The notes beneath the pieces are model-generated. The model was not told the DNA's origin. It did not search any database and was given only the letters and a program-made list of their open reading frames with translations. Shown here piece after piece: positions 1 to 64,000 of a stretch of DNA of 64,000 bases. The position numbers were made by a program, and so were the translations under genes. Origin of the DNA: an uncultured Chitinophagaceae bacterium. GTDB taxonomy: Bacteria > Bacteroidota > Bacteroidia > Chitinophagales > Chitinophagaceae. Position 1 is the first letter of the stretch. Each line of letters begins with the position of its first letter. The DNA lies in the NCBI GenBank assembly GCA_937919945.1, contig CALESY010000119.1, forward strand, positions 25,768 through 89,767. Reading direction: 5' to 3'.

Positions 1-419
1 TGCCTGTAGGTTGGTCTATCTCCATTACTCACAACAAGTGATTTCAACTTACTTAGCAAAGAATATGATTGTGGCAACTGTGCATATTTATATACATCTG
101 AACCATAAGGATAATAGACGTTCATCTTAAATCCCGCTTTATAAGCAATAGCCGCTTCCTCTCCTTGTCCTATATAAAAATCAAAACCACTCAACACATG
201 TCTTACTTCCTCTATATCTGCATTATGAAAGCCATTATCCAACCAATCTACTTTATGGCAATACGCTTCATATTCACTATCGTACGTATCTGCCGATGGT
301 TGAAAATGTTCCATTGCTAATCTGTAATACAAATGTGCATCGTACCCGTCGTCCCTCAAGTACCTTGCAATTGCAAAGAAATTATTATTCATGTTGCCCA
401 CAAGGGCAATGCGTTTCAT
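1..419 (-). CDS. Partial (runs off window) GT-B-like protein, paralog of 6286..7437; absent from the ORF track
   Basis: Hand translation from ATG at 419 gives MKRIALVGNMNNNFFAIARYLRDDGYDAHLYY..., open to position 1; ATGA overlap with the wzx stop. Confidence 0.8.
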   Translation of the reverse strand, partial: MKRIALVGNMNNNFFAIARYLRDDGYDAHLYYRLAMEHFQPSADTYDSEYEAYCHKVDWLDNGFHNADIEEVRHVLSGFDFYIGQGEEAAIAYKAGFKMNVYYPYGSDVYKYAQLPQSYSLLSKLKSLVVSNGDRPTYR

Positions 420-1894
420 ATGCCGAATACTTTATTAAAATAGGGTGATAGCTTGGGAAATGTATTAGCCATTGTAGCAGCTACATTGGACGCCTGTTTT
501 TGCATAACCCATCTGAATGATAGTATATACAGTATTAAAAATAGTGATGTTACGAGAACTACTTGTAAGGTTGTATTTGCGCCTTGTAATAATATACCCA
601 TTACAAATACAATTACTCCAAGTATGGTGTTTACAAAGAAAAACGGGGCAATATCTTTATACCATCTAACAAATGGTTTAGCAACTACATCCATTACTTG
701 TTTGATATTCCAGTTGATGAATAAAATCTTCACTGTAGTTACTGCAGTGGCTAATCCGCTTATACCAAACGTAGCCCCAACTGCCGAAGCAGCCACATGC
801 ACTGGACCATATACTGCCGTTACAATAAAGCTCTTTTTGTTTTGGTGAAATGAGTTCATTACACAACCATAAGAGCTTGACAGTGCTTTGAAAGCCGCAG
901 CTATTATTAATATCTGCAATGGCAATACGGCCTCTAACCATTTTGTACCGTATAGTAACAAAACAATAGGCTTAGCTGCAATAAACATGATGGACAATAT
1001 AGGCAATATGACAAACGAGAATGTTTTCAGAAAACTGATATAGTGTTTATAAAACACCTCTTTATCGTCCACATACTTAGGTAATACTGATGAAAGTACA
1101 CTATTAGAAACCTGCACCAGTTGACCTGTAAACAGTTCTGCCAATTGAAAAGCCAAATTGTATACACCCAACTTATCTATGCCGACAAAGCGTGCCAGTA
1201 TAAATTTATCTCCGTAATCTGTTATGCGAGTAAAAATTGTAGCTCCTATCAGGTGTTTAGTGAAATGATATATCTCTTTCCAACGATGAATATATATGTG
1301 CAGGCTTATTTTTAACCCAGTTTTTCTATACAACAAAAAAGTAAGAATTGGTTGAAAAATCAATGTAGGTATTATTAAACTGTAAACACCCCAACCTGCT
1401 AACACAGCAGCAATTTTTGCAAGTGGTACAAGAATGATAAAAGGTGCCTGTACACTTACTTGTTTATCAAATTGCAGATTTTTACTAAGCCACGTTTTAG
1501 GTATCGTTTGCAGTTGTGAAAAGATAAAAATGCCTGCAACTACAAAACCTATGTTTATTATTCTATCGTCTTTTTGCCATACAGACCATAGCGGTACAAA
1601 TACCAAAAATAAAGCTGCTATGATTATGGTAATGACTATGTTAAACCAAAATGCGGCATTAAATATTTCGTCATCGTCTTGCTTTCTGTATGCTAAAAGA
1701 AACTCTGCTAACCCCGTTGTGCCGAATACAGAAATTAGATATAAAAGTACTTCTGTAATACTCACTAAACCAAAGTCGTAAGGACTTAATTCGCGCGCAA
1801 GAAATACCATGGCTAATAATCCCATGATTTTTTCCAGTACATTTCGCCATAAATAGCTTACTATACCTTTCCCGGCCTGTTTGGCAATACTCAC
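416..1894 (-). CDS. wzx: Polysaccharide flippase (Wzx, PST family)
   Basis: 492 aa polytopic membrane protein; N-terminal LARELSPYDFGLVSI and GIDKLGVYNLA motifs; polysaccharide locus context. Confidence 0.9.
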   Translation of the reverse strand: MSIAKQAGKGIVSYLWRNVLEKIMGLLAMVFLARELSPYDFGLVSITEVLLYLISVFGTTGLAEFLLAYRKQDDDEIFNAAFWFNIVITIIIAALFLVFVPLWSVWQKDDRIINIGFVVAGIFIFSQLQTIPKTWLSKNLQFDKQVSVQAPFIILVPLAKIAAVLAGWGVYSLIIPTLIFQPILTFLLYRKTGLKISLHIYIHRWKEIYHFTKHLIGATIFTRITDYGDKFILARFVGIDKLGVYNLAFQLAELFTGQLVQVSNSVLSSVLPKYVDDKEVFYKHYISFLKTFSFVILPILSIMFIAAKPIVLLLYGTKWLEAVLPLQILIIAAAFKALSSSYGCVMNSFHQNKKSFIVTAVYGPVHVAASAVGATFGISGLATAVTTVKILFINWNIKQVMDVVAKPFVRWYKDIAPFFFVNTILGVIVFVMGILLQGANTTLQVVLVTSLFLILYILSFRWVMQKQASNVAATMANTFPKLSPYFNKVFGI

Positions 1895-1917
1895 ACTACG
1901 TTTTTACAATAACAGAA

Positions 1918-1953
1918 ACAGCTTCGGCAACTACCGAAGCTGTCATAAAATAT
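1918..1953 (-). terminator. Intrinsic terminator-like hairpin inside the polysaccharide operon, upstream of wzx
   Basis: Perfect 10-bp stem ACAGCTTCGG/CCGAAGCTGT (1918-1943), 6-nt loop, followed on the minus strand by TTCTGTTATT. Confidence 0.6.
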
Positions 1954-1964
1954 CAATGAAAGAG

Positions 1965-2534
1965 TTATTGTTTAACAACAGTACCATTCAACAATAGATA
2001 TTGTTCATTGCTTTCCGGACAGGTAGCTTTGCCGTCTTTGTCAAACAACAATTTATGCCCGTATTCACTCATCCACCCGGATTGTCTCGCTGGGTTGCCG
2101 ATCATTAATGCATATGGCGGAACATCTTTTGTTATTACCGCACCAGCACCTATAAAAGCATAAGCACCTATATCATGGCCGCAAACTATTGTTGCATTAG
2201 CGCCTATGGTAGCACCTCTACCTACATGTGTCTTAGCGTACTGACTACGCCTGTTTACCGCGCTTCGCGGGTTGATGACGTTTGTGAATACACAAGATGG
2301 ACCTAAAAAAACATCATCGTCGCAAGTAACGCCTGTGTAAAGCGATACATTGTTCTGAACCTTTACATTATTACCTAACACCACATTAGAGCTTATTACT
2401 ACATTCTGTCCGATGTTACACCCATTGCCGATTTTGCAATCGGGCATGATGTGGGAAAAATGCCAGATTTTAGTGCCTTCACCTATCTCGCATCCATCAT
2501 CAATTATAGCCGTGTGATGTGCAAAATAATTCAT
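1965..2534 (-). CDS. wbpD: WbpD/WlbB-like UDP-sugar N-acetyltransferase (left-handed beta-helix)
   Basis: YFAHHTAIIDDGCEIGEGTKIWHFSHIM N-terminus, hexapeptide repeats, GNPAR; start moved to ATG 2534. Confidence 0.85.
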   Translation of the reverse strand: MNYFAHHTAIIDDGCEIGEGTKIWHFSHIMPDCKIGNGCNIGQNVVISSNVVLGNNVKVQNNVSLYTGVTCDDDVFLGPSCVFTNVINPRSAVNRRSQYAKTHVGRGATIGANATIVCGHDIGAYAFIGAGAVITKDVPPYALMIGNPARQSGWMSEYGHKLLFDKDGKATCPESNEQYLLLNGTVVKQ

Positions 2535-2541
2535 AGTACTA

Positions 2542-3831
2542 TTACAAACGATAGTCAACTAATGATTTATCAAGACAACCTTTCACATCATATACGATAC
2601 CGCCTTCATTCAGGTATGCCTTCCAATCTGTATCAATAAATTCATCGTGAGCAACAGCTAATACCACAGCATCGTACTTCCCGGATGGCTTATCATTAGT
2701 TGTATCAATACCGTATTCATATTTTACTTCCGCAGGATTTGCCCATGGGTCGTAAACTGTTAAGTTTATGTCGTAAGATTTCAGTTCAGCAACAATATCT
2801 ACTACTCTTGTATTCCTTACATCCGGGCAGTTTTCTTTAAACGTAACACCAAGCATCAGAATGTTTGCATTCTTAATAGTAAGATTACGCTTTATCATCA
2901 TTTTCACTACCTCGTTCGCAATATAGCCACCCATACCGTCATTCATCCTACGGCCTGCTAATATTATTTCGGGATTGTAACCTACTTCCTGTGCTTTCTG
3001 CGCGAGGTAGTACGGGTCAACACCAATACAGTGACCACCTACCAAGCCTGGCTTGAATTTTAAAAAGTTCCATTTTGTACCTGCAGCCTCTAACACATCA
3101 TGTGTATCAATGCCCATGCGGTTAAATATTTTAGCTAACTCGTTTACAAAAGCTATGTTAATATCACGCTGAGCATTTTCAATTACCTTAGCGGCCTCTG
3201 CTACTTTTATACTACTAGCCTTATGCGTACCTGCAGTAATTATAGACGCATATAGTTTATCAACTTCTTCAGCAATTTCCAGTGTAGAGCCTGATGTTAC
3301 TTTCTTGATTTTAGTTACAGTATGTTGTTTATCACCGGGATTAATACGTTCAGGAGAATAACCACAATAAAAATCTGTATTAAACTTCAATCCAGATACC
3401 CGTTCCAGTACAGGTACGCATTCTTCTTCTGTTACTCCTGGATAAACGGTGGATTCGTACACTACAACATCACCTTGCTTCAATACTTTACCTACTGTTT
3501 CGCTTGCTTTGTAAAGTGGTGTCAGGTCTGGGCGATTATATTTATCTACTGGCGTCGGTACTGTAACGATATAATAGTTACAATCAGCAATATCTTCCAG
3601 TTTGTTTGAGCACAACAACCCCTTATCCGTTGGCTTGCTTTGTACTATAACTTCTTTTAAGGCCTCTGTTTCCACTTCCAGTGTGTGGTCCTGATGACTT
3701 TGCAATTCTGAAATGCGTTTTGCATTAATGTCAAAACCTATTACTGCATGATGCTTTGCAAACTCTACTGCTAATGGCATCCCTACATACCCCAATCCTA
3801 TTACCGCAATTCTCTGGTTAGACTGACTCAT
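2542..3831 (-). CDS. UDP-N-acetylhexosamine 6-dehydrogenase (WbpO/WbpA/TviB family)
   Basis: GLGYVG Rossmann motif, [18 protein letters not shown] catalytic Cys, GVTFKENC. Confidence 0.92.
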
Positions 3832-3852
3832 GATTTAGCTGTTAGTATATAT

Positions 3853-6207
3853 TTATTTACGTTTGATAAACTTATTTATTTTAAATCCTGTTTGTGTTAC
3901 CTCATCATCATAATAACCCGAACCATACTTGCCATAAGCATATTCGCTATTGCGCTTCATCTCTACATCGTTAACGACAAGCCCCATCCTCTTCATCTTA
4001 CCCGATTTGTACAACACATCAGCTGATGCCAGTTGTTGCTTGAAGGTATAGCCCTGACGTAATAAATATATCGTAGCATCTGCATACGGGCTTAATAGCT
4101 GCGCATCCGTAACCAACCCAACAGGTGCAGTATCGAGTATGATGTAGTCGTACAATAATTTTAGTTCAGCAATCAATTGTTTTGTTTTGGGCAACATGAT
4201 TAGTTCTGCTGGGTTAGGTGGTATAGGCCCTGATGGTATTACATCGAACCCGTCTGTAACCCCAGATGGCTGAATGATACTTTTAATATCCACCTTGCCA
4301 ATGGCGTAGTTAGTAAATCCAGTTTGATTATTGAGATGGAGGTGTTGTGCTATTTTAGGTTTACGTAAATCCAGTTCTAATACTAGCACTTTTTTACCTG
4401 ACAAAGCTATTGCGCTTGCCAAATTGATTGAAACAAAAGATTTACCCTCACCACTCATGCTCGATGTTATAAGTATTACTTTCTCATCTTCTTGTGTTAG
4501 TATGAATTGAATATTGGTGCGCAATGCTCTGAACTGCTCTGCTACAACTGTTTTACTTTCTTTGCGCACCACAACCGTTTGATTTTCTTGTGCTGTACCT
4601 ATCTCTGCCAATATTGGTATAGATGTGCCTGCTTCAATATCAGATTTTGAAGACACTCTATTATTAAACAATTCTTTCACAACAATCCTTACACCCGGCA
4701 CTACTAGCCCAATGACGAAAGCCATTAAGTACATACGCGATGGCTTGGGATATACAGGCGCACCTAAATTTCTTGCCGGATCTATAATCTTCAGATTAGA
4801 TACCGTTGCAGATTTTGAGATAGCCGTTTCTTCCCGCTTCTTAAGCAAGAATAAGTATAACTCCTGCTTAATATGTTGCTGTCTTGAAAACTCAAGGTAT
4901 TGCCTTTCCTTTGTTGGAACCTGCCTGATATCATTATCAATCATGCCTGCCCTCGAACGCAATTCATTCACTGTTACCTGATAGCCCCTTCTTAAAGATG
5001 CAATATAGTTTCTCATACCCAGCCTCAGATCTTCAAGCTGTGCATCTATGTTTCTTACCTGCGGGCTGTTTTCGGTGTATGTCATCATAAGCTTTTGCCT
5101 TTGCAGTTGCAGCGCGTTATAATCGCTTACTATAGTTACTAATGTCACATCTTCTCCTATCAAAGTAGCAGGCATTATTCGACGAATGTTATTATTGTCT
5201 TGCAAATATTTTTCCAGCGACTCTAACACACGTAATTGTATTTCTTTTTGTGTGAGTTCTTGTATATTAATACCCGTATTCTCCAATAACAACCTCGACT
5301 GCGCCTCAACATCCGTCAGTTTATTTACTTTTTTAAAATCCTCTATCAGCTTTTCTACATTACTCAATTCATTAGTAACAAGCCCCAACCTGTCTTCTAT
5401 AAAGCTGATAGTGCCATTAGCAATTTCATTTTTATCGCTGATGTTCGATTGTTGATAAACAGCAATCAACTTTTCTAAAACTTCTTCCCCTCTTTCCGCT
5501 ATCACATCTCTTATAGACAGATTAATAATGTTCACTTGTTTGTTAACCATTTCAACTACCAGCGAGCCGAGATAGCTATCTACCATTACATCTATAGGTG
5601 CTACTGTAACAAGAAATTCATCAACTCCTTTATAGGTGTTACCATTCGGTAATACAACATACCTGCTTTGCACCAGATTTACAGTGTCGCCTAAAGATGC
5701 TTTGACGGTTTTATCATCAAATTCAATTTGTACTGTATTCCCTTTCAGATTTACGGTGTATTCAGTATATAATGTTATACTACTATCTGGCTGTATAGCT
5801 ACAAGGCGAAAAGGAGCATTCCTATATAAACTTGTATTCTTAACAGCACCCGGTATATAGTATTGTATGTGAAGGTCCATTTCCTCCACTACACGTTGCA
5901 TCAATAACCTGCTCTTGAATATCTCTACTTCATTTTCTACATTACTTGCGGCCGGCGTCATGCCTAATTCTTCCAACAGAGCGCCATTTGCACCTTGCGT
6001 TTTTTCATTTTTTACCAGCACCCTTGCTTTAACAAGGTATTGTGGAGTCACATAACGCAAATAACCGAAGGCAAATAACAACGCTGTAAGTACACATATA
6101 AGTATAGATGGCCAATAGTCTGCAATACGCGACACCAGCTTTTCCAGATTTATGTTGCTTGTTTGCCTGCTATCAGCAAACATTGGTTCTATACTTTCTT
6201 GCATCAA
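3853..6207 (-). CDS. wzc: Polysaccharide co-polymerase / BY tyrosine kinase (Wzc)
   Basis: Two TM segments, Walker A SGEGKS, ELDLRKP, ILDTAP, C-terminal Tyr cluster EYAYGKYGSGYY; exact start uncertain. Confidence 0.93.
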   Translation of the reverse strand: MMQESIEPMFADSRQTSNINLEKLVSRIADYWPSILICVLTALLFAFGYLRYVTPQYLVKARVLVKNEKTQGANGALLEELGMTPAASNVENEVEIFKSRLLMQRVVEEMDLHIQYYIPGAVKNTSLYRNAPFRLVAIQPDSSITLYTEYTVNLKGNTVQIEFDDKTVKASLGDTVNLVQSRYVVLPNGNTYKGVDEFLVTVAPIDVMVDSYLGSLVVEMVNKQVNIINLSIRDVIAERGEEVLEKLIAVYQQSNISDKNEIANGTISFIEDRLGLVTNELSNVEKLIEDFKKVNKLTDVEAQSRLLLENTGINIQELTQKEIQLRVLESLEKYLQDNNNIRRIMPATLIGEDVTLVTIVSDYNALQLQRQKLMMTYTENSPQVRNIDAQLEDLRLGMRNYIASLRRGYQVTVNELRSRAGMIDNDIRQVPTKERQYLEFSRQQHIKQELYLFLLKKREETAISKSATVSNLKIIDPARNLGAPVYPKPSRMYLMAFVIGLVVPGVRIVVKELFNNRVSSKSDIEAGTSIPILAEIGTAQENQTVVVRKESKTVVAEQFRALRTNIQFILTQEDEKVILITSSMSGEGKSFVSINLASAIALSGKKVLVLELDLRKPKIAQHLHLNNQTGFTNYAIGKVDIKSIIQPSGVTDGFDVIPSGPIPPNPAELIMLPKTKQLIAELKLLYDYIILDTAPVGLVTDAQLLSPYADATIYLLRQGYTFKQQLASADVLYKSGKMKRMGLVVNDVEMKRNSEYAYGKYGSGYYDDEVTQTGFKINKFIKRK

Positions 6208-6285
6208 TGCGATACTCTAATCTTTAAAGATAATTATGCTATGTTAATAATTATAGTATGTTGCTTATAGAAGCGTTATTGATAA

Positions 6286-7437
6286 CTAAGATTTTAAAAT
6301 GCATAGGTATTTATTGGCAAGGTCTTCGCCCGCTTCTTGGTTAAACCATGCCTGCAGGCTTTCCCCTTTGCTTTGCAAGGTTTCTCTGCTTATACAATAG
6401 TCTGCTAATAAGGTACTGATACGTTTACTGTCATTCGTATTAAAAAAGGATGGCATTTGCATGCCTGTGCTATCTTCAAATGCAGCATCTGACATGTCTA
6501 CATATTGAAAAAAAGGCACTCCTTTCGCCATAAATTCCCATCCTGTGCCCCCCCATATTGCACCACCAAACTCCCCACCGCCAAAGTGTACATGCTCCAA
6601 TAACAGCATAATTTTCTTACGGCTCATTACTGGCAGCCACAACACTCTATCTGTAATTCCTAATTCATGTATCAGCGTTTTCGATTCTTCAACTGCATCA
6701 CCATAACTAAACAAAACGAGTAAAGGGTTCATAGCAGAATTTTTCGCAAAATCTGCAAACCCTTTTATCAGTATATCATTTCGCTTTATCTGCCATGTAC
6801 GGCTACCTTTAGGGAAATGTGATACATGGCTAAAAACAACAGGATAGTGTTGCTCAAATCTTTGAATAGTTGCCTGTAGAAAATCATCTTCCGTCTTAGC
6901 CTGCTCTTTGTTATAAATCATTAGCATAGGCAATGGTCGGGTTTTTACACCTATCTTTTCAGCTTTTACCATGCTTTCTTCGTCAATAGTGCCTACAAAT
7001 TTGGTATTATGTTTCAACCCTTTTATCTGATAGTGTGCTTCAATTTTTTCTTTCAGATAGTGTATTGCTTTTGTTTTGGTAATCCGATATGTATACTCTA
7101 TCCCCACACAATAGGGTGTAAACAAATCCAACATCATACCTGCCTTATGGAAGTAAGCCGGTGTAAAACCACAACCTATGTAATAATCATACCCGTCAAA
7201 TTCCTTACGTATGTCTGTAGCAGACATTTTAAAATACTGTCCTAATGCTCCGCCATGTATTTTTGTCTGTTTGATAAACGGTTTCCATTTATCAAGTTCC
7301 CATGTATCATTTTCTGGCAGGAAATGGTCTATCTCATCGGCAAATAGCAACAATTCCGCATCCACACCTGCATCTCTCAAATAGCGCATCAGCGAAAAGA
7401 AATTATTATTCATATTACCTATAAGTGCAACCCGCAT
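6286..7437 (-). CDS. Uncharacterised GT-B-fold glycosyltransferase-like protein
   Basis: 383 aa; C-terminal half resembles the GT4 nucleotide-sugar-binding region (GGTGWEFMAKGVP); translationally coupled to hisH (TAATG). Confidence 0.6.
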   Translation of the reverse strand: MRVALIGNMNNNFFSLMRYLRDAGVDAELLLFADEIDHFLPENDTWELDKWKPFIKQTKIHGGALGQYFKMSATDIRKEFDGYDYYIGCGFTPAYFHKAGMMLDLFTPYCVGIEYTYRITKTKAIHYLKEKIEAHYQIKGLKHNTKFVGTIDEESMVKAEKIGVKTRPLPMLMIYNKEQAKTEDDFLQATIQRFEQHYPVVFSHVSHFPKGSRTWQIKRNDILIKGFADFAKNSAMNPLLVLFSYGDAVEESKTLIHELGITDRVLWLPVMSRKKIMLLLEHVHFGGGEFGGAIWGGTGWEFMAKGVPFFQYVDMSDAAFEDSTGMQMPSFFNTNDSKRISTLLADYCISRETLQSKGESLQAWFNQEAGEDLANKYLCILKS

Positions 7438-8051
7438 TACATCTTTGCAAAATTGGTCAATAGTTTCATACCAAATTTATGGCTCTTTTCAGGATGAAAC
7501 TGTGCTCCGAATATATTATCACCGTTTGTAAGCATAGAGTCGAAATCATAGCCGTAGTGTGTACGTGCTATTACATATTTATCGTCTTCTGCTTTTGCAT
7601 GATAAGAGTGCACAAAATAAAAGCGCGGTTCGGACGGCAAATCATCTACTAATGCGCAATGGTTTACAATATTTATTTCATTCCAACCCATATGCGGCAC
7701 TTTCAGGTTAGTAGGTTGAGGGAAGTTGAACTTCACTGTTTTTGCAGGTATCCATCCAAGACCTTTCAACACACCTTCCTCGCTAGATTGTGTGAGTAAT
7801 TGCATACCGAGGCAAATACCTAATACGGGCACTTTATCTTCCAATGCTTTTTTATTCAACACCGCTCTCATCCCGGCACCATCTATTTGTTGTACGGCAG
7901 CATCAAACGCACCAACACCGGGCAATAGTATTTTTTTTGCATTGGCAATCTTCTCCAAGTCGCCAGTTATCTCACAAGCAGCACCTATGCGTTTCAGCAT
8001 ATTTTGTACTGATGCAAGATTACCCATGCCATAGTTTACAATCGTTATCAT
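7437..8051 (-). CDS. hisH: HisH-like class I glutamine amidotransferase (WbuY type)
   Basis: YGMGNLASV, LPGVGAF, GICLGMQLL (Cys), FHPEKS (His-Glu); start moved to ATG 8051, which overlaps the upstream stop (ATGA). Confidence 0.9.
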   Translation of the reverse strand: MITIVNYGMGNLASVQNMLKRIGAACEITGDLEKIANAKKILLPGVGAFDAAVQQIDGAGMRAVLNKKALEDKVPVLGICLGMQLLTQSSEEGVLKGLGWIPAKTVKFNFPQPTNLKVPHMGWNEINIVNHCALVDDLPSEPRFYFVHSYHAKAEDDKYVIARTHYGYDFDSMLTNGDNIFGAQFHPEKSHKFGMKLLTNFAKM

Positions 8052-9223
8052 CCCAATTGTTGCTTTTTCAGTTTCTCTATATCTAAAGGGAAACAATATT
8101 TCAGGTAAAAACTTTTAGGCACAAGACTCGATTTGTAGAGCATATAAAATAGCGGCCTCATACGTTCGAAGGTCTTCTTGTACGTTTTATATTCCCAAAA
8201 GAATTTTTTAGGCGCGCTCATTAGCGCATCATATTCTTCGTCACTCAGCTCTAATCTCTTTTTAAAAAATGGGATCAGATCCTCTTCGATATGAGGTGGT
8301 TTTGCATATTCTGCCAGCGCGTCTTCACGTTTCATATCTCCCGAACGTACCGCAGCCGAAAGACTATTATTACGTTGGTCCAACTCAAAGCGTTGCGGAT
8401 GATACACACTGTGGTGAAATGCAGTCATCCTGTTTTCAAGATGATGACCACCGTAGTATTCCCAGTTATATTCTTTCTCCAGCATAGCGCGGGCTGCTGC
8501 TTTATTATAAGGTATGTACCAGAAAGGACGTATTTTTTTTATCTTCTTAAAAATTATCCATTTCAAAAATGCAGTCAATGGCATGTTCGGAAATGTTTTC
8601 ATTTTCATAGTGCCAAAGCGACTGTGTATGTCGCTGATGTATTTACCATCTACATACATAATACCAAGCGGGGAAATACCTTCTGCTTTATATGAGTGTC
8701 CTTCTAACACATATTTGATGCCAAACTTACTAGCTGCCCGATACAGTACTTCTGCTAATGCAATATCAGTAGGTCCGTCCAGCTCAGGCACACCTGCTTT
8801 CAAAAATGCTTTAAAAATATCGTTCGATTCTTTGTTGTCAATCACATAAGTATCAAGGTCTACACTCAACTTACCCAATACCTTAAAAATGTTCTGTGTT
8901 GCAATGGCGGTATTCCATGTATTATCATAGTGAACGGCTAACGGACGCAATCCCCATTCTTTCACTGCCATATGCACCATATACGATGAATCTGTACCAC
9001 CACTAACACCTATTACACAATCGTAAGGCTTGCCCTTGCCGTCCTTTTTTATCTGCTCTACTATTTCCAGAAAAGCATTTATACCGTCTTCTGTTCCTGT
9101 CTTATATTCATCCTGCAATTGATCCATTGTTTTGCAGTAATTGCATACACCTTGTTCATCAAACAGAATGTTCGGAACATTTTCATCGTATATACATCTA
9201 CTGCAAATTTTCTTTTCTACCAT
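8048..9223 (-). CDS. N-acetyl sugar amidotransferase (WbuX/WbpG/PseA family)
   Basis: CSRC...CNYC N-terminal Cys motif, PP-loop SGGTDSS, YYGGHHLEN. Confidence 0.88.
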   Translation of the reverse strand: MVEKKICSRCIYDENVPNILFDEQGVCNYCKTMDQLQDEYKTGTEDGINAFLEIVEQIKKDGKGKPYDCVIGVSGGTDSSYMVHMAVKEWGLRPLAVHYDNTWNTAIATQNIFKVLGKLSVDLDTYVIDNKESNDIFKAFLKAGVPELDGPTDIALAEVLYRAASKFGIKYVLEGHSYKAEGISPLGIMYVDGKYISDIHSRFGTMKMKTFPNMPLTAFLKWIIFKKIKKIRPFWYIPYNKAAARAMLEKEYNWEYYGGHHLENRMTAFHHSVYHPQRFELDQRNNSLSAAVRSGDMKREDALAEYAKPPHIEEDLIPFFKKRLELSDEEYDALMSAPKKFFWEYKTYKKTFERMRPLFYMLYKSSLVPKSFYLKYCFPLDIEKLKKQQLG

Positions 9224-9225
9224 GC

Positions 9226-9780
9226 TTAATAGTACTTTAATTCTGGTTTGCCGTTTTCGCCAATCAGTACGTCACCTATCTGCTGTGCAGGATTACCAGC
9301 CACTATTGCATAATCGCTTACTGGCTGATTCACGAAACTGTTCGCTGCTACTATGCAATGTTTACCAATCGTAACGCCATTTTGTATTATGCTTTGCGGC
9401 CCTATGAAACAATTATCTCCAATTGACACTGGGGCATATTCATATGGTTCTTTACCACCGCTCACTGCCCACCTCACTGTATTGTGTGTGTATATGTGTA
9501 CACCTGCACTTATAGAACAGTTAGACCCTATAGACAAAACACCAATGCCATCTAATATTGTATATGGCCCTATCCAAGTATTATTACCAACCCGCACATC
9601 ACCAAAAACCGTACAGCTGTCATATACACTTGTACCATCGCCAAAACCCAGATACTTTGCTTTTTCCCAACGATCTGTAAACAATTCATTCATTGGCAAT
9701 ACGCGGTTGTATTGCTTCTTCATAATGTTTCGCTTCACAGCAAACAGTCGTTTCAGTATAGTATTAATATACCTTTTCAT
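9226..9780 (-). CDS. Hexapeptide-repeat acyltransferase
   Basis: LbH repeats, IGSNCSISAGVHIYTH, IVAGNPA; start probably ATG 9780. Confidence 0.8.
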   Translation of the reverse strand: MKRYINTILKRLFAVKRNIMKKQYNRVLPMNELFTDRWEKAKYLGFGDGTSVYDSCTVFGDVRVGNNTWIGPYTILDGIGVLSIGSNCSISAGVHIYTHNTVRWAVSGGKEPYEYAPVSIGDNCFIGPQSIIQNGVTIGKHCIVAANSFVNQPVSDYAIVAGNPAQQIGDVLIGENGKPELKYY

Positions 9781-11659
9781 TGTTAAGATAAATACGGCAC
9801 CACCACTCAAAACTCAGGAACGACCAAAGTAACAAACGATGATTAATCTTCTTTTCTGTGTGTTCTTTTATAATAAACTCAATGTATGCCGGGTTAATAA
9901 AATCCGCGCTCACTGTTTTCTTGCCTAATAAAAGGTCTTTAATATATTGTGCATTCTCTCCACGATACCAGCTCTCGTCTGGTGCTGAGAATCCTTGTTT
10001 TTTTCTATTTATTATTTTTTCGGGTAAGAAGCTCATCATGGCTTTACGCAATACGTTCTTACCATCATCATACTCTTTATAAGCGCGCTTTTTCTCATTC
10101 AGGGTATCGTTCTCATTAACACGCTTCATCATCTCCAAATTTCCTAACTTATGCTTAACGGGAATTTTCATAGCCATATCCACAAGGTCGTTATCCATAA
10201 ATGGAAAACGTTCTTCCAAACCGTTTGCCATAGACAGTTTATCGCCGACTAATAACAATCCGGGTAAAAAAGTTTTTATCTCGAAATACAAACTGTTTTC
10301 TATATGGTGTTCCGGAGTATCGTATTGCAGCTTATCGTTAAAAGTAAACACACGCTCAAAAACAGTACGTGGCTCTGCAATATCTATTTTGTTGTATGTA
10401 TTAGCAGTAAACAATTTTTGTTTATCACCATCGGGTACTAAGCGTTGCCAGAAACTGTAATAATTATCAAAAAACGCTTTCTGGTCAAGCGATTGATATA
10501 CACTATAATATCGCCAAGGATAGCCTCCGAACAATTCGTCCCCACCGGTACCCTGCAGACATACTTTTACAAACTTGGATGCAAGACGGCTGATGTAATA
10601 ATTTGGATAACACATACCTACCCGCAAATCTTCCAGATGGTATATCACCCTAGGCAAAGACCAACTTAAATCACCCGCATTTATTACCTGCTCATAATGC
10701 TCTGTCTTAAAATAGTTCGCCATCAACTCTGCATCTCTGCGCTCATCATAGTTGGCTTCTACGCCTGTTACCTCGCTCATGTCAAAGCCTGCCGTAAAGG
10801 TCGTCAACCTTTCTGTATGCGATGCTGCTACTGCCGTTACCGAACCCGAATCCATACCACCACTCAGATAACTGCCAACCGGCACATCCGCTACCATCTG
10901 CCTATGTACAGATGTTTCGAATGCAGACTTTGTAAATTGTATAGCATCTTCAAAACTCATGCTATTATCAGCTTTTGTAAAGTCATAATCCCACCACGAA
11001 TGGTGCTTTACATATGCGCTGTCTGCTTTTATTACTACAGTGTTTGCAGGTGGCAACATGGTTACTCCGTCAAACAATGTATTGTATGAAAATACATTCT
11101 GAAATGAGAAGTACTGGTTAAGTGCTGCGTAGTCAACACCAATTTTATAGTCTGGGTGTGTAATAATGGCTTTTATTTCTGAACCGAAAACTAGTGTCTT
11201 ACCATTGAACCAATAATAAAGTGGCTTTATGCCAAATCTGTCACGGCTCATGTACAGGCATTGTTGTTTTTTATTCCATGCGGCAATGGCAAACATACCA
11301 TTCAATCGCTGAAAAAAGTCAGCGCCATACGCACTCAAGCCTTCAGCTATTACTTCCGTATCTGTTCTTGAAATAAAAGAGTATCCCTGTTGTTGCAACT
11401 CTTCTCTCAGCTCCCTAAAGTTATAGATACAACCATTGAACACAATCACCCACTCATCGTTTTTAGATGCCATGGGTTGTGCACCGAGAGATGATGTATC
11501 AAGTATCGCCAACCTGCGGTGCGCAAGCCCTATTTGTCCGTCAACAAATACGCCATCACTGTCAGGTCCACGATGCGCAAGCACATCGGCCATACGTTGC
11601 ACGTGTTGTTTTGCAACAGTTTCATGGTTCAGATTATATATTCCGGCTATGCCGCACAT
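9764..11659 (-). CDS. asnB: AsnB-like glutamine-dependent amidotransferase (WbpS type, probable uronate amidation)
   Basis: N-terminal MCGIAG nucleophile, HRGPD, FNGCIYN, RDRFGIKPLYY, LSGGMDS, GTGGDELFGGY, RKKQGF. Confidence 0.92.
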   Translation of the reverse strand: MCGIAGIYNLNHETVAKQHVQRMADVLAHRGPDSDGVFVDGQIGLAHRRLAILDTSSLGAQPMASKNDEWVIVFNGCIYNFRELREELQQQGYSFISRTDTEVIAEGLSAYGADFFQRLNGMFAIAAWNKKQQCLYMSRDRFGIKPLYYWFNGKTLVFGSEIKAIITHPDYKIGVDYAALNQYFSFQNVFSYNTLFDGVTMLPPANTVVIKADSAYVKHHSWWDYDFTKADNSMSFEDAIQFTKSAFETSVHRQMVADVPVGSYLSGGMDSGSVTAVAASHTERLTTFTAGFDMSEVTGVEANYDERRDAELMANYFKTEHYEQVINAGDLSWSLPRVIYHLEDLRVGMCYPNYYISRLASKFVKVCLQGTGGDELFGGYPWRYYSVYQSLDQKAFFDNYYSFWQRLVPDGDKQKLFTANTYNKIDIAEPRTVFERVFTFNDKLQYDTPEHHIENSLYFEIKTFLPGLLLVGDKLSMANGLEERFPFMDNDLVDMAMKIPVKHKLGNLEMMKRVNENDTLNEKKRAYKEYDDGKNVLRKAMMSFLPEKIINRKKQGFSAPDESWYRGENAQYIKDLLLGKKTVSADFINPAYIEFIIKEHTEKKINHRLLLWSFLSFEWWCRIYLNNEKVY

Positions 11660-12810
11660 TATTGCAGTCCCTTCAGCAGTGACACGATATACCCATAATC
11701 TTCTGCTGTCATTTTATTGTGTAAAGGAATAGACATTGAGTATTCATTCGATGCATACGCACCAGGATAGTCTTGTGGTTTGATGCCGAATGTATTTGTA
11801 TAATAACCCAGCATGTGTACGGCGTGTGTGCCAGGACGTGTGCTCACTCCCTGCTGTTGCAGGTACTCCATCAGCTCGTTACGGCTAATGGGTGCTTTGC
11901 TTTCGTCTATAAACAACACATATGATTGCCAACCATGTTTATACTTAGCATCGTACACCGGTGTACGTAGCCATTCAATGTCTTTCAGTTGTTCGTTATA
12001 GTAGTTTGCCCATTGTTGCCTTTCATTGATGAAAGTATCCAGCTTTTGTATCTGCACAACGCCCAAAGCTCCTTGCAAGTCTGTCATTCGGTAATTATAA
12101 CCCACCATATCAAACTCCGGCAATATATAAGGGCGCGGACCTTTATGCCTTTGCTCTTCTGATATGGAGGCTCCGTGATTACGCAAGCAATTCAGTTTCT
12201 CCGCCAATAAATCGTCATTCGTTGTCAGCATACCACCCTCGCCTGTTGTTACAGATTTACGCGGATGAAAAGAAAAGCAACCAATATCGCCCAATGCACC
12301 AGCCGCTATACCGTTTAACGCTGCACCTGCCGCACAAGCACCGTCTTCTACTATTTTCAGTTCAGGTGCTATTTCTTTTATCTTATCTACATCTGCACAC
12401 AAGCCAAACAAGTGTACAGGTATAATTGCTTTTGTCTTGGCAGTAATTTTAGAACGAAGCTGTGCGGTATCTATATTAAATGTTACAGGGTCTATATCAA
12501 TAAACATAGGCGTAGCACCGCAATACATCACCGCATTAGCAGTAGATACCCACGTAAAGGCAGGCACTATAACCTCGTCCCCCGCCCCTACACCCAATGC
12601 TACTAATGCAAGGTGCAATGCAGTAGTACAGTTTGATACTGCCAGGGCATGTTTAACACCATGTCTTTCAGCAAACAGTTTTTCAAACTGCGCCACTTTA
12701 GGCCCCTGTGTTATCCATCCGCTGAAGATGGGTTCTTTCAGTGCTTCCCATTCTTCATGCCCCATGCTGGGTAGCGATATGGGTATATTTCTTTTTAGTG
12801 TGTCTGCCAT
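11659..12810 (-). CDS. DegT/DnrJ/EryC1/StrS aminotransferase
   Basis: VPAFTW, PVHLFG, IVEDGAC, SFHPRKSVTTGEGGM with PLP Lys, GYNYRM. Confidence 0.92.
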   Translation of the reverse strand: MADTLKRNIPISLPSMGHEEWEALKEPIFSGWITQGPKVAQFEKLFAERHGVKHALAVSNCTTALHLALVALGVGAGDEVIVPAFTWVSTANAVMYCGATPMFIDIDPVTFNIDTAQLRSKITAKTKAIIPVHLFGLCADVDKIKEIAPELKIVEDGACAAGAALNGIAAGALGDIGCFSFHPRKSVTTGEGGMLTTNDDLLAEKLNCLRNHGASISEEQRHKGPRPYILPEFDMVGYNYRMTDLQGALGVVQIQKLDTFINERQQWANYYNEQLKDIEWLRTPVYDAKYKHGWQSYVLFIDESKAPISRNELMEYLQQQGVSTRPGTHAVHMLGYYTNTFGIKPQDYPGAYASNEYSMSIPLHNKMTAEDYGYIVSLLKGLQ

Positions 12811-12818
12811 GTGTTTGT

Positions 12819-13796
12819 TTATGCAGTTACCAAAACCTTGTCACGCCATTCTATCAACTTCATCAGTCCTTCTTCCAGTGAATATTTATATGTAAAACCA
12901 AGTTCGTTTTCCGCTTTTTCTTTAGAGCCTATCCTGTTTTGTACCAGTGCGCGCGCATCGTCTGCACTATATGGTTTGTATATCACTTCCAGATTCGATT
13001 CTTTCAGTTTCAATATTGTATCGCATAGCTGTCTGATGGTTGTCTGTACTTCTGTACCTACATTATAGAAACCATATTCCACATCGCTCAATACAGCCTG
13101 TACGTTGCACCTCGCCACATCTTCCACATAAATAAAGTCATACGCCTGAGAACCATCACCGTTGATGGTTGGCTGTTCATTCGCATCTATTTTATTCAGC
13201 ATGATGGGCACTACACCGCTGTATACAGCGTGCTGGTCTTGCCCGGGTCCATACACATTCATATAACGCAAGCCTACAACTTTCAAACCATACCTGTCAT
13301 TGAAAGCAGTACACATTGCCTCCCCCGATATTTTGGTAGCACCGTAAAAATTCTTGTTGTTAAACGGATGGCTTTCTGTCATAGGCACTTCCACCGCATC
13401 TCCATATACAGATGCGGAAGATGAATACACCAATTTCTTCACTTTATGTTTTACGCAGGCTTCCAGTACATTGAATGTGCCACCCACATTTACGTCAAAC
13501 GCCGTGCGCGGAAAATCTTTACAATGCAACAACCACATTGCCGCCAGATGAAAAACATAATCCACACCTTCCATCGCTTTGTCTAATATATCCAACTCAC
13601 GTATATCGCCACCAAACGGATAGACTGTGCAGCGAGGGTCTTGCAGGCAATCATTAATGTTCTCGTATTTACCACGTGTAAAGTTGTCATATATAATTAC
13701 TTCTTTCACATCGTGTTTCAGCAACTCTCTTACCACAAAGCCGCCTATAAAGCCTGCTCCGCCAATGACTAATACTTTTGAATCTGTCAGTTTCAT
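12819..13796 (-). CDS. NAD-dependent epimerase/dehydratase (extended SDR)
   Basis: GGAGFIG, YSSSASVYG, YGATK, LRYMNVYGP. Confidence 0.9.
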   Translation of the reverse strand: MKLTDSKVLVIGGAGFIGGFVVRELLKHDVKEVIIYDNFTRGKYENINDCLQDPRCTVYPFGGDIRELDILDKAMEGVDYVFHLAAMWLLHCKDFPRTAFDVNVGGTFNVLEACVKHKVKKLVYSSSASVYGDAVEVPMTESHPFNNKNFYGATKISGEAMCTAFNDRYGLKVVGLRYMNVYGPGQDQHAVYSGVVPIMLNKIDANEQPTINGDGSQAYDFIYVEDVARCNVQAVLSDVEYGFYNVGTEVQTTIRQLCDTILKLKESNLEVIYKPYSADDARALVQNRIGSKEKAENELGFTYKYSLEEGLMKLIEWRDKVLVTA

Positions 13797-13801
13797 ACTA
13801 T

Positions 13802-14293
13802 TTACTTTGCGCTTGTTATAGACTGTACGGGTATTTGTGCTTTCATACTAAAGCCTAATGCTTTAATATGTATCACAGCCATATTGCCACGCACCTGTAT
13901 CAGTTCTCCTTTGTTTTCTTTAAATGGCCCTTCCTTCACTTCCACTACTTCGCCGGGCTTATACTCAACAGTTATTTCCGCATTTTTATAATTCTCTAAA
14001 AAGTCTTTAATAGCCTGTATCTCTGCTTCTCTGACAACACCCGGCTTACCTACCCACCACAAAAAACGTACTGCACCTGCCGTCATCAACACTTTTACAT
14101 TTTCTTCCTTGTAGTCGGTCATGTACACAAATATGTACGACTTAAAAACCGGCTCAGCTACTTTTTTCTTTCTGTCGCTCCACTGCCTTATTTCTTCACG
14201 CAACGGGCAATACACTTTTATGCCTTTCTGCTCCAAAAGCTTCGCAAGCTTTTTTTCATTTCTTGGTTTGGTATGTAATACGTACCACGGCAT
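13802..14293 (-). CDS. upxY: UpxY-family transcription antiterminator (NusG/RfaH paralog)
   Basis: WYVLHTKPRNEKK NGN start, PVFKSYIFV, KOW motif GEVVEVKEGPF. Confidence 0.9.
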   Translation of the reverse strand: MPWYVLHTKPRNEKKLAKLLEQKGIKVYCPLREEIRQWSDRKKKVAEPVFKSYIFVYMTDYKEENVKVLMTAGAVRFLWWVGKPGVVREAEIQAIKDFLENYKNAEITVEYKPGEVVEVKEGPFKENKGELIQVRGNMAVIHIKALGFSMKAQIPVQSITSAK

Positions 14294-14302
14294 TCCTAAT
14301 GC

Positions 14303-14845
14303 TTATTTATTCTCCCACAATAGCAGGTATTTTTCTTTGCCTGCTCCGTTCATACTATGCAGATAGCTATTCCACTCCTTACTATCATATGTCAAAAACC
14401 TTACTTTTCTATCTATTAATTTTTCTGCTTTGCTTACCATCTTCACAAGGTATTCTTTGTCTATGTCGCCTACTAATACTAAATCTATTATACCTGAGTC
14501 TTTGCCTTTTGCATAATCGCCTGTTAAATACAACCTTTCTACGTTACCCATCCTGTCTATTACTACTTCTATCACTCTGTCAATCCCTATATATTTCATC
14601 AATATGCTTCGTAAATCGCCAAACAACGGATGCCTGTCATTGGCTTTGTACATTTTTTTATTGCCCCTGCTTTCAGACAATATCATACCTGCATCTTCAA
14701 AGCGGTTCAATTCTACACGTATAGAGTTGGTGCTTTCGTCAAACTCATCCGCTAGGCCACGCAAGTAAGCAGTTGTACCAGGGTTTAAAAACAACCTGAG
14801 CAACAACTTTATCCTTGTACGGGATGATATTAATGTTTCCAGCAT
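14303..14845 (-). CDS. ArsR-like wHTH regulator fused to a degenerate MNT-like nucleotidyltransferase domain
   Basis: N-terminal YLRGLADEFDESTNSIRVELNRFEDAGMI HTH; C-terminal LYLTGDYAKGKDSGIIDLVLVG resembles the FGS-x-DxD motif. Confidence 0.75.
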   Translation of the reverse strand: MLETLISSRTRIKLLLRLFLNPGTTAYLRGLADEFDESTNSIRVELNRFEDAGMILSESRGNKKMYKANDRHPLFGDLRSILMKYIGIDRVIEVVIDRMGNVERLYLTGDYAKGKDSGIIDLVLVGDIDKEYLVKMVSKAEKLIDRKVRFLTYDSKEWNSYLHSMNGAGKEKYLLLWENK

Positions 14846-14887
14846 ACCTAAGCGATACTATCTAAAGAACTTAGCCTGTAATGGCAT

Positions 14888-14896
14888 GGCTTCGCC
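14888..14896 (-). promoter_or_regulatory. Candidate ops-like mini-hairpin GGCGAAGCC in the leader of the wHTH-upxY operon
   Basis: GGC-GAA-GCC lies in the putative 5' leader; role inferred from UpxY needing a leader loading site. Confidence 0.35.
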
Positions 14897-14925
14897 GTTG
14901 TCAGCCACAAGCTCAACACAAGAAC

Positions 14926-14942
14926 GAGTAATAAAGTTACTC
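14926..14942 (-). promoter_or_regulatory. Palindromic operator GAGTAA-N5-TTACTC overlapping a -7-like box (TAACTTTA, 14932-14939)
   Basis: Perfect 6-5-6 inverted repeat; a TTG lies 19 nt upstream of the -7-like box on the minus strand. Confidence 0.55.
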
Positions 14943-14999
14943 ATTCCCGCATAAAACACAAGCCTCTCTGCACGTTTTTTCATTGTTTGTTAATCTGCA

Positions 15000-16058
15000 T
15001 TAAGCCAAGTTGATGTATTTAACATCTTCCTGTGCTTTCAGGTAGTCTTCAGGTTTGCCGATGTCCAACCAATAACCGAGTATCGGGAATGAAACTATAG
15101 ACTTACCATATTTTATTAGGCTGTCCATTAGGTCTGTTACATTATAAAACTCATTATCAGGCACTAAATTCAGCAACTCTCTTTTGATGATATAGATACC
15201 CGCATTGGAATAATAGGTGTATCGTGGTTTTTCTTTCAGTGAGTTCACAAAATTGTTACTGCTTACTTCCAGCACGCCATACGGAATATCTACCTGATAG
15301 CCTGTTGTAGCCACCGCCATGTCTGCACCACTGTTTTTAAAAGCGTTGTAAAATGCTTCATAATCTATCGTTGTCAGCAGGTCTGAGTTCATGACCAATA
15401 TATGATCGTGCGATAAATGCCCGCACAGTTTCACCGAACCCATCGTACCCATCGGCTTGTCTTCAAATACATATTTTACAGACATGCCCTTGTTGCTGCC
15501 ATCGCCAAAATAGCTGATGATGCTATCTGCCAGATAATTGACACTGATACAGATATTTTTAATACCGAACTTTTTAAGCCTGTCAATATTATGCTCCAGT
15601 ATGGGCTTGTCGCCTACAGGCAGCATGGGCTTTGGTGTATGCTCTGTAAGCGGCATGAGCCTTTGTCCACGCCCGCCAGCCATTATCACCACATCTACTG
15701 GCAATATAGTTTGTACTTGCGTCAGGTTCAGCACACCTACTATCTTCATTGTCCTGTCAACAATGGGTATGACAAGAAAATTCCTTGCGCGTAACGTTGT
15801 TATATCCGTTTGGTAAAGCTCATCTTGGTAGATGAATAACGGATTAGGCTGTACATAATCTGCTATAGTATGATTGATAATGGTTAGCCCATTGATGAAA
15901 CCTCTACGTAAGTCGCCGTCAGTCAGTGAGCCCATGAGTTTCATGTTTTCATCTGCGACAATCAGTATCGGGTCCAGTTTCAGATCTTCCAATTTAATGA
16001 AAGCATCTCTTACTGATTGATGGCCAAAGATGACGTGCCTTTCAATGTTGCGTGTCAT
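15000..16058 (-). CDS. CBS-domain sugar-phosphate nucleotidyltransferase (PtmE-like)
   Basis: N-terminal CBS pair (GSLTDGDLRR), MAGGRGQRLMPLT..PKPML, YWLDIG; start moved to ATG 16058. Confidence 0.88.
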   Translation of the reverse strand: MTRNIERHVIFGHQSVRDAFIKLEDLKLDPILIVADENMKLMGSLTDGDLRRGFINGLTIINHTIADYVQPNPLFIYQDELYQTDITTLRARNFLVIPIVDRTMKIVGVLNLTQVQTILPVDVVIMAGGRGQRLMPLTEHTPKPMLPVGDKPILEHNIDRLKKFGIKNICISVNYLADSIISYFGDGSNKGMSVKYVFEDKPMGTMGSVKLCGHLSHDHILVMNSDLLTTIDYEAFYNAFKNSGADMAVATTGYQVDIPYGVLEVSSNNFVNSLKEKPRYTYYSNAGIYIIKRELLNLVPDNEFYNVTDLMDSLIKYGKSIVSFPILGYWLDIGKPEDYLKAQEDVKYINLA

Positions 16059-16273
16059 TGTGTGTGTATTTATTTTTTGTCTTGTATACAATGGTTGTGC
16101 AGAACACAACCACAATAAGTCTGTATCAAAATCTTTGTGTATTTGATACAGTGTGTGTTTGCATTAAAGATAGTACCGGGTGGTACCTGCAACAAAATTT
16201 TCAGAAAGGAATAACAAGCAATAAACAATGTGATAACAAAACGTTTACAAGCCTTACCTGTAAACATTTTGCG
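16059..16273 (-). other. Intergenic region with four tandem hairpins
   Basis: Stems at 16092-16112 (8 bp), 16121-16151 (10 bp), 16173-16186 (5 bp) and 16237-16271 (13 bp with one G.U on the minus strand). Confidence 0.6.
16223..16249. repeat. 27-bp direct repeat, copy 1 (AAACAATGTGATAACAAAACGTTTACA)
   Basis: Identical to 18490-18516 by base-by-base comparison. Confidence 0.9.
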
Positions 16274-17416
16274 TTAAGGCCTGTAGCTACTGGGTATATT
16301 CACTACCCTGTCTTCCAGCCACAATGCATTATCCAATAGGCCACACTGAGAATGCTGATACATGGGCAGTTTATTCATCAGCTTCCATATAGGGCGTGTC
16401 ATTACTTTACTGTCGTTGGTAGCTTGCAGAAAAGCATCGCGCGCTGAAAGATCTTTTAGTATTATAGTATTGAGCCAGTAGTTTGCCTTACCATCTACGG
16501 CTTCAGTTACAAATTGTATATCCGTATCTGCGAAATGGCTTTTGTAAATGCCTGCCAGTTCACGTTTATTATCCAATATTGTTGGTAATTGCTCTAATTG
16601 CGCGCACGCTACAGCTGCATTGAGATTAGGCATACGGTAATTATAGCCTACCTCATCATGTACAAACTCATACGGGTGGGGTATCTTGGCAGTGGTAGAT
16701 AAATGTTTGGCATATTGTGCCAGCTTTTCATTATTGGTAATGATGGCACCACCACCACCACACGTTACCGTTTTATTACCGTTAAAGCTGAAAGCAGCTA
16801 CTAAACCAAAGTTGCCTGTATGCCTACCTTTATAGTATGTACCTAAAGACTCCGCTGCATCTTCTACAAGTGCTATATGATAGCGGTCGCATATTGCCGC
16901 TATCTCGTCTATTCTGCAAGGAAAGCCGAACGTATGCATAGGCACACATGCAGCAATACGCCTGCCTGTTGTTTTGTTGAAGCATATGCCATCTTTTATA
17001 GCGGCATTTGCAGTCAAAAAATCTTCCAGTGCTTTCGGCGATAAACCCATCGTGTCTTTATCAACATCTACAAAAACAGGTATGCCTTGTGCATGAGTAA
17101 TAGCATTTGCTGTAGCAACAAACGTAAGCGGCTGTGTTATCACTTCTTCATCCCGCTGCACACCTGCTACAATCAGTGCCAAGTGCAAAGCAGTAGTACC
17201 ATTGGTAGTGGCTATGGCATACTTAGCACCCGTTATCTCCTGCATCATTTCTTCAAAGCGATTTACATATGCGCCTACTGAAGAAACAAATGTAGAGTCA
17301 ATCGTATCGAGCAAATACTTTTTTTCATTGCCTCCGAAATACGGTGCGTGCAATGGAACAAAAGCTTCCGGCTCTTTGAAAACGCCTCTAATAAACTGAA
17401 TAGTATCGTTATACAT
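16274..17416 (-). CDS. legC: LegC-family aminotransferase (DegT superfamily)
   Basis: FVPLHAPYFGGNE, STFVSSVG, VPMHTFG, SFNGNKTVTCGGGG, GYNYRMPN, RPIW. Confidence 0.88.
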   Translation of the reverse strand: MYNDTIQFIRGVFKEPEAFVPLHAPYFGGNEKKYLLDTIDSTFVSSVGAYVNRFEEMMQEITGAKYAIATTNGTTALHLALIVAGVQRDEEVITQPLTFVATANAITHAQGIPVFVDVDKDTMGLSPKALEDFLTANAAIKDGICFNKTTGRRIAACVPMHTFGFPCRIDEIAAICDRYHIALVEDAAESLGTYYKGRHTGNFGLVAAFSFNGNKTVTCGGGGAIITNNEKLAQYAKHLSTTAKIPHPYEFVHDEVGYNYRMPNLNAAVACAQLEQLPTILDNKRELAGIYKSHFADTDIQFVTEAVDGKANYWLNTIILKDLSARDAFLQATNDSKVMTRPIWKLMNKLPMYQHSQCGLLDNALWLEDRVVNIPSSYRP

Positions 17417-18386
17417 TCTTGTATTTGTTATCGTCAGGATTTAAGATAAAACCGTCATCAAGCACTTTCTTTATTTGTGCTATACCATCGGGCACTTTGA
17501 ATATGACTTCAAAACCAAGCCTGTTTTTTATCTTATCAAAATTCACCCGATAGTCGCGCGGATCTTCGTTTTTAGATACATATTTTATCTTGGCATCAGG
17601 TATAAACTTCTTCACTTCGTCTACAATCATTTTTTTCTGATAGTTTTCCGATGTGTCACCTACATTGAATACGTCAAAAGAAACCAGATCTGGCGTTGCT
17701 TCAAGAACAGTAACTACAGAACGCGCTAAGTCATAAACGTGGCAGTAGGGCCTCCAGAACTGTTCTCCGAATATCACCAACTCTCTGCCCAAAGCCAGTT
17801 CTTTAGCAAATTCATTCACTGTCAAATCAAAACGTGGGCGTAAAGACAAACCATATACGGTTGAAAAACGCAAACAGGTAGGCTTACAGTTATTGCTTTG
17901 TGGCTGCGAAAGCAGGTATTGCTCGACAGCTACTTTTGTTTCCGCATAGAGCGATACAGGTGCAGTTTCAGACTCTTCTGTTACGTATGCTTCGGGGTCG
18001 CTCATCTTACCATAGTTGCTACAAGTAGATGCAAACACAAATTTTGAAACGCCCATTTCATTGGCTATACTATAAAGCAGTTTACTACCTTCAAGGTTTG
18101 TTGTTTTTGCCAATTCCGGGTGTTTAGCACACGCGGGGTCTCCAACTATAGATGCCAAATGCGCTACACAATCAATGCCATGCATTGCAACACGGACATC
18201 CGCTTCATTACGTATATCTCCTTTCGTAAATTCAAAATTCGGCAGGTTCAGCAGGTCTATGATAGGCTCGCCGCCATACATCAGGTTGTCCATAACCCTT
18301 ACCTGATAGCCCTTATCCAATAACTGTCTTGTGAGTACAGAACCGATATAACCGGCTCCGCCTGTTACCAATATCTTTTTAGACAT
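17409..18386 (-). CDS. NAD-dependent epimerase/dehydratase (extended SDR)
   Basis: TGGAGYIG, FASTCSNYG, YAETK, RPRFDL, QFWRPYCHV, DPRDYRV. Confidence 0.9.
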   Translation of the reverse strand: MSKKILVTGGAGYIGSVLTRQLLDKGYQVRVMDNLMYGGEPIIDLLNLPNFEFTKGDIRNEADVRVAMHGIDCVAHLASIVGDPACAKHPELAKTTNLEGSKLLYSIANEMGVSKFVFASTCSNYGKMSDPEAYVTEESETAPVSLYAETKVAVEQYLLSQPQSNNCKPTCLRFSTVYGLSLRPRFDLTVNEFAKELALGRELVIFGEQFWRPYCHVYDLARSVVTVLEATPDLVSFDVFNVGDTSENYQKKMIVDEVKKFIPDAKIKYVSKNEDPRDYRVNFDKIKNRLGFEVIFKVPDGIAQIKKVLDDGFILNPDDNKYKNV

Positions 18387-18432
18387 AGTACGAATGTGTT
18401 TCTATTTTTTGTAAATATGGTTTTATGCCCAA

Positions 18433-18440
18433 CAAATATA
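18433..18440 (-). promoter_or_regulatory. Bacteroidota housekeeping sigma -7 box (TATATTTG) for the SDR-legC unit
   Basis: Exact TAnnTTTG match 46 nt upstream of the start codon. Confidence 0.6.
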
Positions 18441-18489
18441 ACTTCGGTCGGGTGCTACCAATAATATCAATGTGTCATTAACGCATTAA

Positions 18490-18516
18490 AAACAATGTGA
18501 TAACAAAACGTTTACA
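18490..18516. repeat. 27-bp direct repeat, copy 2
   Basis: Identical to 16223-16249; overlaps the stop codon of the phosphatase gene. Confidence 0.9.
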
Positions 18517-19291
18517 CTAAACGAAGAGATGAATTAAGGAATGGTGTGCGTTGCAATAAAGGCATCACACCACTTTGCAGCATAGCTTGCAGATTATCAG
18601 CATGTTTTACATGGTGCATATCCGTACCGCAATATTGATATAAGCCCGCAGCAAGTAAATCTTCTGCTGCACGCTTTACAGCACCTCCATAATATCCGAA
18701 CAACGAAAGTACATTCAGTTGTAAGTAGCAACCTCTGTTACGCAATTCATTATACGCCTGCATATTGCCATGATAATAAGCGTATCGCTCGGGATGTGCC
18801 AATATTGGTTTATAGCCTTTTGCCTGTATCCTGAAAAGTATATCGTCAAACCTGATAGGCTCAAACATGAATGATATTTCTACCAGTACCTGATTATCAA
18901 CAATCGGCATCAATTCACCGGCTTCAAGTAGTTGAATGAAGTGATCATCTATATAATACTCAGCCGCTGCCCGTATCGGGAAGTTAATATTGCGTTCATG
19001 CAATGCATGCTGCAAACTTTGTAGCCCTGCTTGTATATTATAGCTGTTATTGGGATAATGGTCGTATTTGATATGCGGTGTAGTAATAGCACTATGAAAG
19101 CCCATAGACTGCAGGCGTTGTATAAGCATAATGCTATCTTCTATCGTTTGCGCGCCATCATCTATGCCAGGTATCAGGTGAGAATGCATATCAGTACCTA
19201 AAAACGACCAATCTCCATAACCGCTAGGATTATGCGGTGCGTAATGAAGTCCTGAACTTTCTTTTTTCTTACCAAACAGCTTTGAAAACAT
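18512..19291 (-). CDS. PHP-family tyrosine-protein phosphatase (CpsB/YwqE type)
   Basis: DMHSHLIPGIDDG, TTPH, AAEYY, AHPERY, GTDMHH. Confidence 0.9.
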   Translation of the reverse strand: MFSKLFGKKKESSGLHYAPHNPSGYGDWSFLGTDMHSHLIPGIDDGAQTIEDSIMLIQRLQSMGFHSAITTPHIKYDHYPNNSYNIQAGLQSLQHALHERNINFPIRAAAEYYIDDHFIQLLEAGELMPIVDNQVLVEISFMFEPIRFDDILFRIQAKGYKPILAHPERYAYYHGNMQAYNELRNRGCYLQLNVLSLFGYYGGAVKRAAEDLLAAGLYQYCGTDMHHVKHADNLQAMLQSGVMPLLQRTPFLNSSLRLV

Positions 19292-19598
19292 ATTTATACT
19301 ACTCCTATCAGGTTGTAAATATAGCGCTATTTAGACTAATGCTATTATAGGCTTAAGCTCAAAAGCAATTATGTAGATACTGCACTGACTATATATAAAT
19401 AGCCCCACCTTAGTTTCTTCAAGCCTACCTTCCCGTTTTCACTATACGTCATTATACAAGCTACCAACACAGGCCTAAACCACCTAAGGCATAATGATAG
19501 AGCACTAGTTAACTATTTATACAATAGCTGGCATCAATATTGGTATCAATATTACCCAAGGTATTACGTATGCTAATGCAAAAATGAAGCTAAATTTT

Positions 19599-20000
19599 TC
19601 ATAGTGTTTGCTTTATTGCTTTCTCTTTTTTCAGCAACGCAAAACCACACAACATAGCCAAAAAACCAATCGCCCCTATAATAAACTGCATGAAAAATAA
19701 CATCCTCGTCATCAGTATCTGTGTTATTATCCATATTATTATACCAAGCCCTGTTACCATAATACAATAGCTATAATGCCGCATCCTGTACAGTCCGCAT
19801 ACAGATGCAGCTATACTGCCTAAACCCAAAACCGTAAACAAAATAAAACCCGGTATATAATAATCACTGAAAGGACTGTGTTGCAAGTAAGACGATTGCA
19901 GACCGATGTTACTGCCACTTACGTCAAGCATCAATAACATTCCGCAATATGCAGCAACAAAACCATGTATTAATAATAAGAGAGAAATAAACAAACGCAT
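19599..20000 (-). CDS. Hypothetical membrane protein (about 4 TM), last gene of the cco operon
   Basis: 133 aa hydrophobic ORF, 8 bp downstream of the preceding gene. Confidence 0.7.
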   Translation of the reverse strand: MRLFISLLLLIHGFVAAYCGMLLMLDVSGSNIGLQSSYLQHSPFSDYYIPGFILFTVLGLGSIAASVCGLYRMRHYSYCIMVTGLGIIIWIITQILMTRMLFFMQFIIGAIGFLAMLCGFALLKKEKAIKQTL

Positions 20001-20008
20001 ACATACTA

Positions 20009-20716
20009 CTATTTATGACAGCAACTTGCTTTCACTTGGTTTTGTTCTACTGTTACTTTAGGGCTCAGATAAGGAATTCCAAGATTCATACCACGCACAA
20101 CAAATAATGAGCCGAACACAAACATAATAACAGGCACTAACTTTCTCACATGATTAAACCTTAAAAAGCCTGTCTTATTTTTTAGCAGTGTAATACCTAC
20201 CATCATTGGCACGGTACCTAAACCAAAAGCATACATCAATATAGCAGCCTGTATAGCAGTAGGTGCAGTAACTGTTGATGACAATGCCATATACTCAAGG
20301 CCACACGGCAATAAGCCGTTCAGTAGTCCTGCCATAGTAAGGCTGAACAATGATGGATTACCGATAAATCGTCCTAATTGTATTTTTACAAAGCCTGCCC
20401 AGGGCAGCGATATTTTGATGGAATGGTTTGGAATAAATGAGATAAAACCTATTACCAACAATACAACCCCTAAAGCAATAGAAATATTCTGTTGCCATTG
20501 TGGTTGAAACAGATGTCTGAATGAATGCAACACAACTGCCATTGCAGCATATACACTTATACGTGCTATATGATACAGGGTAATACCCAACCACTTTTTA
20601 AACCCGCTCATCATTCCGAATGGCATCACCCAAACGATGGGTCCGCACATACCTGCGCAATGCAGACTACCTGTAAGCCCCATTAGCAAAGCCATTGAGA
20701 GTGTAAAGCTGCTCAT
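20009..20716 (-). CDS. DsbD_2/TauE-like membrane protein of cbb3 oxidase assembly loci
   Basis: GSLHCAGMCGP and GLLPCG Cys motifs, FGLGT. Confidence 0.88.
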   Translation of the reverse strand: MSSFTLSMALLMGLTGSLHCAGMCGPIVWVMPFGMMSGFKKWLGITLYHIARISVYAAMAVVLHSFRHLFQPQWQQNISIALGVVLLVIGFISFIPNHSIKISLPWAGFVKIQLGRFIGNPSLFSLTMAGLLNGLLPCGLEYMALSSTVTAPTAIQAAILMYAFGLGTVPMMVGITLLKNKTGFLRFNHVRKLVPVIMFVFGSLFVVRGMNLGIPYLSPKVTVEQNQVKASCCHK

Positions 20717-20717
20717 A

Positions 20718-21173
20718 CTATCGCAGATTAAGAGTTGTTTCCTGATAATATTTTTTACCGTCTGCTTCCCAGTTCAGTTTGATGGTGTAGTTAGTTGTTC
20801 GTAACTCGCTACGTTGCACCGTCATGCTATTATTAGCAGTATTAATATTGAATGTTTTATCCCAAGAAGCATTAACGGGTGAATAAAAATGCACATCCCC
20901 ATTCAACACTTTGTCTGAAAATTCGTGTGGGAATTCTATAATTATATCTGTAGCATTCGCGTGTATAGAAACAGGGGCTGACAAAGAAGCCTGGTTCTTG
21001 CCGGCATCTATTACTTGCTGATATTTTATTTCTTGTCCGTAATAGTCAGGTGTTACAAGGTCAAAATCTTGCCGCATACTGCCAGCTACCAGCATTACTA
21101 TTAAAACAACAAACCCTCCGTATAAAAGTGCAATCTTAGCACCCCAGTTTATTTTTAATACACTCATAATCAA
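20718..21173 (-). CDS. ccoH: FixH/CcoH family protein
   Basis: INWGAKI, single TM, DLVTPDYY..EIKYQ; position after ccoG. Confidence 0.85.
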   Translation of the reverse strand: MIMSVLKINWGAKIALLYGGFVVLIVMLVAGSMRQDFDLVTPDYYGQEIKYQQVIDAGKNQASLSAPVSIHANATDIIIEFPHEFSDKVLNGDVHFYSPVNASWDKTFNINTANNSMTVQRSELRTTNYTIKLNWEADGKKYYQETTLNLR

Positions 21174-21179
21174 TAATAT

Positions 21180-22580
21180 TTAGTTCGCTCCGAATGGTCC
21201 TAAAAATGATGTGCTGACTGTGCTTATTTTTTTACCGTTTTCATACACACCTATTTTCAGTTTTGTCTTGCGTTTATTAACGTACTTTTTATCTATATAA
21301 ATGAACATGGAACCTGCAGCCGCACTTTCTTTGGGCACTTTAAGGTTATCCTCACCCACCAGTTTGATACTGCCTTCAAAATCTTCTGGCTTCAGTTCCA
21401 GCACCTTGTTATAGTATGTTTTATTCAGAAACTTATAGTTGTATAGATTACTCAACTGATTATTTGGCTGTTCCTGATATAATTGTCCCGGTGTGCGAAG
21501 AATAGTAATGCCAACATCGGTACGTGTTACTAATAAGAAAACCTCTACAACCAGCAACAGTATCATTACGGCTGTATATGCTTTCATCCTGCCTGTAAAT
21601 CTGTACGGCTGCTTGGTACTTACATTATTTTCTGAAGCGTAGCGTATCAAGCCCTTTGGCAGATTCACAGCTTCCATCATTTTATCACAAGCATCTATAC
21701 ATGCCGTACAGTTGGTACATTCCAGCTGTGTGCCATGCCTTATATCTATACCTGTAGGACATACACGCACACATTGGTTACAATCTATACAATCACCTAT
21801 TGAACGTTCTTCATTCTTTTTGAATTTACCACGAGGCTCGCCGCGTACATGGTCGTATGTTACAACTATTGAGTTTTTATCAAGCAATACGCCTTGCATA
21901 CGTCCGTAAGGGCAAACAACCGTACAAATCTGTTCGCGCATCCAAGAATACACAAAGAAGAAAAGTGTGGTAAATATGACGATGGCTACAAACCCTCCAA
22001 AATGTTTGCTTAAAGGCTCTGATATGATAGTTCGCAACTCGTCAATACCTATTATATAAGCAAGAAATGTATTGGCAATTAAAAAGCTGATAGCCCAGAA
22101 AACTATCCACTTCATCATTTTTTTAAAAATCTTATCTCCGTCCCATTTTCTGTTTTTCAATATCCGTTGTTCAGCCGCATCTCCCTCTATCCAGTATTCT
22201 ATTTTACGGAAAACAAGCTCCATAAATATGGTTTGCGGGCATACCCATCCGCAAAATATTCGCCCGAAAACAACTGTGAATAAGGCTATGAATATGATAA
22301 ATATGATCATCCCCAAACCGAAAATGAAAAAATCCTGTGGCCAAAATATCTGACCAAACAGGATAAATTTTCTTTCCAATACGTTAATGAGAAATAACGG
22401 GTGTCCCTGGTATTTTATAAACGGCAGAGAAAACAATATCAACAGATAAAAAACACTGAGCAAAGTGCGGGCGTTGTATAATTTCCCTTTAGGTTTTTGA
22501 GGAAATATCCAAATCCGTTTACCCTCTTTATCTACAGTCGCAACCTTATCCCTGAACGATGCCGTATCAGTGCCGCTCAT
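21180..22580 (-). CDS. ccoG: CcoG/FixG 4Fe-4S accessory protein
   Basis: FCGWVCPQT, CPYGR, CIDCNQCVRVCP, CTNCTACIDAC. Confidence 0.95.
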   Translation of the reverse strand: MSGTDTASFRDKVATVDKEGKRIWIFPQKPKGKLYNARTLLSVFYLLILFSLPFIKYQGHPLFLINVLERKFILFGQIFWPQDFFIFGLGMIIFIIFIALFTVVFGRIFCGWVCPQTIFMELVFRKIEYWIEGDAAEQRILKNRKWDGDKIFKKMMKWIVFWAISFLIANTFLAYIIGIDELRTIISEPLSKHFGGFVAIVIFTTLFFFVYSWMREQICTVVCPYGRMQGVLLDKNSIVVTYDHVRGEPRGKFKKNEERSIGDCIDCNQCVRVCPTGIDIRHGTQLECTNCTACIDACDKMMEAVNLPKGLIRYASENNVSTKQPYRFTGRMKAYTAVMILLLVVEVFLLVTRTDVGITILRTPGQLYQEQPNNQLSNLYNYKFLNKTYYNKVLELKPEDFEGSIKLVGEDNLKVPKESAAAGSMFIYIDKKYVNKRKTKLKIGVYENGKKISTVSTSFLGPFGAN

Positions 22581-22608
22581 CTTATTTTGTTTTAGTTAGT
22601 TTGCCTCA

Positions 22609-23766
22609 TTACTTACTTGCTACTTTTGCACTATCTGCAGCGGGTGCAGCAGTGCTATCTGTTGGTGTACTCGCTTCTATATACAATTCGCCCTGCTTGT
22701 CTTTAGGTGCTGCTGGTTTAGTTCCTTGCAACGATTTTACATAACTGGTTATCTGTGCTATCTGATTGGGCGAGTAATCATCTTTCCAACTCTTCATACC
22801 CTTGTCAGGATATCCGTATTTAATTGTTTTGAAAATGTCTTTAACACTACCGCCGTGCAACCAATAATCATCTGTCAGGTTAGGGCCTACACCGCCGCCC
22901 CCGTCTTTGGCATGGCAGGCTGCGCATACCTGATCAAAAATAGTTGCTCCGGCAGCTATGCCATCAGCACCCAACATCTTCACTGTGTTTTCATCTACAT
23001 TATTAGCACTCTTGGCCAGGTATTCGGCTTTCGCTTCTTCGCCTGCCTGCATTTCAGCTACAAACTCATCATGAGAACTCGGACCATTACCACCCGCATG
23101 ATAATACCACATATAAATAAAGCCTACTACTATCGTTACATAAAAACCATATTTCCACCATGGCGGCAAGCTGTTGTCCAATTCTTTAATACCATCATAA
23201 TTGTGGTCTAATAATATATCTGCTTCTTTTTCTAAAGGCACTACTTTATTGAACCTATCCCAGAAGTTTACTTTCACTATCTCTTTAGCTACTGCAGCCT
23301 TAGCAGGGTCATTACTAATGAGGCGTACCATAGTACGAACAAGAAATGCCAATGATATAACAACCAGCAATTGCAGTGCAATAATACTTATCAATGTATA
23401 AAAATGAACTGCAGGTATACCGCTTATGAAAGCGGGTGCCTGAGATGCAGTCTCGGCTACCTGTGCATTTGCTGCAAATGAACCAACAGTTGCTGCTATC
23501 AACAGCAACAATGTTTTTGCTATACCACTTTTCTTTTCATCGCGCATCTTATCGCGATATACGAATGCTAATTGCCTGAGTGTATTGCCCAATACCAGTA
23601 TGGCAAACAGCAATACCAGGGAAATACATACAAGTCCTATCAGGATGGCGTTGAATGAATTGCCTTCAGCTGCAGGCTGTGCTGCACTATCAGCTGCTAT
23701 GGCCAGCATGGGAGTAGCAACAGACAACATTGCAAGAGAGATGTATTTATTAAAACCTATGCGCAT
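22609..23766 (-). CDS. ccoP: cbb3 cytochrome c oxidase subunit III
   Basis: DHNYDGIKELDNSLPPWW, heme motif CAACH, GPNLTD. Confidence 0.93.
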   Translation of the reverse strand: MRIGFNKYISLAMLSVATPMLAIAADSAAQPAAEGNSFNAILIGLVCISLVLLFAILVLGNTLRQLAFVYRDKMRDEKKSGIAKTLLLLIAATVGSFAANAQVAETASQAPAFISGIPAVHFYTLISIIALQLLVVISLAFLVRTMVRLISNDPAKAAVAKEIVKVNFWDRFNKVVPLEKEADILLDHNYDGIKELDNSLPPWWKYGFYVTIVVGFIYMWYYHAGGNGPSSHDEFVAEMQAGEEAKAEYLAKSANNVDENTVKMLGADGIAAGATIFDQVCAACHAKDGGGGVGPNLTDDYWLHGGSVKDIFKTIKYGYPDKGMKSWKDDYSPNQIAQITSYVKSLQGTKPAAPKDKQGELYIEASTPTDSTAAPAADSAKVASK

Positions 23767-23785
23767 GATTGTGCGTTTTATATTA

Positions 23786-23962
23786 TTAATTATTGTCGTT
23801 ATCGTTTCCCAATGGAATGTTTTTTATCGTATTGATATAGCTCTTCTTAGCTTTGAAGGCCCACAATGCCAGCAAAGTGAAAAACACGAAGAAGATGAAC
23901 AGCGATATCATAGGGTAAATACCTACTCCTGTTATACTTTCTAAATAATGCCTGAATTTCAT
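23786..23962 (-). CDS. ccoQ: cbb3 oxidase subunit IV (58 aa); absent from the ORF track
   Basis: Hand translation MKFRHYLESITGVGIYPMISLFIFFVFFTLLALWAFKAKKSYINTIKNIPLGNDNDNN, between ccoNO and ccoP. Confidence 0.88.
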   Translation of the reverse strand: MKFRHYLESITGVGIYPMISLFIFFVFFTLLALWAFKAKKSYINTIKNIPLGNDNDNN

Positions 23963-23989
23963 TGTCGTTCTTTTTTACAGGATTAATAA

Positions 23990-26131
23990 TTAGTTAGATG
24001 CTGCTGTTTTCTGCTCCAGTTTAATATCTGTACCTACGCGCTGTAAATACGCTATCAGTGCTATGATTTCTTTATTGCTCTTAGCCTGTATATTATCTTT
24101 TGCCAAATTGCCACGTATTTGTTCAGCTTGCTTCATCAGGTCAACATTCGCTTTTCCCGCATACCCTTCTTCATATGGCACACCAAGCGTTTGCATAGCC
24201 TTAATTTTTGCAGGTGTTATGGCTGTATCTATGTCATTTTCAAACAACCAAGGATAAGCAGGCATGATAGAGCCGGGAGACATACTATTTGGCTCATACA
24301 TATGGTTGAAGTGCCAACTGTCAGGGTATTTGCCACCAACACGTGCTAAATCCGGCCCTGTACGTTTACTACCCCATTGGAAAGGATGGTCGTACACAAA
24401 CTCGCCGGCTTTCGAGTATTCACCATAACGCGCTACTTCACTACGGAACGGACGTATCATCTGACTATGGCATGTGTAACAACCCTCTCGTACATATATA
24501 TCACGTCCTTGCAACTCAAGCGGAGTATATGGTTTTACACTGCTTATCGTTGGCACGTTCGATTTTATCATGAATGTTGGTATAATTTCTATCAACCCCC
24601 CAATCGCAACAAGTACCAAACTGAATACCATCATCTGCACAGGGCGGCGTTCTATCCAACGGTGCCAGTGGTGGCTGCCGTGCTCTTCATATACTTTTGA
24701 TAATGGTGCTGCTTCTGCTGCTTCTTCATCTACTGCCTTACCGCTACGGATGGTTTTTACCAGGTTATATGTCATCATCACAGCACCTACCAAGTAAAGC
24801 ACACCACCTATACCGCGCATCATGTAGAAGGGACGCATCTGTGTTACCGTTTCCATAAACTGGTATTTCAATTGACCTTCTGCAGTAAATTCTTTCCAAG
24901 CCAGTGCTTGCATAAAGCCTGCCCAATACATTGGCACAGCATATATTACTATACCTAGTGTACCTATCCAGAAGTGCCAGTTGGCCATTTTCTGAGAGTA
25001 TAGGTTTGTTCTGAATATTTTGGGAATCAGCCAGTAGAGTACACCGAATGTCAAAAAGCCGTTCCAGCCCAACGCGCCAACGTGTACGTGTGCAATGGTC
25101 CAGTCTGTAAAGTGGCTGATAGCGTTTACTGTTTTTACACTCAACATCGGCCCTTCAAACGTAGCCATACCATAAGCCGTAACAGCCACCACTAAAAACT
25201 TCAACACTACATCTTCACGTACTTTATCCCAAGCTCCGCGTAGTGTCAGCAAGCCGTTCAGCATACCACCCCACGATGGTGCAATAAGCATTACAGAAAA
25301 TACCATACCAAGTGATTGTGCCCAGTCTGGCAAAGCTGTATATAACAAGTGGTGAGGGCCAGCCCATATGTAGATGAATATCAATGCCCAAAAGTGTATA
25401 ATAGATAACCTGTAAGAATACACGGGTCGATTAGCGATTTTGGGCAGGAAGTAGTACATGATACCCAAGTAAGGTGTAGTCAGGAAGAACGCTACCGCGT
25501 TATGCCCGTACCACCATTGTATAAGCGCGTCCTGTACACCTGCATACCAGCTATACGATTTCATGAAGCTGAATGGTATCTCCCAAGAATTAACAATGTG
25601 CAACATAGCTACTGTTACAAACGTGGCTATATAAAACCAGATGGCGACATACAGGTGGCGTTCGCGACGTTTGATGATTGTACCAAACATATTTACACCA
25701 AATACTACCCATACTAATGTTATCAGTATATCAATAGGCCATTCCAGTTCAGCGTATTCTTTACCAGTTGTATAACCTGCCAGCAATGACACTGCAGCTA
25801 ATACTATGATGAGTTGCCAGCCCCAAAAATGCAGCTTACTGAAGAAATCACTGAACATGCGTGCTTTACACAGCCTTTGCAGCGAATAATAAACACCCAT
25901 GAATATGCCATTGCCCACAAACGCGAATATCACAGCGTTTGTGTGCACTGGCCTTACCCGGCCAAATGTAGTTTCGGCAGTATTTAGGTTGAGAACAGGG
26001 AATACCAGTTGAAATGCAGCAAGTACCCCCACCAGCATGCCCACCAGCCCCCAAAGGATTGTAGCGTAAGCAAACCATTTTACGATTTTATTATCGTAAA
26101 AGAATTTGTCTGTTTGCAGTGTATTGTTCAT
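23990..26131 (-). CDS. ccoN: Fused cbb3 oxidase subunit I/II (CcoN-CcoO)
   Basis: HTNAVIF, WWYGHN, GPHHL, HVHVG, then GCYTCHSQMIRP and SKRTGPDL. Confidence 0.97.
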   Translation of the reverse strand: MNNTLQTDKFFYDNKIVKWFAYATILWGLVGMLVGVLAAFQLVFPVLNLNTAETTFGRVRPVHTNAVIFAFVGNGIFMGVYYSLQRLCKARMFSDFFSKLHFWGWQLIIVLAAVSLLAGYTTGKEYAELEWPIDILITLVWVVFGVNMFGTIIKRRERHLYVAIWFYIATFVTVAMLHIVNSWEIPFSFMKSYSWYAGVQDALIQWWYGHNAVAFFLTTPYLGIMYYFLPKIANRPVYSYRLSIIHFWALIFIYIWAGPHHLLYTALPDWAQSLGMVFSVMLIAPSWGGMLNGLLTLRGAWDKVREDVVLKFLVVAVTAYGMATFEGPMLSVKTVNAISHFTDWTIAHVHVGALGWNGFLTFGVLYWLIPKIFRTNLYSQKMANWHFWIGTLGIVIYAVPMYWAGFMQALAWKEFTAEGQLKYQFMETVTQMRPFYMMRGIGGVLYLVGAVMMTYNLVKTIRSGKAVDEEAAEAAPLSKVYEEHGSHHWHRWIERRPVQMMVFSLVLVAIGGLIEIIPTFMIKSNVPTISSVKPYTPLELQGRDIYVREGCYTCHSQMIRPFRSEVARYGEYSKAGEFVYDHPFQWGSKRTGPDLARVGGKYPDSWHFNHMYEPNSMSPGSIMPAYPWLFENDIDTAITPAKIKAMQTLGVPYEEGYAGKANVDLMKQAEQIRGNLAKDNIQAKSNKEIIALIAYLQRVGTDIKLEQKTAASN

Positions 26132-26165
26132 GTATTATGTTGTTTAGAAAGTTGTTGTTATAAGC

Positions 26166-26318
26166 TTAGTTTATTTTCAATTCGTCATCTTGCAGCATAC
26201 GTATAGCAGCACCTTGTTTGTCCTCAAACTGGTTGGAGCGTACACTCCAGATAAATGCTATCAGGAAAAATGCGGCAACTGTTATGCTTGCCAGTATTAA
26301 GAGATAAAGTGCACTCAT
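26166..26318 (-). CDS. ccoS: cbb3 oxidase maturation protein (50 aa); absent from the ORF track
   Basis: Hand translation MSALYLLILASITVAAFFLIAFIWSVRSNQFEDKQGAAIRMLQDDELKIN, matching the W..QF(D/E)D..RML.DD pattern. Confidence 0.92.
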   Translation of the reverse strand: MSALYLLILASITVAAFFLIAFIWSVRSNQFEDKQGAAIRMLQDDELKIN

Positions 26319-26389
26319 TTAGATAGTTGAGTTTGATAATCCAAAACTACCATCGTGCCTTCCGCAATGCTATGACAATACTCAAACCG

Positions 26390-26411
26390 AAACATGATTG
26401 TTATCATGTTT
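26390..26411. promoter_or_regulatory. FNR-like palindrome AAACATGAT-N4-ATCATGTTT upstream of ccoS-ccoNO
   Basis: Perfect 9-4-9 inverted repeat; -7 box TAGTTTTG at 26342-26349 on the minus strand. Confidence 0.75.
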
Positions 26412-26425
26412 TTGCAAACCAGTGT

Positions 26426-28876
26426 TTATGCTTTCAATGAAAGACCAGCCCTTTTTGCAACAAGACTGCCCAAACCTGTTGTTATCAATACTATACTCAG
26501 TGTACTGACAGGCATCAAAATGGCAGCTATCATCGGGTTCATTTTGCCTTGCATAGATATGCTCAGCCCGATGATGTTATAAAGAATGGATACAATAAAA
26601 CTAAAGTATATAATGTATTTGCCCGAATGAGCTAATTGCAACAAAGCGGGAAATTTAGCAAACTTACCAGCATCCAGTATAGCATCGCAAGACGGCGTGA
26701 AATTATTTATATCATCTGCCAGTGTAATGCCTACATTACTTTGTTGTAAAGCACCTGCATCATTCAATCCATCGCCTACCATCAGTACTTTGCGCCCTCG
26801 GTCTTGCAACTTTTTTATATAATGCAGCTTATCAAGCGGTTTTTGTTCAAATAATAACTTACTGCTTTGCCCGAAGAGTGTTTGTAACTGCTCGCGTTGT
26901 CTGTCATTATCTCCAGAAAGCAATGACAGTCCGTAACGCTTGTGCAATTGGGGTATCAGTTTGGCTACCTCTTGTCTCAATTCAGTGGTTATATAAAACG
27001 CTGTTACCTTATCATTGATGCGTATATATAAAGCGGGTTTATTGCTGTCGCTCTCAACTGTTACGCCCGTAAATGCTGCTGACCCAATCTGTATGGTATT
27101 ATTGCCAATTGTCGCATACAAGCCTTTACCTATGTGTTCTTCCCATGTGTATATCTCAACAGTCGGGAATGCCCCCAAGTACTTTACCAACGCTTTGCTG
27201 TAGGGGTGCTTACTATGCGATGCAATATTATATACCCATGCTTTCTCCGTTTCTGTAAGTTGGTGTCCTGTTGTATGAAACTGTTTACTGCCTTGTGTCA
27301 GCGTGCCTGTCTTATCAAACACAATATGTGTAGTATCGCCTATCTGTTCTATTACTGTTGCGTCGCGCAGATATAGTCCATTATTGCTTAGTAGCCTTAA
27401 AAGATTGCCGTTTGTATACGTTGCTGCCAGCAACAAAGCGCAAGGGCAAGCCACTATCAGCATGGCCGATACACTAGGCAATATTTTTGACGGGTCGTTT
27501 GCCCACCAATACAAAGTAGTAACCGCAGCCAGTACAAACAGCACAATTGTAAAGTACTTGCTCATCACATGTATCATGCTTTCACGATTGTTCTTCTCTG
27601 CTTTATTCTTTGCAAAAGAATGGTGATTCCAAAGTGATGTCAGGTAGCTGCCTGCTACAGGCTTTACTACTTGTATGGTTATCTTCTCTCCTACTTGCTT
27701 TCCACCTGCATATACTTGCTTTCCTTCTTCTACCAACACTGGTTCACTTTCACCTGTTACAAAGCTGTAATCAATACGCGCATTCCCTTTTATCAGTACG
27801 GCATCTGCAGGTATTATCTCATCATTATGCAGCTCTACAACATCTTTCTCTTGTAGGTCTTGAAGGTTTTTTGATATCGTGCCGTCTTTGGTTAACACAT
27901 TCACAGCTATCGGAAAATATGATTTATAATCTCTGTGAAACGACATTGATTTATATGCACGCTCCTGTACCACGCGCCCCACCAGCATGAAGAATACAAT
28001 ACCGCTCATGCTATCCAGATAGCCACTACCTGTATTGGTAGCAATCTCGTACACGCTTCTTGCAAACGTGATTATCAGCGCCAATACTATCGGCGCATCA
28101 ATATTTAATATTTTTTGTTTTAACCCGGCCCAGGCTGAGGCGAAAAATTCTGACGCGCTATAAAAAAACACGGGCAACGCAAGCACTAGATTCAGTACCC
28201 TGAACAGAAAAGCGTACTCATGCTCTATCCCTTTATCCAACGACAGATATTCAGGAAAGCTCATCAACATGATATTGCCAAAACAAAAGCCTGCAACACC
28301 TAGTTTGTATATCAGTTGCTTATTATGGTTCTTGGTTTTGCTCTGCGTAGCATCGTCCAGGCTTATGTATGGCTCATAGCCTATTGTTGTCAGCAACTCT
28401 ACTATTCTTCGCAGGGTAATTATATCTTTCTTAAACCGGATCGTTACTTCTTTGCTCGTAAAATTCAGCCTGCTTTCTGTTATACCGGTAGCCAATTTAT
28501 TCATGTGCTCCAGCAACCACATACACGATGCGCAATGCACACCGGGTATATAGAGCGTTACCATTGTATTATTACCATCTGTAAACTTGTATAGCTTCGA
28601 TGCTATTTCCTCATTATCCAAATAGGCAAACTTATCAGCTCTTGTTGGTTTAATTTGAGTAAGCCCGGGGTGAGATTGCAGTTTGTAGTAATCGCATAGC
28701 CCATTATCGTTTAGTATTTCATATACAAGTTTACAGCCCTCACAGCAAAATACTTTTTCTTCAATGGCTATGCTGTCTGTTATGCAATCTGTTCCGCAAT
28801 GGTAACACGCGGTAGATTTATGCACAACAGGTTTGCTGATGATAATAGTATTTCTTTCTGTATCAATTGTAGGCAT
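26426..28876 (-). CDS. ccoI: Heavy-metal P1B-type ATPase (CcoI/FixI)
   Basis: CYHCG, CCEGC, HCASC, CPCAL, DKTGTLT, GDGLND. Confidence 0.93.
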   Translation of the reverse strand: MPTIDTERNTIIISKPVVHKSTACYHCGTDCITDSIAIEEKVFCCEGCKLVYEILNDNGLCDYYKLQSHPGLTQIKPTRADKFAYLDNEEIASKLYKFTDGNNTMVTLYIPGVHCASCMWLLEHMNKLATGITESRLNFTSKEVTIRFKKDIITLRRIVELLTTIGYEPYISLDDATQSKTKNHNKQLIYKLGVAGFCFGNIMLMSFPEYLSLDKGIEHEYAFLFRVLNLVLALPVFFYSASEFFASAWAGLKQKILNIDAPIVLALIITFARSVYEIATNTGSGYLDSMSGIVFFMLVGRVVQERAYKSMSFHRDYKSYFPIAVNVLTKDGTISKNLQDLQEKDVVELHNDEIIPADAVLIKGNARIDYSFVTGESEPVLVEEGKQVYAGGKQVGEKITIQVVKPVAGSYLTSLWNHHSFAKNKAEKNNRESMIHVMSKYFTIVLFVLAAVTTLYWWANDPSKILPSVSAMLIVACPCALLLAATYTNGNLLRLLSNNGLYLRDATVIEQIGDTTHIVFDKTGTLTQGSKQFHTTGHQLTETEKAWVYNIASHSKHPYSKALVKYLGAFPTVEIYTWEEHIGKGLYATIGNNTIQIGSAAFTGVTVESDSNKPALYIRINDKVTAFYITTELRQEVAKLIPQLHKRYGLSLLSGDNDRQREQLQTLFGQSSKLLFEQKPLDKLHYIKKLQDRGRKVLMVGDGLNDAGALQQSNVGITLADDINNFTPSCDAILDAGKFAKFPALLQLAHSGKYIIYFSFIVSILYNIIGLSISMQGKMNPMIAAILMPVSTLSIVLITTGLGSLVAKRAGLSLKA

Positions 28877-29414
28877 GTATGTTCTTTTGCGCTTCCATTA
28901 TCTTAGGTATCAAGCTGGCTTCTTCCAGGTAAAATAATTCCGTTAACGCTGTGTCAATCAGCATCATTTCGTTGCGCAATGTCTTGTACTGTGAAGGATA
29001 ATCGACATCGGTATACAATGGCAACGCCACCGTATGCAGCCTGAACAGGATTTCTTTTATTTTATGATGAGATTCCTTCAAACCTATTAATTGGCTGCTG
29101 TGTTTTACATGGCACCCACCCTCGCAAGTACTGCAATCATGTCCGCTTGTTTCTTTTGAATGTAGCTCTTGTGCATATGGCAATAACATTCCGATACGCT
29201 GCATTACTAGTTCGTTTACTTGCGATAACAGTTTTTTGCTAAGGCTCAGATATAACAACGTGGACTGCTGTGGCTCCATACCCTCCAGCTCGTCTATCAG
29301 CAATTCTGCCGTTTGACACAAAGTGCTGAGTACACTGTAATAATCCTTATCTAATTTATTGACAAGATTGTGGAGGTCGTTGTGCCTGTATTGTGAGAAA
29401 AGAATCTTAGCCAT
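28863..29414 (-). CDS. Degenerate RIC/hemerythrin-like four-helix protein with a CxxCxxxCH insert
   Basis: YKTL...LFYLEEASLIPK resembles RIC YK..HIHLENNILFP; overlaps the ccoI start by 14 bp. Confidence 0.65.
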   Translation of the reverse strand: MAKILFSQYRHNDLHNLVNKLDKDYYSVLSTLCQTAELLIDELEGMEPQQSTLLYLSLSKKLLSQVNELVMQRIGMLLPYAQELHSKETSGHDCSTCEGGCHVKHSSQLIGLKESHHKIKEILFRLHTVALPLYTDVDYPSQYKTLRNEMMLIDTALTELFYLEEASLIPKIMEAQKNIHAYN

Positions 29415-29471
29415 AATTCACCTTTCTACGAAGGTAAATTGACATAGAGGCGGATAATATGATACTGGCTA

Positions 29472-29503
29472 TGCTAAAACATGATTTTTGTCATGTTTTA
29501 GCA
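29472..29503. promoter_or_regulatory. FNR-like palindrome with perfect 13-bp arms upstream of the pseudo-RIC/ccoI unit
   Basis: TGCTAAAACATGA-TTTTTG-TCATGTTTTAGCA; -7-like TACCTTCG at 29429-29436. Could also act as a terminator for the upstream regulator gene. Confidence 0.7.
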
Positions 29504-29517
29504 AGTACGTTTCGGAC

Positions 29518-30237
29518 TTAGTATAAAACATTCGCTGTTTTTATCAGCTTGTTCATATCCAGTATCTTAATTTTTTTGCCGATGAACTCAACGATTTTAT
29601 CGTTCTTGAATTCTGACAACAAACGGATGGCCGTTTCGGTAGCAGTACCCACCAGATTGGCAATATCTTCCCTACTCAATACTACGTTGATAGTTGCGCC
29701 ATCTTCTTCAAAGCCATAGGTTTCTTTTAAAAACAATAATGCTTCGGCAGTGCGTTCACGTACTGGTTTTTGGGCAAGATCTGTAATGGTATTAACAGCC
29801 CTGCGCAACTCAGTAGCTAATAGTTTGATGATTTCTAAAGATAGCCCGTGGCTGGTTTTCAGTACCTGAAAAAATGTATCTCTCGGCACATAGCATACTT
29901 TTGTATCATCCAGTGCAATGGCTGTTGCATTATATTTTTCGGAACTAAGCAATGCCCTATAACCCAACACATCCCCTTCTTTGGCAAGGTGTACTATCTG
30001 GTCTTTACCATCTTGCCCGCTGTGAGATATTTTTACTTTGCCCTCGTTTACGCAATATATACCAAGTGGGTGCCCGCCTTCATTGAATATGATTTGTCCT
30101 TTTTTGAAAGACATGCACGACTTACTTTCGTTAAACAGGGCAAGTTCATCCATTGCCAAATGGCAAAATATAGACTTGTGTCGTGAACCACAGGTTTCGC
30201 AAGCCTCACTGAATCCGCCTTTTTGCTTATCTGCCAA
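29518..30237 (-). CDS. Crp/Fnr family regulator with an N-terminal Cys cluster (FNR-like)
   Basis: CETC...FC, cNMP-binding fold, HTH SREDIANLVGTATETAIRLLS; TTG start; -7 box TAGCTTTG at 30257-30264. Confidence 0.9.
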   Translation of the reverse strand: MADKQKGGFSEACETCGSRHKSIFCHLAMDELALFNESKSCMSFKKGQIIFNEGGHPLGIYCVNEGKVKISHSGQDGKDQIVHLAKEGDVLGYRALLSSEKYNATAIALDDTKVCYVPRDTFFQVLKTSHGLSLEIIKLLATELRRAVNTITDLAQKPVRERTAEALLFLKETYGFEEDGATINVVLSREDIANLVGTATETAIRLLSEFKNDKIVEFIGKKIKILDMNKLIKTANVLY

Positions 30238-30300
30238 GACTATAGTTTTAGTACTACAAAGCTAAAACTTTATCACATTATGGCAAGCATTCCTATCTTA

Positions 30301-31719
30301 TTATAGCATTGTAACCGGCTGTTGGTATTGTGAAATATTAAACCTGCCGCTAGATTTTAATGCCTTAAAACCACTTTTTACATTTATTAGATTTGTAAAA
30401 CCCCTTGACATCATGATAGATATAAATATTACTGAACGATAACCTGCTGCACAGTGCACATAATAAGTGGTATCTGGGTCTATCCTACCCATCTCGGTAT
30501 TTATATTGTCTAATGGCAGATTTTCTGCGCCTATTATGTGTTCAGTGTCATATTCGCTCTTTTTACGTACATCCAATAGCATAATGGTCGGGTGTTCTTC
30601 CAGTCCGTCTGCAAGTTCATCTGCAGTAATAGATTGTATTGTGTTCAGTGTTTTTTTCGCAGCCTGCCATGCAGCTATACCATCTTGTAAATAACCAAGG
30701 CAGTTATCATAACCAACCCTTGCCAATCTGGTTACTACTTCTTGCTCTCTGCCCGCATCTGCAATGAATACGATAGGTTGTTTTATATCTGTAATTAAAG
30801 CCCCTACCCAAGGCGCGAAGCTGCCATCCAAACCAATATTAATAGACCCTGGTATAAAGCCATTTACAAAGTCTGCTTCATTACGTGTATCCAATATCAA
30901 TGCATTGGCTTCTGCTATGGCTGCCTCAAATGCAGCTACTGACAAGGGCTGTGTGCCTTGTTGTAATACATCGCTGATGTTTGCATAACCGGTTTTATTC
31001 ATCATCACGTTGAAAGGGAAGTATTGAGGGGGTGCTACCAATCCTGTAGTTACTTCTTTTACAAATTCTTCTTTGGTCATGTCTGTGCGCAATGCATAGT
31101 TGGTAGCTTTTTGATGTCCCAGTGTGTCTTGTGTGGCATTGCTCATATTTTTGCCGCATGCACTGCCTGCGCCATGTGCAGGGTACACGATTACGTCATC
31201 TGCCAATAGCATTACCTTAGTACGCAATGATGTATAGAGCAGCCCTGCCAGTTCTTCTTGTGTCATATTAGCGGCTTTCTGTGCCAGATCAGGCCTTCCC
31301 ACATCACCTAAAAACAATGTATCCCCGGAAAATAATGCAATGTCTTTACCTTTTTCATTTTTCAGCAGGTAACAACAACTCTCCATTGTATGCCCGGGTG
31401 TATGCAATACCTGAAAGGCAACATCACCTACTACAAACATTTCTCCATCCTTTGCTACATATGCATCAAACGCCGGTTGTGCTGTCGGTCCATATACAAT
31501 AGTTGCACCGGTTGCTTTTGCAAGGTCAATATGTCCCGAGACAAAGTCTGCATGAAAATGTGTTTCAAACACATACTTAATAGATACTCCATCTTTTCTT
31601 GCACGCTCTATATATGGCTGTATCTCTCTGAGCGGGTCTATTATCGCCGCTTCATTGCCCGATGTAATATAGTACGCACCTTGTGCAAGGCATCCTGTAT
31701 ATATCTGCTCAATTTTCAT
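30301..31719 (-). CDS. MBL-fold hydrolase fused to two rhodanese domains (persulfide dioxygenase/sulfurtransferase-like)
   Basis: THFHADFVSGH, HTPGHT, GDTLF.GDVGRPD, PAHGAGS; C-terminal HCAAGYRS. Confidence 0.88.
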   Translation of the reverse strand: MKIEQIYTGCLAQGAYYITSGNEAAIIDPLREIQPYIERARKDGVSIKYVFETHFHADFVSGHIDLAKATGATIVYGPTAQPAFDAYVAKDGEMFVVGDVAFQVLHTPGHTMESCCYLLKNEKGKDIALFSGDTLFLGDVGRPDLAQKAANMTQEELAGLLYTSLRTKVMLLADDVIVYPAHGAGSACGKNMSNATQDTLGHQKATNYALRTDMTKEEFVKEVTTGLVAPPQYFPFNVMMNKTGYANISDVLQQGTQPLSVAAFEAAIAEANALILDTRNEADFVNGFIPGSINIGLDGSFAPWVGALITDIKQPIVFIADAGREQEVVTRLARVGYDNCLGYLQDGIAAWQAAKKTLNTIQSITADELADGLEEHPTIMLLDVRKKSEYDTEHIIGAENLPLDNINTEMGRIDPDTTYYVHCAAGYRSVIFISIMMSRGFTNLINVKSGFKALKSSGRFNISQYQQPVTML

Positions 31720-31765
31720 AAACGTAGTTTTAGACCATACAAAAGTATTATGGCACTCTAGCTCA

Positions 31766-31786
31766 AAACATGATTTATATCAGTTT
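31766..31786. promoter_or_regulatory. Third FNR-like box (TGAT-N4-ATCA core) between the divergent MBL-rhodanese and decarboxylase genes
   Basis: AAACATGAT-TTAT-ATCAGTTT; -7 boxes at 31740-31747 (minus) and 31833-31840 (plus). Confidence 0.6.
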
Positions 31787-31864
31787 GGCGTATGATTGTT
31801 GTTAGAACGCATGGTCTTATGCTTTCATAAGCTAACTTTGCGCCGCTTAATAAAAACAGATGGT

Positions 31865-33097
31865 ATGAAAACGAAGTATTGGAAAAAACTATCTCATGCA
31901 GAACAGGATGCTCGCATCACCGAAGCACTGAATCAGAATATAGACTACAAACAAAAAATATCCTTAGGCATACCCGCATCCCGCCTCGATGCTACTGTTT
32001 TTTATGAGCAGGCTCCTTTTCTTAAAGACGCGCCACTACTACGCACGTACGTGCAAAACCCAAACCACATAGGCTGCCACACATTGGGCGACTCGGAAGA
32101 TTTCTTCAAAGGCACACAACAATTAGAGCGGGAAGTGATAGAACTACTGGCTGTTGATGTACTGAAAGCAAAAACCCATACTTGCGATGGCTACGTGGCA
32201 GCAGGCGGTACAGAAGCTAACATACAAGCCGCATGGATATACCGCAATTACTTCGAGCAAGAACACAATGCCAAGTACAATGAAATTGCCTTACTTGGCT
32301 CTGACGATACGCACTATTCTATAGCCAAAGCATCCAACCTGCTGCACCTGCAGTGGTATAGCGTACCTGTTGAAGATAATACACGTGAGATAATACCTGC
32401 CGAATTGGAAAATGTAATTGAACAGGCAAAGGCAGATGGCATCAAATATTTCATCATCATATCCAACATGGCAACCACCATGTTTGGCAGTGTTGACAAT
32501 CCCGATGTATATGTGGCTGCTATGCAAAAACACAACATCCCGTTCAGGTTACATCTCGATGGTGCATTCGGAGGTTTTATTTATCCTACCGCACACCCCG
32601 AATCACTTGTCAATTTTTCTAACCCATACGTATCATCCGTTACGCTCGATGCGCATAAAATGCTGCAAGCTCCTTATGGTACCGGCATATTCATTGCCCG
32701 CAAGGGATTAATAAACTATGTGTACACCAAAGAGGCACAGTATGTAAATGGTATGGATATAACTCTCAGCGGCAGCCGCTCGGGTGCTAATGCTGTAGCT
32801 ATATGGATGATACTAATGACATACGGGCCCCACGGCTGGTTTGAAAAAATAAATAAACTCCTGTATCGTACCGACTGGCTTTGCAAGCAGCTGGACGAAT
32901 TGGGCTTTCAATACTATCGCTACCCAAATATGAATATCGTTACCATCCGGTCACAACATATACCTTCTGTGATCGCACAAAAATTCGGTCTTGTACCCGA
33001 CACACATGGCGGTGACGCTAATTGGTATAAAATAGTTGTGATGGACCATGTAGAGGTAGAACACCTGAACGAATTTTTACAGGAACTGAGGGCATAA
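31865..33097 (+). CDS. Group II PLP-dependent decarboxylase (substrate unknown)
   Basis: GGTEAN, HLDGAFGG, LDAHK (PLP Lys), GSRSG; start moved to ATG 31865. Confidence 0.85.
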   Translation: MKTKYWKKLSHAEQDARITEALNQNIDYKQKISLGIPASRLDATVFYEQAPFLKDAPLLRTYVQNPNHIGCHTLGDSEDFFKGTQQLEREVIELLAVDVLKAKTHTCDGYVAAGGTEANIQAAWIYRNYFEQEHNAKYNEIALLGSDDTHYSIAKASNLLHLQWYSVPVEDNTREIIPAELENVIEQAKADGIKYFIIISNMATTMFGSVDNPDVYVAAMQKHNIPFRLHLDGAFGGFIYPTAHPESLVNFSNPYVSSVTLDAHKMLQAPYGTGIFIARKGLINYVYTKEAQYVNGMDITLSGSRSGANAVAIWMILMTYGPHGWFEKINKLLYRTDWLCKQLDELGFQYYRYPNMNIVTIRSQHIPSVIAQKFGLVPDTHGGDANWYKIVVMDHVEVEHLNEFLQELRA

Positions 33098-33204
33098 TCG
33101 TTATCCCTTTCAATATTCTTTATACCGCTATTGTAAACACTTAGGCGGTAGCATTGTTACAACCTGTAACTTAGCATTCTTTAGAAAAAAGCTAAAGACA
33201 GGAT

Positions 33205-34728
33205 ATGCAACCAACTATTAAGACATTAGGCGAACTGAAACAGTCGGGCTACCAACCAAAGTCAGTAAAAGAAGAAGTACGCAACAACCTCATAGTTTCT
33301 ATACAAAACAATCAAAACCCTTTCAATGGCATACTGGGTTATGAAGATACCGTAATACCCGATGTAGAAAGGGCTTTGTTATCTCGCCACAATATCCTGT
33401 TCCTTGGGCTACGTGGACAAGCGAAAACACGCATGGCACGAGAGATGGTGAACCTGCTGGATGAATGGATACCTGTAGTTGACGGTAGCGACATCAACGA
33501 TAGCCCATTTGCCCCCATATCGCTCTATGCACGCAATCTGATAGATGAAATGGGCGATGCCACACCCATAACATGGCTGCACCGTAGCGAACGCTATGGC
33601 GAAAAATTGGCAACCCCGGATGTGTCTGTTGCCGACCTGATAGGCGATGTGGACCCTATCAAAGCTGCCAATATGCGCCTTAGCTTTGCCGATGAGCGGG
33701 TGCTGCACTATGGCATCATACCACGCTCTCACAGAGGTATTTTTGTTATCAACGAATTACCGGATTTACAAGCACGCATACAGGTATCACTCTTCAACAT
33801 ACTGCAAGAGGGCGATATACAGATACGCGGCTTCAAACTACGTATGCCGTTGGATATACTATTTGTATTCACTGCCAACCCCGAAGATTATACCAACCGT
33901 GGAAGCATCGTTACACCACTGAAAGACCGTATAGAGAGCCAGATAGTAACACACTATCCTAAAACTATTCAGGTATCGCAATCCATCACAGAGCAGGAAG
34001 CTGATGTACTACCCGTGCAAATGCAGCAGGTAGAAGTACCCGATATGGCAAAGATGCTGATAGAAGAAATAGCCATGCAGGCGCGCAAAAGCGAATTTGT
34101 CGACCAGAAAAGCGGCGTATCTGCACGCCTCACCATATCTGCCTACGAAAACCTCGTCAGCACTGCAGAACTACGCACACTGAAACAACGTGGTAACCGC
34201 ACCATGGTGCGCATTTCCGATTTCATCGGTGTTATACCATCCATTACCGGTAAGATAGAATTGGTGTATGAAGGCGAACAAGAAGGTCCAACCAATGTAG
34301 CTTACCGATTGCTGGAGCAAGCCATCCGCACCATGTTCACCCAATACTTCCCCGACCCGCAAACTTTTAAAAAACAACCACGTACTAACGATAAAGTGAA
34401 ACCAAAACCCAATCCGTATCAATCTATCATAGACTGGTTTGGTAATGGTAACGATTTGGTGATGATGCAGGATGCAAACGACGAAGCCTATCGCAACAAC
34501 CTGTATCAGGTAGATGGCTTGTACGCTGCCGTAAAACAATACTACCCCAATGCAGACGAAACACAAGCAGCATTGTTGATGGAGTTTTTACTGCATGGCC
34601 TTGCTGCTTATTCACTCATCAGCAAGAAAGGCATAGATACTGGCGGCTATAGCTTTGGCGATATACTCGGCAGCATGATGAACAATATCAACTTCGGCGG
34701 TGACAGCGAAGAAGAGGAGGATTTTTAA
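33205..34728 (+). CDS. AAA+ ATPase, magnesium-chelatase-subunit-I-like
   Basis: GLRGQAKT Walker A variant, FVINELPDL, TANPEDY, LKDRI. Confidence 0.8.
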   Translation: MQPTIKTLGELKQSGYQPKSVKEEVRNNLIVSIQNNQNPFNGILGYEDTVIPDVERALLSRHNILFLGLRGQAKTRMAREMVNLLDEWIPVVDGSDINDSPFAPISLYARNLIDEMGDATPITWLHRSERYGEKLATPDVSVADLIGDVDPIKAANMRLSFADERVLHYGIIPRSHRGIFVINELPDLQARIQVSLFNILQEGDIQIRGFKLRMPLDILFVFTANPEDYTNRGSIVTPLKDRIESQIVTHYPKTIQVSQSITEQEADVLPVQMQQVEVPDMAKMLIEEIAMQARKSEFVDQKSGVSARLTISAYENLVSTAELRTLKQRGNRTMVRISDFIGVIPSITGKIELVYEGEQEGPTNVAYRLLEQAIRTMFTQYFPDPQTFKKQPRTNDKVKPKPNPYQSIIDWFGNGNDLVMMQDANDEAYRNNLYQVDGLYAAVKQYYPNADETQAALLMEFLLHGLAAYSLISKKGIDTGGYSFGDILGSMMNNINFGGDSEEEEDF

Positions 34729-34737
34729 TTTTGTTCT

Positions 34738-35130
34738 ATGCACAACTTCACCAATGATATATTTTATCGCACCGCGCGTAGTGGTGGCAAGGGCGGGCAA
34801 AATGTCAACAAAGTAGAAACGATGGCAGAGGCTTGGTTGCACGTTGGCAACTCGCGTGCTTTTACACAAGAAGAAAAAGAACTGATACAAAACAAACTCG
34901 CCAACCGCATCAATAAAGACGGCTACCTGATAGTAAAGTGCAGCGAAACACGTTCACAACTGGAAAACAAACACATAGCCACCACCAAAATGCAGGAACT
35001 GATAGCTGTCAGCCTTGTAAAACCCAAAAAACGCAAGCCCACCAAAATCAGCAAAGCCGCCAAAGAAGCCCGCTTGCAAAGCAAAAAGAAAGACGCTGAA
35101 AAGAAACAACTCCGCCGAAGGGATTGGTGA
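34738..35130 (+). CDS. arfB: Alternative ribosome rescue peptidyl-tRNA hydrolase
   Basis: RSGGKGGQNVNKV (GGQ), RSQLEN, basic C-terminal tail. Confidence 0.93.
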   Translation: MHNFTNDIFYRTARSGGKGGQNVNKVETMAEAWLHVGNSRAFTQEEKELIQNKLANRINKDGYLIVKCSETRSQLENKHIATTKMQELIAVSLVKPKKRKPTKISKAAKEARLQSKKKDAEKKQLRRRDW

Positions 35131-35181
35131 GTTTAGTTCATTAATCAACCAGCATAGAGTACTGATGTAAGAAATCCGGAC

Positions 35182-35742
35182 TTACCCTAATAAAAACTCA
35201 ATCGCTCGCGGAAAGAAAAAATGTTCCAGCTTGTGTATTTTCTGTGCTAAGCTATCGGGCGTATCACCAGACGATATAGCACACCTTGCCTGTACTATAA
35301 TATTGCCCTCGTCGTAGTGTTCATTTACATAGTGTATTGTTATGCCTGATTCTTCTTCTTTATTGGCAATAACAGCCTCATGCACATGATGTCCATACAT
35401 ACCTTTTCCACCATATTTTGGCAATAGAGCAGGGTGTACGTTGATAATTTTATCGGAGAAGGCATTCAATATCGTATCAGGTACTTTCCACAAATAGCCC
35501 GCCAGTATTATCAGTGATGGATTATACGATTGCAACTGCTCTACCAACGCAGGCTCTTTTACAGTATGTTTATCTACAACTGTATAAGGTATATTTTCTT
35601 TCCTTGCAATATCCAGCACACCTGCATCTGCTTTGTTACTTACAATCAGTACTACACGCGCCTTACCATTGCCCCTGAAGTAGTCAATAATAGCCTGTGC
35701 ATTGCTGCCTCGCCCCGATGCGAAGATGATGAGTGGTTGCAT
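35182..35742 (-). CDS. purN: Phosphoribosylglycinamide formyltransferase
   Basis: FASGRGSN, LAGYL, INVHPALLP, G.T.HYV...YDEG. Confidence 0.95.
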   Translation of the reverse strand: MQPLIIFASGRGSNAQAIIDYFRGNGKARVVLIVSNKADAGVLDIARKENIPYTVVDKHTVKEPALVEQLQSYNPSLIILAGYLWKVPDTILNAFSDKIINVHPALLPKYGGKGMYGHHVHEAVIANKEEESGITIHYVNEHYDEGNIIVQARCAISSGDTPDSLAQKIHKLEHFFFPRAIEFLLG

Positions 35743-35800
35743 ACGTATAGAATGGTGCGAAGATACAAAACACTATGCGGCATTTACGTAATTTAGCTGT

Positions 35801-36196
35801 ATGAGCAACGAAAAGCTGCGATTGGATAAATATCTGTGGGCTATCCGTGTTTTCAAAACACGTACACAGGCTACTGTTGCTTGCGACGAAGGCAAAGTAA
35901 AAATGAATGGCGCTAATGTAAAGCCCGCCAAAATAGTGTCTTTGGGAGATGTGTACGACATTAAAACACCTGCCCGCAAATGGACGATTGAAGTAACGGG
36001 ACTGCTGCACAATCGTGTGGGCTATGAAGATGCCGTAAAGCATTATGTAGATAAAACCAGCGAAGAAGATTTGCAAATGAACCGTGTAATGACCGCCAGC
36101 TTCTACACAGGAAAGCGGTTAAGCAAAACAGGCCGCCCGTCTAAGAAACAACGGCGCGACCTGAATGATTTTTTCAGCGATGATGCTGATGACTAA
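35801..36196 (+). CDS. hslR: S4-domain RNA-binding heat shock protein Hsp15
   Basis: LRLDKYLWAIRVFKTR, GRPSKKQRR. Confidence 0.9.
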   Translation: MSNEKLRLDKYLWAIRVFKTRTQATVACDEGKVKMNGANVKPAKIVSLGDVYDIKTPARKWTIEVTGLLHNRVGYEDAVKHYVDKTSEEDLQMNRVMTASFYTGKRLSKTGRPSKKQRRDLNDFFSDDADD

Positions 36197-37251
36197 TAGA
36201 GTACGTTATAGCTACCTTTGCCGTTTACACCGTCAAATACTTTCACCCAGTTTTCACCGAGATCCTGACTGCGGTACAGGCCTTGATTAGTTGCAGCGTA
36301 TATATATTCTTTCGTTTTATCGTTTTTATACAAATCGTATTTTTCGCTGAGACTGCTGACAACAGCATTTGACGGCATACCTAAGTTGGCGGTTACAAAC
36401 TTAGTACTGCCTAAAGGCAACCTGTACACACCTTTACCTTCTGTACCCACCAGTACTGTTTGTCCAAAGGAACCACTCATGCTTAAAATCTTTGTACTAT
36501 CAGGCAAGCCTGTGTATTTTGTCCAAGAACCACCTTCGTTAGTACTATAATATACACCATTAACTCCGGTAGCATCTGCAGCCAGTAATATATCGCCCAT
36601 ATGAGATAAGAAAAACTTACCTGATGATGGTAATGCTGTACCGGTTGTAGCGACCCAAGGAGCATTTATATCTGCTTGCTTAAAGGTACGTTTGTTTATG
36701 TCGTCATAAGCAATCAACAAACCGTTTGACAATATTGTGAATGAAGTAAATACTGTACCTGTAGGCAGTTCTATAGGATTGGGGCTTATCCAGTTAATAT
36801 AGTTGATACCAGGCCTGCCGTTTGAGTCATTATACAAATACCCTTTTTGCCCTACACCACCCAGATAAATTCTGTTTTTAAACTTGGGTACATTTATTAT
36901 TATGCTTTCTCCATATGGAGTAAAAAATCCTGGGCTCATTACCGTTGGGTTAGAATTTGTACCCCTGCCTAAGTCTTCTATAATGTGTACATTCTTTTTA
37001 ATAAATAATAAGTTATTACCCGATGTTACGAAAGCACTTGCCCTGTAGTTGTCAGAGCTCATCACCACTTCATAGTTCAACCCATCATTTGTTTTATAGA
37101 TAGCACCAAGTGTATCACCAACGTATAATACATAGGGTTTAGATATAACGTTGTTATTATCTATTTCATCATAAGCCGGTTTACATCCCTGTACAGAAAA
37201 TGCCAATGCCAATACAATACCAAGCTTATAGATAACTTTTCGATTATCCAT
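36193..37251 (-). CDS. Lipoprotein with Asp-box/beta-propeller repeats
   Basis: Lipobox FSVQGC; YKTNDG, YYSTNEGGSW and YRSQDLGENW repeats; start probably ATG 37251. Confidence 0.75.
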   Translation of the reverse strand: MDNRKVIYKLGIVLALAFSVQGCKPAYDEIDNNNVISKPYVLYVGDTLGAIYKTNDGLNYEVVMSSDNYRASAFVTSGNNLLFIKKNVHIIEDLGRGTNSNPTVMSPGFFTPYGESIIINVPKFKNRIYLGGVGQKGYLYNDSNGRPGINYINWISPNPIELPTGTVFTSFTILSNGLLIAYDDINKRTFKQADINAPWVATTGTALPSSGKFFLSHMGDILLAADATGVNGVYYSTNEGGSWTKYTGLPDSTKILSMSGSFGQTVLVGTEGKGVYRLPLGSTKFVTANLGMPSNAVVSSLSEKYDLYKNDKTKEYIYAATNQGLYRSQDLGENWVKVFDGVNGKGSYNVLY

Positions 37252-37365
37252 TGAGAAAATTTTCATCAAGTTTATAAAAAATAGTTAACAATTCAAAGCC
37301 TTATCTTCAAATGCAAAGACAGCCTTCTTTCATCTTTGGTTTGTACTATTAATTCATAATTAATA

Positions 37366-39054
37366 CTAAAGTGGCAATGGCTTTTCTTCCTTTTCAGACA
37401 ATTCCATCATCTTACCTGAATAATTGAGCAATTGCAAAAGGCTGTTTTCTTTCTTATTTACAAAGTTTAAATAAAAATTATATTCAAAAATATTTGATTT
37501 ACTGCCGCCGCGCATCTCAAAGTCTTGTAATAGCTGACTGGTTAGAGCCAGCATTTCTTTATCTTTTTGTTCGGTTGCATTACCCTGCATTTGTTTCATA
37601 AAGCCATTAATATCCACAAACATACTACCCGCATATTTGTGCATATCATTCACTGCAGCTGGCTTTTTCTGCCCTTTATATGCACCTTTAGCATACCCGC
37701 TGGCATAAGCCTCATTGTTTGATATTACTAAATAATCGCCTTCTTTGCTCAGATAAAAGCTATCCTTACCTGTACTTATTATATAACCGGTTGCAGTTGC
37801 TATAAGCGGCATATCTTTCGTTACGGCTGCAAACACTTTGTCAAAACTTTCTTTTTTTCCGATTTTCATCGCAAAAGTCATATTAGCGTCCGTTTCGGTT
37901 TTGGTAAACGCTTCCTGTTCGGGGTAGTAGGTACCTGCCGGTATGGTTACAGGGTGTGCATTAAAGTCGTTTATTACAATGCCCATATCACCGGCAAATG
38001 AACCAAAAACATCATCGGCAGTAATACCTATTTGGGCAAAGGCTGCATTCATAACGCCGGACATCCCTGTTTTGTCAAACATCATGCGCATACCCTTAGG
38101 CGATATATTGGCTGCCATTATCATGTTCAGATTATCTGTTGGCAGGTTTTCTATCATTTTTTTGTCAGATGTATTACTAAACTCTTTGTACACATCTTTC
38201 ATTTCTTTCGATGCATAGTAGTGCATGTTACCTACTACTTTACCGTCTTCAAAGTCTACACCCAACGTCGCAGATGCATCTTTCCACATAGATGCTACCA
38301 GGGCAAGGTTGCCCATACCTGCCTGCCCGTAGTTTGTCATTAGTGTTTCGTAGTTCATCCATATGCTGATGTCATGTCCTGCTGATGATACTTTATTAAA
38401 ACTCTCATGCACGGTTACTGTATTGCCTTTTTCTTTTGTAAATGTCTTGCTCATTTCTAATGCCATCAATGCGGCGTCTGGCTTACGTTGGTTCATCAAC
38501 GTAGTATACACACTGTCGTATGCCTGAGGATCTTCTAAAGTTTGCAGTTGCTTGTATATATCTTCCATACTGGGCAGTATAGTATTGGTAATAATCAGCA
38601 TATCACCGGTCCACCCGGCATACATATGCTCATTCAGTAGTGCTTCACTGCGGTCTTTTTGTTTTGTAATGGCCGCTTCGGGAAAATTCTTTTTCACATA
38701 CGCTTCCCATTTATCTTTATTATCAAGTGGTATCAGCGCAACCACTTTATTACCTGATGAATAACGCTTGTCGGCTTTCACATACATATAATATGTTGTC
38801 ATCAGCTTGATGCCCATTTCTTCCACACTTTTCGATGGATCTTTCTCGCCGCTTTTACGCTTCATTTCTTGCATCAGCTTACTGTTCCATATCACCTCCC
38901 AGGCTAGTTTTTTGATGAGGGCATCTGTGTGCATGCCTACTACTATACTCGCATCTTTGGGTATATAGTCTGCATGGCTCGGCTTTTTGTTGCAAGAACT
39001 AATAATGCTGATTGACAATACAGTGAATGTCAATAATACAATACGTATTTTCAT
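37366..39054 (-). CDS. Lipoprotein, DUF4836-like
   Basis: Lipobox IISSC, YIPKDA, 562 aa. Confidence 0.7.
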   Translation of the reverse strand: MKIRIVLLTFTVLSISIISSCNKKPSHADYIPKDASIVVGMHTDALIKKLAWEVIWNSKLMQEMKRKSGEKDPSKSVEEMGIKLMTTYYMYVKADKRYSSGNKVVALIPLDNKDKWEAYVKKNFPEAAITKQKDRSEALLNEHMYAGWTGDMLIITNTILPSMEDIYKQLQTLEDPQAYDSVYTTLMNQRKPDAALMALEMSKTFTKEKGNTVTVHESFNKVSSAGHDISIWMNYETLMTNYGQAGMGNLALVASMWKDASATLGVDFEDGKVVGNMHYYASKEMKDVYKEFSNTSDKKMIENLPTDNLNMIMAANISPKGMRMMFDKTGMSGVMNAAFAQIGITADDVFGSFAGDMGIVINDFNAHPVTIPAGTYYPEQEAFTKTETDANMTFAMKIGKKESFDKVFAAVTKDMPLIATATGYIISTGKDSFYLSKEGDYLVISNNEAYASGYAKGAYKGQKKPAAVNDMHKYAGSMFVDINGFMKQMQGNATEQKDKEMLALTSQLLQDFEMRGGSKSNIFEYNFYLNFVNKKENSLLQLLNYSGKMMELSEKEEKPLPL

Positions 39055-39115
39055 AAATATCAGAGATTGGTTGTCAATTACTTTAGTGTAAAGCTACAGA
39101 TTGACAGGCAGAAAA

Positions 39116-39146
39116 CAGCCCGTACTATTGTAAATAGTACGGGCTG
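39116..39146 (-). terminator. Intrinsic terminator of the DUF3127 gene
   Basis: Perfect 14-bp stem CAGCCCGTACTATT/AATAGTACGGGCTG followed by TTTT on the minus strand. Confidence 0.85.
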
Positions 39147-39171
39147 CTGAAATGTTACAATGTATACAAAA

Positions 39172-39588
39172 TTAAAATGGCAGATCGTCTACATTCTCAG
39201 GAGATGGGTTGTAGAAATTGCCTGTGTTAGCTGGTGCCGCATTGTTTACTGGTGCATATCCTGCTGGGGCACCTGCACTTTGAGATGGTACACCTGCTGT
39301 AGCAGGCTCTATACGCCATGCATCCAGATTGGTTATATAGTTTACCTTACCATCTTTCTCCCAACGGTTACCTTTAATGTTGAAACTCACTTTCACACTA
39401 TCCCCTTCGTTAAACCTGTCGAGTATATCGCATTTCTGCTGCACCAATTGCATCTTAGCAAAATTGGTATAAGTATTACCATTAATCTCTTCTGCAAGCT
39501 CCAATACAAACTCACGCTTCCTGAACTTATCGCTTACTACTTGTGTCGGATTTTTTACAAGCAATTTGCCTGTTACTTCTAAACTCAT
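39172..39588 (-). CDS. DUF3127 OB-fold (SSB-like) protein
   Basis: FRKREFV, VKVSFNIKGNRW, NLDAWRI, acidic tail DDLPF. Confidence 0.88.
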   Translation of the reverse strand: MSLEVTGKLLVKNPTQVVSDKFRKREFVLELAEEINGNTYTNFAKMQLVQQKCDILDRFNEGDSVKVSFNIKGNRWEKDGKVNYITNLDAWRIEPATAGVPSQSAGAPAGYAPVNNAAPANTGNFYNPSPENVDDLPF

Positions 39589-39659
39589 TACTACTATAAT
39601 TTTAAACTTTTATAAAAAAACACTTGCTTGCAAGATAGGCAAAGGCTATGAAAATAAAA

Positions 39660-39677
39660 AAGTGCCTTGCGGCACTT
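39660..39677 (-). terminator. Intrinsic terminator
   Basis: AAGTGCC-TTGC-GGCACTT followed by a T-run on the minus strand. Confidence 0.7.
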
Positions 39678-39702
39678 ATATTTGGTTTGTTTGATATATT
39701 TA

Positions 39703-39996
39703 TCAGTAGCCCATATCAGCTATTGCTTCAGCAAGCTCTGACTCCAGTTTCAATAGCTCTTTGCCCAACATGTTATGATAGAGTATCTGCCAATAACCAT
39801 TTATCTTACTCATAAAAAATGAGCGCTCGCTTGGCATATTACTCGTTACAAAAAATATAATTTCGTTGTTTTTTAGCGACAGCTTCTCAAATGTAAAAAC
39901 ATATCCGCCTGCATATTTATCGAATGTTTCTCCTCGCATTGCCAATATATCCACTCTTTTCAGTAGGCCACTCATAATCATAATGCTACTGGGCAA
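39703..39996 (-). CDS. Small hypothetical protein; start uncertain
   Basis: ORF of up to 97 aa filling the gap and followed by a terminator. Confidence 0.5.
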   Translation of the reverse strand: MPSSIMIMSGLLKRVDILAMRGETFDKYAGGYVFTFEKLSLKNNEIIFFVTSNMPSERSFFMSKINGYWQILYHNMLGKELLKLESELAEAIADMGY

Positions 39997-40193
39997 ATAT
40001 TCACAAAACGTTTTCTCTTTCCTACCTTACCCACTTTCGTAGTATGTTAGCGCTAAGCTATGAAGCCATCCTATATTTACCTGTAGAATAAATTCTATTG
40101 ATCATAATGGCAAGAAATAAAGAAATTCGCACGCTTTTTGTTTAGTAATTCATTAAGTACGTTTTGTACAAGCCGAACAAACAAGACAACTCC

Positions 40194-40802
40194 ATGCAGC
40201 ATAGGATATTGATTGCCGACGACCATAGTATGATACGAAAGGGTATCAAGCTAATGCTACAAACACATCTTGCAATAAAAGATATTACAGAGGTGTCAAG
40301 TGGTAACGGTGTAATGTCTGAGTTACAAAAGAAAAATTATACCCACCTCATTCTTGATATAATACTACCGGACTGTACATCACTGGAGATTGTTCCCAAC
40401 ATCCAACGCCTGTACCCCGATTTGAAAATCATGGTTTTTTCTATGCTAAACGGTTCGGTATATGGTGAAGCATTGAAGCAATATAAAATCTACTACTACC
40501 TCGAAAAAACAAGTAAAGAAGAAGATACTATCTCATTCCTTGACAATTTCATAAACCACTACAACCCTATCAATATTTCAACTGAAAAAAGTACATCTGC
40601 AAATCCTTTTATGCAACTGTCGCCACGAGAGCTGGAGGTGTTACACTATATGCTGGGCGGGCATGGTACAAAAGATATTTCTACTTTGCTGAACCTGCGC
40701 ATGAATACAGTATCTACCCTGAAAAACAGAATTTTTGAAAAAACAGGCACTGCCAACCTGAAAGAATTGATGCAAATTGCATCGCTCTATAACGTAAGCT
40801 GA
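40194..40802 (+). CDS. NarL/LuxR-family response regulator
   Basis: ILIADDH, LILDIILPD (phospho-Asp), LSPRELEVL HTH; start moved to ATG 40194. Confidence 0.9.
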   Translation: MQHRILIADDHSMIRKGIKLMLQTHLAIKDITEVSSGNGVMSELQKKNYTHLILDIILPDCTSLEIVPNIQRLYPDLKIMVFSMLNGSVYGEALKQYKIYYYLEKTSKEEDTISFLDNFINHYNPINISTEKSTSANPFMQLSPRELEVLHYMLGGHGTKDISTLLNLRMNTVSTLKNRIFEKTGTANLKELMQIASLYNVS

Positions 40803-40812
40803 CAACTCAACT

Positions 40813-41682
40813 ATGCTCAATATTCCCTGGTATCAAAACGGATGGTTTATACTTATAATAGTGCTTACAGCTCTTAGCTATGTAAGCCTCGTTTTGTTTT
40901 TGCGTGCCAAGCGTTTCATCATCAGGCAAAACGTATTGCGTGCATTGGTAGAAAGGAAAACTAAAGAGATACGTCGCAAAAACGAGGAGCTTGAAAAAAA
41001 CGACCTGATAAAAACCCGCCTTATATCCATCATCAGCCACGACATCATCACACCCCTCAAGTTTCTGCACCTTGCAAGCCGAAACCTGGTGGAAAGCAAC
41101 GAACAGATGAGCGAAGAACTGAAGATGGAAACGATGGAAGAAATCGTCCATACATCGCGCGAGTTGGAAATGCTATCTACCAACATCCTCAACTGGATTA
41201 AATACCAGAACGAAAACAGGCAACTGCTACGCGAAGATGTAAATCTGTATAATATGGTACGCCAGATATTCAGCATACTGAATGGTATGGCAAAGCAAAA
41301 AAACATTTTCCTGACCAATGAAGTGCCTGCTGATTTCACTATCCACCAATATGCAGAGCCTTTGCGTATTATACTGTACAACCTCGTTGTCAACGCGCTC
41401 AACTTTATGGAGAAAGGACACATCACCATCATAGCAAAAAACTTACGCAACGGCATACTGATAGAAGTAAAGGACCAAGGCTTTGGCATGACCAAAGAAC
41501 AAATCAACAACATACTTGCCGACCAGTTTATCGTATCGTCTGCCAATGTAGATGGCAAAAAAGGTAACGGGCTGGGTTACCTCATCATCAAAGATTTGCT
41601 GAAAGTAGTAGAGGGCAATTTCAGCATTAAAAGTGCCAAAAACATCGGCACAACTATCAAGTTGTTTTTCCCGAAGCAATAA
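40813..41682 (+). CDS. Single-TM histidine kinase lacking an extracytoplasmic sensor domain
   Basis: H-box SHDIITPL, N-box NLVVNA, DQGFGM, GNGLG. Confidence 0.88.
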   Translation: MLNIPWYQNGWFILIIVLTALSYVSLVLFLRAKRFIIRQNVLRALVERKTKEIRRKNEELEKNDLIKTRLISIISHDIITPLKFLHLASRNLVESNEQMSEELKMETMEEIVHTSRELEMLSTNILNWIKYQNENRQLLREDVNLYNMVRQIFSILNGMAKQKNIFLTNEVPADFTIHQYAEPLRIILYNLVVNALNFMEKGHITIIAKNLRNGILIEVKDQGFGMTKEQINNILADQFIVSSANVDGKKGNGLGYLIIKDLLKVVEGNFSIKSAKNIGTTIKLFFPKQ

Positions 41683-41684
41683 AA

Positions 41685-41706
41685 AAGCCCTGCTATTGCA
41701 AGGCTT
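41685..41706 (-). terminator. Terminator between the convergent kinase gene and tRNA-His
   Basis: AAGCCTTGC-AATA-GCAGGGCTT followed by T-run on the minus strand. Confidence 0.75.
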
Positions 41707-41716
41707 ACAAAAGAAG

Positions 41717-41791
<75 letters not shown>

Positions 41792-41941
41792 GTACCGTCT
41801 TTGGGACGGCAAAACTAATGCTTTTTTAGGAAAATAACGCGCTTTTTTCAACGCAAACTTTATCGTGATCCAACCAACGATATTGATTTTTAACAAAATA
41901 TGCGTGGTGCAACTATTATATTTGCGCACTAATTTCTGTTT

Positions 41942-42634
41942 ATGACTAAACGCTTCGCCCTGCTGGCGCTGATGCTGATGCCAACTTTGCTGTGGGCGCA
42001 AGACCTTGAAAAAGGTGAGGAAAAAAAGAACACCGTGCAAAAACCTGCCCGAGATTTCTTCATGCTGCAACTCAACTACGAGGGGTGGATGAAACCGGAC
42101 AGCATTAAAACCAAAGGCATAGGCCGAGGCGCTAATGTATATCTGTGTTACGATTTCCCTATCAAAAAATCAAACTTCAGCTTTGCGGCAGGTATCGGTA
42201 TCGGTACATCTAACATCTATCTGGATAATCAGCAGGTGATGAATACCGACAAAGACTCTACCCGCATACGCTTCATACCCGAAACTGTAAATTATAAGCG
42301 CTATAAAGTAGCACTTACATATCTGGAAGCACCTTTCGAACTTCGTTTCTTTGGCAATAAATACAATCGCAACAAGGGCTTTAAAGCAGCAGTAGGTATG
42401 CGTGTGGGTACATTGCTCGGTGCAAAATTGAAAGGACGCGAAGATGGTACGAAAGTGAACTACAAAAGCAACAGCCGACAGTACCTGGAAAATTGGCGCT
42501 TTGCAGGCACCTTGCGCCTTGGTTACGGCAATTTCTCGGTTGTTGGCACATACAACCTTACCAATCTGTACAAAGATGGCGAAGGCCCTGAGATAACACC
42601 CTATTCTTTAGGTATCTGCATCACAGGTCTGTAA
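41942..42634 (+). CDS. Outer-membrane beta-barrel (porin-family/PorT-like) protein
   Basis: Signal peptide, amphipathic strands, YLEAPFELRF, C-terminal strand. Confidence 0.75.
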   Translation: MTKRFALLALMLMPTLLWAQDLEKGEEKKNTVQKPARDFFMLQLNYEGWMKPDSIKTKGIGRGANVYLCYDFPIKKSNFSFAAGIGIGTSNIYLDNQQVMNTDKDSTRIRFIPETVNYKRYKVALTYLEAPFELRFFGNKYNRNKGFKAAVGMRVGTLLGAKLKGREDGTKVNYKSNSRQYLENWRFAGTLRLGYGNFSVVGTYNLTNLYKDGEGPEITPYSLGICITGL

Positions 42635-42653
42635 TCTGCATAGATATTATACT

Positions 42654-42680
42654 AAAAAGCCACGCAATGCGTGGCTTTTT
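42654..42680. terminator. Bidirectional terminator
   Basis: AAAAAGCCACGC-AAT-GCGTGGCTTTTT between convergent genes. Confidence 0.9.
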
Positions 42681-42698
42681 CATTATATATATACTTGC

Positions 42699-43601
42699 TT
42701 ACACATCATACGTCAAACCTTCCTGGGTAGCTATTACATTAGCAAATATGCCTTTCGCTTCCTCTGCAAATGGTTCTATGTCGCGATACTTAGACGAGTA
42801 ATGCCCTAGCAAAAGTTGTTTAGCCCCTGCCATATTAGCTAATTGTGCAGCTTGCTTTGCTGTGCTATGAAAACGTAGTGCTGCTTTGTCCACATCGCGC
42901 TCCATATAGGTACATTCATGGTACACCGTATCAGCACCTTGTATATATTTTACAAAGCTGTCTGTAAACAATGTATCCGCACAGTAAGCATACGCTTTAG
43001 GTGGCAGCGGGTCGGTAGTTACCCATTCGTTTTTTATGATTGTACCATCTTGCCTTTCGTAGTCTTCGCCTTGCTTCAGTTTGTCGTAATAGTACCGGGG
43101 CACTTCATGCTCTCTGCATTTTTCAGGTACTATTTTGCGCCCGCGTGTTTTGCTGGTTATCAAAAAGCCATGGCATTGTATTCTATGTTCTACAGGGAAA
43201 CATTTTACCGTATAATATTCATTATCAACCAATACCGCATCACCCTCCGGCAAAACATGGTAATGAAACTCATAAGTTAGTACAGTTTCTGCCACGCTTT
43301 GTATCTGGTCTATAATTGGTAACAGCTCTTTCGGTCCATATACATGCAGAGGATTTGCGCGCCCTAAAAGGCTCATGCTGTTTATAAGCCCCGGCAGGCC
43401 AAAGTAGTGGTCGCCATGCATATGGCTGATGAAGATATGGTTCAGGTTACGCCACTTCACACCAAAGCGTTGCATCTGTATCTGTGTACTCTCTCCACAG
43501 TCTATCAGCAATACCTCTCCCCAAATATGCACTGCTTGTGCTGTTGGGTGCCTGCCAAATGCTGGCAGTGCCGAGTTATTGCCGAGGATGGTTACTTTCA
43601 T
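42699..43601 (-). CDS. rnz: Ribonuclease Z
   Basis: LIDCGE.TQ, SHMHGDH, YCADT, HECT, HST, LGHYSSKY. Confidence 0.95.
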   Translation of the reverse strand: MKVTILGNNSALPAFGRHPTAQAVHIWGEVLLIDCGESTQIQMQRFGVKWRNLNHIFISHMHGDHYFGLPGLINSMSLLGRANPLHVYGPKELLPIIDQIQSVAETVLTYEFHYHVLPEGDAVLVDNEYYTVKCFPVEHRIQCHGFLITSKTRGRKIVPEKCREHEVPRYYYDKLKQGEDYERQDGTIIKNEWVTTDPLPPKAYAYCADTLFTDSFVKYIQGADTVYHECTYMERDVDKAALRFHSTAKQAAQLANMAGAKQLLLGHYSSKYRDIEPFAEEAKGIFANVIATQEGLTYDV

Positions 43602-43643
43602 TTCAAATATTTATACAATACAGCAGGGGTGCTCTGCATTATT

Positions 43644-44024
43644 CTATTCTTCACTTTCGTCAAACAAGTCGCGCTCCAATATTTCCATACTTACTATATC
43701 AATCGCTTCTATCATCTTAGGTGCAATATTTAACACCGTATCCAGTTCTAATGCTTGCAATTGTTTCAGCACACTCTCCTGCACACTTGTAAACACCAAA
43801 GATTGTGAATTGTTATAGCAATTTTCGTGCATCTGTACTAAATCGTCAAATGCCGTATTGTCGCCTGCAATGCAATGTTGCAGGTCTATAATATAGTTAG
43901 TACTGCCGCTTTTAGCCAGATCATCGCATTTTTGGCTGAGTGCTGCTGTCATATTAGCATCTATATGTGCATCAAGGGGTGTTATAATGCTGTAGGTAGG
44001 TTTGGTATCAATTTTGAATTCCAT
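43644..44024 (-). CDS. STAS-domain protein
   Basis: MEFKIDTK start (ATG 44024), IIDL, LELDTVLNIAP..EA.D. Confidence 0.75.
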   Translation of the reverse strand: MEFKIDTKPTYSIITPLDAHIDANMTAALSQKCDDLAKSGSTNYIIDLQHCIAGDNTAFDDLVQMHENCYNNSQSLVFTSVQESVLKQLQALELDTVLNIAPKMIEAIDIVSMEILERDLFDESEE

Positions 44025-44219
44025 TTTGCAAGAAGTAGTTAACCAGTTATTAGTAAAGCTGTTAATACGCCGTAAAAATAACAATCGTGCTATAATTTCT
44101 TTCGTATATTTAATATAGACGAGGGCTTGTAGCAAGGTAACAGGCAATACACGTATAGCAAAACCCGATACTGCAACTACTACCTTTATCTTTAAATTTA
44201 CTAAAACAAAGGACGATTC

Positions 44220-46757
44220 ATGGATTCTAATTTCTCACCAAAAGTCAAAGAAATCATATCCTACAGCCGCGAGGAAGCACTCCGCTTAGGTAATGATTTC
44301 ATAGGCACCGAGCATCTGTTGCTGGGCCTTATCAGAGATGGTGAAGGGTTGGCTGTACGCGTGTTGCAAACCATGCAGGTAGACCTGTTTGATTTGCGCA
44401 AAGAACTGGAAAGTGCTATTAAGGACAAAAGCAACAAACCCCTCTCAAACGTCAACAGCCTGCCGCTTACCAAGCAGGCCGAAAAAGTAATACGCATTAC
44501 TGTTTTGGAAGCCAAAGCACTGAAGAGTGCTACGGTAGAAACCGAACACCTGATGCTGTCCATCCTCAAAAATAAAGAGAACGTTGCTACGCAAATACTG
44601 CATCAGTATCAGGTTGATTACGACCGCTTTAAAGATGAACTGAGCATATTGCAAGGCGATGCACCACGTGGCGATTACAGCGACCCCGGCGATGACTTTG
44701 ATGAAGATGATGAGCGCAAACAATTCCAGCAGCGTAAGCCTGCAGGCAATTCAAAATCGAAAACACCTGTACTCGACAACTTCGGGCGCGATATTACAAA
44801 GCTGGCCGAACTCGGCAATCTCGACCCTATTGTCGGGAGGGAAGAAGAAATAGAGCGTGTATCGCAAATACTATCTCGTCGAAAAAAGAACAACCCCATA
44901 TTGATAGGTGAACCCGGCGTGGGTAAAACTGCCATCGTAGAAGGTCTGGCATTGCGTATCGTACAACGCAAAGTATCACGAGTATTGTTCGACAAACGCG
45001 TTATAAGCCTTGACCTTGCAGCATTGGTAGCGGGTACTAAATATCGCGGACAGTTTGAAGAAAGGATGAAAGCCATCATGAACGAACTGGAGAAAAACCG
45101 CGATGTGATTTTGTTTATAGACGAAATACATACCATCGTAGGTGCGGGTGGCGCATCCGGCTCGCTCGATGCTTCCAACATATTCAAGCCTGCCCTTGCC
45201 CGTGGAGATCTGCAATGCATAGGCGCATCAACGCTGGATGAATACCGTATGTATATTGAAAAAGACGGTGCACTCGACCGCCGCTTTCAGAAGGTGTTGA
45301 TAGAACCACCAAGTGTGGATGAAACCATCATCATCCTCAACAACATACGCAACAAGTACGAGGATTTCCATAACGTAACATACGATCAGGATGCGATAGA
45401 AGCTTGTGTGAAACTGAGCGACCGCTACATGACAGACCGCCTGCTGCCCGACAAAGCAATAGACGTAATGGACGAAGTAGGCGCGCGTGTACACCTCAAA
45501 AACATCAACGTTCCTGAAAACATACTGGAGCTTGAAAAGAAAATTGAGGACATCAAGCAAGAGAAAAATAAAGTAGTAAAAAGCCAGCGCTTTGAAGAAG
45601 CTGCTGCACTGCGCGACAGAGAAAAACGTCTAGGGGAAGAACTGGAAAAAGCAAAAGCGGAATGGGAAGAAGAAGCCAAACATAGACGCTTCCCTATACA
45701 CGAAGAGCATATTGCAGAAGTCATCAGTATGATGACGGGCATACCCGTGATGCGTATGGTAGAGGCCGAAAGTGCCAAACTACGCCGCATGGGCGACGAC
45801 CTGAAAGGCGCAGTAGTAGGCCAAGACGAGGCAATAGCTAAAGTGGTGAAAGCCATACAGCGAAACCGTGTAGGGTTGAAAGACCCGCGCAAGCCTATAG
45901 GCTCGTTTATATTCCTGGGCCCTACGGGTGTAGGTAAAACGGAACTGGCGCGCTCGCTGGCACGTTATATGTTCGATAGTGATGAAGCACTGATACGTGT
46001 GGATATGAGTGAGTATATGGAAAAATTTTCACTCAGCCGCCTGATAGGTGCGCCTCCGGGATATGTGGGTTATGAAGAGGGTGGTCAGCTTACCGAAAAA
46101 GTACGCCGCAAACCGTATAGTGTGGTATTGCTCGACGAAATTGAAAAAGCACACCCCGATATATTCAACATACTGTTACAGGTGTTGGACGATGGGCAGT
46201 TGACAGACGGGCTTGGCAGGAAAGTAGATTTCAAAAACACACTCATCATCATGACATCTAACATTGGTGTACGCCAGTTGAAAGATTTTGGCGCGGGTGT
46301 GGGCTTTGCTACAGCTACCAAAGTAGAGAACGCAGACGAGCTGAGTAAAGGTGTGATAGAAAAAGCATTGAAGCGTACTTTCTCGCCCGAATTCCTCAAT
46401 CGTATTGACGATGTTATCATCTTCAACTCGCTAGACGAAACACACATCGCGCAAATCATTGACATCATTATGAAAGATGTAATGAAGCGATTGAACACAT
46501 TGGGCTTTACATTGGAGTTGACAGCTACTGCTAAAAAATACATCTCTGAAAAAGGCTACGACCAGCAGTTTGGCGCGCGACCACTGCACAGGGCCATACA
46601 GAAATATCTGGAAGACCCGCTTGCAGAAGAGATACTGAACCACCGCATACAGGAAGGCGATACCGTAAAAGCCGACTACAGCGAAGAAGAAAAGAAAATC
46701 ATCTTCAGCATAGACAAAGGCAAACCGAAGAAAGAAGAATCAAAAAAAGCAGAGTAG
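44220..46757 (+). CDS. clpC: ClpC-type ATP-dependent Clp protease ATPase
   Basis: Clp N domain, [16 protein letters not shown] coil, [19 protein letters not shown]. Confidence 0.96.
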
Positions 46758-46776
46758 AGGACGGATTGGTTTGATT

Positions 46777-46810
46777 AAAAAAGCGGGTGGAAATTTCCAC
46801 CCGCTTTTTT
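46777..46810. terminator. Terminator after clpC
   Basis: Perfect palindrome AAAAAAGCGGGTGGAAA/TTTCCACCCGCTTTTTT. Confidence 0.9.
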
Positions 46811-46867
46811 GTTTTAATATGGCTTTAATGTGCTGATAAGTAATTTTATGGGGGTAATTATGGATAT

Positions 46868-49800
46868 ATGAAGAGTCTATTCTTAATGCTTTTGTTGTTA
46901 TCATCATTTATTGTAAGGGCACAGAATATGGTGCCTAATGGGAATTTTGAAGCGTATAGTTTATGCCCGACAAGTATTAGTGCAGTATCACAGGCCCCAC
47001 CATGGCGACCATATCATCAAGGAACATCAGATTACTTTCATGCTTGCTGTGGTTCATGTGGACTAGGTGTTCCTGTAAACGGTTGGGGATATCAATATGC
47101 AGCTAATGGTAATGGGTATATGGGGGGATTTTCTTTTGCAAACCGTATTGCGTTATCAGGTGCAACTGAATATATAGCTTCACCCATGACACCAATGACT
47201 ACGGGTACGCACTATGAAGTATCTATGTCCGTTAACTTATCTGATAATTCTAGCTATGGTAATAATGGCTTAGGTATATGGTTTTATGATGTTGGGGCGA
47301 GTACTACCTTGACAACTGGTTTCGCAACATTGACAGTTGTACCACAAGTGCATTATACAAATTACGGAGTGCTTACAGACACGCAGAATTGGGTGAGGCT
47401 TAGTAAAATTTATTTAGCAGACTCTGCATACGATAATCTTGTAATCGGTAAATTTGACCCTGTAGGTGGCTTAGATACTGCATCTATAAAACCTCTCAGT
47501 GGATCTTCCATATCTTATTATTTTTTTGATTCAGTAGTTATAAGGGTCGCAAGTGGTGTTAATAACCTCTATGCAGATTCATTAATATGCGCCGGTGATA
47601 CTTTCAGTGTACCTTATACACTTAATTCTTTCAGGCCATTCGGCTCAACAAATGTTTTTACAGCACAATTAAGTAATGCAAGTGGTTCTTTTAGTAGTGG
47701 TACTACAATTATAGGTACACGCACCTCTAACGCTCCTAGCAATATTACTTGTGTTGTCCCTGGAACTATTACGCCAGGCAGTAATTATCGTATTCGTATT
47801 TTGGCAAGTAATCCTGTCGATAGTTCTTATCCTAATCAACACTATATAAATGTCAGTACAATCCGTCCAATCGTCAGCAATACCAATAGTGGGCCTGTAT
47901 GTCCGGGCAATACTTTGAATTTATTTGCAACAAGTAGCATTACTGGTATCAGTTATCAATGGACAGGGCCTAATGGGTTTACGTCGTTGCTGCAAAATCC
48001 CGTTATTACTTCTACAACCCTTGCTGCTGATGGAAACTATATAGTAAAAACAAGGTTAATCGCTTGTGTAAGCCGCGATACAACCTATGGTGTTGTGTTA
48101 TCAGGTTCGTCTATTAATGCTACAGCTTCCAATCCCGCTTGCGAAAATGATACAATCAAATTAAATAGTATACTTGTAGGAAATCCTACAAGCTTTCATT
48201 GGGCAGGTCCAGGCACATTTGCCTCTTCTTCAAAAGATACATTCCGTACTAATGCTTCTGCATCTATGGACGGGGATTACATACTTACAGTAACTTATCC
48301 AGGTTGTGTTGTGAAGGATACTATCGCTGTTCAAGTAATTCCACTTGCTACCGGAAGAACATTGAGCAGTAATAGCCCTGTTTGTATAGGTGATACATTA
48401 AAGTTATACGCTTCCTCCAGCAGCACAAATGTTAGCTATACGTGGATAGGGCCTAATGGCTTTATACAACCTGTACAGAATGCTACGCGTTTGAATGTTA
48501 CATCTTTAGCAGCCGGGGTATATAATGTTATCTACAACCGCAATGGATGCCCTGTAAAGGATTCTCTTACAGTTGCCGTCAATCCCACACCACTTACCAT
48601 TATCGCATCTTCGAACGCCCCTCTTTGCGAGGCTGATACATTAAGGCTCAATGCTACCAATTCTTCATCGGGTGTCAGTTGGTCGTGGACGGGACCTAAC
48701 AGTTTTAGTGCATCCGTACAAAATCCGGTATTGCCAGGCGCCACATCTGCCGCAGCAGGTAATTATTTAGCACGGGCTACCTTCAGCAGTACCGGCTGCA
48801 ATAGCAAAGATACCGTTACCGTGCAAGTCAAGCCACTGCCTGCCAACTTCAATGCTACTGCCAATACCATCTGCGAGGGCAATACACTCTTTCTTTCTGG
48901 CAATACTACCAGAGCGGGGTTCGCTTTGCATGGACAGGGCCTAATGGGTTTAGTGATACTACGCAGAATACGAATATACCGTCAGCCACCATCGCATCAG
49001 CAGGCAATTATTATGTATCTGGAACGCTCGATGGCTGCACCATCCGCGATACGGTATATGCCAATGTTTTTGCCATTCCTCAAAAGCCCACCCTCTCTGC
49101 AAACACACCCGTATGTGTAGGGCAAGACCTTACATTATTTGCCACCACCACTGCCACAGGCGCTACCTATGCGTGGAGCAGCAACACAGGCTATACCTCT
49201 GCTGTGCAAAACCCCGTAAGGGCAGGCGCCACTACGGCTATGGCAGGTAAGTATTATGCTACTGCCACCGCCAATGGATGTACCTCGGCTGCAGACTCTA
49301 TCACGGTAGTAGTAAACCCCGCGCCCGTTATCAATATATACCCCAGCCCCAATGATAGTATATGCCAGGGTGCAAGCGTTACATTTATATCCAGCCTGTC
49401 AAATGCAGGCACTGCCTTTCAGCGTGCATGGTACAGGAACAATAACCGCATAACCGGTGCCACTGCCGCCAATTACAGCACTACCACCGCAGCCGACTAT
49501 GATGAATACTTTGCTACCGTCATTGCCGCGGGCGTGTGCGCCAACCCCTATACCGATAGCAGCAATAAAATAACCATGCGTGTATTCCCATGGTTACCTG
49601 CATCGGTATCTATTACTGCCAACCCTACCACCACCGTACCCAGCGGCACGATGATAAACTTTACTGCTACACCTGTAAACGGCGGTAATACACCTGCTTA
49701 TCAATGGACAAGAAACGGTACCAACATAGTGGGCGCACTGAGCAACGTATGGGGCGCCCCCAACCTGAGCAATAATGACGAGATATGCGTAAATATGAGC

Positions 49801-50121
49801 AGCAGTTATCTATGTCCCAATCCTAAAACAGCCAAAAGCAATTGCATACGTGTTAGCATCGAAACTACAGGCATCAATAGCTTAGCAATTGATAAGAACA
49901 TAAAAGTATATCCTAACCCTGTAAAAAATACTTTGATGATAGAAGACATCAAGCCGGGGGCACTCATTACTATGCACGATCTTGCCGGACGACCATTGTT
50001 AACTACTACTGCTATTAATACCACAACATCCATCAACACATCTTCACTGGCAAGCGGCATCTATTTATTATCTGTTAACACAGACAATAAAAGTGTACGT
50101 TATAAAATAGTGAAAGAGTAG
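46868..50121 (+). pseudogene. T9SS-secreted Ig-like-repeat protein (about 1084 aa), split by a -1 frameshift at G4 48916-48919
   Basis: Adding one G restores AGVRFAWTGPNGF and an open frame into ORF 49204..50121, ending in a T9SS CTD (VYPNP...GIYLL...KIVKE); could be a sequencing error. Confidence 0.85.
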
Positions 50122-50320
50122 GCTTACTAACTATCCGAATGTAATTAAAATTGTGTATATTTGCTATAGTAAACCATTGTTCAAAAAACTTGTAATATTG
50201 GTGTTGTTTGAATTTGTTGCATTTTTCATAAAACCTCACATTTGCAACAAAACGCAACAAAACCCTATACTCTCTACAGAACGAAATATACCTTAGACAT
50301 AATTCTGTAATTTTGCACCC

Positions 50321-51847
50321 ATGTCAAAAAAAGCAATGCTCATTATTATGGATGGCTGGGGGCACGGGCAGGTGCCTGCTGCCGATGCCATAGCCAATGC
50401 AAATGTTCCGTTCGTTAAGTCTTTATACAACCAATACCCCAATACCGAACTGATAACCTGCGGAGAGGCAGTAGGCCTGCCGGACGGGCAAATGGGCAAT
50501 AGCGAAGTCGGCCACCTGAACCTTGGTGCGGGGCGTATAGTGTATCAGGAGTTGCAACGCATCAATGTGGCTGTGCGAGATGGTGAACTTGCCAACAACC
50601 CTGTTTTCCTGAAAGCATTAAACAATGCAAGAGATAATAACAAAACCCTGCACCTGATAGGCCTTGTAAGTGATGGTGGGGTACACTCACATATCAACCA
50701 CCTGAAGGCGCTGTGCACATTAGCAAGCAAACACAATGTACCCCGTGTAGCCATTCATGCTTTTACAGACGGGCGCGATACAGACCCCAAAAGCGGCTAT
50801 ACTTATCTGCAAGATGTACAACAACACCTTGTAATATCAGGCGGCTTCATCGCCTCTGTAACAGGCAGGTATTATGCAATGGATAGAGATAAGCGATGGG
50901 AGCGGGTAAAGCTGGCTTATGATGCCCTTACAAAAGGCATCGGGGAAAAAACACAGGATGTATTCGCAAGCATACAGGCTAGCTACGATGCAGATATTAC
51001 AGATGAGTTCATCAAACCCATCATAGCAACTGATAAAGAAGGTAATCCGCTGGCTACAATACAGAATGGCGATGTGGTTATATGTTTTAACTTCCGTACA
51101 GACCGGTGCAGAGAAATAACACAAGTGCTGACACAAGAAGCTTTCCCTGAACAGGATATGCAACCACTTAACCTGCACTATGTCACCATGACGGAATATG
51201 ACAAGACTTACAAAAACGTAGATGTAATATTTTATAACGACAATCTTAACAATACGTTGGGCGAAGTATTGGCAGCGCATGGAAAAAAACAAATACGCAT
51301 TGCCGAAACAGAGAAGTACCCGCATGTTACTTTCTTTTTCAGCGGCGGCAGAGAAGCGCCCTTTGATGGTGAAAGCAGAATATTAAAACCATCCCCAAAA
51401 GACGTTCCTACTTACGACCTGAAACCTCAGATGAGTGCTATTGAACTGACTGACGCCATAGTGCCTGAAATAGAAAACCAAACTGCTGACTTTATTTGCC
51501 TGAACTTTGCTAATGCTGATATGGTTGGCCATACAGGTGTATGGGAAGCCGCCAAAAAAGCGGCAGAAACAGTTGATAGTTGTGTCAAGAGAATTGTACC
51601 TGCAGCCTTAGCAAATGATTATTGTGTATTCCTGACTGCAGACCACGGCAATAGTGACTTTATGATAAACGAGGATGGTAGTGTAAATACTGCACACACG
51701 CTAAACCCTGTTCCTTTGTTTGTAATTAGCAACGATTACAAAGGCCATGTACGCCCCGGTAAGCTGGGCGATATTGCACCTAGTATATTATACTACATGG
51801 GTATACCTATACCAAGCGAAATGACAGGCAATGTATTGATAGATTAA
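50321..51847 (+). CDS. gpmI: 2,3-bisphosphoglycerate-independent phosphoglycerate mutase
   Basis: IMDGWG, GNSEVGH, SDGGVHSH, AETEKYPHVT, ADMVGHTG, TADHGN; -7 box TAATTTTG at 50308-50315. Confidence 0.97.
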   Translation: MSKKAMLIIMDGWGHGQVPAADAIANANVPFVKSLYNQYPNTELITCGEAVGLPDGQMGNSEVGHLNLGAGRIVYQELQRINVAVRDGELANNPVFLKALNNARDNNKTLHLIGLVSDGGVHSHINHLKALCTLASKHNVPRVAIHAFTDGRDTDPKSGYTYLQDVQQHLVISGGFIASVTGRYYAMDRDKRWERVKLAYDALTKGIGEKTQDVFASIQASYDADITDEFIKPIIATDKEGNPLATIQNGDVVICFNFRTDRCREITQVLTQEAFPEQDMQPLNLHYVTMTEYDKTYKNVDVIFYNDNLNNTLGEVLAAHGKKQIRIAETEKYPHVTFFFSGGREAPFDGESRILKPSPKDVPTYDLKPQMSAIELTDAIVPEIENQTADFICLNFANADMVGHTGVWEAAKKAAETVDSCVKRIVPAALANDYCVFLTADHGNSDFMINEDGSVNTAHTLNPVPLFVISNDYKGHVRPGKLGDIAPSILYYMGIPIPSEMTGNVLID

Positions 51848-52953
51848 CGTAAATATTTGCCAACGCTATCTGCAACTATCTGTGCAACAACCTTTGTTCC
51901 TGCAGATGTATAGTGTGAATAGTCATAGTAATATTCGGAGTTCTTTGGCATAGCTACAGCAAGGTCTATGAGGTTGATGTTTTGACTGTTGCGGAGTTGC
52001 ATAAGTACATCGTTATATCTGTCAAGTATCATGCCTTGCAACTGGGCATTTCTACCATTAGCAATTTGTATGTTGGTAAAATCCAAACCTGTAGCCGGGT
52101 CGTTAAAAGATGCATAAAGTGATGGCTGTGTAAGGAATATGGGTGTTATATTGTTGGCTTTGCAAATGCTGTCTAACTGCAATATGCGTTTGCGATATGC
52201 ACCTGTATAACGGCTTTGTTCATTTGCTTGTAGCCGCATATCTGCATCGTTTATTATCAGTTTTGGTTGCTTTGCATAATCCACCACCCGGTGTGTCATG
52301 CCTTGCTTGCGCGCTATGCGGTAGCGGTAGATGTTTTCTGCCAAAGCACCTATCTCCGTTTTCTTCATCAGCGAACGTAAAAAACTTTTCAGGCTGTGTG
52401 TATCCCATTCATTACTATGGTAGGTATCAAAGCCACCCATCGCGCTTTCTTCCATATCGTTCACCCCAGTCAGGAATATGATATAGTTGGGTTTGAGAGA
52501 GAGTATGTGTTCTTGCAATAGCAGTAAATGCCCGAAGGTAGATGTGCCATCTAGGCCAGCATTGTTGAGCCACAGATTGGGTATGTGTTGTTGCAACTTG
52601 TTTTTGAGTAATTCAGGCCATGTAAGGCTATCGCTATTATAAGAGCATTCTGTAGTGCTGCCTCCTATAGTGATAATTTTTACATACCGTTCAGGTTGTT
52701 TAGGAAGCTCCCCACCACGCAAGCCAAGCGAGTTGCGGGTATAATGTATTACATGTTCCAGCTTAGGGCTTCCCGGGTTTTGATGTGATATCTGTTGGTT
52801 GGCAGGCAATACTATCTTACCATGTTTTACACGGAAAGGGAATGGCTGAAATATGCGCAGCAATACCTCTACCAACAAAAAAGCAACCAACACTCCGAAA
52901 AACAATGCTTTTACATTGCCCCAAAGTGTTGGTTGCTTCTTTACTTTTTCCAT
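51844..52953 (-). CDS. SGNH/GDSL hydrolase-family membrane-anchored protein
   Basis: N-terminal TM, GGSTT (Ser), GVND, DYSH. Confidence 0.85.
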   Translation of the reverse strand: MEKVKKQPTLWGNVKALFFGVLVAFLLVEVLLRIFQPFPFRVKHGKIVLPANQQISHQNPGSPKLEHVIHYTRNSLGLRGGELPKQPERYVKIITIGGSTTECSYNSDSLTWPELLKNKLQQHIPNLWLNNAGLDGTSTFGHLLLLQEHILSLKPNYIIFLTGVNDMEESAMGGFDTYHSNEWDTHSLKSFLRSLMKKTEIGALAENIYRYRIARKQGMTHRVVDYAKQPKLIINDADMRLQANEQSRYTGAYRKRILQLDSICKANNITPIFLTQPSLYASFNDPATGLDFTNIQIANGRNAQLQGMILDRYNDVLMQLRNSQNINLIDLAVAMPKNSEYYYDYSHYTSAGTKVVAQIVADSVGKYLR

Positions 52954-54596
52954 TACAGGAAGGTACTGTAGAAATACGGTGTCTTGGCTTCAAACTCGGC
53001 ACTGCAGGTATCTACCATTTTATATACCCGGGTTATGCCCAGTTTCTTGCGGTATTCGTACACTTCTTCTGCGGTACAGTCTTTTACAAACTCTGCTATC
53101 TGCTCATCACTAAAGCCCATTTGCTTGGCGTCGCGGAGCAGGTCGGCAGGCATATTGCCAAGGTGTTTTATTTCTTTTAGTTTGTTCTCCAGCGTTACAA
53201 TGTCTTGTATCTGGTAAAGAAACCAACGGTCTATATGCGTTATCTCACGAAGTGTTTTAATAGATATACCTGCTGCTATGGCCTCTTTTATTTTAAATAT
53301 CCTGTCCCATGTTGGGCGTTTGATAGATTCCAGCAATTCTTCAGGCTTCATACGTTGTGCGCTGATGAATGATAAGCCCGTTGCGTTGTTCTCCAAACTC
53401 TGGCAGGCTTTCTGCAAAGCCTCGGGGAATGTACGCCCTATTGCCATTACCTCACCTACCGATTTCATCTGGAAGCCCAGTGTATCGTCTGCCCCTTTAA
53501 ACTTATCAAAGTTCCAGCGTGGCATTTTTACAATCACATAGTCAAGCGCAGGCTCAAAGTATGCAGATGTGGTTTGTGTAATCTGGTTTTTCAACTCGTC
53601 GAGGTTGTAGCCTACCGCCAGCTTAGCAGCTATTTTGGCTATGGGATAGCCAGTAGCTTTTGAAGCCAACGCAGATGAACGGCTCACACGTGGGTTGATT
53701 TCTACTACGATGATTTCTTCCGTTTCAGGATTGAGGGCAAACTGTACGTTACAACCACCTGCGAAGTTGCCCAACGCACGCATCATACGAATAGCTGTGT
53801 TGCGCATCAGTTGGAAGGCAGTATCGCTCAGCGTCATAGCGGGAGCAACCGTAATACTATCGCCCGTATGAATGCCCATTGGGTCGAAGTTTTCGACCGT
53901 ACATATGATGGCTACATTATCGGCAGAGTCGCGGAGCAGTTCCAGCTCAAATTCTTTCCAGCCCATAACGGCTTTTTCTACAAGCACCTCATGTATAGGA
54001 GATGCCGTAAGGCCTTTTTCCAAAGCGGCGTCTAAATCTTCTTTATGAAACACAAGGCCGCCACCTGTACCCCCCAGTGTAAAAGACGGGCGTATAACCA
54101 ATGGTATGCCTATCTCTTGTGCAAACTCTTTACCTTCCAGCAGCGAGTTGGCTATTTTGGCCGGCGCAACGGGTATCCCCATTTCTATCATCCAGAGGCG
54201 GAATTTTTCACGGTCTTCCGCTTTGTCTATCGCTTTAGTATCAACACCTATCAGGCGCACGTTATACTCATTCCACAGCCCTATCTCTTCGGCTTCCATA
54301 GCCAGGTTCAGGGCTGTCTGCCCACCCATAGTAGGTAGTACAGCATCTATTTCATTTTCCTTCAGTATTTTCTCTATGCTTTCTACATTCAGCGGCAGCA
54401 GGTATACTTTGTCGGCAACAATGCTATCAGTCATTACCGTAGCGGGGTTGCTGTTGATGAGTACTACCTTAATACCTTCTTCGCGAAGGCTGCGTGCTGC
54501 TTGTGAACCGGAATAGTCGAATTCGCAGGCCTGACCTATTATAATAGGTCCTGAACCGATGATGAGAACCGTCTTTATGGAAGTATCTAATGGCAT
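52953..54596 (-). CDS. carB: Carbamoyl-phosphate synthase large subunit, N-terminal half only (547 aa)
   Basis: GSGPIIIGQACEFDYSG, INSNPAT, NPRVSRSSALASKATG, YKMVDTCSAEF; stops at TPYFYSTFL. Confidence 0.92.
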   Translation of the reverse strand: MPLDTSIKTVLIIGSGPIIIGQACEFDYSGSQAARSLREEGIKVVLINSNPATVMTDSIVADKVYLLPLNVESIEKILKENEIDAVLPTMGGQTALNLAMEAEEIGLWNEYNVRLIGVDTKAIDKAEDREKFRLWMIEMGIPVAPAKIANSLLEGKEFAQEIGIPLVIRPSFTLGGTGGGLVFHKEDLDAALEKGLTASPIHEVLVEKAVMGWKEFELELLRDSADNVAIICTVENFDPMGIHTGDSITVAPAMTLSDTAFQLMRNTAIRMMRALGNFAGGCNVQFALNPETEEIIVVEINPRVSRSSALASKATGYPIAKIAAKLAVGYNLDELKNQITQTTSAYFEPALDYVIVKMPRWNFDKFKGADDTLGFQMKSVGEVMAIGRTFPEALQKACQSLENNATGLSFISAQRMKPEELLESIKRPTWDRIFKIKEAIAAGISIKTLREITHIDRWFLYQIQDIVTLENKLKEIKHLGNMPADLLRDAKQMGFSDEQIAEFVKDCTAEEVYEYRKKLGITRVYKMVDTCSAEFEAKTPYFYSTFL

Positions 54597-54907
54597 CTTT
54601 TTAGTACTAAGTAGAAAGTATTACGTAATAAGTTGATGTACGATGAGCCGATACAAAAATCGGGCTCAACGCCCGAAGCGCAAAATTAATAAAAACCCGC
54701 CTAACATCCCCATGAGATGAATAAATTTATTATTCGAGTTGTGAAATAGTTGTTTGGGCTTACAGGGATACTTCAAAAAAGAGATTTACATAAGCAATGT
54801 TATTGCTTTGAATTATCCTTATTGTAAATGAATTTGAGAAAGCGATTTAGTGTATTTCATGGTTTTATTGGCACGAAAAATGCTTATTATATCTAAACTT
54901 ATAATCT

Positions 54908-55393
54908 ATGAAAAACTTATTAGCCATTATTTTGATTGTAATTATGGGCGCTTCTTGTCGCTATACTACATGCGAAGAATCTCGTATATATATAGAGTAT
55001 CAAGGAAAAGAGATTGATAAGATGATTTTTAACTTTAAGAAGTATGAAAAAGGTAGTGGGTTTGAAAAGTTGTTAAGTACAGTTACTGATAGTGCAGAAT
55101 ATAAATACAGCCCCTATGCAGGGCAATACATTATCTGGGCAGAGCCGAGGTTCTTGGACGGGAACAATGATTACATCATAGAAATACCTGAAACAGGAAA
55201 AGTCTACAAAATATATGATATAACATATAGTGGCAAAAAGAAAGCATTTGCTGGTGGAACGACAAGTGAAATCGACACCAAATGCACTCGAGATATAAGC
55301 TATAAAGTAAATGGAACTGAATATACTGTTAATGGCACAGTATATAGTTATGGAGGCTATGCAGAGAGACCTAAAATTATAATTACTAAATAA
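54908..55393 (+). CDS. Hypothetical lipoprotein in an AT-rich island
   Basis: Lipobox IMGASC, 161 aa. Confidence 0.75.
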   Translation: MKNLLAIILIVIMGASCRYTTCEESRIYIEYQGKEIDKMIFNFKKYEKGSGFEKLLSTVTDSAEYKYSPYAGQYIIWAEPRFLDGNNDYIIEIPETGKVYKIYDITYSGKKKAFAGGTTSEIDTKCTRDISYKVNGTEYTVNGTVYSYGGYAERPKIIITK

Positions 55394-55482
55394 AACAAAA
55401 ACTATTATAATGTAATTATATACATACAGAAGAATTGATAACTCATGGATGCTTGTAATACTGTGTTTATGCTATCGCATTG

Positions 55483-55565
55483 ACCAACAATACATGCTCG
55501 AGTAGAATAATACCCGAAATAAAGCTTAACTTTTTTATTGGTTGTTAGTGATGGACACTAACAAC
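55483..55565. repeat. About 80-bp imperfect direct repeat, copy 1
   Basis: ACCAACAATACATG..CG.GTAGA..ACCCGAAATAA.GCTTAACTTTTT..ATTGGTTG..CACTAACAAC shared with 56757-56833; includes a perfect 10-bp hairpin at 55541-55565. Confidence 0.85.
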
Positions 55566-55573
55566 GGTATTGT

Positions 55574-55601
55574 AAAAAGAGCTATTTTCATAGCTCTTTT
55601 T
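55574..55601. terminator. Terminator of the LamG/T9SS gene
   Basis: AAAAAGAGCTAT-TTTC-ATAGCTCTTTTT. Confidence 0.88.
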
Positions 55602-55622
55602 ATTTCGTCATTTTAGGATAGC

Positions 55623-56663
55623 CTAATGCTGAACTATCAATTTGTGTACCTGGGTAGCATCGCCCAACCGTAGCTGTACATAATATACACCTGTAGGTAC
55701 ATGTTGCAGGTCTACCTGTTTAAGCACCGAGTTATTGGTAGGAGTTGCAGCATCTTCAAGCATTACTTGCCCGATGCTGTTGTGTACACAAATTTTTATA
55801 GGGTTGTTTGTGCTAACCAAACCACTAATAGTGAACGAACCACTAGTAGGATTAGGGAAGATATTGAGTGATTGCTGGTTTTCGGGAGATACAGCGACAT
55901 TAGTTTCGCCATTCAGGTTGTTATAGTGATTGCAGTAACTGTCTATCTCGGTAGTAGAAAGTGTTCTACCATACAGGCGCATATCATCTATAGCACCATT
56001 AACCCAATATGGGTAGCCTGTTCCTGAACCTGCACCGTATGCGCCTATGGTAATCCCTGATGTAGATGTTCCCATAGTTGTTGGAGAGCTCAAAACGTCT
56101 GTACTTTTCAGAATACCGTTAATGTACATTTTCGATGTAGTACCATCGAAAGTACCGATTACACAATACCAGTTTTTCGAAATAATATTCGGACTATACT
56201 GTTGAGCGGTAGCGTTTGTTAATGATCTTGCCATCAAGCCGAATACTTCTTTACTAGTGTCTAACACCCCGCAACTGTTGTACGGATTATCGTATGCCTG
56301 TAAGCCATATCCACCGGCGGTGCTTACATCACCCCTTGCTATGACATAGTTACCCTCACAAGTACCTGTATAATAATCATTCAGCTTTATGATAGTGCAT
56401 ATAGTTATGGTATCTGTATTCATAGCAGCCTTGTATGGAACATTAATAAAACTGCTTGTACCATTCAAAACCACGGCACTGTTTGCAGTGCTGCTTTTGC
56501 CTAACCCATAAGAAATAGCTGTACCGGTACCATGCAGTGCATTACCAGATGCATCCATAGTGTTGCCATTGAAAGACCAATGCGCAATAAGTTTTTTGGT
56601 AAATTGTCCGTTTGAAATCAGTGGGAACAGAACCACTACAAAAAGGATTGAGATTTTCTTCAT
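55623..56663 (-). CDS. LamG-like jellyroll protein with T9SS C-terminal domain
   Basis: Signal peptide, AHWSFNGN..DASGN, IGAYG, GAIDDMRLYGR.L, IFPNPT...GVYYV. Confidence 0.87.
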   Translation of the reverse strand: MKKISILFVVVLFPLISNGQFTKKLIAHWSFNGNTMDASGNALHGTGTAISYGLGKSSTANSAVVLNGTSSFINVPYKAAMNTDTITICTIIKLNDYYTGTCEGNYVIARGDVSTAGGYGLQAYDNPYNSCGVLDTSKEVFGLMARSLTNATAQQYSPNIISKNWYCVIGTFDGTTSKMYINGILKSTDVLSSPTTMGTSTSGITIGAYGAGSGTGYPYWVNGAIDDMRLYGRTLSTTEIDSYCNHYNNLNGETNVAVSPENQQSLNIFPNPTSGSFTISGLVSTNNPIKICVHNSIGQVMLEDAATPTNNSVLKQVDLQHVPTGVYYVQLRLGDATQVHKLIVQH

Positions 56664-56756
56664 AAGTAGGTTGAAATATTTGTATAAATATAGGCAATAA
56701 TAATAGGGATTTGTGCAGGATTGTTATCATGTGCTCTTGTATAGTTGCTGTTTCTC

Positions 56757-56833
56757 ACCAACAATACATGTTCGCGTAGAACCCGAAATAAGGCTTAACT
56801 TTTTATTGGTTGATGGTTAGGAACACTAACAAC
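56757..56833. repeat. About 80-bp imperfect direct repeat, copy 2
   Basis: Aligns to 55483-55565 with two small gaps and a few substitutions. Confidence 0.85.
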
Positions 56834-57138
56834 TGCATGGAATGAAAAAATGAACAAAAGTTGATGATATATAAAGATTGAAGCTACTGAAAGCTGTAAT
56901 TACCTCTTTTGAATTTTCATTGAGTGAATTATGTTTATCAAAATGTAGTGATAACCATTCGGGATAGAATCTTGCGCAAGATTAAGCAAATGATTAGCGA
57001 GAGATATTAACCCTTCTTTGTTAGCAGTTATATTTATTACACCATTATCATAAGAGGACTCAATTGCAAAGCCATCAACCCATTTGAATTGGAACCCCCT
57101 GTTTTATCATATTCAGGGATATCAATTTTCAACTCCAT
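56826..57138 (-). pseudogene. Imm32-like polymorphic-toxin immunity gene with two frameshifts; absent from the ORF track
   Basis: Repaired translation MELKIDIPEYDKTGGFQFKWVDGFAIE...ITANKEGLISLANHLLNLAQDSIPNGYHxHFDKHNSLNENSKEVI; family recalled from memory. Confidence 0.65.
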
Positions 57139-57174
57139 GATATTTGAAAGTTCGTTAAGGATTAAAACATTTCC

Positions 57175-58056
57175 CTACCCTTCATCCTCAATAGCTATCT
57201 CTTTGCCATCGTAGGTGCGGTTTTGCAGATTATATACATCGCCGCTACTCATTATATGGACAATGATATTTTCAACGCTTATAGGCTGGCCTATGCGTAT
57301 GTCTGCTATATTATTATAGTCTATGTTTCTGCCGTCAATGATTACCACACTGCCGCTACCGATGGTTTTCAGATGGTGCCCGTCTGTTACTACCACGCCT
57401 GTATCTTCGCCTATGCCCACACCTATAGCACCCGGATTGGCAGCCACAGCCTGTGCCAACCTGTTGAACCTTCCACGCTTATCGAAGTGAGAATCTATAA
57501 TCACATTCTGTACAAAGCCCAATCCGGTGGTTATTTTCACCTCGCCTTTCAGGTGTGCTTTGTCGGCACTGCCCTCATATATCATGGTATTGCTCATAGC
57601 CATAGCACCGGCACTGGTGCCACCTATCACAAAATGCTCCTCGTGGTAGCGTTCTTTCAGTATATCCAGAAACTGTGTACCGCCGAAGATAGATGAAAGA
57701 CGCAGTTGGTTGCCACCTGAAATCATAATGCAGTGGCAAGCTTTAAGGCGTGCTAAAAATTCCGGGTTAGAAGCATCTTCCCTGTCGCGGATGCGCAGGT
57801 GGCCAATGTTTTTACATCCCAGTTTGCTGAAAGCATCTTTATAGTTGTCTGCCACCTCGTCGGGTATAGACGATGCGGTGGTGATAACCTCTACGTGCGG
57901 GTCTTCCACACCAGTGAGGCTGACGATGTTTTTCAGGATGCCGAGTTCAAAAAAATTGAGCCTGTTCCTTTCTACGATACCTTTCTCCAGGTCTGTTCCT
58001 TTATCTTCTGCACCACCTACCGATACAAGGAAGCCTTTGGGATATGATTGAGCCAC
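57175..58056 (-). CDS. cphB: Cyanophycinase
   Basis: VGGAEDK, ISGGNQLRL, GGTSAGA (Ser), IDSHF..RGR, GIGEDT; GTG start; -7 box TAAATTTG at 58081-58088. Confidence 0.93.
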   Translation of the reverse strand: MAQSYPKGFLVSVGGAEDKGTDLEKGIVERNRLNFFELGILKNIVSLTGVEDPHVEVITTASSIPDEVADNYKDAFSKLGCKNIGHLRIRDREDASNPEFLARLKACHCIMISGGNQLRLSSIFGGTQFLDILKERYHEEHFVIGGTSAGAMAMSNTMIYEGSADKAHLKGEVKITTGLGFVQNVIIDSHFDKRGRFNRLAQAVAANPGAIGVGIGEDTGVVVTDGHHLKTIGSGSVVIIDGRNIDYNNIADIRIGQPISVENIIVHIMSSGDVYNLQNRTYDGKEIAIEDEG

Positions 58057-58154
58057 TATGATAACATAAAATTAATCCAGCAAATTTATACGTTTTCAGG
58101 TATTTGACTTACGGATTATTATTTATTAACTTGTTAAGCTCAACAGTAAAGTGT

Positions 58155-60782
58155 ATGAAGATATTAGACATAAAAGTGATGAACGGCCCCAACTACTGGT
58201 CGGTAAAGCGCCACAAGCTTATTGTGATGCTGCTGGATCTGGAAGACCTGGAAGAACGCCCTACCAACCTGATAGATGGTTTTCTGGAAAGATTGCAGGC
58301 ATTGATGCCCAGCATGTACGAGCACAGATGTAGCGAGGGAGTAGCGGGCGGTTTTTTCAGCCGTGTGAAGGAAGGCACATGGATGGGGCATGTGATAGAG
58401 CACATAGCACTGGAACTGCAAACGCTGGCAGGTATGGAAACAGGCTTTGGCCGTACACGCGAGAGCGATAAGCGTGGCGTGTACCATGTGGTGTTTTCTT
58501 ACTACGAGGCGAAAGCAGGTGTGTATACCGCCAAAGCCGCTGTGCGCATAGCTGAAGCATTGATAGCGGGCGAACCTTATGACCTTGAAAAAGATATACA
58601 GGACTTACGAGAAATACGCGAGGATGAACGCCTTGGCCCCAGTACAGGCTCAATTGTTGATGAAGCCATCAAGCGGAAGATACCATATATACGCCTTAAC
58701 AACCGCTCGTTGGTGCAACTTGGCTATGGTAAAAACCAAAAGCGTGTACAGGCCACTGTTGCCAGCACTACCAGCAGTATAGCCGTTGAGATAGCTTGTG
58801 ATAAGGAAGAAACTAAAAATCTGCTGGAAGCAGCCGAGATACCTGTGCCACGCGGGCGCATTATATATGACGAAGAAGACCTGAAAGCGGCTATAGATAA
58901 AATAAGCTACCCTATCGTTCTGAAGCCTGTAAATGGTAATCATGGCAAGGGTGCTACTACTAACATCCGCACTTGGGACGATGCTTTGGTGGCATTGGCG
59001 GCCGCAAAAAAATACGGGCGTGCAGTGATATGTGAAAAGTTCATTGTAGGGCGTGACTACAGGTTGCTGGTAATCAACTATAAATTTGTAGCAGCAGCAC
59101 TACGCACACCTGCCGCCGTAATAGGCGATGGCAAACATACTATACAGCAACTCATAGATATTGTAAACCAAGACCCGCGCCGTGGTTACGGGCACGAAAA
59201 AGTATTGACATCTATTAAGGTAGATGACTTTACAATGGATATACTGAACAAGAAAGCATACACGCTGGATACTGTGCTGGCAGATAAAGAAGAGCTGTGG
59301 CTGAAGCCAACTGCTAACCTTAGTACAGGTGGCACGGCTACCGATGTTACAGACTTCGTGCATCCTACCAACATATTTATGGCAGAGCGCATAGCACGCA
59401 TCATTGGGTTGGATATTTGCGGTATAGACATCATGGCACCCGACCTGAGTGTACCAATAACAGAAAATGACGGCGCAATACTGGAAGTAAATGCCGCTCC
59501 CGGTTTCCGTATGCACTTAGACCCTACAGAGGGTCTGCCACGCAACGTAGCTGAGCCGGTGATAGATATGCTCTATCCGCCAGGCACAAGTGCTAGGATT
59601 CCTATCATTGCCATATCGGGAACTAATGGTAAAACAACTACCACCCGTCTGATAGCGCATATTGTAAAACAGATGGGGCATAAAGTGGGCTACACTACTA
59701 CCGATGGTGTATATATACAAAACCAACTGATGGTAAAGGGCGACTGCACAGGGCCTGTATCTGCAGAGTTTGTATTGAAAGACCCGACTGTTGATTTTGC
59801 CGTGCTGGAATGTGCACGTGGCGGTTTGTTGCGTGCAGGTTTAGGTTTTCATAACTGCGATGTAGCAGTGGTAACCAACGTAGCGGCAGACCATCTGGGC
59901 TTGCAAGGTATAGACACGATAGAAAAGCTGGCAAGGGTAAAAGCAGTAGTGCCCAACACAGTCTTCCCAGAAGGATATGCTATACTGAATGCCGATGATG
60001 ATTTGGTATATGCCATGCGCGAAGGGTTGAATTGTAAAGTCGCATTATTCTCATTGTATGAAAACAGCCCGCGCATCAAAGAGCATTGTTCTAAAGGCGG
60101 ACTGGCGGCAGTGTACGAGCATGGTTATGTTACCATACTGAAAGGTGGCTGGAAAATACGAGTAGAGAAAGTAACCAATATACCCATCACATTCTCTGGC
60201 AAAGCAGAGTTCAATATATCCAACGTATTGGGTGCTACACTGGCTGCTTATGTACGCGATTTCAAAACGGAAGACATACGCCTTGCATTGCAAACATTCG
60301 TACCATCACCAGCTATGACACCGGGACGTATGAATATGTTCCAGTTCAAAAACTTTACAGTGATGCTGGACTATGCACATAACACGCATGGTATACAGGC
60401 CATTGGTAAATATGTACAGTCTGTAGACGCGCCATTGAAAGTAGGTATAGTAGCGGGTGTGGGCGACAGGAGAGATGAAGACATCATATCATTGGGAGAG
60501 GAGTCTGCCAAGATATTTGACGAAATCATCATCAGGCAGGATAAAAACCTGCGCGGGCGTACGGAAGAAGAAATGATAGAACTGATGACACGCGGCATAC
60601 GCAATGTTGATCCGCTGAAGAAGATAACCCTCTTCCGCAAAGAAAGCGAAGCGATAGACCATGCCATAGCCACAGCGCAAAAAGGTTCGTTCATTGTTGT
60701 TATCAGCGATGTGGTGCCTGATGCACTAGACCAAGTGAAACGCTACAAAGACATAGAAGATGGTGTGGAAGTAACAGTGTAG
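58155..60782 (+). CDS. cphA: Cyanophycin synthetase
   Basis: GPNYWS, HVIEHIALELQ, GPSTGSI, ATP-grasp, GTNGKTTT, PGRMN; start moved to ATG 58155. Confidence 0.96.
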   Translation: MKILDIKVMNGPNYWSVKRHKLIVMLLDLEDLEERPTNLIDGFLERLQALMPSMYEHRCSEGVAGGFFSRVKEGTWMGHVIEHIALELQTLAGMETGFGRTRESDKRGVYHVVFSYYEAKAGVYTAKAAVRIAEALIAGEPYDLEKDIQDLREIREDERLGPSTGSIVDEAIKRKIPYIRLNNRSLVQLGYGKNQKRVQATVASTTSSIAVEIACDKEETKNLLEAAEIPVPRGRIIYDEEDLKAAIDKISYPIVLKPVNGNHGKGATTNIRTWDDALVALAAAKKYGRAVICEKFIVGRDYRLLVINYKFVAAALRTPAAVIGDGKHTIQQLIDIVNQDPRRGYGHEKVLTSIKVDDFTMDILNKKAYTLDTVLADKEELWLKPTANLSTGGTATDVTDFVHPTNIFMAERIARIIGLDICGIDIMAPDLSVPITENDGAILEVNAAPGFRMHLDPTEGLPRNVAEPVIDMLYPPGTSARIPIIAISGTNGKTTTTRLIAHIVKQMGHKVGYTTTDGVYIQNQLMVKGDCTGPVSAEFVLKDPTVDFAVLECARGGLLRAGLGFHNCDVAVVTNVAADHLGLQGIDTIEKLARVKAVVPNTVFPEGYAILNADDDLVYAMREGLNCKVALFSLYENSPRIKEHCSKGGLAAVYEHGYVTILKGGWKIRVEKVTNIPITFSGKAEFNISNVLGATLAAYVRDFKTEDIRLALQTFVPSPAMTPGRMNMFQFKNFTVMLDYAHNTHGIQAIGKYVQSVDAPLKVGIVAGVGDRRDEDIISLGEESAKIFDEIIIRQDKNLRGRTEEEMIELMTRGIRNVDPLKKITLFRKESEAIDHAIATAQKGSFIVVISDVVPDALDQVKRYKDIEDGVEVTV

Positions 60783-60804
60783 TATTATAAGATTGAGATA
60801 TTGT

Positions 60805-60831
60805 AAAGCGGCACTTGTTGCCGCTTTTTTT
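60805..60831 (+). terminator. Terminator after cphA
   Basis: AAAGCGGCA-CTTGT-TGCCGCTTT followed by a T-run. Confidence 0.85.
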
Positions 60832-61648
60832 ACAAATGCAAATGCTCCGCACTAACTGCCCTACCAAAGAAAACAGATGCGTGTGCATCAAAATCCTTTA
60901 CATCGTCTGTTGTGTAAAATTTCATTTGGGCGTTTTTGCTTAGTCGGTTATCCATATCTGTGTGGCGATGCAGGTAGTCGGCAAGGCTGTTGGCAACAAT
61001 ATCGCCCTGCGCTATTACATTAATGCCGGCAGGTAGGTGCTTTTTTATCTTATCCGTCAGCAACGGGTAGTGAGTGCACGCCAGCAGTATGGTATCTGTT
61101 TGCGGTGCATCCTGCATCAATTGATCGAGGTATTTTTTTACAAAGAAATCAGCCCCATCACTATTATACTCGCCATACTCAACTATTGGCACCCACATGG
61201 GGCAAGCCATTTGGTGCACCCGCACATCCGGGAAGAATTTACCGATTTCTATTTCATAAGAACCTGAGTTGATCGTACCGCGCGTACCTAATACAGCTAT
61301 ATGTTTTGTTTTGGTATAGTTGCCTATTACCTCTGCAGTTGGGCGTATCACACCCAGCACACGTTTGTGGTCGTCTATCTTCGGCAGGTCTTCTTGTTGT
61401 ATGGTGCGGAGTGCTTTGGCACTGGCAGTATTGCAGGCAAGTATCACCAGTTCGCATCCCTGCGCAAAAAACCACTGCACACATTGCAGCGTGTATTCGT
61501 GTACCGTTTCGTAGCTACGGTTGCCATAGGGAGCGCGCCCGTTATCGCCCAGATATATATAGTCGTACTGTGGCAGGCGCGCAGCTATAGACTTAAACAC
61601 CGTCAGCCCGCCATAACCACTATCGAATATACCAATGGGAGATTGCAT
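60830..61648 (-). CDS. murI: Glutamate racemase
   Basis: GIFDSGYGGL, LACNTAS, LACTHYP; start probably ATG 61648. Confidence 0.95.
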   Translation of the reverse strand: MQSPIGIFDSGYGGLTVFKSIAARLPQYDYIYLGDNGRAPYGNRSYETVHEYTLQCVQWFFAQGCELVILACNTASAKALRTIQQEDLPKIDDHKRVLGVIRPTAEVIGNYTKTKHIAVLGTRGTINSGSYEIEIGKFFPDVRVHQMACPMWVPIVEYGEYNSDGADFFVKKYLDQLMQDAPQTDTILLACTHYPLLTDKIKKHLPAGINVIAQGDIVANSLADYLHRHTDMDNRLSKNAQMKFYTTDDVKDFDAHASVFFGRAVSAEHLHL

Positions 61649-61698
61649 GGGGTAAAGATAATGTATGCTCATATCTGTCAATACAAAATTTGCACCAT

Positions 61699-62943
61699 TT
61701 ATTTCCAGCTACGCCTATTCCTACTCAAGCAAATCCTTACATCCAATGATGTTGCAAAACCACTAAACATGATAGAATAATAACGATCCCTTACTCTGCG
61801 CGACGCACTGATAAAACCTATATAGGTAGTGATGAAACCTACACCAATTGTGTTTGTAAAATATTTTACTGCATTGCCCTCAATGTGATAATATGGCAAA
61901 ATACCGAAGTCGCTACTGCCATCTGCCCGCAAACCGCCGCCTGCATACAACGCTACTCTGAATTTTTGCGGAGATGCAGGATTTTTCATGTAATGCAGGC
62001 CTGTAACAAAAGTACCGTGTTGCCCTCTGCCATCATAGGTATGTGAACTGTCTTTGGCGCTAAAAACTGTACCACCAAACCTTGCGCCAACAGATAATTT
62101 AATATTATGTGCAGTTTTACGGTTTAATATATCAAATCCGCCTTGTATGATATAGCCCGTATTGATTGCTGTAAGATTTTTTCCGTAACGCTGCTCTTCT
62201 GCAGAAACAAAAGGGAATAGAACTCCCCCTGATAATGATGCTTCAAGGTATGTAACACGTTTACGCTCTTTGCTTTTTGCTTGTTTGTATGGGCGCATTT
62301 TTTCATTATTTTCTATGATATTATTAATACGATTTCTTGTATTGGATGAAACATCTTTTACAGAAGGGAGTAAGACACGGGCATCTGCCTGTACGGCATA
62401 TACACCGTTAACTGCACCAAGACCACCAAATATTTTTGAGGCAGAGGCGCCAATAGAATATCGTTTATTAAAAGCTAATCCTACATAGGCAGATGTATAT
62501 ATGTGTATTAGTTCGTCATACTCATTATAAAAATTAGTACCCCAAAAAGGTCCCGCGTACATCGCTAAACGTAACGTAGTACTGCTGCTAGTGGGGATTT
62601 TGTAATGTACACCTATTGGTGCTGCAGCCATTAACCATAGATTGTTGGAAATATTACGTGAAGTATCAATTTTACCATATTGTTTTACATCGTATCTTTC
62701 TTCATTTACATGAATACTATAACCCATAAGATGTATACCATACGATAGAGAAAACTGCTTGGAGACATTTCCTAATAAATCGGCTGAAAGGCTGTATGCT
62801 TGCCGGTCTTTCGTTTTGTAATTTATACTTTGTGATTTTTTGATAGTAGTAAATAATGGTCCTCCGCTAATGCCTAACTCTACGCCAGGTTGGCCATTTG
62901 TATATAATGATATTGATAGCAGCATAAGGGTTAACAAGCGCAT
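61699..62943 (-). CDS. Hypothetical exported protein with two tandem beta-barrel-like domains
   Basis: Signal peptide MRLLTLMLLSISLY; two similar amphipathic-strand halves (ELGISGG.. and EASLSGG..). Confidence 0.6.
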   Translation of the reverse strand: MRLLTLMLLSISLYTNGQPGVELGISGGPLFTTIKKSQSINYKTKDRQAYSLSADLLGNVSKQFSLSYGIHLMGYSIHVNEERYDVKQYGKIDTSRNISNNLWLMAAAPIGVHYKIPTSSSTTLRLAMYAGPFWGTNFYNEYDELIHIYTSAYVGLAFNKRYSIGASASKIFGGLGAVNGVYAVQADARVLLPSVKDVSSNTRNRINNIIENNEKMRPYKQAKSKERKRVTYLEASLSGGVLFPFVSAEEQRYGKNLTAINTGYIIQGGFDILNRKTAHNIKLSVGARFGGTVFSAKDSSHTYDGRGQHGTFVTGLHYMKNPASPQKFRVALYAGGGLRADGSSDFGILPYYHIEGNAVKYFTNTIGVGFITTYIGFISASRRVRDRYYSIMFSGFATSLDVRICLSRNRRSWK

Positions 62944-63025
62944 TAAATTAAGTTTTAGGTATAGAACAATAATTGACAAAGCAAGCATCATGCCAAATGT
63001 TTGAAACGAAAAATCTGCAATAACT

Positions 63026-63050
63026 AAAAAGAGCCCGTAAATACAGGCTC
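63026..63050 (-). terminator. Terminator-like hairpin upstream of the beta-barrel gene
   Basis: GAGCCTGTA-TT-TACGGGCTC followed by TTTTT on the minus strand. Confidence 0.6.
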
Positions 63051-63175
63051 AGCAGTTTTATCTTTATCGTAATATCAGCATAAACCTATTAAGGTTTTCA
63101 TAAATACTTGTCATGGCATGGTAGAAACGTAGCGTAAGTGTTATTTATACAGTAAATTTGCATCATACTTTACTT

Positions 63176-64000
63176 ATGAGTGACGTTGCTACAACACCCG
63201 TGCTGACAGCTAAAGACTTTGCTACCGACCAGGAAGTGCGTTGGTGCCCCGGTTGCGGAGATTATTCTATACTGAAACAGGTACAAACCATCCTGCCGCA
63301 AACTGGCATACCACGCGAAAATATCGTTATCATATCGGGCATCGGTTGCAGCAGCCGTTTTCCGTATTACATGAACACGTTTGGCATGCACAGCATACAC
63401 GGGCGTGCTACTGCAATAGCCAGCGGGTTGAAAGCTACCCGCCCCGAACTGAGCGTGTGGATTGTAACGGGCGATGGCGACGGACTGAGCATAGGCGGCA
63501 ACCATACCATCCACCTGCTACGCAGGAATTTTGATGTCAACATCCTACTGTTCAACAACCAGATATACGGACTGACGAAAGGACAATATTCACCTACATC
63601 CGAAGAAAATAAAGTAACCAAATCTACCCCGTTTGGTAGTATAGACCATCCATTCAATCCGCTTGCGTTGGCAATGGGTGCAGATGCCAGTTTTATAGCG
63701 CGTACTATGGACCGCGACCCCAAGCACCTGCAACAGATGTTACTCCGTAGCAATGCGCATCACGGCGCATCGTTTCTGGAGATATACCAAAACTGCAACA
63801 TCTTCAACGATGGCGCATTCGAGATATTTACAGAAAAAGGCAGCAAGATGGAAGAGTGCCTCTTCCTTGAACAAGGACAACCATTGCTGTATGGTGCCAA
63901 TAAAGACAAGGGCATCAAGCTGGATGGCTACAAACCACAATTGGTAAACATGGCAGACGGACACAGTGCCACCGACTTGTGGATACACGACGAAAAAGAT
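63176..64000 (+). CDS. korB: 2-oxoacid:ferredoxin oxidoreductase beta subunit, partial; absent from the ORF track
   Basis: MSDVATT...VRWCPGCGDY, SGIGCSSR, HSIHGRA, GDGDG..IGGNH, NNQIYGLTKGQ; -7 box TAAATTTG at 63153-63160. Confidence 0.93.
   Translation, partial: MSDVATTPVLTAKDFATDQEVRWCPGCGDYSILKQVQTILPQTGIPRENIVIISGIGCSSRFPYYMNTFGMHSIHGRATAIASGLKATRPELSVWIVTGDGDGLSIGGNHTIHLLRRNFDVNILLFNNQIYGLTKGQYSPTSEENKVTKSTPFGSIDHPFNPLALAMGADASFIARTMDRDPKHLQQMLLRSNAHHGASFLEIYQNCNIFNDGAFEIFTEKGSKMEECLFLEQGQPLLYGANKDKGIKLDGYKPQLVNMADGHSATDLWIHDEKD

Follow-up and report, generated by a model that had tools for sequence, protein, structure and literature searches.

The carB-N gene, located on the minus strand of the window analysed here (the whole 64,000-nucleotide stretch of DNA from an uncultured Chitinophagaceae bacterium), is very probably one of three unlinked genes which jointly encode the organism's only carbamoyl-phosphate synthetase (CPS). 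Judged from its sequence, this CPS is functional and, like that of Aquifex, made up of three genes, with separate CPS.A and CPS.B genes occurring in one genome and the break falling at the boundary of the internal duplication. In Aquifex aeolicus (GLN, CPS.A, CPS.B; Ahuja et al., 2001, in PMC6022934) the large subunit is likewise encoded by two unlinked genes and a break at the CPS.A/CPS.B boundary, a separate glutaminase gene and the conservation of both halves are common to the two systems. Nonetheless, the host here belongs to a mesophilic Bacteroidota lineage and its enzyme is known from sequence alone, fused and split forms of carB coexist inside one genus, and the break is tied to a nested cassette. 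A search of the open literature found no report of a split carB in Bacteroidota or Chitinophagaceae.

The N-terminal half and its partner genes

Two adjoining genes of the window are of concern at this locus:

52953..54596, minus strand: carB-N, an open reading frame (ORF) of 547 aa with an ATG start, encoding the CPS.A half of the CPS large subunit
51844..52953, minus strand: gene for a membrane-anchored SGNH/GDSL hydrolase of 369 aa (Pfam Lipase_GDSL_2, 2e-11)

The preliminary description had presented carB-N as a half-length CarB which stops at the CPS.A/CPS.B boundary, holds the carboxyphosphate and oligomerisation domains and is continued in no other frame, and these statements are confirmed. 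The ORF, ending in ...AEFEAKTPYFYSTFL* in the ORF reading of the window, covers about positions 1-542 of the 1058-position CarB profile (NCBIfam NF003671, 849 bits), scores 829 against TIGR01369, under the full-length cut-off of 1027, and aligns through residues 1-546 with E. coli CarB 1-547 (phmmer against the PDB). Pfam domains were detected at residues 7-125 (CPSase_L_D1), 128-334 (CPSase_L_D2) and 424-503 (CPSase_L_D3, the oligomerisation domain, 3e-28). The first (carboxyphosphate) ATP-grasp domain, recognised from D1 and D2, retains its nucleotide- and metal-binding residues in a residue comparison, with R129, R169, E215, H243, N283, Q285, E299, N301 and R303 (E. coli numbering) all kept. 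The second (carbamoyl-phosphate) ATP-grasp domain is absent from the polypeptide, which ends at profile position 542, and the split falls in the short linker that would otherwise lead from the oligomerisation domain into this second domain. Within the ORF list of the window no other reading frame continues carB at this locus, and a genome profile search detected no CPS.B-like sequence adjoining carB-N.

The second ATP-grasp domain is supplied in trans by carB-C, a 397-aa gene lying on another contig (G000:C163:25490-26680, 406-aa open frame). This gene matches profile positions 543-926 with 567 bits and aligns to E. coli CarB from residue 558 to about 937, plus a 23-residue tail. Proteins of 547 and 397 aa have also been called by gene callers in public sources. 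The CarB profile gave exactly two strong matches in the whole genome, the N half and the C half, and no full-length carB in this assembly, which is 99.99% complete. An intact, single-copy carA of 373 aa is located on contig C144 (PF00988, 164 bits), with the triad motifs GICLGHQ and YHPES visible in its ORF, so that carA, carB-N and carB-C occupy three different contigs of one genome. A search of the genome for the CPS.B half and carA had been proposed in the preliminary description, and with both found on separate contigs its suggestion that the enzyme is split, with the partner at a distance, is borne out. The other suggestion of a natural single-half CPS, of the Methanobrevibacter smithii type, is excluded by the partner gene, because this genome and every split genome examined contain two different halves. 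One ATCase-type gene is present in the genome, and carbamoyl phosphate is therefore needed.

Conservation of the halves and their proposed mode of action

That a frameshift, a chimeric contig or faulty binning has made carB-N look like a half gene, whether as a truncated pseudogene or through an assembly artefact, is exceedingly unlikely. Such an origin would fit the draft state of the genome, whose 178 contigs place the partner half apart from carB-N. However, the same stop and junction, with an identical ending (STFL* or STFI*), recur across the genus in 10 or more independent assemblies, closed chromosomes among them, and misassembly at 52953 is therefore excluded; binning error is ruled out by the same junction, and estimated contamination is just 0.06%. 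In the closed, one-contig genome of a close relative (G006), both halves lie on one chromosome, 108 kb apart. Both are under strong purifying selection with their catalytic residues kept, the dN/dS values being about 0.01-0.04 overall, as in fused relatives, in comparisons where dS exceeds 1. Median dN/dS is 0.035 (N half) and 0.023 (C half) among split genomes, and 0.035 (N part) and 0.026 (C part) among fused ones. A clean truncation, the third possibility raised initially, is excluded because there is neither a full-length copy nor decay in the genome, and the same observations dispose of the idea that this copy decays beside a full-length carB elsewhere. Half-length carB calls in Chitinophagaceae are real subunits, neither pseudogenes nor missing pathway steps.

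The proposed mode of action follows that of E. coli CarAB (PDB 1bxr, 1jdb, 1c30 and others), with which the split enzyme shares a CarA partner and the ATP-grasp residues checked (18/18 identical to E. coli CarB), and that of the three-subunit enzyme of A. aeolicus. By homology to these systems, CarA would release ammonia, CarB-N would phosphorylate bicarbonate and form carbamate, and the carbamate would be handed to CarB-C, where a second ATP would convert it to carbamoyl phosphate. E. coli CarB consists of one chain of 1073 aa, whereas here there are two chains, which may pair non-covalently through the pseudo-twofold interface known from the single-chain protein. The direct observations concern the genes present and the limits of their domains, the retained residues, purifying selection, synteny and distribution; complex formation and activity, as well as the regulation considered below, are inferred.

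Improbably, the two halves might instead each act alone as homodimers, as has been reported for isolated halves of CAD and of the Aquifex enzyme and for the M. smithii mini-CPS. A dimer of CarB-N with CarA could for example feed pyrimidine synthesis, while a CarB-C dimer co-expressed with an O-carbamoyltransferase could provide carbamoyl phosphate for carbamoylation. Consistent with this, carB-C stands directly behind a carbamoyltransferase/SxtJ-like gene pair here and in at least 8 relatives, the two halves are unlinked and differ in their upstream regions, and partial or full activity of single halves has been reported (PMC6022934). According to the same source, isolated Aquifex CPS halves are capable of both partial reactions, and a single-domain homodimer suffices for CPS in M. 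smithii (Popa et al., 2012, in PMC6022934). The 41-kDa mini-CPS of that species resembles the present case in that its synthetase unit is far shorter than a full-length CarB, but it pairs two copies of one synthetase domain as a homodimer, whereas here two different specialised halves are kept. Against independent action, carB-N and carB-C are always found together, each has retained the sequence specialised for its half, with a dN/dS equal to that of fused orthologues, and four split genomes (G004, G008, G016, G018) and a large split clade have lost the cassette which holds the carbamoyltransferase and kept both halves.

The inter-half cassette and the origin of the split

The junction between carB-N and the SGNH gene reads TTC CTG TAA TGG, where the stop codon ends on the A with which the SGNH ATG begins; owing to this overlap (TAATG), the two genes are probably co-transcribed. 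An unrelated SGNH gene starting on the stop codon had been described beforehand: the start is correct, but the gene is not unrelated, since it constitutes the left end of the cassette which separates the carB halves in relatives. This cassette comprises co-directional genes for the SGNH hydrolase, an O-carbamoyltransferase (CT) and an SxtJ-like membrane protein, and lies exactly between the carB halves in basal members of the split group. In the window genome the cassette is parted, with the SGNH gene beside carB-N and the carbamoyltransferase and SxtJ-like genes before carB-C, a later rearrangement having separated the carB halves. The SGNH gene directly follows carB-N in G001, G006, G009, G010, G012, G013, G019 and G021, and in two distant genera (G351, G334) it forms part of a nested cassette of compact build. 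Gene order is carBN-SGNH-...-CT-SxtJ-carBC-GNAT-TonB in G012, G021 and G013, carBN-SGNH-MFS-carBC in G019, and carB-(membrane protein)-(GNAT)-TonB in fused congeners; the SGNH gene and the orthologous carbamoyltransferase occur in none of the fused congeners compared.

The fused CarB of other Chitinophagales, a protein of about 950 aa (profile positions 1 to about 925), is an orthologue with 76-88% identity and the same domain set, and the downstream neighbours are the same in fused congeners. Its two parts are joined by a linker of 3 to 27 residues, whereas here the first part ends at a stop codon, further genes intervene and the second part has its own start. The presence of fused and split enzymes in one genus, with the cassette in place in some species, constitutes a natural experiment on the tolerance of a two-lobed, tunnel-containing enzyme to fission, for which closely matched sequence pairs are at hand for biochemistry.

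A survey of relatives, as recommended in the preliminary description, revealed that a split carB recurs in about 55 of the 126 genera sampled in the family. A search of a representative library with the N half is no gauge of split frequency, its top 150 matches being mostly full-length proteins which score on both halves. In the CarB tree, the split genomes of the genus group together in a single clade within the fused ones (95/93 and 99/96), and the C-part tree requires at least 13 changes between fused and split states, 7 of them forced by well-supported branches. An interpretation as many independent fissions was not adopted as stated, since the shared cassette, the junction architecture and the N-terminus of the C half speak otherwise; together these point to common ancestry or transfer of a split allele. 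A sliding-window scan of nucleotide identity gave no information on recombination around the junction, as synonymous sites are saturated.

The chances are slightly below even that the split allele, together with the cassette nested in it, had a single origin early in the family and was reversed on repeated occasions as the cassette was lost and the halves fused again in frame. The fused congeners would then be secondary and the window genome would keep the older state, with function unchanged. In the distant G351 and G334 the cassette occupies the same site with unchanged gene order and orientation, its right junction being built alike (SxtJ ...NPW*, a TAnnTTTG box, 6 nt, ATG), and the divergence of its proteins scales with that of CarB. 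Furthermore, most split C halves in the family start with M[SN]xT[LI]xxNES, which is not derivable from the ancestral ExGNxNES linker, while fused genes of the family have long variable linkers, often ending in ...TLSSNES or ...IVFNES. Each of the fused relatives closest to the split clade (L043, G007, G428) possesses a unique linker, and the intermediates G424, G475 and G233 have adjacent halves without the cassette. On the other hand, the nested split clade needs one change as against at least 3 re-fusions, G451, the sister of G351, is fused with a short linker of the ancestral type, an SGNH homologue occurs in only 8 of 131 genera, and many fused genera share a conserved linker of the KETKGD type.

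A more dynamic but unlikely history would have carB flip back and forth, fused in one state and split in the other, around a nested operon which consumes carbamoyl phosphate, with repeated cassette loss leading to re-fusion and leaving long scar linkers. The linker between the halves would be the only permissive site of carB, entered by a cassette that may have spread or persisted through co-expression with the half releasing carbamoyl phosphate. This labile product could possibly be handed directly to the carbamoyltransferase.

Upstream regions and control of the enzyme

Two candidate elements have been located in the leader of carB-N:

54681..54688, minus strand: candidate -7 promoter box TAATTTTG, matching TAnnTTTG upstream of carB-N, with a putative function
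54660..54676, minus strand: candidate leader terminator/attenuator hairpin from a terminator scan, TCGGGC-GTTGA-GCCCGA followed by TTTTTGT

TAnnTTTG is the consensus of the Bacteroidota -7 promoter box, and an equivalent box, TACTTTTG, is conserved upstream of carB in 17/17 same-genus genomes compared, whether split or fused. The hairpin precedes the ATG of carB-N by about 65 nt, and its stem is invariant and its loop variable across the genus. A regulon search of the genome detected only the copy at carB-N, and an Rfam search of the leader gave no real match. The C half begins 20 nt behind the SxtJ-like gene and possesses a putative, conserved -7-type promoter box of its own, 6 nt upstream of its ATG. 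TAACTTTG stands in front of carB-C, and TTAACTTTGC(A/C)GCTCATG is conserved there regardless of what stands further upstream. Since the halves have different upstream regions, their balanced expression is not assured.

The Aquifex CPS carries a regulatory subdomain in its C half, and the C half studied here has none. The allosteric domain of E. coli CarB (937-1073), which binds UMP, IMP and ornithine, is likewise absent, carB-C ending at about E. coli residue 937. With a CPS lacking the MGS-like allosteric domain, control is therefore probably transcriptional. Of the fused CarBs listed for the order, a single one has the domain, and with the order as a whole lacking it, the control of carbamoyl-phosphate supply becomes a question to which the conserved leader hairpin is one candidate answer. 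The total absence of the domain from the enzyme had not been remarked in the preliminary description. The sole MGS-domain match in the genome is a 524-aa frame on contig C131, which does not adjoin carB-C and, judged by its size, is taken to be a putative PurH.

Genomic integrity of the two carB halves

The preliminary description of this DNA had reported a half-length carB ending at the boundary of the two CPS halves, with an SGNH gene starting on its stop codon, and all of it was found in place.

Features of the split carB (window positions unless a locus is named)
52953-54596, minus strand: carB-N, the N half (CPS.A), ATG start, 547 aa, ending in AEFEAKTPYFYSTFL before the stop codon
51844-52953, minus strand: SGNH gene, the next ORF after carB-N, 369 aa, membrane-anchored GDSL/SGNH protein
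54651-54691, minus strand: carB-N leader, a -7-type box (TAATTTTG) followed directly by a hairpin
L003 1477-2667 (contig C163): carB-C, the genome's own C half (CPS.B)
L123 6691-6710 (contig C163): upstream element TTAACTTTGCAGCTC, immediately before the carB-C ATG

The pre-ATP-grasp, ATP-binding and oligomerisation domains of the CPS large chain are present in carB-N (Pfam), which matches positions 1-541 of the 1058 in NCBIfam NF003671 (849 bits) and aligns over residues 1-546 with E. coli CarB 1-547 (phmmer, PDB). Its junction with the SGNH gene reads TTC CTG TAA TGG, so that the last base of its stop codon is the first base of the SGNH ATG. The SGNH gene is itself convergent with the phosphoglycerate mutase gene gpmI (50321-51847, plus strand), their stop codons overlapping by 4 nt (51844-51847) without an intergenic terminator between them.

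The window's own genome is a 178-contig draft of 3.31 Mb (completeness 99.99%, contamination 0.06%). Searched with the CarB profile, it gave two strong matches, carB-N and an open frame of 406 aa on C163, which spans positions 543-926 of the profile (567 bits). The other matches were weak ATP-grasp relatives, and the full-length carB considered as a possibility in the preliminary description was not found, while the CPS.B half and carA, named there as genes to look for, were both detected. As called, carB-C encodes 397 aa from its ATG (MSSSIVFNESIPGEKKKVIVLGSGPNR...), and a public gene-call collection contains exactly this 397-aa C half and the 547-aa N half. The C half can be aligned with E. 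coli CarB from residue 558 to around 937, beyond which it has just a 23-residue tail. The sole MGS domain match in the genome is a 524-aa frame on another contig, presumably PurH from its size, which indicates that the enzyme has no allosteric domain. On a third contig, carA is an intact separate gene (373 aa) with visible glutaminase motifs GICLGHQ and YHPES.

When printed alignments were mapped to E. coli numbering, the N half was identical at R129, R169, E215, H243, N283, Q285, E299, N301 and R303, and the C half at R675, R715, E761, H788, N827, Q829, E841, N843 and R845, which we take, from E. coli structures, to be the ATP-grasp nucleotide- and metal-binding residues. Pairwise Nei-Gojobori estimates gave median dN/dS values of 0.035 (N half) and 0.023 (C half) for ten split genomes, and of 0.035 and 0.026 for the corresponding parts in seven fused congeners. 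Most dS values exceeded 1, which indicates that the split has been kept up over long divergence. One aspartate/ornithine transcarbamylase-type gene is present (OTCace_N match, G000:C89:3909-4340; frame of 310 aa, probably PyrB), and carbamoyl phosphate is therefore needed. This being the sole OTCace_N match in the genome, no ornithine-type transcarbamylase was detected, and arginine synthesis may thus be absent from the organism.

Distribution and gene order of split and fused carB

Of 22 genomes of the genus, 14 gave a separate match for each half and seven have one fused gene of ~950 aa, the remaining one (G017) being too fragmented to class. All N halves end in STFL, except for STFI in G019, and all C halves start with MSSS(A/S)I(V/L)FNES, except for MSAASSILHNES in G010. 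The halves lie 108 kb apart on the same chromosome in the single-contig genome G006 (CarB-N 98.7% identical) and 76-90 kb apart in G009 and G010. The misassembly at 52953 that had been envisaged, or any other artefact, is ruled out by the same half ends recurring genus-wide and by the presence of both halves on the G006 chromosome.

Gene order around carB, from tblastn of reference proteins against fetched loci
Fused congeners G020, G003 and G007: carB, (469-aa membrane protein), (GNAT), TonB receptor
Split G019: carB-N, SGNH, MFS (opposite strand), carB-C, GNAT, TonB; halves 2.6 kb apart
Split G012, G021 and G013: carB-N, SGNH, (four small genes), carbamoyltransferase (622 aa, Carbam_trans_N/C), SxtJ-like (153 aa), carB-C, GNAT, TonB
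Window's genome, contig C163: carbamoyltransferase (618 aa), 166-aa ORF, SxtJ-like, carB-C, membrane protein, GNAT

Within the split clade, G012 and G021 branch basally. In the window's genome, the SGNH gene remains directly after carB-N, apart from the cassette genes on C163. Within the genus, neither the SGNH gene nor the carbamoyltransferase orthologue (82-100% identity) was seen in any fused member; both are confined to split ones. The window's genome has a second carbamoyltransferase paralogue (G000:C168:42201-43916), 42% identical to the neighbour of carB-C, which was also seen in most split members, in a fused congener (G015) and in a fused genome of another genus (G024).

Survey of homologue lengths established that the half-length carB recurs. 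Across 401 genomes of the order, nearly all CarB matches are fused proteins of ~940-990 aa covering profile positions 1 to about 925, and nearly all end ~25 residues past the second ATP-grasp domain without an MGS-like allosteric domain, the absence of which is therefore order-wide; the sole exception is a 1062-aa full-type CarB in G234. Splits cluster in the family of the window, for which junctions were analysed in 131 genera, each represented by a single genome; 126 genera had a CarB match, and ~55 were assigned as split and ~66 as fused. Three split genera still have adjacent halves, with gaps of 62 nt in G475 and 30 nt in G233, and in G424 (L139, about 1350-1500) the halves share a frame, with one stop codon and a spacer of 150 nt between them (STLHG, stop, MLQNES), which looks like either nascent fission or an intermediate toward re-fusion. 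In one family of the order (f11), most sampled genomes yielded nothing for CarB at E<=1e-60 although they are highly complete, and their CPS may be divergent or missing.

Origin of the split

A careful IQ-TREE analysis, run on the N and C parts in concatenation, recovers the split members of the genus as one clade (95/93) nested among fused congeners, with a fused Flavipsychrobacter MAG as sister (99/96). Together with the absence of the cassette genes from every fused congener, this argues that the split may be derived within the genus, the allele having been acquired late by insertion or by homologous-recombination import with carB as homology arms. The split may alternatively be ancient and followed by repeated cassette loss and re-fusion. 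Pointing that way, G351 and G334, from distant genera, have a compact SGNH-carbamoyltransferase-SxtJ cassette between carB-N and carB-C, with all its genes in one direction. Its right-hand junction has the same make-up (SxtJ ending in NPW, a TAnnTTTG box, 6 nt, ATG), and the identities of its proteins (SGNH 42-45%, carbamoyltransferase 60-63%, SxtJ 35-37%) keep the ratio to CarB divergence that is seen among congeners. Most split C halves of the family start with M[SN]xT[LI]xxNES, an extension that cannot have come from STFExGNxNES, the ancestral linker of fused genes. The family's fused genes differ from those in other families by their long variable linkers, often ending in TLSSNES or IVFNES, and the linker is unique in each of the three fused lineages closest to the split clade; the long linkers look like re-fusion scars. 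Nonetheless, G451, the sister of G351, is fused with an ancestral-type short linker, which speaks against a single ancient split. Also against it, an SGNH homologue was seen in no more than 8 of the 131 genera, in five of which it stands free in a genome with fused carB, and the C-part tree (142 rows) requires at least 13 state changes. Evidence thus exists on both sides, and a nucleotide sliding-window recombination test was saturated; the functional reading is the same under either origin.

Proposed enzyme and upstream elements

The best-supported reading is a heteromeric CPS of CarA, CarB-N and CarB-C, whose assembly and activity we infer. The complex would work like the Aquifex aeolicus enzyme and E. 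coli CarAB, differing from the latter in having no MGS-type allosteric domain. That each half acts alone as a homodimer, which is known to be possible in vitro (PMC6022934), is unlikely here because the two genes always co-occur and the evolution of each half resembles that of the matching part in fused orthologues. CPS large subunits in split form are already known, and the present enzyme is a real, ordinary member with an evolutionary side story; no paper was found in the open literature on a clade-wide Chitinophagaceae carB split or on its nested carbamoyltransferase cassette.

Immediately ahead of the carB-C ATG, 20 nt reading (T)TAACTTTGC(A/C)GCTC are kept in all split genomes of the genus but G010 (TAATTTTGCAGCTC), irrespective of the gene further upstream. 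Before carB-C, TAACTTTG fits what we take to be the Bacteroidota -7 box, TAnnTTTG, and we infer a dedicated promoter and a near-leaderless mRNA. The carB-C element TTAACTTTGCAGCTC agrees with TTACTTTTGCACCTC, the promoter core of carB-N, in 12 of 15 positions, a likeness that could reflect a leaderless carB-C transcript and a promoter type common to both halves. The carB-N leader hairpin (TCGGGC-GTTGA-GCCCGA, followed by TTTTTGT) has a single copy in the genome and no Rfam match, and is absent from three other genera. Across the genus its stem is invariant and its loop variable, and the block TTACTTTTGCACCTCGGGCGTTGAGCCCGATTTTTGTATC upstream of carB is conserved in each of the 17 congeneric genomes compared, whether their carB is split or fused. 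The hairpin is a candidate carB attenuator, serving an enzyme without an allosteric domain. In two split congeners (G004 and G008; loci L038 and L024), the SGNH gene is gone and a classical terminator hairpin (AAAAGCCCCGATGTTCGGGGCTTTTGT) lies directly after carB-N.
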